NCBI GenBank assembly: GCA_951406725.2
Contig: OX597823.1
Location: forward strand, 63,426,001 to 63,490,000
DNA from: Octopus vulgaris
Taxonomy: Eukaryota
Length of the DNA stretch: 64,000 nucleotides
Direction: 5' to 3'
A program made the translations under genes and the position numbers. Positions 1 to 64,000 of this stretch are shown piece by piece. The stretch's first letter is position 1; each line of letters begins with the position of its first letter. The notes below the pieces were generated by a model. That model saw only the letters and a list, made by a program, of their open reading frames with translations. It was not told the DNA's origin and did not search any database.

Positions 1-407
1 GCCTATAGTAGAAAGGATTATTATTATTATCATCATTACTATTATTACTATCGTCATCATCATCATTGCTGTTGTTGTTGTTCTTATTATTTTTGTTGTT
101 ATTGAACCTATGTTGCTGTCCCCATCTTCTGGGACTTCTCATTTCATTCCTATTGTATACTGTTGACTTCTATTATTATTTGAAATAACAACTAAAAAGG
201 TTTTAGTTTCTTTTCCAGGATTTTACGTTTTATTTGTGATACAACTGGGAGTTGCCCTCTCTATAGTTTACTATAAACAGTTTTAAAAAAGAAGTTTGTG
301 TCGAATTTCATGTTTTCTGTATCTACTTGGGAGAGAACTAGTTATTATCTATACATAAACACACACACAAACGCATACATAAATATACACATCCATATGT
401 AAGTCGT

Positions 408-460
<53 letters not shown>

Positions 461-504
461 ATATATAAACATAAATGTATACATACACTCACGTACACAC
501 ATAT

Positions 505-2837
505 ACGCGCATTGGCCTGGGCCGCCGACCATCCCCGTGGACGCCTGCCCCTGGCCAGATCCTAGCAGTGGATCTTTTCGCGGGCGCTTGTCAGCGTGCA
601 TTGGAGCGGTTCAACTTCTCCAGGCGCCAACGCCGCCTCAACATCTCCCCGGCTGAGCTCTTGGCTCTTCGTTCCCTCCAACGGCGCGCTGACATTATCA
701 TCAAACCGGCTGACAAGGGTGGAGCTGTAGTGGTGTGGCGCGCGGACCTCTATAGGGCCGAGGCTTTCCGCCAACTCAATGACACCTCCTTCTATTCCCC
801 TCTGCCCTCTAACCCCACACGTAGCTACCAACAGACGGTATCCTCTACTGTCCAAGACCTCATCTCGTCCTCCCGTCTCCCCGCACCGCATCCAACCTAA
901 TTGTGCGAACCCCACGTACCCCCACCATTTACTTCCTCCCCAAAATCCCCAAACCCAACAACCCTGGCCGCCCCATCGTCTCCGCCTGTAACTGCCCCAC
1001 GGAGCTCATCTCTAAATACCTCGACCGTGTCCTTGCCCCCCTAGTGGCATCTCTTCCCTCCCACATCCACGATACCAACCATGCTCTCCGGCTTTTCAAC
1101 TCTTTCTCCTTTCCTCCCGGCTCCTCCAAAATCCTTTTTACTATGGACATCCAAAGCCTCTATACTGTTATCCCTCACCACGAAGGACTGCAGGCCCTTC
1201 GACACTTTCTTGACCTCCGCTCTAACCCTGTACCTGACACCTCCACACTCATTCGTCTGGCCGAACTTGTCCTTACTCTGAACTGCTTCTCGTTCGCGGG
1301 CGAGTTCTACCATCAGGTCTCGGGAGTGGCCATGGGAACGCGAATGGGCCCCAACTATACGAGCCTGTTCGTTGGCTATGTTGAGGCCCAAATATTCTCT
1401 AATTTCACTGGTCCCACTCCTGAACTATATGGTCGTTACATTGACGACATTATCGGTGCCACCTCACTCTCCCGCGAACATCTAGATTCCTTCCTCTCTT
1501 TCGTCCAATCTTTCCATCCAGCCCTCCACTTCACTTCCACTATCTCCAACACCTCTGTCTCCTTCCTCGACATTTCGGTTAGCATTCTTTACTCCACTCT
1601 TACCACCTCCATTCACTACAAACACACAGACTCACACTCATACCTCAACTTCTCTTCCTCCCACCCAGAACACACCAAGCTTTCCATCCCCTATTCCCAA
1701 TTCCTCCGTCTACGTAGGCTCTGTAGTGACGACCATGACTTTGAGACTCAGTCTCAACGTATGACTCACCACTTCACCCTACGTGGATACCCCCTCACCA
1801 CTATCCACACCGCCCTTGCCAGAGCACGGTCCGTGGACCGTGTATCTGCTCTCTCTCCCCGAACCCACCCTGTAGTCTCCCGCCTCCCTTTTCCCCTCAC
1901 TTACCACCCCACGACCCTACGTCTCCAACGCACCATTCTTCGAGCTTTCCGTCATCTCCAGTCCGACCCGTCCACTTCACACCTCTTCCCTAACCGACCC
2001 CTCCCCTCTTTCAAACGAGCCCACAACCTTCGAGGCCTTTTGGTCCATAGCTCCTTCCCTGACCCTACCTCCCAACCCGGCTCGTTCCCCTGCTCCCGCC
2101 CACGTTGCCGCACTTGCCCTTACCTCTCCAACACCACCCGCCTCACTAGCACCCACCATCGACCCTATCCCATCATCCACTCCTTCACCTGCACCTCCAG
2201 CAATATTATCTATTGCATCTCTTGCTCTCTCTGCAATTCCTTGTACATCGGACAAACGGGACGCCGCTTGGCTGACCGGTTCGCGGAACACCTTCGTGAC
2301 ATCCACCTTGCGAACGACACACCGGTCTCACGCCATTTCCGCTCCACCGGTCACTCCTTGCAACACCTATCTGTGTTCGGTTTGTCCTTACACAGAGGCC
2401 ATCCGGATTCCCGTTTGCGCCGTGAACAGGAATTAATCTTCTCTCTTCGCTCTTATACGCCATTTGGTCTCAACTCTCCCCCCTCCTCATCTAACCCCCC
2501 TCTCCCCCTCCTCACCTATCCTTTCCCCCGACCCCTACTTCTTCAGTCCTTCATCCTTTCACCCCTACTCCCCTTCCCTTCTTCCCTCTTTCTCCCTCCC
2601 TCTTCCCCTTCCCTCTGCTCCCTCACTCCCTCTCTCCCCTTCTCTCTCCCCTCTCTCTCCCCTCTCCCTCTTTCCTCCTTCATCCCCCTCCCCCTCCTCT
2701 CCCCTCCTCTCCTCTTCCCCCTTTCCTCCCCCTCTTCTTCCCCTCCCCTTCTCTCCCCTTCTTCTCCCCTCCTCCCCTTTCTCCTCACTACACCACATGA
2801 CTTTACACATCACATCACATATGATGTGCCATACTAA
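505..2837 (+). pseudogene. PLE RT-GIY-YIG ORF with a single frameshift near 885 (joins ORFs 475..900 and 903..2837)
   Basis: First frame gives LLALRSL..DIIIKPADKGGAVVVW; second frame resumes TASNLIVRTPRTPTIYFLPKI after an apparent 1-nt loss. Confidence 0.88.
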
Positions 2838-3075
2838 TACACACACCAACTAATACATACTAATACGTACTAATACATACTAGTACATACTAATACATAC
2901 ACCAACCCTATACATACACACGTCCAGACCCCGCATACGCACTTATACTCTCTCATACACACACACACACACTTATACATACCAATACGTACTAATACAT
3001 ACTAATACATACTAATACATACACCAACCCCATACATACGCACGTCCAGACCAATCCTACGCACTAATACTCTCT

Positions 3076-3106
<31 letters not shown>

Positions 3107-3351
3107 CCATATACATACTAATACATACACCAACCCTATACATACACACATCTAGACCCCTCCTACGCACTATTAGCTGGTCCCTCAACCCTTTTATCAA
3201 CCCTATTATCTCCCCTTATTTCGCTCTCGCGTCTCATGTTTGATCTTTGACCTCTGGCCGAAATCAGATCGCCATGTTGATTCGTTAGCTACTGCACGCA
3301 TTTTTTTCTCTCCTTCTTTCTGTGTTTTTCTCTTTTTTCTCTCTCTGTGTA

Positions 3352-3389
3352 TCTTTCTGTTGAAGAGCGTAGGCTCGAAACGTTAAAGA
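3352..3389 (+). ncRNA. Minimal type-I hammerhead-like motif, A6U core variant
   Basis: TCTTT-CTGTTGA-A-GAGC(GTAG)GCTC-GAAA-C-GTT-AAAGA: helix I TCTTT/AAAGA, helix II GAGC/GCTC, palindromic AACGTT helix III. Confidence 0.65.
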
Positions 3390-3486
3390 CTTGTTTTATT
3401 TATATTTCCTGAGCGCCATACTAATACAATTGTTCGTTTGTTTTCCACCTGCCTTCGTCTTTTGTTTATTTTCATAAAGCTTCCCG

Positions 3487-3522
<36 letters not shown>

Positions 3523-4136
3523 TACAGGAAATGGACTATATGAGAAACTTTATGCACACATGCATACATACACACGCATATGTTTCTATCAAATTTTATT
3601 TATGTAGCTATATCTATTTATCTAGATGTTATATTATATTAAACACACACACGCGCGCGTATGTACGTACATACATACATACATTGCAGTACTTGACCTT
3701 TTCTCGAAATATTTTCGTCTTTTTTCTTAACAAAAATAACCATCGCCTTCGATGTGCTAGTGAGAAAAGAATCTTGCAAAGGTGATGACGCCTTCCGGAA
3801 TGTAAATATAAAGTCTTTTGTCTTTCAGATGAAAAGGTAAACTGTATTGGTGGAAAAATAGAGAGAATTAGTTTGAAAGAGAAAGGAAAGAAAAACTAAC
3901 AATAAGATTTGAGAAAAGTTAATGTGACGAAGCTAACACTAAGAACATTAGCAACAAGAGCACCGCTGACATTGACGTCATTAACAACTACAACAAAAAT
4001 ACAGAAATGACACGGAAATGCAAAAAATAATGACAATAATTCTTTCTTTTTGCCAACCTAAATGTGGGTTAGGAGGAACTGGATTTAGGATGGAAGAAAC
4101 AATGAACGATATACGAGGTAAGATCAAAACGTATGG

Positions 4137-4560
4137 GGGTATCTTACCTTTTGACCGACAGATTTAAAAAATAATTTTTGGTAACCAGACACTTTCAAAC
4201 TTCGGACACTGGTAGAATGTGTCATATAAAACATCTTTTACTCTTAGCATTTTTGAGAAGAACTTATTTCACGTTAAAGTTGTCCTATTTCGGTAATTTC
4301 AACCAATCAATGACGTGTATTCAGCTGAATAAAGTTACTGCCGTTGTCTGTCAACAACAACTATCGGCAGTGTCCTTTTTCGTTGTCACTATAATTTATA
4401 ACATCGTTCGTGCGTTTGTACTGGTTTTAGCTTAAAGGTTTTAGGGTTAGGGTTAGGGTTTTAGGGTTAGGGTTGTCATAAATAACAGTGACAAACCAAA
4501 TATACTCCGCCGGAAGTTCTTGTTGACAAACAACAGCAATAATTTACGTCGCACTAAAAC
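4137..4560. mobile_element. Non-autonomous fold-back DNA element carrying internal (TTAGGG)n, right end truncated
   Basis: Left end resembles the TIR of the MITE at 43384; internal inverted repeats ~4334-4402 / 4472-4552 flank five TTAGGG units (4441-4472); related reversed end at ~48630-48850. Confidence 0.6.
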
Positions 4561-5215
4561 AATAACCAATATGGTCGACCATTGGAGACGCCCAATTTGA
4601 ATAGTCGATCTGTTTGTTTAATCACTTCCATTTTTTCCTGTCTAATTCCTTATTAATTTGTCCCAGTGCTGCAAACGGTACATTACGTTTGGGTTTGAAA
4701 ACTGGTAATGAAACATCAGGGAACAAACATTTTACTTCTTTTTTTATATTTTTTGAATCTGCATTTGGCGTACGATCCCATTACATTTTTATAAAATCTA
4801 TTTATGGGTAAATCCCATAAGTCGAACAATTTCATCCATTCAGTTCCAAAAAAAGGTTGCTTGTATTTTTTAATACATAAGTTTTCGCTTTCATAGTCTT
4901 ACCGCGAAATGCAACGTTGCAGATAATTTAGCCTTTAAAAATTGATTTAATCCCGGAGACTCCACGTGCAATCTTCGAGGTTTTTTGTAGTGTAGGTTCC
5001 CCGATTGCTTTCTATGTGTTTTCATTAATTAAAGTACTGCCATTACCTGAATCTAACTGTAATTTTACATTTGTATTATATATTTTTGCATACACAAATT
5101 CCCTTTGAGTCTCGTTTATATTTCTTGTTGACGATAAACTATCTATATTATTCTGCATTTGTGCGTTCAAGTCGCTGGCACAATTGAAATGTTTTACATT
5201 ATGAAACAATGTCAT
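4560..5215 (-). mobile_element. Ty3/Gypsy pol fragment (aspartic protease to start of RT), degenerate
   Basis: VKLQLDSG.STLINENT protease motif; PVFKPKRNVPFAAL.QINKELDR downstream; similar to 43130-44670. Confidence 0.75.
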
Positions 5216-5435
5216 GAAGAATTATAAATCTATGTATGAACGATATATCGATAGATAGTTTAAAGTGGAATAACTTTAGTTAGCAAATAGCTGTGAACGT
5301 TGCTCTTTTCTCTTTTCCTGGGGCCATGCTGGGCGCTGCCATTATTCATTTGTGTAAGTGTGTGTGTTATTAGTTTTAAATATCTATCGGTGTTATGAGG
5401 GTAAGTAGATATGTTAGTTAATTAGACAGACAAAC

Positions 5436-5500
<65 letters not shown>

Positions 5501-6039
5501 TTACATTGAGTTCTCAAAGTTGAAGGTATTTTGTGTGTTCGCATACAATAGCTATTTCATATACACTTATATCAGTTCCTGTTTTATATTTCTATGTATA
5601 TAAGTACGTCACATGCAGTTTGTATAGTCCCGTTTATAATATAGAATGTTTGTCTCTAATTTAGTGAGTAGGCTCATGTTTTTTTTCCTATCTGCATATC
5701 ATAATGGTAAAATAGTTTGTATTTATATATTTATCTATTTTGTAAATAAGTAATAAAGATTGTAAATAATAAACATTTAATCAATATATACGAATAAGTT
5801 TTATCTTTTTAAATCACTTTTTTATTTTCTTAAATTATAAAGCACGTCATAACTGTCAAACATATGAAGAGAAGGTGAATAAGCAATATCCTTTTAGTTC
5901 ATTTCAATTATCTTTAAAAGTACAATTTTGATTAAATGGCAGAATTTCAAAAGAATTTTTTGTTAGTGTTTAAAATATTAACATAATATTTTCAAATATG
6001 CTAACTTATATCGTGGAATTTCTCCGTATCCTGCTAGTA

Positions 6040-6530
6040 ATAATAATAATGGTTTAAAAGATTTAGCTGAAAGCCAAAAATTTCAGGGAAAGGGGGTTAG
6101 TAGATTATATCTACCAGAGTATTCAACTGGTGCTTATCTTGACCCCGAAAGGATGAAAGGCAAAGTCGACCTCGGCGGAATGTGAACTCAAAACGTAAAG
6201 ACAGGCGACATACTATTAAGCATTTTTATTTCTTTATTGCCCACAGAGGGTTAAACATAGAGGGAACAAACAAGGACGAAGAGAATAAGTCGATTATATC
6301 GACCCCAGTGCGTAACTGGTACAATTTAATCGACCCCGAAAGGATAAAAGACATCGGCGAAATTTGAACTCAGAACGTAACGGTAGACGAAATACCTATT
6401 TCTTTACTACCCACAAGGGACTAAACTCAGAAAGGACAAACAAGGACGGACAAACGGATTAAGTCGATTATATCGACACCAGTGCGTAACTGGTACTTAT
6501 TTAATCAGCCCCGAAAGGATGAAAGGCAAA
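6040..6530 (-). mobile_element. Tandem partial copies of tRNA-derived SINE family A (Meta-like core)
   Basis: Repeated gaccccgaaaggatgaaaggcaaagtcgacctcggcggaatttgaactc; many copies elsewhere in the window. Confidence 0.8.
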
Positions 6531-6749
6531 ATTGGTAAATTGGTTCAATATCGTACTTACGATCGAGTAGTACGGAGTGCTTTCTGTGTGAACCTAATAA
6601 TTCTGCTAAAGTTTATTTAGGTAACTACATCCAAGTATTTATTTGGGTAATAATATTTTACACCCGACCTGTACACGCATGTCATAACACCTTTCTTTCC
6701 TTTTCCTTCTCTGTCATCCCTTTTCCCCTTCTCTTTCGATATATGTATT

Positions 6750-7489
6750 GAAAGTGTTTTGCGTAGGATGTGTGCAGTGCCTAGTAGTGCAATTTTCTGT
6801 ATGTTATATGTGTATGTAAGTCCTGGTGTTTTTGTTATGTATTTGTCTGAATATTTTTCTCATGCCTACTATGATAGGAATTGTTTCTGTTTTTAGATTC
6901 CACATTCTAGTTACCTCTATTTCCAGGTCTTTGTATTTTGAAAGTTTCTCCATTTCTTTTAGACACGTTGTCATCTGCTGGTATTGATACATCAATTAGA
7001 AAGCATTTTTTCTTCACGATCTCTGACAACTATATCTGGCCTGTTGGCCTTAATTTCTCTATCTGTGTATTGGCATATCCCAGAGTATGGTTGCTTTCTC
7101 GTTTTCTGTGACTTTTTCTAGTGTGTGCCTATACCATCTTTTCTCTGTTGTTATTCCATAATGTTGGCATAGCTGCTAGTGTATGTAGGTCCCAACTCTG
7201 TCGTGTCTGTGAATATATTCCTTCTTAGCCAGGACTGGGCAGCCAGAGATAATATGATTTATTGTTTCTTGTCCATCTCCACATATTCTGCAGCTACTTG
7301 TTATGTTTCTTTTCATTATATGATTTTGGTAATTTCTGGTGGGGAGGCTTTGGTCTTGTGCAGCAATTAATAATCCCTCTGTCTCTGCTTTGAGTCCTGA
7401 GCTTCTCAACTATTGCTGGGATTTTTCTTTGTCTGTTTCTTTTGCATTTAGTTTAGTCCAGTATTTGCCGTGAAGGGGCTTTTCTTGCC

Positions 7490-7491
<2 letters not shown>
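6750..7491 (-). mobile_element. R4/Dong-like non-LTR retrotransposon 3' fragment (CCHC finger + restriction-like endonuclease) abutting (TAA)n
   Basis: LHG, ETEGLLIAAQDQ, CRICG...ETINHIISGC, YIHRHDRV, NRPDIV, KLSKYKDL; in-frame stops and frameshifts. Confidence 0.88.
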
Positions 7492-7562
<71 letters not shown>

Positions 7563-8561
7563 TATTATGTTTAAGGTTACAATGAAGTTGAAAACCATAA
7601 CGGAACTCAAAGGTACAAGCTATCAAATGCTCGTTTGCTTTTTAGGACGGATGTGTTAAGTCTGGAAAAGCTTTTTAGTGATTTACTTTCAAACAACAAC
7701 ATAGTTTGCTGTTTTTATATAGATATTTTCACAACTGATTTCTTTTGGTTTATTATCTGTCATTTCATTCATTCAGCAACTTAAACAGCCCGTCTCAATA
7801 AATCTTATATTTACTTTGTTCCTTCTTTTCACCATGCACACAATTCAAAGGCCTTTCCGTTTGTTTGTGAAGTTTTTTTTTCTTTACGATGTGACACGTC
7901 ATATTAATATTCTACATCTGTTTTTAATGCATATACTTCAAATTTTAAATATGACATTTTCCTACAGTGGAAGATTTCAAAAAAAAAAAAAACATATTTA
8001 AAATCTCAATACCGATTTTTTGTTTTCCTTTTTAATAAAACAGAACTTTCTAATCAGTTTTTCCTCCTTTGAACATATTACTTCTTGGTCGTCAATGTAT
8101 TGTTACACCGTTGAACATAAGCATTCCCAGAAGGCATTTTAGATCTAGACAGAAGATAATGGGCTGTTTTCCTCTTTCTCTTTTACGACCTACACACGCT
8201 TCATGTATCTCACACAGCTTTAAATCTCTTTTACGTTCTTGTTTTCACCGCGTTGTTTAATCTTTGCTAATCATATGTTAATGATAGAACAATTTTTTTT
8301 CCGGAATCCAAATTACAGCTTTGCCACTAACATAATTTTCCTTTAATCTAAGTGATTAAATACTTCACTCTATACAAAAAATGTTATATTAATACATCTG
8401 GAATTTTGACTCCTCTCAGCTGTTATGAATTTTTAAAAATATTTCACTGTATTTTCTTTCATCTACAATTCACCATTCATTCTGATTATGCATCTCCAAA
8501 CGTCACATCTTTTCCAATGCTAACCGTTATAATTTGCGCTTTTTTCCCCAGAAAAGTACAC

Positions 8562-8592
<31 letters not shown>

Positions 8593-8657
8593 CTTCTTCT
8601 TCTTCTTCTTCTTCTTCTTCTTCTTCTTCTTCTTCTTCTTCTTCTTCTTCTTCTTCT

Positions 8658-8696
<39 letters not shown>

Positions 8697-9108
8697 TAAC
8701 AAGCTACTCCAACAGTTGATCTTTCATATATGTCACTCGTCCTCTTAGATACCTCTACACACAACATTCCTTGCAAAAAAATGTTTCATCAGTTGTTTGC
8801 TGAAAGTAGCAATTCTCTCTGTAATCTCTTTGAATGATTCTATCGAGCTTTGCTGAATAGTATCACATTTATCACAAACTCAACAACTGGAACTACTCTT
8901 TTACTTGTTTCAGTCATTTGACTGTGGCCATGCTGGAGCACCACCTTTTTAGTCGCGCAAATCGACCCCAGGACTTATTCTTTCGATCTCTTTTGCCGAA
9001 CCGCTAAGTTACGGGGACGTAAACGCACCAGCATTGGTTGTCAAGCGATGTTGGGGGGACAAACACAGACTCACAAACATATACACATACACATACATAT
9101 ACATATAC

Positions 9109-9132
<24 letters not shown>

Positions 9133-9141
<9 letters not shown>

Positions 9142-9413
9142 TTCAAAACATTAGAGTTCGCCGGTTAAATATACTAAAACACGGAGTAAAAGCAACCATT
9201 CTGATCATTTTGGCCGCTATGGGTTTTGCAGTAAATCACTAAATCATCCATAACTTTTTTATTATCCTCTCAAATTACACCAAAATCTCAGGCAATAACA
9301 AATAATATCGTATTCATTGTTTGTGAAAATTATAAAATATAAAACAACTTTGATAAAAAATTATATCTACTTTTCTGACGAAAACAATGCCGTTCTGAAC
9401 ATTTTGGCTGCCA

Positions 9414-9476
<63 letters not shown>

Positions 9477-10657
9477 ATTGTTAACAAGTCAAAAAGTGTT
9501 GTACACCGTATTCTTAAGGTCTACGATGATTGTGGTTCGTCTGAAGCAAGAAAGTTTACTGGTAGGCCAAGGAAAACGACCAAGAGAGAAGATCGTGCTA
9601 TGGTAAAGTTGGTTAAAAAGGACAGATTTAAAACTGCTGCTGCTGTTTCTCGGAAAATGAGCATTGTATTGAAGAAAACTTTATCTCGAAAAACTGTGTC
9701 TCGTCGTTTAGTTGAACATGACCTACAAGCAAGAGCACCTGCAGTGAAGCCACTGATCAGCTCCAAGAATAAAAAGTGTTGTCTTACCTTTGCAACCGAA
9801 CATGTGTTGTGGTCTCAAGAAAAATGGCAAACGGTGCATTTCAGTGATGAATCTAAGTTTATGTTATTTGGCTCAGATGGGAAAAGTAGGTGAAAAATTA
9901 TCGCCTAAATGCCTTAAGACTAGTGTTAAATTCGGTGGAGGAAGTGTCATGGTTTGGGGGATGATATCTGGAGATGGTGTGGGCCCTTTGGTGCGATTAC
10001 ATGGAAAGGTAAATGCAGGAGTTTATAAACAACTTGTAAAAGATCATGTCTTGCCTGTGCTGAGAAATTCAACTAAGCGACCATCCATATTCATGCAGGA
10101 CAATGCCCCATGTCACAAGGCTAAGGTGGTCATAAACTTCCTCAAGGCTGAAAAGGTTATTGTTATGGATTGGCCTGCTCAAAGCCCAGATCTCAATCCT
10201 ATTGAAAATGTATGGAATATTCTAGGAGAACGTTCGAAAGCCAGAAATCCTAAAACAACTGAGCAATTACGGAATGCCCTTCAGGAAGAATGGAATAAGA
10301 TCACCCAGCAAGAAATTGAAAATTTAATTTTGTCATGCTGTCGAAGATGTCAGAGTGTGATTGAAGCTAAAGGGCTTCACACTAAATATTAAATAATTCC
10401 AGTATTCTCTGTCATTTTTGATTATTTTGTTATTTTTTTAACCGTTCTGATCATTTTGGCTGCCATAGGTTTTGCAGTAAATCACTAAATCATCCATAAC
10501 TTTTGTATTATCCTCTCAAATTACACCAAAATCTCAGACAATAACAATTAATATTGTATTTATTGTCTGTGAAAATTAGAATATAGAACTATTTTGATAA
10601 AAACTTATACTTACTTTTCTGACGAAAACAATGCCGTTCTGAACATTTTGGCCGCCA

Positions 10658-10660
<3 letters not shown>
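9133..10660 (+). mobile_element. Tc1 (DD34E) transposon with ~220-bp IR/DR-type terminal repeats; the two repeats are in direct orientation
   Basis: 9194-9416 and 10440-10660 are homologous, each has inner/outer DR cgttctga(t/a)cattttggc and ends ...CACTG-TA. Confidence 0.88.
9474..10392 (+). pseudogene. Tc1 transposase, N-terminus missing, frameshift near 9890
   Basis: GRPRK, FSDESKF, GGSVMVWG, FMQDNAPCH, WPAQSPDLNPIEN; 34 residues between second D and E. Confidence 0.93.
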
Positions 10661-10699
<39 letters not shown>

Positions 10700-11737
10700 G
10701 ACGGGCTTCTTTCAGTTTCCGTCTACCAAATCCACTCACAAGGCTTTGATCGGCCCGAGGCTATAGTAGAAGACACTTGACGAAGGCGCCACGTAGTGGG
10801 ACTGAATCCGGAGCCATGTGATTGGTAAGAAAGCTACTTACCACACAGCCACTCCTGCGCCTGCAATAACAAGCAAACAATTAATAATTGCAATTATTCT
10901 TATAATAGCAAATGTATAATTAATAAAAATAACGATAAGAAGAAACAAATTATTACCTTAAATACCAACACCACTGATAATCCTTATAATGCTCCAAATA
11001 ACAATATTAAACATTAACTCTACTAAATCCAAAATTGATTATAAACTATCTATAAATAAAAACCATCCTGATGAATCTAATACGATTTGGTTAATTATTC
11101 TATATGCAATACAAATTAAAAATAATATAGTTAAATCCATATTTTATTTTTTTATTTATCTAGTTTCAGCTCACAAGCTGTGGCCATGCTGGGGCACCAG
11201 GGCGATTTATAAATATTTTAACATCGATAAACCCTTTGGGGCTTTAATTCTGTTATAATTATCTTCCTCCCAAGTATTTACACATAACTAAATTAATAAT
11301 AATGATTATAACCCTTATATCTCACATTATCGTTGCCTCCATGGCTACACATTAATAACTACTATTACATATACTTAGAAACTATTTAATAATCTTTAAC
11401 CATACATATATTCTTTGATAATCATTAACATATATATCTAAATGAAAATTCATATGTGCCCATTTATTTATACCTCTTCGGAACCCTTTGGAACCATTTT
11501 TTCAACTTACATATTTTTCTCCCTCCTATAACATTTATACATAACTAAATATCATTGACTCTATAACTCACATTAATACAACGTCGTTGCCTTTACTACT
11601 TCACATCAATAACTATAATTTTACATATAATTATAAACTATTTTGCAAGCTACTTAGTTCATATATGTGAGTGATTTTACGTATTTTTTCTTTTTCTTGT
11701 ACTTATGCGAATGTATGTATATGCGCACATACATACA

Positions 11738-12174
11738 CAGGTGTGCAAATAAATTCGCCGAACCTTTTTTACGACATTTGTTTTACGATATTTTTTACGT
11801 TATTATTACGCTCTATCTTTTACTTTTGAAATTAATATTTTATCATTTTAAAATTTTTTCTCAGTAGACTTCGTTATATATCTTATACTTTTTGCAGTTT
11901 GTCATTCATTCGTATTTGCTTACGTCCACTTTTATCTATAGTTTTTATCCGAATATATATTTCCTTGTCACTGTTTATTTTATCATCACTATATTTTATA
12001 TTCTTTTCATTATTATATTATAATTTTCTTCATTCCAGCATATTATTAATTTATATGTATGTTCATAGGCATAAGTCACGTTTGATTTTAGTTTTGTAAA
12101 TTTTTAATTATTAATTAATTAAATTATGGCGTGAACTGCAAGGTTCGGCGATTTTCATTTATTATGCACACCCG
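11738..12174. mobile_element. Degenerate Tc1/mariner-type MITE
   Basis: Imperfect TIRs caggtgtgcaaataaattcgccgaacctt / aaggttcggcga...tttattatgcacacccg. Confidence 0.5.
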
Positions 12175-12526
12175 CATGCTTGTTTGTTAGTTACATTCGT
12201 AACTGATAAAATATAAAAATATAGGAATAGTTATAGAATTATAAATAGTTATGGAGAGTCCTGATGATTGGGGTTGCAGTTAATACATGTTTCTGAAAAA
12301 GACTGCGGGTCTCGGAAACGTTAAACGCACCTCATGAAACATGTGTAGAAGAGAAATTTGGAACTGAAATAGTAAGTATTAAAATAAAATTCTATGATAT
12401 GGTGTGATGTATATTAGGATTTGATGAATTGCATGGGGACTTCTATCTCTAAATGACATATATTTCCTTATCGAGAATAATTCAATTTATTTGAATCCCT
12501 GAGACGCCGGATTTTTTATTCCCTAA

Positions 12527-12598
<72 letters not shown>

Positions 12599-12642
12599 AC
12601 ATTTCTAAGTCTCTCTAAAGGAGACTACGGCAGCGGTACTGG

Positions 12643-12783
12643 AAATTAACAGTTATCGCCAAGCTAATATGGCAGTCCATAAATTTAAGACTAAAGTTAG
12701 AGGCGATGGCCTCTTGGAGCTAATCAACTGCAGCTTTAGTCTTAAATTTATGGACTGCCATATTACTTGGCGATAACTGTTAA

Positions 12784-12786
<3 letters not shown>
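12643..12786. repeat. Near-perfect hairpin (~54-bp arms, ~37-nt loop) inside a (TA)n-bracketed module
   Basis: aaattaacagttatcgccaag...agactaaag / ctttagtct...cttggcgataactgttaattt. Confidence 0.85.
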
Positions 12787-12849
<63 letters not shown>

Positions 12850-13092
12850 GTACATTCACACGTACGTATTTAACATCGTGCAAGTGCGTATGTGCGTATG
12901 CTTGTATGTGCTTGTGCGTAGTTAATGGCCAGTAATATCTCCTTTCACAATAAGAAAAGGCGTTTACCCACTAACACTACCGAAACGGAAATGAAGTTTC
13001 CGTCAGCAACTTCATTTCTCCAACACCATCGTCGTCGTCGTCGTCCTAGTCACCCACAGCTGCCATCATCATCATCGTCATCATCATCATCG

Positions 13093-13155
<63 letters not shown>

Positions 13156-13944
13156 CCATTATTATCACCATCGTCACCATCATCATCGTCAACGTCTAAT
13201 GTTGTTGTTGTGTAGTTGTTGTTCTTGATATGAAGCTATTTAGGGCAGAATAGCATTTCATTTTCAAGAATATAATAGATTTATTTGTAAAAAAAAAAAA
13301 AGAAAAGCAAAACAAACTTTTAAAAAATACCATGCAAAAGCAGAAAATGAAAGCAAATGCAAAAGTTTCAGTTAAAAGACGTCGCGTGTTTGTGACTATT
13401 AAAGAAAGAGAATCTCTAGGTGGTATCAAATCGCTACGTCTTTGGATATATATACATTTTATTTCACCACAGAAAGTTTTCAATTTCTGATGGGAATACC
13501 AAACTTAACCCCAATGTTCTAAATTCCACAACTGATTTTCTAGTATCTAAAATATTCTTTTCTTTTTTTCTTCTTTTTCTAATCTCGCTTTCATATTGTA
13601 CGTTGGTTTAAAAATGGATTCTTGATTATTGTTCTACTACTTCATTGCCTTCCGTAATATATTGCCACCTGTTCGTTTTGCCAGAGGTGGAACCTTAGTT
13701 TTCTTTCGCTTCATTTGGAAGGAACGTATTGTTTTTGTTGTCAAAATTCTGCTGCTTGGAGCTTTCGAGGTTGCTTTGGCTAGTGATATACTGACAGGCA
13801 TCACTGCTGCAGTATCTGCAAAAAATTTGTAGACAGAGAGGTGTATAAGTAGTCTTTTGACAGACGTCAGTTACCGTTTTTCTTCAGCTTCTTGCCCTCT
13901 CCCCCAAATTTCATGTCTTGTGCCTACTGTAAAAGAATTATTAC

Positions 13945-14050
<106 letters not shown>

Positions 14051-14061
14051 TATCATCATCA

Positions 14062-15054
14062 TTATTGCCTCCGCCTTAGCGAAGGCAGAGGTATTGTTAT
14101 CAGTCGTATTTGTATGTCAGTGGTCAAGATAACTCAAGAACTGCTGGATGGATTCGGATGAGACTTTCAGGGCCTCGTGATTGGCACAAACTGATTACAT
14201 TTTGGTATCGATCCGGAACCGGACAAAGATTCTGGATTATTTGTTATATTTACTTTACTTGAAGTATTACGATCCTACGTTGACTTTCAAGTCTTTCTCT
14301 GATTATCTTCCTTGAAAGCAAGCACATGGTTTCCCCGTAAGCTATGGCAGCATTGCTATTTCCAAAGTTTCATTTTCGTTTCTCTATTATTAATTTTACT
14401 CGCGTCTCTATCTTAGAAACTGGTAGATAAAGAAATCAAGCTACATAAACAAACTCCTGCAAAACCGTTCAGAAATTAAAATAAAACTAACATATTCAGT
14501 AACAATAATAAATTTAATTTATCCTCTGCAATTTTTAGTTTTACCAATTTTGAATATATCGCTCCTCTTTAAAACTTCTTACCTACTTGACAATTGCATT
14601 TCTAGCTCTGTCTTGAAGGAAACTTTTTGTGCGCAACAATGTTGTTAAACCTCCGTTAACAGCATCTTTCTGTTTTCTTTCACGAACGGATTAATTTTCC
14701 ACTATAGACCTGAATGGTCGTAAAGACACTATTTCAATGGATAGACTAAAAAAAAAGGCTTTCATAGAGGAAACTGTCCTTGTTCCCACTGCAGACGACA
14801 CACACACAGCATTACAAACACGGTCCGCACGCTCACCTTCACATTCCATGACTACCATTGGGATTGATTAGGTACCGGACAAGAATTTTGGATTATTTTT
14901 CCATTTTATTTTAAAACTTAATTTTTGAGAGCGGTCGGGTTCATTTTTAGTATTCTCGTTTGTGAGAGCAGTCGAGTTTATTTCAGATATTGCCTTTTTA
15001 AAAACCATCTCCGGTTAATTGTTAGCGGGGGTTTGCGCTCTCTGAGTGCTCTTG
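14062..15054 (+). mobile_element. Helentron-type non-autonomous element (HINE/DINE-1-like), interrupted at ~14242-14862
   Basis: 5' ttattgcctccgcc..ggcagagg subTIR/IR; 3' gcgggggt followed by gcgctct-ctg-agtgc hairpin; both halves match 28063-28338. Confidence 0.6.
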
Positions 15055-15299
15055 CCGTTGTTATCCTCTTCTCCTCCTCCCCATCCTCCTCCTCTTCCTC
15101 CTCCTCCTCATCATCATTATGGTGGCTAAATGGAAGAATCGTCAGCACGCCGGGCGAACTGTTTAGCGGCATTTCGTCCATCCTTACATTCTGCCGAGGT
15201 CGACTTAACTTTTCATCCTTTCAGGATCAATAAAATAAAGACTAGTTGAACACCATGGTCGATGTTATCGCCTTGCTCCTCATCACAAAAAAGCATGCA

Positions 15300-15845
15300 G
15301 AATGTCGAATAGTTGTGGACCCTTGAAACCCAAGCTGTTAGCGCACTGGGTCCTTGTTATAAATGAAGAAGACGGGCACTTTGGTACCAAACAGTGCCAC
15401 CCATTCCGGTGGTTTCAATTCCAAAGATGCGGAATAGACTTTCCAGGATCTTCCTTATTTATATCTTTCACTCCATCTCTCTAGGGAATAAAGCTTCAGT
15501 TCTTTTGGTCTCTCCCAGTATCTCATCTGTTTCATCGAGCCACTCTTATTTGTGTAGTGACGCTGGATTGTCTTAAGTTCCACCACCAGTTTGACGCCCT
15601 GGGACGACTAGAGTTGGGAGCAGTAAGCCGAACGCCTGAGAACGAAAATTCTGCAAAGGAGTAGCATGGTATGCTTCTTCCTGATTCTGAACGATCTCAG
15701 AATCCATCCATGTTCTCGCCTGCACCGTGTTGCCTTCTTGGTAAAATACACATAGAATTTTGCATCATTACTCATGTGGATTCGCAGGTCGCACACCGAC
15801 TCTAATTCTGGAATTGCACTACCCTCTGGTCCTGTGTATTCCAAT
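15300..15845 (-). mobile_element. Degenerate CR1/L2-group LINE RT C-terminal fragment
   Basis: VCDLRIHMSND...ATRCRR..GWILRSF...AYCSQL resembles V(R/K)DLG..GWILRTF..LDYCSQLW. Confidence 0.65.
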
Positions 15846-16232
15846 TATTTTACATGTAATAAAACGCAATGTGCCCTGACGATGGAAAATCGTCTTATTC
15901 TATGATGGAATCTATCTACAAACATTATTATGGACCTCCAAGCTTCCAGAAGCAGTTGTTGGATTTGTAATACTGTTCCTCATCCCCTTTGATTCTCTAT
16001 ATCATTTGTATTGTGTGCAAGTGGGACCTTTTTATATGTATACGTATATACATCTTTTGTATTTCATGTGTTTAATAAACATTATATATTGATCTGTCTA
16101 ACTTGCTTATCCCTACACACACACACACACAAATACTAATATTTAACAATGGTTTCCCCCAATTGTGCACGCCCTATTTTCTATATTAATATTGTAGGCA
16201 TTTTTGACGACACGGGTATGGTAGTATATACA

Positions 16233-16272
<40 letters not shown>

Positions 16273-17532
16273 TAGTAATTATAACGATATATAATTTGGA
16301 GAGTTGTTCATCCTCAAAAATTTTTTTCCTTTTATGTTACAATTTCATACAGTATATTTCTATAGTTATTAGGCCCTACACGTATTTCCTTTGCACATAT
16401 AATGTGTTGTTGCAAATACAACCGGGCATAATTTTCAGTACAGCTTTGTTCAGGGTCTATCCACCAGCTAGTCTCGAAGGAATTTACAGATTGAGTGACA
16501 ACTCATAATTGTCACGGACGTTAAATACGAATCGATGCGGTTAACCGTAACCTGGAACATAACCGAGATCGACCACAGTATCCGCCCAGATAATATATCC
16601 CCTTAAACTCACAGTAATATGTTCGTATACATATACACACACACACACGGGCGCACGCACGCGCACGTACGCACGTATGCATACACACACACACACACAC
16701 ACGACTATTGGGGCCGTTAATAAAAATGTCAAAATTACAGAAAAGTAAGAGCATTATCTTTAACACTTCCCAAATAATATGCAAATCTGATTACCCTTAA
16801 TATGTACAACATGTTGTAGTCAATGGTCCAGTCGCTATTCAACAGTATGTTATTTCCTACAATAAATATTCTCCATAATTTCACAGATTTTGTACATGTG
16901 TACGCATTCAAAACTTCTAAAATTTATGCGCATTTACACATGGGTACATGAAATTGTGAACATAATACAAACATGTTCTGAAGGTTTTCAACGGAGATCT
17001 GGTTTAGTTTAAGCAAAATATGTGCATTTGCAACATATTTGACACATTCCATACAAAAGCTACAAATTTATTTTAACAGACATTATTATTCACATTCACT
17101 GCATAAATTCCCGAAGAACAATATTTCTTTGTATAGATATGAAGCGGTAGCAACACACCTTGGCTTTCTTAAATTTCAATTTTCAAATTACTTCTGTCAT
17201 TTGTTCTGCTTAAATCAAGAAATGCATGCTAAATAAGCTTAAAGTTGAATACACGATACCTCTTTGTAAGTTGAATATAAAAGGTAACAGGAATATAGTG
17301 GAACGTATGAAGTAGGATAATTAATAGTAGAGTTGATGTATATTGAGATTCGCCAACACTACACCTGATTTTCTCCCCTCCATACACTGTTCACTTTCCA
17401 GACATTTGTACATTACTGCATATGCTTTATACGCTCTTTGACAAGTTGTGGTGCACCTGAGCTCTTTAAACAATAATTTCATTATTATTATTATTATATT
17501 ATTATATACAAACACATTCCACGTATTAAATA

Positions 17533-18057
17533 CTAGCAAGCATAGCCCGGCATAGCCCGGTATTGCCCGGGTATGTAAGAGCCCCTGGAGCAGACATGAT
17601 GCTCGCTGTGAATTTTAAAAAAATTCCTGCCAATTTGTTAAAGATGTTGTCGAAAATATGTCATCTTGAATTTGAACGCGATTTCCCAAAATGGCATGAT
17701 TTTATCGATTTTTTCTGATGGTAAGGTATTGCATGGAAAACTAACGTCAGAATTAAGTTTCTTAGGGTAACATTAAGCTTCACCATGAGTTTGGTCAAAA
17801 TCGATTGCATGTTGCGAAAACTACCGCAGAAAATGTGTTGCAAATAAAAAGCTTAGATTCTCGACCCCATGTCGAATTTATTAATATTTTTCAGACTGGA
17901 GGAACTTTTCAAAATTTTCGCTGCGTTAGTTTTGAATTATGACATTGGGCTATGTGTGTGTCAAGTTTCATCAGAATCGGTTGAAAGCCGTGGTCAGGGT
18001 GAGGGTACAACCTGACAGACACACAGACAGACAAACTGCCGTTTATATATATAGAGA
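17533..18057 (-). mobile_element. Complete non-autonomous Helitron
   Basis: Minus strand starts A|TC, ends cccgggcaataccggg hairpin...CTAG|T; body matches 61086-61625. Confidence 0.9.
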
Positions 18058-18163
18058 TAAATTGATGACACGTCGCGTATAAGATACTAATTAGAATTAA
18101 TTATGAGTAAAAGGAGAAAAATTAATTTGATCATTAGAATTTATGAGCATAAAAGCATTAGTT

Positions 18164-18453
18164 GAGCCTTATGAGACGAAGAAGAATGAAGCTTCGAATA
18201 CAAGAAAATAAACAGAAGGACATGATCGAATAATTTAGAAAGTAGATCATATAAAGTGGGACAAATTCAACTGCTTCAAATGTTATACTCCTACAAAATG
18301 AAAATAATTGTAGAACATAAATAAATAACAGAAAGGGTCTTTCGACTATCATATAAGCATAGTAGAGCCTTATGAGACGAAGAAGAATGAAGCTTCGAAT
18401 AAAAGAAAATAAACAGAAGGACATGATCGAATAATTTAGAAAGTAGATCATAT
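18164..18453. repeat. ~89-bp direct duplication, 201 bp apart
   Basis: gagccttatgagacgaagaag...aagtagatcatat at 18164 and 18365. Confidence 0.85.
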
Positions 18454-18745
18454 CATGGCAGAGGGGTTAAAGAATAAGAGGGAGGGGCGGAAAGAGGGAC
18501 TAAGGAATAAGAGAGAGGGAAAAGAAATCAGAGGGACTAAAGAATGTGAGGGGGGAGAAGAGAGACAGAGAGAAGCAGAGAGGCAGAGAGAGAGAGAGAG
18601 AAAAAGGTACCAGGGAGACAAGCGAGTAAGGAAAGCAGAGGGAGGAGGGAAAAAGAAGGAATAAGCAATAAGAGAGAAGGAAAATGAAATCAGAGGGTCT
18701 GAGGAACGAGAGGGAGGGAAAGATAGAGAGATAGAGAGATAGATA

Positions 18746-18811
<66 letters not shown>

Positions 18812-18825
18812 AAAGCAGGGAAGGC

Positions 18826-19031
18826 CACCGATGTTATCCAAGGCAAAGGCAAAGGGGTCAATACAGCTTGGCACCAGTGACGCCGCAACTCATTTCTACA
18901 GCTGAATAAACTGGAGCAACGTGAAATAAAGTGTCTTTCTCAAGAACACAACGCGCAGCCCGGTCCGGGATTCGAACTCCCGACCTCACGGTCGTAAGTT
19001 CGATGCTTTATCCACTGAGCAATCCGCCTTC
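18826..19031 (-). mobile_element. tRNA-derived SINE family C (CORE-like)
   Basis: B-box gagttcgaatcc; cttgagaaagacactttatttcacgttgctccag core shared with 56921 and 55697. Confidence 0.75.
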
Positions 19032-19040
19032 ACACACACA

Positions 19041-19075
<35 letters not shown>

Positions 19076-19199
19076 CACACACACCACACACAGACATATG
19101 CATATCTATATATATACAAACATACATACAAAATCAATATACGCATATATACATTATACATACACACACACACATACACACATCTCTTTAGAAACAACT

Positions 19200-19700
19200 G
19201 GCTAAGAAGGAAAGGACATCAGAATCAGCTGTGTGTTATATTGGAACCAAAAGCGGCCATTAAAATAGACCAGTAATCGTGAGAACCGATAAAGATCAAA
19301 AGAGGTGTAAGACAAGGATGTGAATTATGAACATACCCATTTAATTTTGACACCGAGTATATATGCATAGAGTCAAATGAGATCAATGAAATCACGGTTA
19401 ATAGCATTAACACAAACGATGTAAGATGTATTGATAATACAGTATTATAAGCAAACAGAAATGGGAAATTACAAGAAACTGTTTATGTTGTGAAGGAACA
19501 TTATGATAAGAAAGGTAAAAGTATAACTATAGAACCAATACTAAACGCTGATTGAGTGAAACTCGAGCAAGCGAAAGATCTCAAGAATTTAGGACAATTA
19601 GTAAATCAGAAAAGACGCTGTGAAGAGCTGACACAAAGAATATAAAAAAAGGCTACAAGAACATTAATAAGAATGAAAATGATCATCATTTCAAAAGACA
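19200..19700 (+). mobile_element. Highly degenerate RTE-like RT fragment
   Basis: IKRGVRQGC motif followed by a decayed YADD region; multiple stops. Confidence 0.55.
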
Positions 19701-19726
19701 TAATACTGCTCCTATATGATCATCTG

Positions 19727-19989
19727 GCGCAGGCATGGTGGTGTGGTAAGTCCGCGGGTTCAGTCTCACTGCGTGGCACCTTAGGCAAGTGTCTTCTACT
19801 ATAGCCTTGGGTCAACCAAAACCTTGTGAGTGGATTTGGTAGATGGAAACTGAAAGAGACCCAAATGTGTGTGTGTGTTGACAACCGGTATTGGTTTGTT
19901 TACGTCCCCATAACACAACGGTTTGGCAAAACAGACTGATAGAATAAGTACCAGGTGTATAAAAATAAATACTGGAGTCAATTCGTTCG
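19727..19989 (+). mobile_element. SINE family B
   Basis: ggcgcaggcatgg..gtgtggtaag head; accttaggcaagtgtcttctactatagc core. Confidence 0.8.
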
Positions 19990-20115
19990 ATTGTATCAGG
20001 GCATAGAAGCCACGAGAGACACTGCCTGGTATTGTATCAGGGCACAGAAGCCGCGAGAGTCACTGCCTGGTATTGTAATAGGGCATAGAAGCCACGAGAG
20101 TCACTGCCTGGTATT
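19990..20115. repeat. 3 x 41-bp tandem repeat; related unit at 21540-21596
   Basis: attgtatcagggcatagaagccacgagagacactgcctggt at 19990, 20031, 20072. Confidence 0.85.
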
Positions 20116-20649
20116 TACTAAGATTAGTAAACTGTCAAATAATGCCAATTGCCTTCTATGGGGCAGGAATATAGGCAACGTGCATAACTGGACAGAAAAA
20201 GATAGAAACCTTTGAAATGCTCTCGTCTTTCACAGACGGGGCAGGATAAGTTGGAAGGACAGAGCGATAAATGCTGGAGTAATACAAAAGCTGAAAGCTT
20301 AATGACACCTTTTCTTGAGAATGGAATCCACAAGCTATCATATTTTGACATACAATGCACCACGAGTCAAAGCCCAAGACCAACGTGACAGATAGTGTCC
20401 GGAGAAAGAGAGTGAAAAACCGCCAAAGTCGTTTGTGAATCGATGAAAGAAGAGCGTGGCTGATTGTATGCATACAGCACAACACAGAAGGAACCGGAGT
20501 CTTGGCAAGCCGACCACTGGACAAAAGGAAAGTTTGGCTACATACACACACACACACTAAAAAAATAGGGAATTGAGTCGATAAAACCCTGACTATATAT
20601 GTTATATAGCTAACGGAACCGCGAAAGTAGTAAATTATCCAAAACGAGG

Positions 20650-20755
<106 letters not shown>

Positions 20756-20760
20756 CATCA

Positions 20761-21125
20761 GACGCAGGCGTGGTGGTGTGGTAAGTTCTCGGGTTTAGTC
20801 CCACTGCGTGGCGCCTTAGGCAAGTGTTTTCTACTATAGCCTCGGGTCAACCAAAGCATTGTGAGTGGATTTGGTAGATGGAAACTGAAAGGGACCCAAT
20901 CTATGTGTGTGTGTGGGTGTGTGTGTGTGGGTGTGTGTGTGTGTGTATATATGTTGACAACCGGTGTTGGTTTGTTTACGTCCCCGTAACACATAGGTTT
21001 GGCAAAAGAGATCGATAGAATATGTTCCAGGAGTATAAAAATAAATACTGGGGTCGATTCGTTCGACTAAAATTCTTCAAGCCAGTGTCCAAGTATGGCT
21101 GTAGTTTAATGACAAACAAATAAAA
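20761..21125 (+). mobile_element. SINE family B
   Basis: Matches 38561-38996. Confidence 0.8.
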
Positions 21126-21639
21126 AATTAAAGAATATATATATGAAGATAAACAGCGCATGACCTTGCAGGTGAGTCTCAGTTAGCGTTTTCTTTAGAT
21201 CGAGTAGCCCATCCTGCACAAAAGGTCTTTGAATAAGGGCTGTTAAAAATGCTGAATGAAACACCCATGTTTCCAGAGGTGAATTATTCATACCTCAAAG
21301 ATTTCCTCTCAACACATGGCTATGAATGCTTCTTCTCACTACTGCTCGTGATCAGAGGCGCACATATCGTCAGCCACTAAGCGGCGCACATATCGACAAC
21401 AGGTTAAGTTCAAGCAACTGACCAGTAAATCTGTTGAGCAGCATGTTTGCAGTAGCCCATCCTTTACATTACGACAAAACATGTATACGATAACACTTCC
21501 AACCATTTAAGATCAAAATCCTTGAGAGCAATTGATTGGTATTGCGTCAGGGTATACAAGCCACGAGAGCCACTGCCTGGTATTGTATCAGGGCATTCTC
21601 ATATTGCATCAGTTATTATTATTAGATAACGGCCACAAG

Positions 21640-21855
21640 GTTGCAAGCTGGTAGAATGGTTACCGCGCTGGGTAAGATGCTTAGCGGCATTTAGTCTGTC
21701 TTTACGTTCTGAGTTCAAATTCCGTGGAGGTCAACTTTATCTTTCATACTTTCGGGGTCAATAATATAATTACCAGTTGTGTACTGGGATCGATGTAATC
21801 GACCAACCCTCTCCCCAAATGTCAGGCTTTGTGCCTATAGTGGAAAGGATTATTA
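21640..21855 (+). mobile_element. SINE family A, diverged
   Basis: ttctgagttcaaatt...ttcggggtc...taccagtt; tail gtgcctatagtggaaaggattatta (same tail at window start 1-30). Confidence 0.7.
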
Positions 21856-22371
21856 AATAACAGCTATTTTTGGGAAAGATATGAACTTTACCAATCATAC
21901 AACGGTTTTTTTTTTCTAAAATATGGAATTTTTTTTTTAATATTTTATCAAAGGAAGGAAAAACAAATACCACAAATAATTTTATCCCTTTCCTCATTTC
22001 CGTCTTTACATGCTATTTTCTGCTTCAGTGGACTTTGTCGTTTTCATATATTTTCAATCTAATGACGAAACCGAAAACCGAGGATGATTTGCTTTGTGTT
22101 CTCTTTGTATTAAGTCCCCAAAGTTATACATCCATTATATAAATTCCCTATACACTACCACAGACAAAATAATTAACAATTGAAGAGTGCTTGGCGTTTC
22201 TCCAGATTTATTAACCATCACCACCACTACCACCACTACCACCATGATCAATTATAGCAACCAGCCATGAAGCTTCTACGTGATCACTGGACCTGCTAGA
22301 AATAGCAGTCAAAACCTCACTAATATTTATCACCACCATCTTGAGAGCAATTATATACTGGATACTGTACG

Positions 22372-22700
22372 CCTTGATGCATGGAAGCACTCCGTCGGTT
22401 ACGACGATGAGGGTTCCGGTTGATCCGAATCAACGGAACAGCCTGCTCGTGAAATTAGCGTGTAAGTGGCTGAGCACTCCACACACACATGCACCCGTAA
22501 CGTAGTTCTCGGGGATATTCAGCGTGACACAGAGAGTGACAAGGCCGGCCCCTTGAAATACAGGTACAACAGAAACAGGAAGTAAGAGTGAGAGAAAGTT
22601 GTGGTGAAAGAGTACAGCAGGGATCACCACCATCCCCTGCCGGAGCCTCGTGGAGCTTTTAGGTGTTTTCGCTCAATAAACACTCACAACGCCCGATCTG
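22372..22700 (-). mobile_element. SINE family C variant
   Basis: Shares segments with 24555-24735, 37455-37590 and 55850-56016. Confidence 0.75.
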
Positions 22701-24554
22701 ACTCCTTGATGCATAATGGCGTGGTCATGACAAGAATAACTTTGATTATAGTCTGCTGGAGGGAGACTGAACCGGGGGTTAAACAACAGCAATAACGACT
22801 ACGATAGCAAGAACAGTAACAACAGCATCAGCAACAAAAAGGAACTAAGTAGTGAGTCTCTATGTCAACCGTAAACTTGCTAGAAATAATAGCCAAATTT
22901 CACTTACACCGCACTAAATTCTTTGTAAGAAGGATACAGCGGATGATGTGGCCCTAGCTGGTCCTTGGGAGTCTTTATCAGGGTCCACGCTATTGCAAGC
23001 ATTCCTGTAAAATTTCAGGTTTGAATGTAACTTACCCCTTCTTCACACTTATCTCGGAGGCCGTGAAAATAGTCATGAGTTTTCCTCTGCTCTTCTGAAG
23101 AAGTGATAAGAATTTGATTTAAAAAATGTGATGGTCACGACTAGAGTAAATTTGATCATAGGTCTACGCAGTCAGGACTGCCCGGGGCTAAACAACATCA
23201 CAACTACAGCAGTAGCAACAGTAGCAACAGCAGCATCAACGTGGTGGCCATGGATTGGGTTTCATTTTCTCTCAGCCCATTCCTAAATTTCTTTGACAGA
23301 TGTCACCAAGGGAAACACCAAGTCAAATGTAACTAATTGCAAACGAGGCCAGTCGCTATTCATGGAACATAAATAGTTATAATAGTTATTTGAAACTCAG
23401 AATTCGTGACTATTTATATGGTTTCTCATTTCTTTCTGTTATTATTATGCTTAATTTAAATTCAACTGGTTGGAGATTGAATATTTGCAAATTCTGCACT
23501 TAATTGAAAAGATTACATTTGATACTATGTAGAAACAGGCCAGAAACGTGAGCCAATGAGAAACTCCTCGCCCGGGTGTAAAACCTTCACCCTCATTCAA
23601 ATTTGAAATCGCTCGGCGAACAAATTTCTCTAAAGGCCCGCTGGGAGCGGAAAACAAAACAAAACAAAACAAAAAGCCTGAAGACCAAAATTGTAATTTA
23701 ATAAGAATTATTTTCAATGCTCCAACTAAGATATATGATGCATTATAACTGGTTAATTAAAACATTTCACTATTTTAATTAATGTATAATTGCTTGCAAA
23801 TCTATGAATTTAAGAAATTTAAAGAGCCGTATTTTTCTCAGTGTATTTGTTCCTCAGCAGGTGGTTGTGTACTTGAAGTTCGACATAGGAACTAAAATGG
23901 TATAATCCCCCCACCCCTTGTTGGTTAGATTTTCTAGAATTGGCAGTCAAATTTCACACAAATTACACACCTTACAACCATCTCAAGAAAAGCGAAAGTA
24001 GAGAAAAGAACGGAAGAGCAGTAGTGCCAGATGCACATTCTGCAAATAAGGCAAATTGGTCTCAATAGGAAATACCTCTTAACTAGGGCTGGTATGGGAC
24101 TAGAAAGCAATAAACAATAAACAACAACAGCAGCAGCAGCATCAGCGGCTACAGCAACAACCACGACAGTAGCAAGAACAATAGCAACAACTACAACGTC
24201 ATCATCCTCATCATCGTTCATCATCATCGTCATCGTCGTCGTCGTCGTCGCCGTCGTCATCGTCATCATCATCATCATCAAGAGGAGCAACCACAGCAGT
24301 AACAGCAGCAACCACAGCAGCAACAGCAGCAGCAGCCGTCCAAGAATTTGGACCTGGAGATCTCTATTTCCAGCGACTTCGAGGGCCACCTCCCAGTGGT
24401 GTCGAGCGTCAAGGAAGAGCCCTCGACTACAACAAGACGACCCATGTTTTTTTTTTTTACTCCAAGGTCTGTGGTCTCCCGCCCCTAAGCCCTAGACCAT
24501 CACCTAATCACCCTTACCCGTCTTGTTGCTTAACAACAACCACAACAGCAGCAG

Positions 24555-24880
24555 CATAGGGCAGCGGACTCGCGGTCGGAGGATAGCGGTTTCGATTCCC
24601 AGATCGGGTGTTGTGTGTGTTTATTGAGCGAAAACACCTAAAGCTCCACGAGGCTCCGGCAGGGGGTGGTGGCGACCTCTGTTGTACGCTTTCGCCCCAA
24701 CTTTCTCTCATTCTTTCTTCCTGTTTCTTGTCCCCGACTTCCTACGCAGCCGCTGAGCCTGGATGCGCATTCATCCATCCGTCGATGCTCTCGGTGTCGG
24801 GGGTTAACCTGCTTTCTCTTCTGCGGGTCTTACGAATAGCAAAGGACCACGTTTCAGACTACTCCCACTACAGACAATCC
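24555..24880 (+). mobile_element. tRNA-headed SINE family C variant with a different 3' region
   Basis: gcggtttcgattcccag B-box; 24600-24730 is the reverse complement of 22570-22700. Confidence 0.7.
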
Positions 24881-25104
24881 TGAGGCACGATCTTGCGAGC
24901 TGTGGGATGAAGACCACTTCTCTTAACAAACATGCAGCAACAGCAATAACGACAACAACAACAACGGCAACAATGATAACAAGCTGTAACTGTATCAAAA
25001 CATTATCAGCAGTAACATTACTTATAACAGACTAATACACTAATTTTTAAAAAATGTGGAACATCACGTTAAAATTTGCAAATAAAGAGCAAATTTATTG
25101 GTCT

Positions 25105-25290
25105 TAGATTCTGGCACAAGGTCAACAACATCGACCCTAGTGTTCAACTGGTACTTATTTTATCGACCACCGAAAGGATGAAAGGTGAAGTCGACCGCGG
25201 CGGAATTTGACCTCAGGTCGTAAAGACGGACGAAATACTTCTAAGAAATTTTGCCTGGCGTGCTTAACGATTCTGCCAGTTCGCCGCCTT
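25105..25290 (-). mobile_element. SINE family A
   Basis: Core and head match 39626-39855. Confidence 0.75.
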
Positions 25291-25805
25291 GAAGAGCTAG
25301 ATAATTTACTCTAGAACAATTACTGGAAGAGACAACATGAGGAAAAGACACGGAAAGATGCAATGTATGTTGAACTCTGAATACCGTGTCTTTCTGGAAG
25401 GAGATGGCAACAAGTGAGGAAGATCATTGTTTGAGAAGAAATGTCCAATAGACGTAAATATGCGTAAACTTTAACTAAACTGATGATGATGATGAGGAGG
25501 AGGAGGAGGAGAGGAGGAGAACGACGACGACGAGGTGACATTGTTGTTATGGTTCGTATTATTGTAGCATAGTCTGTCATCTCTGATTAATCAGACATAG
25601 AATGACTGGGGCTCAAATGGCAATTTTTCTGCCTTTGTATAAAGCATTCGACTTACAATATCAACTGTATCCTTCGTTTTAATAACACAGCAAAGTGTGA
25701 TATGAAGAAGATTCAACTGCTATTTCTAATAGATGCCACATCTACCCTAGAGGGTTATTTACATTATTTACATTATTTATATTTGTACTCACCTTGTTTG
25801 TTGTT

Positions 25806-25851
25806 AATACAACGTTTCGGCTGATATACTCTCCAGCCTTCTTCAGGTGTC
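25806..25851 (-). ncRNA. Minimal type-I hammerhead ribozyme motif (left arm)
   Basis: GACAC-CTGAAGA-A-GGCTG(10 nt)CAGCC-GAAA-C-GTT-GTATT; one mismatch in helix I. Confidence 0.75.
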
Positions 25852-25935
25852 TTGGGGGAAATGTCGAACCTGGATTCTCATTCCTGAGGTATTTTTCGAT
25901 GTTATTATTATTATTATCATTTAGTTAGTTAGTTA

Positions 25936-26012
<77 letters not shown>

Positions 26013-26175
26013 CATTATTATTGTTCAGATCACTGCTTGGAATCGAACTCGGAATGTTGGGGTTAGTAGCCCCAAGATTCCGAGTTCGATTCCAAGCAGT
26101 AACCTGAACAACAACAATAATAATAATATCGAAAAATACCTTACTAATGAGAACCCAGGTTCGAAATTTCCCCAA

Positions 26176-26221
26176 GACACCTGATGAAGGTTGGAGGGTA
26201 TATCAGCCGAAACGTTGTGTT
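26176..26221 (+). ncRNA. Minimal type-I hammerhead ribozyme motif (right arm)
   Basis: GACAC-CTGATGA-A-GGTTG(10 nt)CAGCC-GAAA-C-GTT-GTGTT. Confidence 0.82.
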
Positions 26222-26539
26222 AACAACAAAGATGAGGTTAAATATCCGTCGAATGTAAATAATGTAAATAATATAAATAATGTACATAATTCCTCATCTC
26301 TTAAATATAGAACTGTACCCTAGAAGGTTCCTGATATCAGGTTATATGAAGCTATGAATAGCGTATATATGACGTGCAGCAACCATCAAGCTGTCGTCGC
26401 TAAGGTTAGGGTCAGGATTGGGATTAGGGTTAGAGTTAGGGTTGGGGTTAGCATGCGCTGAGGCTGCGACATTTTCAGTAATTCCTTGATAGTGAAGAGA
26501 TGTAGTCGCTTTATGTTAGAAGCTTTTTCTTTTTTTTCC

Positions 26540-27450
26540 ACAGCTCGTCTCTTTGACAGAAGTGCAGCCCTGCACCAAGCATAGACCGAGACAAGCCACT
26601 AGCCATCTGGACTGTTGTCAAGCGCTCACAATATTCTACCAGTCGAGTAATACGGTATATGGAATTTCCTTGATGTTTTATAGAGAATTATTGGCGGGCA
26701 AAAACAATTACATTCTCGGGTAAACTCTAAGCGTCGATGAAAATCAACAGGCTGGTCTCTTCTGGTGAACAGAAATCCCCGGCATGACTGTGCTACCAGG
26801 TTGGGATGGGGGGCATAAACCGATTTAAGAAAAACTCTGTAGGTACGGAAATACTGCCTACCAGAAATGTCTGATATGTTCACAGAATGACGAAATCATC
26901 CTCAATGTCCTCGTCCAATTCTCGAGAATTGCTGACTTGTGGAGTTATGTTGGACATTTGCCGTTACGTGTGGTGCGGATCCAGTTATCAACTGAACCTA
27001 TTGAGATCGTCCCATCACATTTCTTTCACCAGGAAGGACAGGCAGGCTTTATCTGTCTTGTGGGTTTGGCGAAAGCGATTGAATGGCCGATTACATTGAA
27101 AGGATTGAGGACAGACACGTTTCACTGTAACCAAGCCCTCATTAGCTTTTTCAAGTCACACTCGAAAAGGAAAGTGACGGTGGAGCAGTTGCGTCCCATT
27201 AAATTTGCTGGAGAATGTGAGCAATGTACGAGCGAACGGGCCTGCTGTGAGCATGCGCCTGAAGATTGGATAACCGAGAGAGGGCGCTAGCAGTAGTGAT
27301 GAGAATGTCGTTTTTTTTTAGAATTATTCGTTATTTGAAATTTTCTTTTTTGCTTATTCCTGATATTTGCCTGTTTACACAATTCTTATGTAATCCAGCA
27401 TTTTATTGTCATCGCTGTTCTCGTCAAACCTTAGAGGTTAATAAAGAAAT
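26540..27450 (+). mobile_element. Degenerate L1/Tx1-like LINE 3' end (zf-RVT region and 3' UTR)
   Basis: EKLCRYG...CLICSQNDEIILNVLVQFSRIADLWSYV fits C..C....ET..H....C.....LW; ends aataaagaaa before (CTA)n. Confidence 0.6.
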
Positions 27451-27526
<76 letters not shown>

Positions 27527-27660
27527 TACTACTAGTACTACTACTGCTGGTGTTTTCTTCAATTGTAATATTAAACACGTTAAAGAAAAAGTATTATGTT
27601 ACACGCTCCTGGATACACGCATTCATGCACGTATGAGTACATACATATATACATACATAC

Positions 27661-27787
<127 letters not shown>

Positions 27788-28062
27788 CATACATATATAA
27801 TATATATTCTTTTTGTGGAAACGTATGCATGTTTACATACATATATATGTCAGCCTGAAGCTCCTTTATCTATATTCTAAGCTCATATTTATGTCAATAA
27901 TCATTATAACACTTTGCAATGTTAGCAAATGTCCAAGTAACAATGAAGAAAAGCTATGATTTGTAAGCTAAGAAACAAAGGAACGAAAACAAACTTTACA
28001 CATAACAGCTGTACGTGATACCACAAAAAATATGCAAGAATTTCCTAAAGTTTAACACCTAC

Positions 28063-28338
28063 TTATTACCTCCGCCTTAGCGAAGGCGGAGACATTGTTT
28101 TCAGTCGTGGTTGTTCGTCTATGGACAAGATATCTCAAGAACCACTGGGTGGATTTGGATGAATCTTTCATAGATGTTTGGCCTCGTGACTCGGGATCGA
28201 TCCGGTACTGGACAAGGATTCTGGAGTATTTTTACAGTTTTTTCTTAATTTTTGAGAGCGGTCGGGTTTATTTTTTTGTATTCTCCTTTGTGAGAACAGT
28301 CGAGTTTGTTTCGGGTATTCTCATTTTAAAAATCATCT
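28063..28338 (+). mobile_element. Helentron-type non-autonomous element, 3'-truncated
   Basis: ttattacctccgccttagcgaaggcggag start; homologous to 14062-15054. Confidence 0.6.
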
Positions 28339-28625
28339 ACACACAAGAAAAAATGTCAGAAAGGCAGGTCAGTTATTCCTCTCCAATTTTTTGTAAATTC
28401 TTAAACATATCTCCTTCTGTGAATATATATACTACCAAACAAACATGATTTTTATTGAAATCAAAATTCTTTTTGGAGTCTCGTTCTGATTACTTTCTGA
28501 AATACTTTCTTGTAAACTGATTTTAACATTTTCTTATTCTTATCAAAGAATGTATATCTGTATTTTAATGCTTTTTTTGATAATCACTACTTAACACAAC
28601 AAAGCTCATAAAAAGCTTTACATTT

Positions 28626-28671
28626 TACTTTTGAAAATCTTTTTCTAAAAAAAAGTGAAACCGGTCAAGTG
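28626..28671 (+). ncRNA. Hammerhead-like motif with U3-A8 core
   Basis: TACTT-TTGAAAA-TCTTTTT(ctaaa)AAAAAGT-GAAA-CCGGTC-AAGTG; (TA)n ~40 nt downstream. Confidence 0.55.
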
Positions 28672-28888
28672 AATAAACATCTTTAAAATTGCTTTTTCAA
28701 ATCTTCTTCCATATATATATATATATAAATTATAATTAAGGGTATCTAAGAGATGCCAACCATGCTAGATATAGCAGTCAAAACTTGACTCTAAAACCAC
28801 ATTCAATGTTCATACAGCACCAGGAGAGAAGACAAAAAGACAAAATAAACTAGCAAAAAATTACTGGATAATTCCAGATCCTGGATTT

Positions 28889-29147
28889 CTCCGAGTTTCG
28901 AATGTCGGGGCGGAAATTTGGTCTGGCATCTCGGCAGTTATTAAGACAATCCAAAAATGCTATGAAAATGACCGTTAAACAAAGGGAATAAAAAAATGCT
29001 ATAGTAATTTCCCTTTGTTTAACGGTCATTTTCATAGCGTTTTTTTATTGTTTTAATTATTGAAGAGATGCCGGAGTAGATTTCCACCCCGACATCCGAA
29101 ACTCGGAGTTTTATTAGGGAAACCGAATAATTGTCACATATTACATT

Positions 29148-29150
<3 letters not shown>
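28889..29150. mobile_element. Head-to-head inverted pair (~100-bp arms) of a degenerate hammerhead-bearing pLTR-like module
   Basis: Right arm TAATTA-TTGAAGA-GATGCCGG..CCGACATC-C-GAAACTCGGAGTT-TTATTA; left arm (minus) TAATAA-CTGCCGA-GATGCCAG..C-GAAACTCGGAG. Confidence 0.65.
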
Positions 29151-29201
<51 letters not shown>

Positions 29202-29443
29202 ACTGTCCCATTATTGGCAGGACCAACAAAAATGTACTTCATCTGAGAAACGATAAATATTACTTTATACACACAAGACTTAATTGTGAGCTAATATAAG
29301 TTTCAAGCTCATATAGTACCGTAATAGCACAAGCTTGTATAGCGTGCAGTGCAGTCTGCTGCACGCTAGGCTAGTTCATCCGATTACATACAATCCGAAC
29401 ATGAAACTTAAAGTAGCTGACGTTTAAGTCCCATGCTTATTAT

Positions 29444-29503
<60 letters not shown>

Positions 29504-29647
29504 TCAACATGGACCAAATTTCTTCTTAAGAAAAAATATGTATTCAAATAAGTAAAACATAATATCGTGAATAGCGATAGCGAAACTGGTCGATATATTA
29601 TAAATTATATTAAAACTGTAAGTGTGCGTATTTTCCTTTTTTAATTT

Positions 29648-29683
<36 letters not shown>

Positions 29684-29856
29684 TTCGCGCTCGGGTTTGT
29701 GCATGTGTATAAACCTCACTTTATATTTATGTATGTCTTATGCCTTTTGTCTATTACTTGTTTTAGTCCTTGGACAGCGGCCATGCCGAAGCACCGTCTT
29801 TATGGTCCTAGTCGATCAAATCTACCCTCTGCCTAATATATATGAGTTTATATATA

Positions 29857-29950
<94 letters not shown>

Positions 29951-30202
29951 GAGAGAGTAAAAGAAAGAGAAATAAGTAGGTACGTGTTTGAAATAGAGAA
30001 AGTGGAATGTAGTAAAATATTAATGTTAAACCAAGAGAAAGTGTTGGAGAGAGCTCAGTGAAAATCGAAACTATACCGACTTGAATGCTATGTTTGCGTA
30101 ATTACTCTTATACCATCTGATATTACTGTAGTCTACGAAACATCTGAAAATACTTCCACGTTTACTAGTTAGGGTAAGAGACGGAGAAAGAGAGTGAGTG
30201 AC

Positions 30203-30242
<40 letters not shown>

Positions 30243-30479
30243 TGAGAGAAAGAGTGAGTGAGTGAGAGAGAGAGCGAGAGAGAGACTGAGAGAGAGAGGA
30301 GAGATTTCATTATTGATGTATCTTTATAGTTCGCAGTAGATATTTAAGTAAAATATATAAGCTTACTCGCTAAAACGACATTTGTTAACGATTATCATTC
30401 TCCCTCACAAATACTGTGAGTGCGTGTTCGTGTGTATATACAAACACAAATTTATGCGTGTATATATATATGTATATTT

Positions 30480-30525
<46 letters not shown>

Positions 30526-30527
30526 TT

Positions 30528-30560
<33 letters not shown>

Positions 30561-30794
30561 TCCCAATCTTGTCTGTAGTAGATTTGTGGCTATTCGGTGG
30601 TACAGAAGTATTTTTTGACTTCTATCATTAGCGATATAGGTACTCATGTAGTACCCTTGTATATATATGTACATATCTAATATTGTATGTATATATTTTA
30701 TTAATTTGCCTGTACGGCTGATAATTTGCTTACCACTTGTGATGGTATTTTTATAATACCATCCCTATATTTATTTATATATATATTTGTATAT

Positions 30795-30859
<65 letters not shown>

Positions 30860-31063
30860 TAGATATACATACATATGTTTATATTTATATAATCATATTA
30901 GTGGGTACACGAAGCACCAGCTTGCTATAAGGTGGAAATAAAAACGCACAACTTAATCCCTATTCTCACTGAAAATATAAGCAACGGATCAACAGAAATC
31001 GGGCAAACGAACAGAATTTAACATATTATCTCTGGTAAAAAGCCGTAGAATGAGGTAACATAC

Positions 31064-31126
31064 ATTTGGATCATGATTTCGAATTCTGGTTAAAGCCTCA
31101 ATTCTCCTCCATTGGTCGTGCCGTAC
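31064..31126 (-). CDS. Candidate 63-nt internal exon of an unidentified host gene (VRHDQWRRIEALTRIRNHDPN)
   Basis: atttttcattctag acceptor, gtatgt donor, phase 0/0 open frame, non-repetitive context; no partner exons established. Confidence 0.35.
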
Positions 31127-31869
31127 CTAGAATGAAAAATTATCTATCGCATCTCATTGTAATCCGTTACGTCTTGAATAGTCTCGCACCAGATTTAAAA
31201 TAGTAATAACATCTTTATGAGTATTCATTTAAATATTCACTCATTTAAAAAATATACATACAGTAAAGACTGTTTGCCAGAATAGTTGCTCGGCTGGACC
31301 GCGCTGCAGTGAGGGGGGCCGGTGCGCATTGATGCCGTCGAGAGGTAGGCCCCGAAACGACGCGCATTCTCTCCTGATGACCCCATACACTTGCTAGCTT
31401 CCGATATACGGAGCTTTTAACTGGTAGCACTTGCATGTGCAAGTTGTTTGCAAGACATCTATAATTTTCAAAGTGACACACAAACACTGATCTAATAAAT
31501 AGAAACATTATTACTTCTAAATCTCTCTAAGTGATATATTCGGTAAAAGCTACTCTACACTGATAAAGAGCAATAACCCAGAAACGGGTCCACAGAATAT
31601 AAGGGCACAGAGATTGCGTCGTATAGTCAGCTGGAAACGGCGTTTCCTGGGACTAAACGACAGCAACATTCGTCCCATCTAGGGTTGCCACATTATGTTG
31701 GCAAATAGTCTTTTCTTTAAAGTATTGTTACTGAATATCTCTCTTTGAGAGATTTAGAAATAATGTTTCCATTTATTAGATCAGTAACTGTGTCACTTAG
31801 AAAATTATATACTTTCGAACGGGAATTCAGCAGCGTCGTCTAGCAGAGCAGCCACGCATCCATTTCCAA

Positions 31870-31970
<101 letters not shown>

Positions 31971-32274
31971 AGAGAGAAAGAGCGATACATTATTATTTCT
32001 AAATCTCTCAAAACGAGATATTCAGTAACAGTACTGGATGGAACTAATTTAAAGGTGACACACTTGGTCGCGTTAACAAATGGATGAGGGTTCGACTCAC
32101 GCGCGGATAGGAAAGCCGTCTTTTTTCTGTCGAGGACTTATATGCCCCTTTATTAGACTATTTTCCTTAGTCATTGCACGGTGATCGCCATAAGCTTTAA
32201 GCTTATAAAAAAACCCATTATTATTATTATTTACAGGATTGTAAATAACAGCGCCGTAATAACAAATTATTCGC

Positions 32275-32310
<36 letters not shown>

Positions 32311-32368
32311 TTCGTCACTAGATCATATATCCTAAAAAGAAGCACATTTTATAAGTTTGAGCAGTAAC

Positions 32369-32562
32369 ATATATACAGGAGGTTACTCATATGACCGGTC
32401 ATATTTACAGGAGGTTGCTCATATGACCGGTCATATTTACAGGAGGTTACTCATATGACCGGTCATATTTACAGGAGGTTACTCATATGACCGGTCATAT
32501 TTACAGGAGGTTACTCATATGACCGGTCATATTTACAGGAAGTTACTCATATGACCGGTCAT
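32369..32562. repeat. 6 x 32-bp minisatellite with a 16-bp palindrome across each unit junction
   Basis: Unit atatttacaggaggttactcatatgaccggtc; palindrome ATATGACCGGTCATAT. Confidence 0.92.
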
Positions 32563-32728
32563 GGTTTTATACCCATAAAACGTTTAGCCTTAAAGTCGTC
32601 TCTGACGAGGGGTTTCTAATGCTAAGTGATTTATAGATGCGAAATTATTGGTTACTCTATGACCGGACGTACAATTAACTTCCTATAATATATATTTATA
32701 CATACACTCTTACACACACACGCACACG

Positions 32729-32762
<34 letters not shown>

Positions 32763-32890
32763 AATCTGCGTGTATGTGTTTAAGTGGTAAAATATGAGCG
32801 TCCCCGAGTAAAGCAATATATATATAATATATATATACACATGCATACATGCATACATACACACACAGAGACATATATATATATATATAT

Positions 32891-33707
32891 AAAACAAGTC
32901 TTTAACGTTTCGAGCCTACGCTCTTCAACAGAAAGATACACAGAGAAAAAACACAGAAAGAAGGAGAGAAAAAAATATGCGTGCAGAAGCTAGCGAATCA
33001 ACATGGCGATCTGATTTCGGCCAGAAGTCAAAGATCAAACATGAGACGCAAGAGCGAAATTAGGGGAGATAATGGGGTTGAATGACCTCACTCCAACATA
33101 AGAGTGTGTGTGTGTGTGTATGAGAAGAGTGTGTGTATGAGAGAGTATTAGTGCGTATGAGAGGTCTGGACGTGTGTATGTATATATGATGTGATGTGTA
33201 AAGTCGTATGGTGTAGTGTAGAGAGAGGAGAAGAGGGTGAGGGCTGAGGGGGAGAAAGAAAGGGGAGAGGAGGGGAGAAGGAAAGGGGAGAAGAGGAGGG
33301 GGAAGGGGAAGGGGAGAAGGAAGGAGAGGAGAAGAGGAGGGGGAGAAGGAAGGAGAGGAGGGGAGAGGAGGGGAGAGGAGGAGGGAGGATAGAGGGAGAG
33401 GGGGAGATAGAGAGAAGGGGAGTGAGGGAGCAGAGGGAAGGGGAAGAGGGAAGAAGGAGGGAGGGAGAAAGAGGGAAGAAGGGAAGAGGAGTAGGGGTGA
33501 AAGGATGAAGGACTGAAGAGAAGTAGGGGTCGGGGGGAGGTTAGATAAGGAGGGGGGAGAGGGGGGTTAGATGAGGAGGGGGGAGAGTTGAGACCAAATG
33601 GCGTATAAGAGCGAAGAGAGAAGATTAATTCCTGTTCACGGCGCAAACGGGAATCCGGATGGCCTCTGTGTAAGGACAAACCGAACACAGACAGGTGTTG
33701 CAAGGAG
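32891..33707 (-). mobile_element. Second, 3'-only copy of the PLE at 505-3488, bounded by (TA)n on both sides
   Basis: SLQHLSVFGLSLHRGHPDSRLRREQELIFSLRSYTPFGLN identical to the first copy; pyrimidine tract and pLTR follow. Confidence 0.92.
32899..32936 (-). ncRNA. Hammerhead-like motif identical to 3352-3389
   Basis: Exact reverse complement over 38 nt. Confidence 0.65.
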
Positions 33708-34654
33708 ATATATATATATACAAAGATGAACTTATTGATGACAAGGGCTACGTGGTGTTCAATTATTAAATACATGAAAAAATACGCATAACGAGTGAAA
33801 AATACGTAAACACACAACGAGAGATAAGTACGGGACAAAATACCAAAAGAAGTCTAACCCTTCCTCAGTTGTCGACTGTGATATTACTCCCTGTTTCCTG
33901 CTTTTAACAAAACAGGAAAACTTCACAAGACAGCAACGTCCAGAAATTTTAGAAATACAAACTTTGTGGAGGGTTAGGGCTTCGAACGAACAAACGACAG
34001 CAGAGTGGACATACGGAAGAAAACAATGAACGAAGACGGACATTAAAGGCCGTTAGGCCAAGGCGAATTGTAATAGGTAACGCCTGGAAGAAATTTTGAA
34101 AGGATATAGAATAGATAGTGGAAGTGTAAGGAATAATTGGAGGTGAAAGAAATGATGTCCGGCTGGCTGGCCGTCGAGTCCAGAAAAGACAAGAAAACTG
34201 GCCTGTAGTCACGTGTGAGCAAGAAGAAGAGGGGAAGGCGACAAGAGAGAAGACGAGGGAAAGAAGCAGAGGAAATGAAGAGAAAGGAGAAGGAAAGAAA
34301 GAAAGACAGGGAACAACAGAAAAGGAGGGAAAGAAAAAGAAATATAGAGGATGATAGAGAGATAGAGAGAATGAAAAGAAAATAGGCAGGGGACAGTGTT
34401 GAGACGCACATATTATATATAAATTCAAAAACTTACTGTTGACAAAGGATGAGGGATCAAGGTAAATAACGAGAGTCAAACAACTCGAAACATCGATGTC
34501 TGAGATTCCTAACAGATGGCGACACTGAACGAATTGGGTGTTTTCACACCCTTTTACCATAAGAGAGATATTTTTCTCCACGGTAACTGCATGTATTTAC
34601 CCTTTAGCAGTTAAAATATGTGATAAATATATTTCAACTAACTTACATACTGCT

Positions 34655-34821
34655 TTGATGGAGCACTGCCTTTAGTCGAACAAATCGACCCCCCCCAGGA
34701 CTTACTCTTTGTATGCCTATAACTTATTCTCTCGATCTCTTTTGCCGAACCGTTAAGTTACGGGGACGTAAACAGACCAACATTGGTTGTCAATCGATGG
34801 TGGGGGAGGGGACAAACACAG

Positions 34822-34876
<55 letters not shown>

Positions 34877-35038
34877 CGTCAGGCTTCTTTCAGTTTCCGT
34901 CTACCAAATCCACTCACAAGGCTTTGGTCGGCCCGAAGCTATAGTAGAAGATAGTTGCGTAAAGTGCCACGCAGTGGGACTGAATCCGGAACCATGTGGT
35001 TGGGAAGCAAGCTACTTACCTCACAGCCACTCCAGAGC

Positions 35039-35040
<2 letters not shown>
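34655..35040 (-). mobile_element. SINE family B
   Basis: Matches 38561-38996. Confidence 0.85.
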
Positions 35041-35106
<66 letters not shown>

Positions 35107-35628
35107 ATATTTCGGAATGGTCATTTAAACGTACTATATATATATATATATATATTTATATACATACACATACATACATATATATATATATGTGTGTGTA
35201 TATATATATATATAACGCTATCTCAATCTCCGGTTTCTGCAATGCGTTTCTCGAACAAAATACTGAATATATGTCGTTAGTGTGCTGAGTTAAAAATAGG
35301 TCACATCATTGAAATGCTGAGGATAGCCACTTACGACTAATTCTACTCAAACGTCTACAAATGTCATTTGCTTTAAGTCTTAACACACGCAAAAGGAAAA
35401 AAAATGCCACCACTCTTGATGTCTTCGCTAATTAGTTGCTATAGTTGGGAAGCCATTTTCTCGTTATAACCGTCAAAATACGAACACACGTCAGCGTTCT
35501 TATAGAATCTGATTGGCGTTTTACATTATATTGAGTAAATGCGGTCAGCATTTCCAGCGCACTTACTAATGCGTTTGTACGTGGGTTTACGTATAAGTAC
35601 ACGCGCGAGTAGGCAAACTATCACACAG

Positions 35629-35713
<85 letters not shown>

Positions 35714-35834
35714 GAACGAACGTACGCGCATGCACGCACACGCATATATAAACATAGATATATATATGCATATATACATACATATAACCATACATATGTA
35801 CATGCATATATATGCATACACGCAACACACACAT

Positions 35835-35884
<50 letters not shown>

Positions 35885-35909
35885 TATATAGATATCTATT
35901 GTTGTATTT

Positions 35910-36796
35910 GGGGAGGTCATGTTGCCAGTTTAACCGATGAAAACACACGCACTATATATTTGGTGTTCACTTGCTTTAGCATTATTTTATATGAATTGTA
36001 TTTCGGCCAGAGTTCTTTTGTCACACTTCTGTGACCTCATCAGTGGTCTTTACTTTCTTCTTTCTTTATTGTGTCCTTCTTCATCAACGATCTGCCATTT
36101 TGTATTTCTGTTGTATGTGTCTTTCTTTGTGCAGGCGCATATCCCTGTGTGTCTTTATTTGCTCATGCGTATCACCCTATCTGTGTCTATGTTTAGTAAG
36201 TGTGTGTGGGAATATATATGGTACCTGCATTATCAGTATCCTCTGTTTATTCACGTTCGTTTAATTTACTTTTATTTATTTTATTCATTTGCATTATCTA
36301 CTTACTTTTCTTTCTTTCTTTTTTTTGTATCAATTTAATTTAATTTTGCTTATGTATGTAATTATTTAATTCCATTTATTTATCTGTGTATTGTACTGGT
36401 TTCCTATTATTATTAGTTTATGGGGATCTTATTCTGTCATAGGTTGAGGTGCGTCGGGTGTGTTTGCTAGTGTTCCATTCTAGTTTTCTATTAAGGCTAG
36501 GATTATCTTCTATTAAGTGTGTAGCTTCCGTAATTTGTCTAAGCGTTGTGTCTGTTCTATAAGATTTTTAACTTCTATGTTGTTGACTGAGCCCCGTGTT
36601 CCCGCTCGGCGTGCTGGTATAGAACCGATGAGCTCTTCCTTAAGTTCCCTCCAATGCCTATTTACCCGCTCTCCGCGCTGTCTCCCCTACACTCACCCCC
36701 CACTTACTAAACATAGACATACACACAGGGATATACGCATGAGCAAATAAAGACACATACAACAGGAATACAAAATGGCAGATCGTTAGTAAAGAA
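35910..36796 (-). mobile_element. Remnant of a different PLE: GIY-YIG C-terminal half, 3' UTR with hammerhead core, and an inverted UTR copy upstream
   Basis: VGETAR...SVLYQHAEREH...DTTLRQITEATHL..NPSLNRKLEW at ~36430-36690; 36701-36796 is an inverted copy of ~36076-36202. Confidence 0.65.
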
Positions 36797-36896
36797 NNNN
36801 NNNNNNNNNNNNNNNNNNNNNNNNNNNNNNNNNNNNNNNNNNNNNNNNNNNNNNNNNNNNNNNNNNNNNNNNNNNNNNNNNNNNNNNNNNNNNNNN
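36797..36896. other. Assembly gap (100 N)
   Basis: Run of N. Confidence 0.99.
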
Positions 36897-37239
36897 GGAA
36901 TTAGAGAGGGGAGAAGGGATGGGTGTCAAAGATTGACCTGTGAGTGCAAAGCAAGACAAAGAAATGGAAGGGTAGGGGAAGAGTAGACCAAAGAATCAGA
37001 GGCAAGAGAAGAGAAAAGGAGGATGAGTAGAGAGAAGAGAGAGAGAAGGGGAATGCGAAGTAAATGTAATGCGAAGTAAATGTAAGAGAGAGAGACAGAC
37101 AGAGTGTAGAGTCATATATATATATATATATATAATTTTAATCCAAACGGGAAACAAAAAAACAACAACAATGGAACAATTACAGTATTATTATTAATAG
37201 GATATATATATATATATATACATATATACATATATACAT

Positions 37240-37335
<96 letters not shown>

Positions 37336-37454
37336 ATAGCTACATACATACATATACATATACATTTATGTATATATATATGCATGTATATATATGTGTG
37401 TGAGCACGTATGTATATATGTATATAATACGTACATATGCATATACATACTAGC

Positions 37455-37728
37455 ACTCGATCGTTTACGACAAGTGTTCCAGTTGATTCGATCAACGGAA
37501 CAGCCTGCTCGCGGAATTAACATGCAAGTGAGTGAGCACTCCACAGACCCGAGGACCTTTAACGTAGTTCTCAGGGAAATTCAGCCTACTCATTTTTGCC
37601 AGCTGAGTGGACTACAGCAACGTGAAAAAGAAGTGTTACTCAACGACGTAATGCGCCGCAGAGAATCGAATTCACGACCTCACGATCGTGAGCCGAATAT
37701 CCTAACCACTCAGCTACGAACCTTCACA
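37455..37728 (-). mobile_element. SINE family C
   Basis: Matches 55697-56016. Confidence 0.75.
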
Positions 37729-38102
37729 TACATATACATAGATACGTAAATACGCACGTACCTAAGAAACACTTCATATCTGTTACTACTGAAGCAACGG
37801 GGGATACATATCAATACAGTTGGGGGGGGGGAACTATGGATGTACTTGGCTTCTTGGGGAGAAAACGCAAATCCTTAATTCATACACTAGGAATGATCCC
37901 AACAGCTGGGGGCATGAAAATTTGCAAGTCTTTCTTAAGATTTACAGGAATATAAGCAAAACAAAATGGTTTCCTTTACAAGCTTGCTACAAAGCAGATG
38001 GCCAGTCAAAATTTACTCTAAATTAAATAATGACATGCATGCATACATACATACATACATACATACATACATACATACATACATACATACATACATACGT
38101 GT

Positions 38103-38138
<36 letters not shown>

Positions 38139-38560
38139 ATAATGCTGATAAAACTGAAATACAATCCATTTCCATAACTGATGTTATTCCGTGTAAAAGA
38201 TTTAACGAAGAGCTCCTCGGATTATAAAGTTCTAAAAACTATTTAATACATATCCAGAGTATTACTACACAAACGCATGCGCACGCCACGCACAAACACC
38301 CTCCCCATACACAACCACCCACACACATCAACAAACGTATGTGTGTACGGATAATATATATATATATATAAAAAATAAGAATAAGCAACAGGGATATCTA
38401 AAAGCATTACCTTTGGATATCCTTGTTGCTTATTTTGATTATAATCACCTCATTTTGAATTATATGGATAATACCATACCAAATTCTGGTGCCTTTAACT
38501 TAAGTAACATATTCAACTGAATCTAAATTTTGACTGAACTTATATATATATATATATTAT

Positions 38561-38724
38561 AGGCGCAGGAGTGGCTGTGTGGTAAGTAGCTTGCTAACCA
38601 ACCACATGGTTCCGGGTTCAGTCCCACTGCATGGCATCTTGGGCAAGTGTATTCTGCTATAGCCAGGCCGACCAATGCCTTGTGAGTGGATTTGGTAGAC
38701 GGAAATTGAAAGAAGCCTATCGTA

Positions 38725-38780
<56 letters not shown>

Positions 38781-38993
38781 TGTGTGTGTGTTTATGTGTC
38801 TGTGTTTGTCCCCCTAGCATTGCTTGACAACCGATGCTGGTGTGTTTATGTCCCCGTTACTTAGCGGTTCGGCAAAAGAGACCGATAGAATAAGTACTGG
38901 GCTTACAAAGGAATAAGTCCCGGGGTCGAGTTGCTCGATTAAAGGCGGTGCTCCAGCATGGCCGCAGTCAAATGACTGAAACAAGTAAAAGAG

Positions 38994-38996
<3 letters not shown>
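38561..38996 (+). mobile_element. Full-length SINE family B (tRNA-like head, CORE-like box, internal (TA)n/(TG)n)
   Basis: ggcgcaggagtggctgtgtggtaag A-box; gggttcagtccc B-box; tail aaaagagt. Confidence 0.88.
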
Positions 38997-39040
<44 letters not shown>

Positions 39041-39043
<3 letters not shown>

Positions 39044-39601
39044 TTGTCCGGAAAGTTCGTGCTGATTTTTAAAGGAAAGAAAAAGGTCAATTGATACTTG
39101 CCATTACATTTTTAATCAACCAAATATGAAACATTTTGTTGCACAATGCGTCTCCATCTTTCCTTTAACTTGAAAATGCCCTCTTCCCAGAATTGAGGTG
39201 GTTTCATGGCAAAGAATTCATCAAGGTATATTTTTACTTCATCCAAGGAATTGAAATTTTTATCGTTAAGACTATTCTGCAGAGACCTGAATAAGTGGAA
39301 ATCCGAAGGAGCAATATCTAGTGAATATGGAAGGTTTGGTAACACATCCCAGCCGAGCTGCAGCAATTTTTGTCTGGTTCCCAAAGCATCAAGTGCCGAA
39401 AATGAACTTTCTTATCTTCCATTTTAAAGGGCTACAGAATTAACACAGGTTATAGGAACATAAAGCTTCTTCCACGAAAAGATAGTTTAAACTGTGCTCT
39501 AAATGGTGTAGTAAAATCCTATTTTATTGACTCAACCATGTTCTAAAATAAGTCGAAAGTTAAGCTACTATAAGTCGGCACGAACTTTCCGGACAACCCA
39601 A
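39041..39601 (-). mobile_element. Internally deleted mariner element in (TA)n
   Basis: TIR ggttgtccggaaagttcgtgc; MEDKKVHFRHLM fused to C-terminal PYSLDIAPSDFHLF. Confidence 0.9.
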
Positions 39602-39625
39602 TATATATATAAATATATATATAAA

Positions 39626-39855
39626 GGCGGCGAGCTGGCAGAAACGTTAGCACGCCGGGCGAAATGCGTAGCCGTATTTCGTCTGCCGTTACGTTCTGGG
39701 TTCAAATTCCGCTGAGGTCGACTTTGCCTTTCATCCTTTCGGGGTCGATAAATTAAGTACCAGTTGCGCACTGGGGTCGATGTAATCGACTTAATTCCTT
39801 TGTCTGTCCTTGTTTGTCCCCTATGTGTTTGGCCCCTTGTGGGTAGTAAAGAAAT
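39626..39855 (+). mobile_element. Full-length SINE family A
   Basis: ggcgagctggcagaaacgttag head; gcctttcatcctttcggggtcgataaattaagtaccag core. Confidence 0.88.
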
Positions 39856-40242
39856 ATATATATATATATATATTTAGGTTATAAAATGAGATAGGGGTTG
39901 AAAATTCAACCCACCATGGGATAATATATATCCAATATACTGCCAGATAGGTACCCAACAAGATTAATACATAGATGTTAAAAATTGTCAAACAATCAGT
40001 TCATCAAATGTATTATATGGGTAAAGGTAATAATATTACCGTAAATTAATACTACAAAATTAGAGAATGGAGAAACATACTTAAATCAATAAAACATCAA
40101 CTATCCGATGATACCCAATCAATACTTTAATACACCATTACATATGAGTAGAGGCATTATACAAAAAGAGATATACATTAATAGTAAAAAGATAAAGAGA
40201 TATAAGTAAAAAATTTCAAATATAATATGCAATTAATCAAAA

Positions 40243-40350
40243 CTGACAGCTGTTTCGGCAGTGAGGGCAGTCATACCTCATTTAACCTATAAGCCATAAA
40301 GGCAGGTATAAATGAGGCATTAACAAGGATGCCCCACGGCCTCTTCAGAG
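40243..40350 (-). ncRNA. Type-I hammerhead motif with extended helix II (left arm)
   Basis: Reverse complement of 41557-41664. Confidence 0.7.
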
Positions 40351-40466
40351 AATTAAATTAAATTTGTTATAATTGTGAAAAATATTATATAATCATATAC
40401 ATATAAATATAAAAATATAAAAATGTAAAATATAAAAACTTATACATCATAATGCTACACTTATAT

Positions 40467-40753
40467 CATCATCATCATTGTTCGACCGTGGTCGAGACAA
40501 TGGAATTTACCATGTTGCGCCAGACTTCACGGTCCATCATAGCATTACGGAGGTCCTGTTGCTGGATGCCTGTATCCCTGGAGATTACATCAGGGTAGGA
40601 GAGTGTGCGCCCTCTGGTGTTGCGAGTAGATGGCTTCCAGAGGAGAAGAGTAGAAATTACTTCTTTTTCAGCTCATCCAACTAAAATGCAAATATATGGG
40701 AAATTACCACCTGTGTCATCTCTTGTGAAGGGTAGGAGAGTCCAGTTTGCTGG
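40467..40753 (-). mobile_element. RTE/RTEX-like LINE 3' end with 5' inversion, (TGA)n tail and 10-bp TSD
   Basis: Minus: AEKEVISTLLLWKP..RGR..DLRNAMMDREVW; plus: HPTKMQIYGKLPPVS..RRVQFAGH; TSD acacttatat at 40457 and 40754. Confidence 0.82.
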
Positions 40754-40994
40754 ACACTTATATAATATAATACACATTGGTACAATAAAGGAAGGTAAAC
40801 AGAACAAAATAAAACAAAATATATATCAGTGTATATATTAATATTAATATTAATAAGTACCGATATTATACATATTTGGCTAATATTTTTTTAAAAAAAA
40901 CCTAACACATAGGGAGATGAAAAATAATAATTAAAACCATGGTTCAGTTCATAAAATTCTAAAGCTATAAAAGTTAATAAAAATTACTATTAAT

Positions 40995-41073
<79 letters not shown>

Positions 41074-41146
41074 GATACAGTTAAGTTTGCACAAAGTCCA
41101 TCCTTTCAAGAACGAAATAACAATTATTATAACAATAATAACAATA

Positions 41147-41209
<63 letters not shown>

Positions 41210-41556
41210 ATTAATAGTAATTTTTATTAACTTTTATAGCTTTAGAATTTTATGAACTGAACCATGGTTTTAATTATTATTTTTCATCTCCCTATGTGTT
41301 AGGTTTTTTTAAAAAAAATATTAGCCAAATATGTATAATATCGGTACTTATTAATATTAATATTAATATATACACTGATATATATTTTGTTTTATTTTGT
41401 TCTGTTTACCTTCCTTTATTGTACCAATGTGTATTATATTATATAAGTGTAGCATTATGATGTATAAGTTTTTATATTTTACATTTTTATATTTTTATAT
41501 TTATATGTATATGATTATATAATATTTTTCACAATTATAACAAATTTAATTTAATT

Positions 41557-41664
41557 CTCTGAAGAGGCCGTGGGGCATCCTTGTTAATGCCTCATTTATA
41601 CCTGCCTTTATGGCTTATAGGTTAAATGAGGTATGACTGCCCTCACTGCCGAAACAGCTGTCAG
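41557..41664 (+). ncRNA. Type-I hammerhead motif with 85-nt branched helix II (right arm)
   Basis: CT-CTGAAGA-GGC...GCC-GAAA-CAGCTG-TC-AG; palindromic ACAGCTGT helix III; GUC triplet. Confidence 0.7.
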
Positions 41665-41854
41665 TTTTGATTAATTGCATATTATATTTGAAATTTTTTA
41701 CTTATATCTCTTTATCTTTTTACTATTAATGTATATCTCTTTTTGTATAATGCCTCTACTCATATGTAATGGTGTATTAAAGTATTGATTGGGTATCATC
41801 GGATAGTTGATGTTTTATTGATTTAAGTATGTTTCTCCATTCTCTAATTTTGTA

Positions 41855-41922
<68 letters not shown>

Positions 41923-42062
41923 TAATGATAAATCTCAGAGCGAGTTATAGGGCACAGAAAGTGTGTCTATAGCCAGCTAGATGAGGTGTCCTCCTGGGGC
42001 TACAAACTACAGTAGCATCCACCCTTAGTGGTTAGCCATATTCAAATGGCAAATATACGTCA

Positions 42063-42114
<52 letters not shown>

Positions 42115-42721
42115 GAGGAACTTACTTTCAAAACCGGTATAAGCACATATTTGGCCGATTTCATGATAACCATTAAAACACAATCTACGAGCTGCTGGCT
42201 TCACGCACGTGGAATTTTTACAGTCAAACTGTGATAAATCTTAGTCTTCTAATCAAAATGAGATATATTCAAGTTGTTGCTTTAAACAATTACTCAAATG
42301 TCATTCCGATGCATATATTTGGCTTTGAAAGTAAGCTCTTCAATGTATACACACACGCACGCACACACACACACACACACACACATACACATATACACAC
42401 GCACACAAACACACATTTTCACATATATTTATGTATGTGAGTATGTATCACCGACTAAAATCTAATTTAAACTTGAAACGGAATCAACTCAGCATATTTC
42501 ATTTTAAATATGTGAACAAGATCTTGTCAGATTCCCGGCACGTGGACAAATTCGTTTACTTCTTGTAAATACAATGTCAGAGATGAATCTCATAAATGTA
42601 TACATGCATACATACATACATGCATACATACATTCTCCACATATCCACATATCCACAAACATCCACATATCCACAAACACATATCCACATATCCACAAAC
42701 ACACGCGCCCGTATATGTGCG

Positions 42722-42792
<71 letters not shown>

Positions 42793-43383
42793 ATATGATT
42801 CATTGAAGTCAACGACCTTCCAATACTGTGTACACAAGCTTGCTCCTGCTATTTCTCATGGACATCGGGTGTTTTTGCAGCGATCATCGACACACTGCTG
42901 ATGTTGGTGCAGAAAACACAGTGGATGCGCAGAGGATTGACAGGTTTTCAACAATAGGCTAGCACAACCGGTTCAGTCAGCAAAGAACCATGGAAAGGAG
43001 AATGTAGTCCTGGTGTACTTCATTACTGGGAGTGAGTGACCACTAGTCCTTGTTAAAACATGACTCTAGGGTCGTGGTTCTCAGCCGGTTTTTTTTTTTG
43101 TATCTATCGACTCTTTTGATTCATATGTATGCAATCTTCCTCTAACTGAATTTGAAGGTATGCCTCTGAGAGGTCTAACTTTGAGAAAATTTTCCCTCCG
43201 TTTAGTTTAGCAAATACTTCTTCTGAGCTTGGTAGTGGGTAATTGTGTGTGAGTAAACAGTCGTTTAATCTGCACACACTCTTAGATAATTATTTTTTTT
43301 ACGTATACCGCCGGTGCTGCCCAGTCTGCATTGTAAATCTTTTCAATTATGTTCAGGCTTTCCAATCTTTCTAGTTCTTTATT

Positions 43384-43679
43384 GGGATCTTTTCCTTTTG
43401 AACGGCAGTTTTCAACACAATTTCTAGTTAACTAAAACACTTTTAAACTTCGTATACTGGTAGAATGTGTCAAAATAAAACATTTTTTTTTCTTGGCTTT
43501 CTTGAGAAAATTGTAATTTGTAAGTTTAACGTAGTTTAATTTTTCGAATTTTAACCAATCAATGGCCTCTATGATTTTAGCTCAATAGAGACCAGTATAG
43601 AGACCAGTATACGAAGTTTAAAAGTGTTTAGTTAACTAGAAATTGTGTTGAAAACTGTCGTTCAAAAGGAAAAGATCCC
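43384..43679. mobile_element. MITE with ~75-bp TIRs (GGGATCTTTTCCTTTTGAAC) and 6-bp TSD TTTATT
   Basis: TIRs and TSD (43378-43383 / 43680-43685) seen directly. Confidence 0.88.
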
Positions 43680-43994
43680 TTTATTGACCTGGCCTACCGC
43701 CGTTTGGACCTGAAAATAGGTGTTGAATTTTCTTTGATAGCAATCCTTTAGTTTTTGTGCAACAGCCTAAACTTGCCGAAAAACTTTTGGGAATGTTTCT
43801 TTCATTTTTTGTCTCAGTTCATCGACCTCGTTCGATCGTTTGACTGCTCCGTTTACGTTATTGCACAAAACGCTTAAGGGCATATCCCATGAATTAAATT
43901 TGTTCATGCATTCAGTGTCAAATAGATTCATGGATTTTTGAAACACATAAACATTCACTCTTTTTGTTCAATCTTTGAACATTATATTACAAAC

Positions 43995-44168
43995 GTATTT
44001 CGTCTGCCGTTACGTTCTTAGTTCAAATTCCGCCGAGGTCGACTTTGCCTTTCATCCTTTCGGGGTCGATAAATTAAGTACCAGTTAGGCACTGGGGTCG
44101 ACTTAATCCCTTTGTCTGTCCTTGTTTGTCCCCTCTATGTTTAGCCCCTTGTGGGCAATAAAGAAATA
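43995..44168 (+). mobile_element. 5'-truncated SINE family A with 12-bp TSD
   Basis: TSD tatattacaaac at 43983 and 44169. Confidence 0.88.
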
Positions 44169-45254
44169 TATATTACAAACACATTCGCCCGTGAAATAAA
44201 ATACGCTATTGTTTTTGGACTACGTAATTTTGGCTTACCCATTTGTTCCCATGTTTTCTCGTTTATGATTATGAGATCACTTCCCGTGTCTAATTGCATT
44301 CTGACACTAGTGGTTTCAATTCTCACATTCACGAATTTTCTATCTGTTGTAGTCACTACTTTTCTTGCTGACAACCTATTTATTTTTTCTTGTTTGTTCT
44401 ATTTTATATATTCTGCAACCCCGCAGCGGAAACACTTTGCATTTTTTAATATGGACTATCTTTTTTCGGGTGCATCCCACTACATGCCATACATGGGTCT
44501 ACATCTCAATATTTTTCCGGTTTTTTTTTTTTGCACTGGCCCTCTATATGAAAACACTCTTTCCGTTGGCTTTCTTCCGTGTCATGCCTTAATTTCAATA
44601 TCATGTCATACTCTTTCGACAGCCTCTGCAATGTCAAATCTTGGTTCATTTCTAGTTTTGCTAGAATATGTGTGTATATATGTTTGTTTGTATGCATGTA
44701 TGTATGTATGTATGTATACATGCATGTATGTGTGTATCCGGTTTATTACCAAAACATCCTAGACAGTTAAATTATCTAGCTCGCTATTAAACAAGATTTT
44801 TAATGCAACCATGTTTATATAATATGATTCTTCAAGATTGTTCAAGATAAATGTCTGGAAAAGGAAACCTGATCTCCACACTCCGCCATGCTACACCATT
44901 CCACACCTAACCACACACAAACTGCTTTACTAATCCCTACTTTAAACTAGCAATTCCGCAAAACCCAATCTTATATTATATTTCAATATATCTGCACTTA
45001 CTTTTGCCTTATTCCCGCTTTATCTCCAGTCGGCTTAATAATTATTTTATTTAATGGTACTTCCTGAATCATATAGGTTTATTGCACAAAAAGTAGAGAA
45101 CAGAACTTCCCAGGTTTCTCACGCCACAGAACTTTGGCACCAAATAATAGCAATGAAGTTGCAACGATTCCTTGCTTCACCAGAACAAAGTGCCAGCATT
45201 GCACATTTTTGTAATTGACTTTATAAACATGCCGACTCTAGCTCGTACTGTTTA

Positions 45255-45333
<79 letters not shown>

Positions 45334-45536
45334 GTATGTATATGTATGTATATGTATGTATGTATATATGCATGTATGCATGTATGCTTGAATGCATGCA
45401 TATGTATGTATGTGCGTGTGTGTGTGTATATGTATGTTTGTGTGTATTTGGGTGGCTTTCCGCTGGTTTGGACAATCAGGATTCCGTTATTCTATGATAG
45501 CCCTCTGCGAGTGAATTTGGTTGACGGAAACTGTGG

Positions 45537-45770
45537 GGCGACGAGCTGGCAGAAACGTTAGTACTCCGGGCGAAATGCTTAGCGGTATTTCGTCTGCCGT
45601 TACGTTCTGAGTTCAAATTCCGCCGAGATCGACTTTGCCTTTCATCCTTTCGGGGTCGATAAATTAAGTACCAGTTACGCACTGGGGTCGATGTAATCGA
45701 CTTAATCCGTTTGTCTGTCCTTGTTTGTCCCCTCTGTGTGTAGCCCCTTGTGGGTAGTGAAGAAATAGGA
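45537..45770 (+). mobile_element. Full-length SINE family A
   Basis: Matches 39626-39855. Confidence 0.88.
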
Positions 45771-45804
45771 AACTTTGGAAACCCGTTATATATATATATA
45801 TATA

Positions 45805-46703
45805 TGAGGAGGTACCCAAAAGAAACCGGAATTTTGCAATGTTATTTTATTCACTTAGTCTGTCTAACATATTTACACTTTTATCACCGTCAAAGTATTC
45901 TCCATTTAAAGCAATGCATCGGTCTAGGCGCGATTTTCACTATTCGAAGCAGTGCTGGAACTCTTTACGAAGTTATGCCTTTTAACGCCTATGTCATTTT
46001 TCTTCTTCATCTCTTTCACATCTGCAAATTCTGTAGCACCAGCTTTCATCCTCAGTGATGACCTTCGAAAAAAAAGTCCGGATCAACTTCCAGCTGTTCT
46101 TTCAGTTCACGACATGCATTCAGTCGTGACTACTTTTGATTTTCCGCGATCAAGCGAGGAACAAATTTTGCTGCAACTCTTTTCATTTGCAGTTCCTCGT
46201 TCAAAATTCGTTGACAGGAGCTCCAAAATACACCAGACATATCAACAAGTTCGTCAAATATTCGGCGACAGGCCCCAAGATCAGTTCATGAATTTTAATG
46301 ATGTTTTCCTTCGTAAGGGAGGTCGACGGTCTCCCTGAATGCGGTTTGTCTTCAAGTGACAAATGACCTTTCTTAAAGCACGGATATCATTATTAAACTT
46401 GTGTTTTGCTCATAGCTGTTTGAAGCATGACAACTGTTTCGCCCGCCGTTTTCCCCAGCAGAAAACAGAATTTCACGGAAGCGCGCTTGTCCCTTTGTTT
46501 CAGCCATCGTAAAAATCGACGAACAGGAGAAAAGCACTGCAAGACAAAGACGCATCACGTGGTTGTACTACCACAGCGAATGACGCCGGTCGACAGACTG
46601 ATGTCTGAGGCTAGCATCAAGTAACTATTTGCATCGGAAAGCCCGAACTACAACGGGCTTGTCCCACAGTGAACGTTTCCGGTTACTTTTGAGTACCCCC
46701 TCG
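45805..46703 (-). mobile_element. Degenerate, internally deleted mariner element
   Basis: TIRs gagg(a/g)ggtac(c/t)caaaag.aaccggaa with TA; frameshifted N-terminal transposase (VKFCFLLGKTAGETVVMLQTA). Confidence 0.78.
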
Positions 46704-46985
46704 TATGTGTGTGTGTGTGCGTGTGTGTTTGTATTTGTATTTATCGCCTCACACCACTTCACGATCAGCGTTGGTTTGTTTACGCATTCATATACACTTA
46801 GTGGTTCAGTAAAAGACATCGATAGAGTAAGTACCAGATTTTAATACATGAACGTAGGGTAGGGGTCGATTTGTCCGACTAACCACTTCAAGGCAGTATC
46901 CGAGCATAGTAGTAGCCCATTGACTGAAACAGATGAAAGACAAAAGATAACACGCACACACACAGACATAGACACAGACACAGAC

Positions 46986-47020
<35 letters not shown>

Positions 47021-47027
47021 CACACAC

Positions 47028-47066
<39 letters not shown>

Positions 47067-47304
47067 CATGGATAATTTCTTTACCAACGGCATGAAACAT
47101 GAGCTATCAACTCCACCCATCTAACAAGTTTCCGTTAGAATACTGTCCGAAGGCAGAGAACAAGCAACTTTCGGTAAATAAGGAATTAAATATTTAATCC
47201 TGTGCAGTAAATTCTGCAGCATTTCGTTCACTGCAATTCTATTTGTTAAATTACATGCAAACCGCACAAATTTTTGCATATGTAATACTTTCTACTTTAT
47301 TCTT

Positions 47305-47675
47305 TAGGCACAAGGTCTGATATTTTGTGACGGGGTGGGGGGTAGTCGTTTACATCAACTTCAGTGCTTGACTGGTGGTTGATTTATCGATCCCGAAAGG
47401 ATGAAAGGCAAAATCAACCACGTGGGAATTTTAGACGAAATTCCTATTTCTTTACTACCCACAAGGGGCTAAACACAGAGGAGACAAACAAGAACAGACA
47501 AACGGATTAAGTCGATTATATCTACCCCAGTGCGTAACTGGTACTTAATTTATCGACCCCTAAAGGTTGAAAGGCAAAGTCGACCTCGGCGGAATTTGAA
47601 CTCAGAACGAAACGGCAGACGAAATACGGCTAAGCATTTTGCTCGGCGTGCTAGCGAATCTGTACGCTCACCGCT
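47305..47675 (-). mobile_element. SINE family A (nested or tandem copies)
   Basis: Core motif occurs twice. Confidence 0.8.
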
Positions 47676-47710
47676 TTATTTTCATATACTACACACTGCA
47701 TACACATATT

Positions 47711-47923
47711 TAGCGGGTACTGAAAAGTCGCTGGCTTTGAGTAAAAGAAAATACAGGAGGATCAGTTAATTATGATTTTATTCAACACGTTTTCCTCTCA
47801 GATTCACACATTTATTGCAGCGATCTTTCAGTTTTTCTAAGCCCTGTAGAACTCGGAAGGTTGGGCCTCCAACCAAGCCTAACGCGATACTCTTAAAGCC
47901 AAGAACATTTCAGCACCCCTTTG
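47711..47923. mobile_element. Mariner-like MITE
   Basis: TIR ctgaaaagt..ctggcttt; same family as 57435-57634. Confidence 0.7.
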
Positions 47924-48147
47924 TATATAATGGAACAGGGAACTGATAGTGTAGCAAGCGTATATGCTCGAAATGCATAAAATGTGTGTATGTATGTGTG
48001 TATCCGTTGACACACAGGCATAAATCGAAATGTATGTAGACGGAATGCATGTAAATGGAAACGGAAATAAAATACGATACATGGTATATGTCAGTGCTTT
48101 ATGCGAATGCATACACGCACACAGATGTACTCAGTAAATTCATGCAG

Positions 48148-48237
<90 letters not shown>

Positions 48238-48240
<3 letters not shown>

Positions 48241-48428
48241 TAATCCAAACATGAAAACACAATAACGCGAGGACGTGGAACAAATATAGTATTATTGGAC
48301 GCTCAGGAAGGAAGGGAAGAAGGAGGGTTTTACGTTTCGAGCGGAGCTCTTCGTCAGAAACATAGGAAAAGGAAAGATCCAGAGAAGGGAAGACGGAGGA
48401 AAAAAATCGCTAACGGTACACACGCGGT

Positions 48429-48431
<3 letters not shown>
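48238..48431 (-). mobile_element. Solo pLTR-like module between two (TA)n arrays
   Basis: Contains a canonical hammerhead; downstream ttcctgagcg...aatac...ttccac shared with PLE pLTR 3400-3450. Confidence 0.75.
48327..48361 (-). ncRNA. Minimal type-I hammerhead ribozyme motif (35 nt)
   Basis: GTTT-CTGACGA-A-GAGC(TCC)GCTC-GAAA-C-GTA-AAAC. Confidence 0.82.
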
Positions 48432-48490
<59 letters not shown>

Positions 48491-48936
48491 TGTATGTAGT
48501 ATGTACGTATGCATATATATATGTATGTATGGTTATTCAATCTGATCTTGGTAACCAAGTAACCAAGTACAATCTCTCTCTCTTTCATGACCCGATGACC
48601 CGGAAGTTGTTACTCTTCCATTACTTTCGCAAACAGCAGTAACTTTCTTCAGTTGAATACATGTCATTACTTGGTTAAAATAACCCAAATACAACAACTT
48701 TAACACGAAACAACTTCTAAAATACAAAATATTATCAAAAACGTTTAGAGTAAATCGTGTTCTACGTGACACATTCAACCAGTATCCGAAGTTTCAAACT
48801 GTTTAGTTAAAAAATATTAATTAAAAATCTGTGACTTTAGATTGAAAAGATTGTGTGTGTATTTATTAGCTCTCTCTCTCTCTCTCTCCCGCCTCTCTCT
48901 CTGTATACATACATACATACATACATCGTACATACA

Positions 48937-48972
<36 letters not shown>

Positions 48973-48998
48973 CATAATATATATATATATATATATAT

Positions 48999-49055
<57 letters not shown>

Positions 49056-49058
<3 letters not shown>

Positions 49059-50613
49059 TCATCAACATCAGGCTGGCAGCGGCCACGATCGGTTGGTGCT
49101 TTTTACGTGCCACCGACACAGAAGCCAGTCAAGGCGGCGCTGGCATCGGCCACGTTCGGATGGTGCTGTTTACGTGCCGCCGGCACAGGTATCGTAACTA
49201 CAATTTCCATTTGATATTTATTTTGATATTGATGTACTTGACTCAATAGGTCTCCTCAAGGACAGCAGGTCACCCTACGATCCAAGGTAAGCACAGCAGG
49301 TCGTTCTGCAATCCAAGGTACTTTGGATGGGCTGGGGCTATGCGAAACTGGTGCAGGAAGCAGCCTGGGTCTTTGCAGTCACAGCATATCTCCAGAGATC
49401 TCGGTCTTTCATTATTGCCTCTGTGAGGCCCAACGTTTGAAGGTCATGCTTGACTACCTCATCCCATGTTTTCCTGGGTCTACCTCTCCACCTGATACCA
49501 TCAACTGTTTGGGAGTGGCACATCTTCACACATCTCTCCTCATCCATCCGCAGTACATGACCATACCAGCGTAAACGTCTCTCTTGCACACCACATCTGA
49601 TGCTTCTTATATCCAGTATTTCTCTCAGGGCGCTTACACTCTGTCGTGTGAGCACACTGACATCCAGCGGATCATGCTAGCTTCATTTTTTTCAAGTCTA
49701 AGCGTGTCCTCTGCAGTCACAGCCCATGTTTCACAACCGTGAAGCATGGTAGTTCGCACACATGCATCGTGCAATCTACCTTTCACTCTGAGCGAGAGAC
49801 CGTTTGTCACCAGTAGGGGTAGGGGCTTTCTAAACTTTGCCTAGGCTATTCGTATTCTAGTGGTGACACACTCTGAGCATCCACCTCCACTACTAACTTG
49901 GTCACCTAGGTAGCGGAAACTATCAACTACTTCTAGTTTCTTCCCCTGGAGTGTGATGGAATCTGTATTCTGCTCCTGTGCATCTGCGCACATGAAAGCT
50001 ATCGTCTCAGTTAATTTTCCTTTGATGTTGCTGCACCTCTTATGCGTCCATAGCTTACACCGGGTACATCTTATGGAGTTTCTACCTACACCTTTTCTAC
50101 AGATCGAGCAGGGCCACCTGCCCGAGGGTGTGTGTGATGAGTTCGCCTTTCTGCTTACTATAACTTTGGTCTTTGCTACATTTACTCTAAGGCCCTTTGA
50201 TTCTAAACCTAGCTTCCACACCGAAATTTCTTTTCTAGTTCCGGTAGTGATTCTGCTATGAGGGCCAGGTCATCAGCATAGAGGAGCTCCCAGGGGCAAC
50301 TCGTCTTGAATTCCTCTGTCATTGCCTGGAGGACTATGATGAATAGAAGGGGACTAAGGGCTGAACCTTGGTGGACCCTACTCCTACCCGGAATTCTTCA
50401 CTATACTCGTTGCCAATCCTAACCTTACTAACGGCCTCTCTCTATAGGGCCTGTACAGCCCTTATCAACCATTCGTCAATCTCCAGTTTCCGCATTACCC
50501 ACCAGATAAGGGATCGGAGGACCCTGTCAAAGGCTTTCTCCAAGTCCACAAAAGCTATGTAGAGGGGTTTATCTTTAGCTAGGTATTTCTCCTGCAATTG
50601 TCGAACCAGGAAT

Positions 50614-50615
<2 letters not shown>
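49056..50615 (-). mobile_element. RTE-clade LINE, 5'-truncated at (TA)n, RT followed by a PHD-like finger
   Basis: RQLQEKY, FVDLEKAFDRV, GVHQGSALSP, LYADD, FRYLG, RRLRWYGHV, GRPRKTW; (TGA)n tail. Confidence 0.92.
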
Positions 50616-50682
<67 letters not shown>

Positions 50683-50684
<2 letters not shown>

Positions 50685-51075
50685 TGAAAAGGAACACACG
50701 AGTTGATATATATGAAAAAACAAGTCAAAATAGAAAATGCTAAATTAATTTTATAAAGAACCTGTATTTGTCGGCATTTTCTGTATCTCGTGTGGGTTAA
50801 TGATATGTATAAGGGTGAAAAGGAACACACGAGTTGATATATATGAAAAAGCAAGTCAAAATAGAAAATGCTAAATTAATTTTATAAAGAACCTATTTTT
50901 GTCGGCATTTTCTGTATCTCGTGTGGGTTAATGATATGTATAAGGGTGAAAAGGAACACACGAGTTGATATATATGAAAAAACAAGTCAAAATAGAAAAT
51001 GCTAAATTAATTTTATAAAGAACCTGTTTTTGTCGGCATTTTCTGTATCTCGTGTGGGTTAATGATATGTATAAG
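50683..51075. repeat. 3 x 131-bp tandem repeat, each containing an inverted copy of 51276-51332
   Basis: Units start at 50683, 50814 and 50945. Confidence 0.9.
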
Positions 51076-51232
51076 TATAAATATATGTATAAATATATGT
51101 ATAAATATATGTACAAGTGCAAACAAGGGAGACAGAGAAAGGCAGAATGCCACTTATATTTGAACACTATACAAATATTCCTTTAAAAAAACTTTTCTTT
51201 TAATTTTTCTAAATTTAATTATTTAATCGTTA

Positions 51233-51271
51233 CAGTTGAAAAGGTCTCAAAATGACCCGAAACCGGTACTG
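51233..51271 (+). ncRNA. Hammerhead-like motif with U3-A8 core
   Basis: CAG-TTGAAAA-GGTC(TCAAAAT)GACC-C-GAAA-CCGGTA-CTG; (TA)n ~60 nt downstream. Confidence 0.6.
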
Positions 51272-51327
51272 AAATGTTCTTTATAAAATTAATTTAGCAT
51301 TTTCTATTTTGACTTGTTTTTTTTTTC

Positions 51328-51416
<89 letters not shown>

Positions 51417-51667
51417 GGAATATTATTATTATATTATTATTATTTTTTTGTTTTGTTTTATATTTTATATTTTATATTTTATATTTTATATTTTATATTT
51501 AATTGTTGATAGGTTTATTTTAGTTTATATATTGTTTATATATTGATTATATATGGATTATATATAGGTTATATATGGATTATATATTTATATTTTTTCA
51601 TTCATACTTTAATTATTTTAAAATTATTATTTGTATATTTTAAAATATTGATATTTTAGATTGAAGT

Positions 51668-51710
51668 CCACCTGAAGATTGTCGATCAAGACAAGAAACG
51701 ATTGTAGTGG
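51668..51710 (+). ncRNA. Minimal type-I hammerhead ribozyme motif
   Basis: CCAC-CTGAAGA-TTGTC(GATCAA)GACAA-GAAA-CGATT-GTA-GTGG; in module 51414-51805 bracketed by (TA)n. Confidence 0.85.
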
Positions 51711-51797
51711 CGGTTTTTTTGACTATTTATTAAAATTTTATGTATTGATTAAGTCTTTCCTTGTTTGTTTTACAAAATAGTGGTTTTGTCTCTAATA

Positions 51798-51864
<67 letters not shown>

Positions 51865-51957
51865 TTGTGTTGTGTCTGGGGAGAGTCATTCTGTCTTAAC
51901 GCCTTATTAATTAACACACTCACCGGTTCGATTTCCATTCATTTACTTATTTATTTT

Positions 51958-52036
51958 TTCTAAAATTTTCGTTGCTTCTTGAAACCTCTTCAAACGACTG
52001 TTGAAGAGGTTGCAAGAAGCAACGAAAATTTTAGAA
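51958..52036. repeat. 36-bp-arm hairpin made of two head-to-head hammerhead-like motifs
   Basis: Right arm CTG-TTGAAGA-G-GTTGC(AAGAA)GCAAC-GAAAA-TTT-TAG. Confidence 0.7.
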
Positions 52037-52412
52037 TGTATGTATGTATGTATGTATGTATGTATGTATGTATGTATGTATGTATGTATGTATGTATGTA
52101 TGTATGTATGTATGTATGTATGCATGCATGTATGTATGTATGCACGCTTGAATATTATTTTAGTGTATTTTATTGCGGGTGAGAGGCATGGAGATGAATC
52201 ACTAATACTGAATTTAGATGGAAATATTTTACGTAGACAAATAGATAGCTAGATAAATAAATAGATGCAGAGATGCATACATTCATACAGACATAAACAT
52301 ACATACATACATACATACATACATACATACATACATACATACATACATACATACATACATGCATACGTACGTACATACATACATACATTCATACATACAT
52401 ACAGACATACAT

Positions 52413-52800
52413 AAAGGGGTGCTGGTGGAATGTCCCAGTGAAGACCTTAATAAGATGCAAGTACAACAGACCTGATATAATGATTTGGGATTGGGAAGAG
52501 AAACTGTACAGTTGTGGAAATTAGCTGCTTAGTGGATGTTAACATAAAGCTGAAGATCAGTGAAAAAGAGAACACCTATGCTGAACTATTAAGAAATCTA
52601 CAGTTACTCTATTCGGATTACAAATTCACGTTTATACTTGTAATTACTGGGGCCCTGGGATATGTAACACACTGCATAAATACCAATCTTGAGAAATTAG
52701 GCTTCTCAAAACCAGAAAGGAGAAAGCTAATTCGAAGACTGCAGATCCTATCAATCACTGGAACTGTAAAAATCTGTATAACTTTCTAGAAGTTAATCAT
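52413..52800 (+). mobile_element. RLE-type non-LTR retrotransposon 3' fragment embedded in (CATA)n
   Basis: WWNVPV..CKYNRPDIMIWD...VEISC...EKENTY...ITGALG (PD-(D/E)xK-type endonuclease). Confidence 0.75.
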
Positions 52801-53819
52801 TTAAATATATATGAGCATGTCTAGATATGCAAACTGTATGCATGAGACTACATACATGAAGCAAAACATACAAATCTGCACATATACATTCGTACATACA
52901 TACATACATACATACACACATACATACATACCTACATACATACAAACAAATATACCCGGTTGTTGATGTGGAAATTCCATTGAAGGAGTCTTGGATCTAG
53001 GTTAGAAACTGACTCTTTCTCAATTGGCAAGAAATCTTGAAATAAAACTGAACAATGACATACATATAAAGGTACGTGTGTGTTTGTATACATGTATGCA
53101 TACTGGTAAGTATATATGTATATGTATGTAGGTGCACATGTGTACATACGTATATAATATATACCTGAATGTATGCGTATAGGTGTGTGTGTGTGTGTGT
53201 GTGTATGTGTGTGTGTGTGTGTTTGCGTGCGTCGTGCTTTCGTGCGTGCCTGCGTACATGTGCGTGTGCCTTCCTTTTCGTGATTCTGTGTTAGTGCAAC
53301 GTTAAGTTAGTTAATAGACTTATTGAAACTGACTTCATGAGCATATAAGCTCCTTATTTTCTGGATGAGGCCATTGGGTACATGTTTCAAATCGTCAGTC
53401 AAATAGTTGATATATATATATATGAATAATAGAATGATTATTGTTTCCTAGGAGAACTGATAGTTGAGTTTAACGTAGTGGAAAATTACGAATACACGCT
53501 ATGATTATTATCATGTAATGATGCACTAGTCAATTTTGAGTTAATGAAAAGAATTATGTATCATAAACTCGCTGCGTGGTATAATCTAACTTATTTAATC
53601 AGTGTTTGTAGCCGTCTGGAAAATTATTCCATCACTTTGTACACCCACATATTCTTGGCGCTTATAAATATATAATACGCTATAACTAAAATTCTTTGTA
53701 AGCGTAGCTAGTCAAAATTAACGAAGTTCGCTTATATTCTGTCATGTTTTAACAATAAGAAATATGATAAACAAATTTAATTAACATGACCCCATATTGT
53801 AACTTTTAGTCACAAATGC

Positions 53820-54036
53820 TCTTTTACTCTTTTACTCTTTTACTTGTTTCAGTCATTTGATTGCGGCCATGCTGGAGCACCGCCTTTTAGTCGAGCAAAT
53901 CGACCCCGGGACTTATTCTTTGTAAGACCAGTACATATCCTATCGGTCTCTTTTGCTGAACCGCTAAGTGACGGGGACGTAAACACACCAGCATCGGTTG
54001 TCAAGCAATGCTAGGGGGACAAACACAGACACACAA

Positions 54037-54093
<57 letters not shown>

Positions 54094-54245
54094 TACGACA
54101 GACTTCTTTCAGTTTCCGTCTACCAAATCCACTCACAAGGCATTGGTCGGCCCGGGGCTATAGCAGAAGGCACTTACCCAAGATGCCACGCAGTGGGACT
54201 GAACCCGGAACCATGTGGTTGGTTAGCAAGCTACTTACCACACAT
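53820..54245 (-). mobile_element. SINE family B
   Basis: Matches 38561-38996. Confidence 0.88.
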
Positions 54246-54355
54246 CCACGTTTTTTAAAAAACTGTTTCTTCCTTAGCAACAGTCACTGCAGTTATTAAT
54301 CTGAATGAGGTAGATCGTAGTAATATCGCTGCAAATCCATTCAAGATTATATAAC

Positions 54356-54558
54356 TATTTCTTTACTACCCACAAGGGGATAAACACAGAGGGGACAAAC
54401 AAGGACAGACAAACGGATTAAGTCGATTATATCGACCCCAGTGCATAACTGGTACTTATTTTTATCGACCTCGAAAGGATGAAAGGCAAAGTCGACCTCG
54501 GCGTAATTTGAACTCAGAACGTAACGGCGGACGAAATACCGCTAAGCATTTCGTCCGA
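54356..54558 (-). mobile_element. SINE family A with 18-bp TSD
   Basis: TSD cattcaagattatataac at 54338 and 54559. Confidence 0.9.
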
Positions 54559-55043
54559 CATTCAAGATTATATAACATCAACATAAATTATACATTAAGA
54601 ACTATACAGAGGATATGCGACAGAAGACTTGTAAAAGCAACATCTAAATTTTGAAAACTTGACACATGCCTTCATGGAGCCTGTGCATGCATACACATAT
54701 ACATACATACATACATCTTTTGTTCATGTGTGTGTGTGTGTGCGTGTGTAAACAGACGAAGACACGACACCAACGCTGATGCATATGACACCTCCACCAC
54801 TAATCTCAATGATGACTGTATCTCATGTGCTGGAACCCAAGAACGTGAATCATAGGCTGGGGTCGTATACTGCGCATCACAAGCAGGGCCATTTGTGCTG
54901 TTCAGTGACTCAAAAGCTAGAGGTCTGTTACATGACTCGTAAACTTGTGAGCTAGGTCATGATACATTAGCTGAGACAGATCGCAGCGCTTTGACTGAAC
55001 CTCTAAACTGTGACATATAGGATTGGGCATTAGACCGTGACTT

Positions 55044-55085
<42 letters not shown>

Positions 55086-55696
55086 TGGGGACATGCGCTT
55101 TAACAGCGCGTCGCTGTATCCACTATTTATTGGAGATTCCCTACGCCTGACGGATGACATCATTGCACCACTCAGGCGCACCCGCAACCCATAGGTCTGT
55201 TTGGGTGGTCATCACTGGTGTGGGTCTTACGAGGTCGGAGGGCAACTCCTAGCGCAATCTCTTGTAGTCGCTTTTTACGACACGCAGAGGAAACGGTGGA
55301 TTTATTGTTTGATATGGCAGTCCCCACACAACACTAGAGAAATGTGAGTGTTTTGCTCAAGAATACAACACGCCATCCAGACGACCAGGCCGGGAATCGA
55401 ACCCGTGATCCGGCGATTGTGGGTGAAATACCTTGACCACTAGGCCACGTGCCTTCATATGACTCATAATGCATACACGCATACATACATACATACATAC
55501 AGACGACCAGGCCAGGAATCGAACCCGTGATCCGGCGATTGTGGGTGAAACACCTTGACCACTAGGCCACGTGCCTTCATATGAATCATAATGCATACAC
55601 GCATACATACATACATACATACATACATACATACATACATACATACATACATACACATACACACATATCTCTTTTATCTCTTAATTTCTAAACCAG

Positions 55697-56016
55697 GTGA
55701 AGATGCATTGTTAGTGGTTAGGTATTCGGCTCACGAATACCTAACCATGAGTTCGATTCCCAGTAGCGTGTTGTGTCCTAGAACAAGACACTTTATTTCA
55801 CGTTTCTCTATTCCACTCAGCTGGTAAAAATGAGTAGTACCTGAATTTCAAAGGGCCAGCCTTGACTCTGTGTCATGCTGAATCTCCCTGAGAACTACGT
55901 TAAAGGTTCACGTGTCTGTGGAGAGCTCAGCCACTTGCACGCTAATTTCACGCGTAGTCTGTTCCGTTGATCGGATTATCTGGAACCATCGTCGTCATAA
56001 TCGATGGTATGTCAGT
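55697..56016 (+). mobile_element. SINE family C (duplicated minus-strand heads nearby at 55320-55578)
   Basis: tagtggttagg A-box, gagttcgattcc B-box, CORE-like box. Confidence 0.78.
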
Positions 56017-56280
56017 TTTACACCCCCCCACACACACACGCGGACATACACACACGATATTGAACATAGCGTTTTCTGATAAAATCAATTTCTGTACAAA
56101 TGTATACAACAGATTTTGGTTTAATTTTATAAAGAGAGCCTCAACATTAACTGAATATACCACACACATCATTGATGGGGGGCCAACGATAACGTCTCTT
56201 CGTGGTTTACTTACCTGTTAGAAACAGTTAAAATAAATCTCCCTCACCACAATCCTGATGGGATTCTCGATCCTCTATGC

Positions 56281-56614
56281 CAAAGGTTCTCAACCGCCCA
56301 CCTTTTTTTTTATCCATTGACCCCTTTGATTACTATTTTATTCTGGTGGGCCCCCGTAGCCATTCACTGTTTAAAAATTAGATTTATTGATACCTCTTTC
56401 AAAATTCCAGTTTTGCTTTACGCATTTTCACTTGTGTAGGTTTGCAATAACACTCGCTGAGAGAATATGTTTGAGTGGCTGGAAACATGTAAAATTTAGC
56501 TGTTTCTAGCAATAAATACATCTAAAGCAGAATATTTTCATGAACCCTTAAAATATATTGTGGATACCCAATTCCCTATTTTGTTTGCGTGGTCCCCCAA
56601 GTTGAGAACTACTG
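56281..56614. mobile_element. hAT-type MITE with 8-bp TSD
   Basis: TIR caaaggttctcaac / gttgagaactactg; TSD ctctatgc at 56273 and 56615. Confidence 0.85.
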
Positions 56615-56920
56615 CTCTATGCTTAAAACGTTGTGTGCTATTGTAACAACTAGGGAACAATACAAGTGGGTCTGTCTGTTCTGTTCATAACTGTCCTGAA
56701 GTTAAAATTGCTATGGTTGTTAGTATCACTCTTTCGCCGGACTAACACATAACAGTCAGTCTTATATGTGCTGTTGTTCTTGTTGTCTAACAAGAGATAA
56801 GCCTTGGCTGCACAGACCTATTAACTAAGAGTAAGAAGAGGGATAGCTGTTATTTACCGGGCGTAGCCTTGAAGTATGTGGCATTATTTTCTGGTCTATC
56901 ATATCTCCTAATAAAGGTGT

Positions 56921-57181
56921 GGTGGAGGCGCGTGGCTTGGTGGTTAGGGTGTCAGCATCATGATCGTAAGATTGTGGTTTCGATTCCTGGACCGGGTGAC
57001 GCGTTGTGTTCTTGAGCAAAACACTTCATTTCACGTTGCTCCAGTCTACTCAGATGGCAAAAATGAGTAACGCTGCGATGGACTGGCGTCCCGTCCAGCT
57101 GGGGAACACATACGCCATAGAAACCGGAAAACTGGGCCCATGAGCCTGGCTAGGCTTTAAAAGGGCACATCTATTTATTTT
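56921..57181 (+). mobile_element. SINE family C with 12-bp TSD
   Basis: TSD taataaaggtgt at 56909 and 57182; tRNA-like head. Confidence 0.88.
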
Positions 57182-57434
57182 TAATAAAGGTGTAAGCATC
57201 AAAATGGGTTTTGTTCTGAGTACTGAAAGCCTTCATTATGTCATTGTCTACGAACAAAGGTATTCCAGCCATGATCATCCAGGTTTTTTAAGTCAAAGAA
57301 ATTGCATGTCTAGTGCAACAATATTCAGAGTTTCCTTTCGCTTACAAAATGATCAGATAATAAGTTGTAAGATATATCGTTACCATTTCTAGCTTGTTGA
57401 GTAGCCACATATAGGTACTCGCTGTATTTGTGAA

Positions 57435-57634
57435 CGAGGAGATGTCGAAAAGTTCCTGGCTTTGGGTAAAAGAAAATACAAGAGGATCATGAGTTTATTC
57501 GATATATTCCTCTCTCAAATTCTTCAGGCCCCTCACTTTTTCCAAACCCTGTATAAGAACTTGGAAGGTTGGGTGGGTTTCCATCTAGGCCTTTCGCGAC
57601 ACCCTTGAGCCAGAAATATTTCAGCACCTCCTCG
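57435..57634. mobile_element. Mariner-like MITE
   Basis: cgaggag..gaaaagttcctggct / agccagaaatatttcagcacctcctcg-TA; same family as 47711. Confidence 0.7.
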
Positions 57635-58432
57635 TATTTATTTCTTTGTCAAAATATTTCCTTATACGAAATGTTCTATTTTAATTATGGTTAATTGAAG
57701 AACATTAAAAAAACAGAAAAAGTAAATGAAATGTGATCTTTTTTTTTTTTTGTTTCATTTTTGCTGTATCACCATTTTTGACTGCGACAGACGATGTCTC
57801 GGCTGATGGTAGCTCCACCCAAGAAAGGTGGCCTGGCTGTGAAACCTCTACCCCCAACACCACAGGACGCACTGGATATATGTCTACGCGAGTGTGTCTG
57901 CACTATAAATATGTATGTATGTATTTATGTATGTATGTATGTATATATAGAGAGAGAGTAAAGAGAAGGAGAGACAGAGAAAGAGCACATGGTGAATTGG
58001 GATCCGTGTGCCTGTATATGTGTTTGGGTATGTGTTTGTGTGTGTAATATAACATAGTATATATGCGCATGAGTATGCATACGCACAAAGGCAAACGCAT
58101 ATCTCATATGTATGTGTATGTGTGGTGTATGTATGTATGTATGTATACTAATTCAGCATGTGCGCAGTGAAATTCAATGGACGGACCTTCCACCAAAATT
58201 ATAGAAACTTAATATCCTTGCGAAGATCTTATACTGAAGAAACGGGTCGTTAATGAGTTAAGAACAGAAGGAGCAAAGAGAAGGGTGGAGGAGATCGAGA
58301 ACTAAGAAGGAGTAACATTAGGAAAGGGAAAGGGGGACGATGACTGCGAAAGAGAAGAAGAAGAAGAAGACGAAGAAGAAGAAGAAGAAGAAGAAGAAGA
58401 AGAAGAAGAAGAAGAAGAAGAAGAAGAAGAAG

Positions 58433-58463
<31 letters not shown>

Positions 58464-59533
58464 CAACTGGAAAAAATTTGTCATGCAGATTAATTTGAGT
58501 AATTTATTATAAACAAAAAGAATAACACTAGCAGCAAGAGCAACAACAAATCCTTCTCAAATTCGCCATTGTTCGGATATGTATATGGTGTTGATGAACG
58601 AGTGCATAAAAATAAAGGAGAACCCAAACCCTAGAAATGATAGATGTATTGATGCTCGAGCTTCCATTTTGATATGTATCACACTTGAACTGGGAGTGGA
58701 AGGAATGAGGTGACATTCATCTGAGCGATAAGGCAGGCCAACGAAGGAGAGATGTATGTAAACAATCGTCTTACTAGAAATAGCAGTCATATCTGTCCCA
58801 AAGCTCAATTTACCGTCTTAAAAATGCTATGTATGTAATATCAGGAATATGATACGCGAGAAAAAAAATGCTATTGTTTCTGGTTTAAGTGCAAGGCTAG
58901 CAATTTTGGAGGGGAGTGGGTTAGTCGATTATATTGGTCTCTTTGCTTGACTGGCATTAGCTTTTCTCGACTCTGCGAAAGAATGAAACACAAAGCTGAC
59001 CTAAGCGAGATTGGAGCTCAGAGTGTTAAATCTAACCCTAACCCTAAAACTGGGGACATATGTACTTTGCATGGTACCCTAACGACTCCGACAGCTCGAG
59101 AGTGAACGTTGATAAAATGTCTTTAATCATAGGCCTGCCCCTTCGTGACTGGCCTGGGGGCTAATCACTAGCAATATGTGGTGGTCACCGTAATGAGGCC
59201 TTTCGAAAATTGTGGTGGCTGTGTGAATATGAGCTGGAGTCAAGAACAAAGGTAGATTGGTGGTCAACATTAGTGGAGTTGAGGGGACTTGCATGCATGG
59301 GCAAGTACTGGTCTTACATAAAAAATAGATTTTTAAAAAAAATAATCTGATGAAAATTTCAAAAGCTTCAAGAGGCTGGAAAGCATTTAACAAGATCTTT
59401 CTAAAATAGTAAACAGTTCTTGTTGCTGTTTAGCTTCAGCTCAATTCTAATGTAGCAGAAATAAACCAAAGTCATTTCGATCTCGTGAACATTTCTTCTT
59501 TATGTCTACGAACGACTGCCACCGCCGCCGCCG

Positions 59534-59593
<60 letters not shown>

Positions 59594-60229
59594 ATACTAC
59601 TACTACTACTGCTACTGCTGCTGCTGCTGCTGCTGCTATTCATTAGTTCTCTATTTAATAAATATGTGTTGTGCTAGTATAGCATACAATGGCACCAAGA
59701 TAATTGGAATGGTGTATCCATGACAATGTGTATTTTTTCGTGGGACAATGAAATTTTTGTTGTTGTTCACGCCATCGTCAATGCTGTAGTTGTTGTTTGG
59801 CCCCAAATAAAGCAAACACCATATTCAGACATTCTTCAGCTTTGTTTGACCGGCAATTTTAAAACAACGTAGGTTTCTTGGTCAAAGGTATGTAAAGACA
59901 ACGAGCTGGCAGAATCGTTAGAGTGTCGGACAAAATACCTTCTGGTAGTTTAATTCTTGCCGGGTCAACTTCACCTTTCATCCCATAAAATAAAGTTCCA
60001 GTCAAGTACAAGGAAGATGGTATCAATTAACCTTATTCCTTCGAAATTGCTGGTTTTGTGCCTAAATTAGAAACCATTATCTAGTGCAAGAGTAGGGTGG
60101 GGTGGGTCGATTGGCAGTGGTGTCGATACGTCTAACAGAGCGCTTTATTATGGCTTTTTGCGTTCAGAGTTCATCTTTGCAAAAGAATAAGTTCCTTGGA
60201 GCTCGTACTCTGATTGGTTTTTGTGAAAG

Positions 60230-60273
60230 CACCGCTTGAAGAATTTTTTAGCTGAATGAATCGAATCCAGTAC

Positions 60274-60320
<47 letters not shown>

Positions 60321-60466
60321 TTGTTAAGCCTGGTACTTATTCTATCGGTGTTTTTTGCCGAACCGCTAAGTTACAGGGACATAAACAGACCAAAAGTGGT
60401 TATCAAGCGGTAATGGGGGATAAACACAGACACAAAGACACACACACATACACACACACACACACA

Positions 60467-60504
<38 letters not shown>

Positions 60505-60680
60505 TACGCACACGCATACATATGAATGGTGGGCTTCTTTCAGTTTCCGTCTTCCATATCCGACTCTGGTTGGTCCAAGCGTATAATAGAAGACACTTGC
60601 CCAAGGTGCCGCAAAGATGGACTGAATCTGAAACCATATGGCAGGGAAGCTCGCCGCTTACCACACAGCCACGCCTGCAA
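60230..60680 (-). mobile_element. SINE family B, diverged
   Basis: Matches 38561-38996. Confidence 0.8.
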
Positions 60681-61085
60681 GCAAGCTTTTCTTTAGATTA
60701 TTCATCTTAGTCACTTTCGGATATTTGGGATAGACCCACTTCTGAAATTTTATTTTTTCTGATACATCATTTTAATATGGGTTCTACTGGAAGAACAGGA
60801 AGATGCGCCAATAACATATGAAATAGTACTGGATACACAAATCCCCGCTAAAATTATACCCTCGTGTTTCTGTAAACGAATGAATTACTAGAGACCCGGA
60901 CTAAATACTCACGGGGTTTTCTTACGTTTCTTACTGACTGTTATCCAAATTTCTTCCGAGCCAACTCGTGTTCTTCCATTCTTCTGGGTTTAATAAAATA
61001 ACCAGCAATCGGGTGTCATGTCTATTAAACCACCGATTCCTCTTCACAACATCAGAATGTTTCGTCTTGTGCCATAATTTCGAAA

Positions 61086-64000
61086 TCTATATCTCTCTAT
61101 ATATAAACGGCAGTTTGTCTGTGCGTGCTTCTGTGTGTCTGTTTTCTCGTACCCTCACCCTGACCACGGCTTTCAACCGATTCTGATGAAACTTGACACA
61201 CACATAGCCCAATGTCATAATTCAAAACTAACGCAGCGAAAATTTTGAAAAGTTCCCCCAGTTCTGAAAAAAATTGATAAATTCGACATGGGGTCGAGAA
61301 TCATAAACATGAACCACAGACTGTCTAGGGGACGCAACTCGAGAATCTAAGCTTTTTTTATGCAACGCATTATCTATGGTAGTTTTCACGACTTGCAATC
61401 GATTTTCACCAAACTCATGGTGAAGCTTAATGTTACCCTAAGAAACTCAATTCTGACTTTAGTTTTCCATGCAATACCTTACCATCAGAAACAATCGATA
61501 AAATCATGCCATTTTGGGAAATCGCGTTCAAATTCAAGATGACATATTTTCGACAATATCTTTCACAAATTGGCAGGAATCTTTTTTTTTTTCACAACGA
61601 GCATCATGTCTGCTCCAAGGAGCTATATAGCCCTTTTTATTCCAATAGGATACATTATTGGAAAAAATCGGTTAATTTAATCATATGTGGCACACATAGC
61701 AAACAAATTTGTGTATTAAACACAAACCAGACTGTCTAGGGGACGCAACTTGACCTTTTTAGCTATCGATAATTCGATCCAACCAATTCCTACCAGGAAG
61801 AAATTACATTCGAGACTTTACCCCCAACACCGCCACTTCTGCTAATAGCTGCTGCAGCCGCAAGTTATTCGAATACTTTTTTTGTTTAAACTTTCTTTAT
61901 AACTACCACCCCAAACGTTTTACCTTCAATTTTTGACGTACCCTAACGGTCCTCGGACGCTACTTGCAAACTCTTGGTTTATTATAAACCACTTTTGTCG
62001 TGTGCATCAAAAAACCTTTCCTTTCGTTTGTTCAGTTTGATCACTTTTGACTTTTTCGTTGTTGTCACTCACATTGCTGCCAGCTTTTTGGCCGTTTTTG
62101 TACATTTTTATACATTTTCGGATACTTACCCCACGAGCTCCTTTTTATTACACCTTTACCAAACACATTGCTATCCACCAAAATACTTACCCCACGTGTT
62201 CCTTTTTATTACACCTTTGCCAAACACATTGCTATCCACCAAAATGCCACCCAAGAAGAGAAGGACCCTCCTCAGCCCTCGGACGGCCAAGGCATCGGCT
62301 GCTAGGGCTAGAAGGGCACGCGAGACCCACGAGGAAACCGCCTTGCGCCTCTCGCAAACAGCTTCCCGTTATGCCGCTGCTCAGGCATCTGAAACTACTA
62401 GCGACCGTTCTACCCGACTTGCAAGGGTCGCAGCGTACAGATCTTCCCTCCGCTCGAGGTTGACGAAAGAGCAACAGTCCAGCCAAAACATGCGGGCTTC
62501 TTACTGTGCTTCCATCCGCAGAGCTCGCGAGAACCCCGAACAAAGGGCCATTCGGAATGCGGCTAACGCCACTAGCACCGCCAGGACACGATCTGTCGAA
62601 ACCTCACAGCAGAGGAGAACTCGCCAATGTGCTGACGCCGCAAACAAAGCCATGGCCAAAGCTGCCGAAACACCTCAACAGAGGAGAGCTCGCCAAGCTG
62701 CTAACGCCGCAAACAGCCAGGGCTCGATCTGCCGAAACTCCACACCAACGGACTATTCGGACATCCAGACATGCCATTAGCACTGCTTCTGCTAGGGCTT
62801 CAGAGGGTGCTGAGGCGAGAGCTGAAAGGCTTTCAAGGGATGCCACTGCTACCGCTGTCGCACGTGCATCTGAATCTGCTGAGGCACGGTGCACTCGACT
62901 TGAGAGTATCAACAAACGTCGGGATATCATTCGTGGTGTACGCACCCCTGCCCCCGCTTTCTGGTTGTCACTAGCATTCAACTACGACGCCACAATTAAC
63001 TTCTCCTTGCGTGACGACATCAAGATAGGGTCAATGACAATTGTATGCCAGTTTTGCAAAGCCAAGAAATGGCCCGGAGAGCCACCTGGTTTGTGCTGCT
63101 CTGGTGGCAAAGTGGACCTGCCACCCCTACGGGAACCACCTCAACCACTGAAGGATCTCGCGGCGGGTTTAACCCCCAATTCGTCACAATTCCTTGAAAT
63201 AATTCGAAAGTACAACTGCTCATTCCAAATGACCTCTTTCGGGGCCAAAATTCCTCCCAGAGAAGGCTGGATGCCTACTTTCAAAGTGCAGGGACAGGTC
63301 TACCATCTTATTGGGTCACTTCTGCCAGACGAGATTCAGCAGTCTTCTTTCCTCCAAATATACTTCATTGCCGACTACAACCACCAGGTTGATGCACGCC
63401 TTGGAATAATACCGGGTACAAGCTATGTTCCCCGCAAAGACATTCTTCTCCGTCTCCAAACCATGCTTCATGATATCAACAGCTACGTCTGCAGCTTCAG
63501 ATATGCCTTGGACAGTGCTCCATCTCCAAACTTCACCGTTGTCATTGATGCTGATAAACGACCCCACGGGGAGCACGAACGCCGTTTCAACGCACCTGCG
63601 TGCAACGAAATTGCCGCAGTCATACACGGAGAGCAACACAACAGCCGTGACATAATCATCTCCTCCCGTGGTAACAACCTACACAGGATCAGCGAGACTC
63701 ACAGATCTTATGACGCGCTTCAGTATCCATTGCTTTCCCCTTATGGGGAAGACGGCTACCACTTCGGAATTCCTTTACGGCAGCCCTTCAATCAAACTAC
63801 TGCGGCATCAAAGACGGTTTCCTACAGGGCGTTCTACTCATACCGGTTCATGGTCAGGGAGGGTGAGTTCAACTTATTGCCCCGTTGTCGTCAGCTATTC
63901 AACCAGTTCGCCGTCGACATGGCCGCAAAAATGGAATCGGAAAGGCTGCTATACATTAAACTTAATCAGACCAAACTTCGCTCCGACTCCTACATTCATC
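61086..64000 (+). mobile_element. Helitron, autonomous type (5' part; continues past the window)
   Basis: A|TC 5' end; first ~540 bp shared with 17533-18057; RepHel coding sequence downstream. Confidence 0.92.
62244..64000 (+). pseudogene. Helitron RepHel N-terminal region, frameshift near 62712, then open to the window end
   Basis: MPPKKRR start; ET.(E/Q)QR repeats; CQFCKAKKWPGEPPGLCCSGGKV finger; IRKYNCSFQMTSFG; FKVQGQVYH; HERRFNAP; HRSYDALQYPL; LFNQFAVD..KMESERL. Confidence 0.9.

What the first reader, a model, noticed from the sequence alone, without database searches (positions are those of the whole stretch)
25743..26329. Palindromic tRNA-fragment + hammerhead element with a 14-bp TSD: possible Penelope-mobilised ribozyme SINE
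Seen: 559-bp element with two head-to-head arms. Each arm reads outward as an anticodon-arm-like GGGG-CTACTAA-CCCC (the exact centre of symmetry), a B-box GAGTTCGATTCC, (AAT)n, a well-formed hammerhead and a (TGTAAATAA)n end, inside a 14-bp TSD with one mismatch. Established: SINEs combine a tRNA Pol III promoter with the 3' end of a partner LINE; PLE insertions often carry an inverted pLTR. Inference: a tRNA-derived head fused to a PLE-type pLTR/ribozyme, meaning a SINE whose partner is a PLE, with fold-back at the anticodon stem. I know of no well-described SINE class of this kind. The A-box half is absent here.
Basis: partly seen in the sequence, partly recalled or inferred. Interest (0 to 1): 0.8.

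Follow-up and report, generated by a model that had tools for sequence, protein, structure and literature searches.

The report
Penelope retrotransposon with a tRNA-type promoter
The palindrome is a short back-to-back insertion of the end-repeat of an abundant Penelope-type jumping gene; that end-repeat carries a tRNA-derived promoter-like head, and the gene's 2.3-kb coding part almost lacks TTTT runs, so this protein-coding element is likely copied into RNA by polymerase III, the enzyme normally used for short non-coding RNAs.

Summary
Observation confirmed; interpretation needs one change. The element is not a SINE separate from its partner. It is the pseudo-LTR (pLTR) of a Penelope/Poseidon-type PLE: the same unit follows the PLE stop codon in 28 of 30 copies and runs in frame into the ORF. 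Other copies carry the full head (A-box and B-box, collinear with this genome's tRNAs). PLE integration marks: exactly one arm has the tail in 34 of 39 inverted pairs; target duplications of 10 bp or more in 33 of 90 loci against 2.8% in controls. 25 of 30 head-bearing copies begin at the head. New: the family's ORF has no shared TTTT run (observed/expected 0.17, against 1.44 in 80 related PLE loci), as expected if Pol III transcribes the whole coding element. That is one family, inferred from sequence; RNA-seq was uninformative, Rfam finds neither tRNA nor hammerhead, and no intact copy was seen. tRNA-head-plus-hammerhead SINEs are known (schistosome Sm-alpha); a Pol III-driven coding PLE was not found in ten paper searches.

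The parts
25743..25756 (.). Left target-site duplication
   Evidence: D8, 13 of 14; family-wide duplications of 10 bp or more in 33 of 90 loci vs 2.8% control
25757..26069 (-). Inverted pLTR arm without tail, reading outward from the anticodon stem to the 9-bp repeats
   Evidence: tail in exactly one arm in 34 of 39 pairs
25806..25851 (-). Minimal type I hammerhead, left arm (CTGAAGA variant; one mismatch in stem I)
25902..26022 (-). (AAT)n tract, left arm
26039..26050 (-). B-box, left arm
   Evidence: Sequence; collinear with T-arm of genomic tRNAs
26059..26073 (.). Junction of the two arms at the self-complementary anticodon-arm remnant; A-box half lost in this copy
   Evidence: full head in other copies
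26070..26315 (+). Direct pLTR arm with tail
26082..26093 (+). B-box, right arm
   Evidence: Sequence
26147..26315 (+). First 56 codons of the PLE ORF (open from ATG to the element end)
   Evidence: 12 of 17 identical to the N-terminus of intact 847-aa PLE protein P0003, E 2e-5; continues into the ORF in long copies
26176..26221 (+). Minimal type I hammerhead, right arm; predicted cut after GUU 26214-26216
   Evidence: helix pairing across 17 motifs; architecture as in PMC4209133 section 5; cleavage untested
26252..26290 (+). 9-bp in-frame repeats; region where tail-less arms end
26291..26315 (+). PLE 'tail' extension, present on this arm only
   Evidence: PMC8557442 and PMC11167929
26316..26329 (.). 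Right target-site duplication

Best explanation
[quoted passage not shown] Shown: the unit order is head (A-box, B-box) - (AAT)n - ATG - hammerhead - 9-bp repeats - tail - RT and GIY-YIG ORF - stop - about 33 nt - head again. Inferred: Pol III would start a few bases before the head; with no T-run in the way it would read the 2.8-kb unit and stop at the first T-run in flanking DNA. The 3' pLTR, and every short copy that keeps both boxes, would give a short SINE-like RNA. The PLE protein likely primes reverse transcription at two internal sites (tail end and tail start), as shown in vitro for the anole element; a second pass or fold-back over the same template would make the inverted arm, joined at short complementary patches, here the anticodon stem. 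This copy lost the A-box in that step and is likely a dead end. How an uncapped RNA would be translated is unexplained.
For: Identity: head starts about 33 nt after the PLE stop in 28 of 30 loci found by a coding-only query; tail continues in frame into the ORF; L393 holds pLTR-ORF-pLTR in one 2.8-kb natural copy; RT family hit and PLE-type homologues. Head: collinear with genuine tRNAs of this genome, best with tRNA-Arg (48 of 75 columns, z 5.3-7.3); A+B profile scores up to 22 in family copies vs at most 12.6 in 36 relatives and 15.3 in shuffles. PLE integration: 34 of 39 inverted pairs have one tail (P 1e-6), duplications of 10 bp or more in 25 of 39 such loci; none of 90 short arms runs into the ORF. 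5' boundary: 25 of 30 head-anchored copies stop within about -8 to +7 of the head. Terminator avoidance: 19 T4+ and 0 T5+ runs in 51,851 nt of 30 copies (110 expected), each site in at most 3 of 12-30 copies; 576 T4+ and 153 T5+ in 127,976 nt of 80 related loci; 0 of 47 long relatives have none; three other PLE families of this genome have 4-9. P(zero) 0.0005-0.014 under five nulls. Arms share the subfamily variant in 60 of 68 pairs (P 7e-8).
Against: The 30 copies are one family, so the T-run result is one independent observation; G4 runs are also low (0.25 vs 0.54 in relatives), TTTT is only the third most depleted of 251 four-mers, copy L136 alone is not significant (P 0.27, 0.63), and 3 of 47 relatives have at most one run. 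A hairpin spans the UTR/head border (-8.7 kcal/mol) and could make the 5' boundary without a start site there. RNA-seq shows equal depth in both directions, no pile-up of starts or ends, and 63-68% of reads running on into unlike sequence. Rfam and ARAGORN find no tRNA or hammerhead. The box profile separates weakly (family median about 12.5). No intact ORF was seen among 150 + 55 scored matches. The one mapped Penelope promoter is LINE-like, not Pol III (abstract). 8 of 68 pairs, this one included, differ at the subfamily site.
Confidence: 0.62

Rival explanations
1. Pol III makes only the short SINE-like RNAs from the pLTR; the coding RNA comes from Pol II (a promoter in the pLTR or read-through of tandem copies), and the lack of T-runs in the ORF is chance. 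The short copies are then in practice a PLE-mobilised SINE.
For: Short copies far outnumber coding ones (ORF fragment in 6 of 90 loci); sharp 5' boundary at the head; partial tandems exist (L152, L158, L166); a capped RNA removes the translation problem; Sm-alpha is a precedent for Pol III plus hammerhead.
Against: Zero shared T4 runs over 2.3 kb has P of about 0.001-0.01; two ORF-start copies (L151, L165) begin at the head with foreign flanks and run into the ORF; free and ORF-linked copies share both variants at the subfamily site.
Confidence: 0.2
2. An ordinary Pol II-driven PLE that once picked up a tRNA or SINE head in its UTR as a passenger; short palindromic copies are plain 5'-truncated pLTR products whose ends pile up at the UTR/head hairpin.
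For: Opposite-strand minimal hammerhead pairs 100-700 bp apart are described as probable truncated PLEs; inverted 5'-truncated arms and tails are standard for PLEs; hairpin at the border; no RNA start site seen.
Against: 7-8 of 30 head-anchored copies begin at the head with unrelated flanks and no inversion; both boxes keep tRNA spacing; T-run depletion is unexplained; most relatives have T-runs between stop and hammerhead (16 of 22 scored).
Confidence: 0.14
3. An independent tRNA-derived SINE lineage that repeatedly replaces the pLTR of a separate partner PLE by template switching.
For: Template jumps and internally deleted forms are common in the family; 3 of 30 heads end in the (AAT)n tract.
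Against: The head-UTR junction is at one fixed position in 28 of 30 ORF ends; no head-less pLTR and no other shared body behind the head were seen.
Confidence: 0.04

Closest known systems
Penelope/Poseidon-clade PLEs (D. virilis Penelope; anole PAc, PMC11167929; PMC8557442)
   Same: RT then C-terminal GIY-YIG; pLTR overlapping the ORF start with an in-frame hammerhead; partial tandems; inverted 5'-truncated arm; tail on one end only.
   Different: pLTR starts with a tRNA-derived A/B-box head; sense strand lacks T-runs; the D. virilis promoter is described as LINE-like and TATA-less (abstract of PMC2377424).
Schistosome Sm-alpha / Sj-alpha (passages in PMC2770079, PMC6765202, PMC8490949)
   Same: tRNA-related Pol III promoter followed by a type I hammerhead in a short high-copy repeat.
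   Different: Described as non-coding tandem SINE-like units; no coding partner was named in the passages read. Here the unit is the pLTR of a coding PLE and inserts head-to-head.
Non-LTR retrozymes (PMC7229834; bioRxiv 10.64898/2026.07.22.740005)
   Same: Short hammerhead-bearing derivatives of PLE pLTRs, proposed to use PLE proteins.
   Different: Defined as head-to-tail tandems; 'tRNA' has 0 occurrences in the 2026 preprint.
tRNA-derived SINEs, including octopus OK/OR1/OR2 (Ohshima and Okada 1994; title only, text not seen)
   Same: A-box/B-box head, best match to tRNA-Arg; 3' part shared with an autonomous element. The short form may already be catalogued under such a name; the host taxon is my recalled guess, not a tool result.
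   Different: No poly(A) or simple-repeat tail; two internal 3' ends; partner is a PLE and itself carries the head.
R2 elements (passage in PMC6765202)
   Same: Precedent for a ribozyme-bearing retrotransposon whose translation is thought to be IRES-like.
   Different: R2 is co-transcribed with rDNA and uses an HDV-like ribozyme at its 5' end; here the hammerhead lies inside the coding frame.

Membership tests
Penelope-like element (EN+) | PLE-type RT with DKG motif followed by C-terminal GIY-YIG with CCHH | tested here: met
   L136 569-aa frame: RVT_1 E 2.7e-6, just under the curated cut-off; DKG present; C-x-C...H...H read from the sequence; Pfam GIY-YIG model itself gave no hit
Penelope-like element (EN+) | pLTR repeated at both ends, partial tandems | tested here: met
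   L393 pLTR-ORF-pLTR; L152, L158, L166
Penelope-like element (EN+) | Inverted 5'-truncated arm and 30-40 bp tail on one end | tested here: met
   39 of 90 loci inverted; 34 of 39 with exactly one tail
Penelope/Poseidon clade | No Zn-finger-like linker between RT and EN; phylogenetic placement | tested here: inconclusive
   No linker cysteines by eye in L136, present in L061; tree separates the family from three Neptune-like proteins at 100/99 but held no named reference, and my linker regex matched no row
Minimal type I hammerhead of PLEs | CUGANGA and GAAA core, extra base before stem II, short stem I, palindromic stem III | tested here: met
   17 motifs: stem II 79 of 85 cells paired (shuffle mean 58.5), stem I 55 of 68 (29.7), 0 of 2000 shuffles reach either
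Minimal type I hammerhead of PLEs | Self-cleavage (as dimer or protein-assisted) | not testable with these tools
   Co-fold of two arms did not return the active fold; no RNA ends piled up
tRNA-derived SINE | Head homologous to tRNA with A- and B-box | tested here: met
   but no Rfam or ARAGORN hit; A-box absent in the window copy
tRNA-derived SINE | Pol III transcription from the head | tested here: inconclusive
   5' ends cluster at the head; RNA-seq uninformative
tRNA-derived SINE | Non-autonomous lineage distinct from its partner, sharing only the 3' end | tested here: not met
   Whole unit, head included, is the partner's pLTR; shared variants
tRNA-derived SINE | Poly(A) or simple-repeat 3' tail, LINE-type priming | tested here: not met
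   Fixed ends at tail end or in the 9-bp repeats
Non-LTR retrozyme | Head-to-tail tandem units each with a hammerhead | tested here: not met
   Window copy and most multi-arm loci are head-to-head; direct repeats of the unit are a minority (e.g. L082)
Non-LTR retrozyme | Circular RNA | not tested
   No suitable data

The most novel reading that the evidence does not exclude
An autonomous, protein-coding retrotransposon transcribed end to end by RNA polymerase III from a captured tRNA promoter, with its 2.3-kb ORF purged of Pol III terminators, and whose own terminal repeat doubles as a SINE: LINE and SINE in one element.
Probability: 0.6. Interest if true: 0.9.

Novelty: new variant of a known kind. 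Interest (0 to 1): 0.78.

Why it matters
If true, a coding retroelement has escaped Pol II and capping, which raises a testable question about translation of a Pol III RNA in an animal. It gives a route for SINE birth that runs the other way from the usual one (promoter captured by the autonomous element, short copies shed from it), and a simple screen for more cases: tRNA head plus T-run-free ORF. It may also explain elements such as Sm-alpha as orphan pLTRs. The tens of thousands of arms with two 3' ends and scored junctions are a natural record of how PLEs build inverted insertions, a step that PMC8557442 calls undefined.

Tried and rejected
Rfam at gathering threshold on the window (0 hits) and at E up to 1 on five full copies (21 weak hits, none tRNA or hammerhead); ARAGORN on the window (0). 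First partner candidate, an abundant GIY-YIG family with intact 781-aa frames: no nucleotide similarity to head or body, different hammerhead core; rejected. Single-strand and two-strand folding did not give the hammerhead. Sequencing runs: no RNA holder listed; three raw RNA-seq runs of a coded related organism laid on L119 were uninformative about starts, ends or strand. Viral contigs: no relatives. Strict A/B regex found only 4 of 23 family copies and was replaced by a profile. Low-threshold ARAGORN on relatives gave scattered calls, none placed between stop and hammerhead in the way seen here. Solved structures: only weak RT-core hits. Three look-ups in earlier findings: nothing. RNase P processing of the head was considered and dropped because the acceptor strands are not complementary (sequence). 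Within-locus arm identity overall (0.918 vs 0.912, P 0.053) did not discriminate; only the subfamily site did. The octopus genome paper was not held and the 1994 SINE paper could not be read, so identity with a named SINE is open.

Full report
1. Observation. All described parts are present at the stated places: a 14-bp duplication with one mismatch around 559 bp, two head-to-head arms about 90% alike, B-box words, (AAT)n tracts, hammerhead cores and 9-bp repeats. Only the right arm carries a further 25 nt (26291-26315), and it reads open from ATG 26147 to the end. Rfam and ARAGORN find nothing in the window.

2. The family. The genome (G000, 2.8 Gb, 227 contigs) holds 3,584 candidates for the arm, 40 scored. 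Exact words give 1,281 hammerhead and 565 head matches with 0 in controls. Only 2 of 56 independently found arms match the hammerhead word exactly, so the arm count is roughly 10^4 to 10^5 (my arithmetic). Arms differ 4.7% on average from the column majority. Other copies show the half of the head missing here: an A-box at position 8 and about 28 more bases. The 74-nt head is collinear with genuine tRNAs from this genome; among the isotypes in 30 fetched loci (Arg, Ala, Thr, Cys, Lys, one Glu call) tRNA-Arg scores best (48 of 75 columns; z 5.3-7.3). Not all isotypes were sampled, and Rfam does not recognise the head.

3. The partner is the element itself. The most abundant GIY-YIG family, with intact 781-aa frames, shares no sequence with the element. 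The true source appeared upstream of the head in several loci. A coding-only query gave 4,980 candidates, 150 scored; in 28 of the 30 fetched loci the head starts about 33 nt after the stop codon (one of the 30 is the query's own locus). At the other end the tail runs in frame into the ORF; that query included 47 nt of tail, so the junction count is biased, but 7 of 30 loci reach back into the head and no other shared 5' end appeared. L393 holds B-box, hammerhead, tail, whole ORF, UTR, head, hammerhead and tail in one 2.8-kb copy. The window arm's translation matches the N-terminus of an intact 847-aa homologue from another organism (12 of 17). This is the layout reported for the anole element PAc, whose ORF starts in the hammerhead and whose reverse transcription starts at two internal sites that define the tail (PMC11167929, parts 1-2 of 4 read). 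No intact ORF of the family was seen among 150 + 55 scored matches; copies are 83-90% alike.

4. Integration marks. In the first 90 exact hammerhead matches on contig C1 (places 1-92 of the listing; two pairs share a locus), 47 arms have the tail, 43 do not, none runs into the ORF. 39 have an inverted arm upstream; 34 of these have the tail on exactly one arm (P 1e-6). Duplications of 10 bp or more with at most one mismatch flank 33 of 90 loci (25 of the 39 inverted ones) against 2.8% of mismatched pairs (some are low-complexity). These are the PLE features described in PMC8557442 (passages). At the one clear subfamily site the two arms agree in 60 of 68 pairs (P 7e-8; part of the sample was selected on one variant), which points to one template or one source; 8 pairs, this one included, differ, so two-template events or recurrent change occur. 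The junction at the anticodon stem uses a 3-nt shared patch and is not the rule: 4 of 35 head-bearing arms start there.

5. Hammerhead. It is the minimal type of PMC4209133 (section 5 read). Across the two window arms and 15 relatives chosen by core words only, stem II pairs in 79 of 85 cells and stem I in 55 of 68 with several pair types; 0 of 2000 shuffles reach this. Cleavage is untested; in PAc it was protein-assisted and not needed for insertion in vitro.

6. Evidence for Pol III. (a) Both boxes at tRNA spacing. (b) Of 30 head-anchored loci, 4 extend into the PLE UTR by score (5 by eye), 18 turn into an inverted arm and 8 (7) into foreign DNA, so 25 stop within about -8 to +7; about 3 would be expected from truncation rates elsewhere in the unit (my estimate). 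(c) I looked for the first terminator behind the tail and found none. In 30 long copies (51,851 nt) there are 19 T4+ runs and no T5+, against 110 expected; every site occurs in at most 3 of 12-30 copies. Near the ORF start two further minority sites exist, one giving T5 in 2 of 29 copies. 80 related loci from metagenome assemblies (some redundant) have 576 T4+ and 153 T5+ runs, 1.44 times expectation; none of 47 long ones has zero, 3 have at most one. Three other PLE families of this genome have 4, 8 and 7-9 runs. A4 runs are at expectation. P(zero) is 0.0005-0.001 (fit to relatives), 0.0045-0.008 (Poisson), 0.0017 and 0.014 (codon-aware, L134). None of 36 relatives with downstream DNA shows an A+B pair above shuffled background. 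Against: one family is one observation; G4 is also low; L136 alone is not significant; a hairpin at the UTR/head border could shape 5' ends; RNA-seq shows reads in both directions, mostly from copies embedded in other transcripts, with no start or end pile-up.

7. Mechanism. Shown: anatomy, pLTR identity, two 3' ends, one-sided tail, duplications, 5' boundary, T-run depletion. Inferred: Pol III start just before the head; read-through of the unit to a flanking T-run; short RNAs from 3' pLTRs and short copies; internal priming by the PLE protein; inverted arm by fold-back or second priming. Unexplained: translation of an uncapped RNA, and the role of a hammerhead whose cut would split the coding frame.

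8. Known or new. Head-to-head truncated pLTRs are known. A Pol III promoter followed by a hammerhead is known from schistosome Sm-alpha/Sj-alpha (passages of PMC2770079, PMC6765202, PMC8490949). Retrozymes as PLE derivatives are known (passages of PMC7229834; part 1 of 5 and passages of the 2026 preprint). The D. virilis promoter is LINE-like (abstract). Ten full-text searches listed no paper on a tRNA-headed or Pol III-driven coding PLE; I read only the papers named here, plus passages of PMC10886601 and PMC4758252, and no supplements. Repeat databases and subscription papers were out of reach, so the short form may already have a SINE name; octopus OK/OR1/OR2 are a lead from a reference title and my recalled guess at the host.

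9. Verdict. Real feature; new variant of a known kind. Identity as a PLE pLTR with a tRNA head about 0.97; Pol III use for short copies about 0.8; Pol III transcription of the coding element about 0.6. Interest 0.78.

Noticed in passing
window 825-2837 (+): 670-aa open frame of another PLE (RT core, cysteine linker, GIY-YIG; groups with Neptune-like rows on a long branch); C-rich sense strand.
   Followed up: partly
window 33035-33853 (-): Fragment with the C-terminus of the same PLE family as 825-2837.
   Followed up: no
L061-L069: Young, abundant Neptune-like PLE family with many intact 781-aa frames, CCAAT-like repeats behind the ORF and a hammerhead-like motif with the U3-A8 core variant.
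   Followed up: partly
L088, L099, L199; L096, L102, L177, L226; L098, L184, L208, L146: 5'-truncated pLTR copies fused at the (AAT)n tract to the ends of three other repeats, each seen at several loci; either insertion into their tails or template jumps.
   Followed up: no
L144, L149, L150, L152, L156, L160, L170: Internally deleted mini-elements: pLTR, 260-460 nt of ORF start, pLTR.
   Followed up: partly
L002, L006, L023, L363, L375, L383 and others, at the head: Perfect fold-back at the head start with a 2-nt centre that occurs in both orientations (flip/flop), suggesting palindromic intermediates.
   Followed up: partly
window 26404-26451: Eight degenerate copies of a 6-nt telomere-like unit 75 bp behind the insertion.
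   Followed up: no
head positions 7-15 in family copies: The A-box overlaps a two-codon upstream frame (ATG, one codon, stop); the main ATG follows the (AAT/AAC)n tract. Possibly relevant to translation.
   Followed up: no
listing: The stretch is held by runs of five coded organism labels, so the family spans several related organisms.
   Followed up: no
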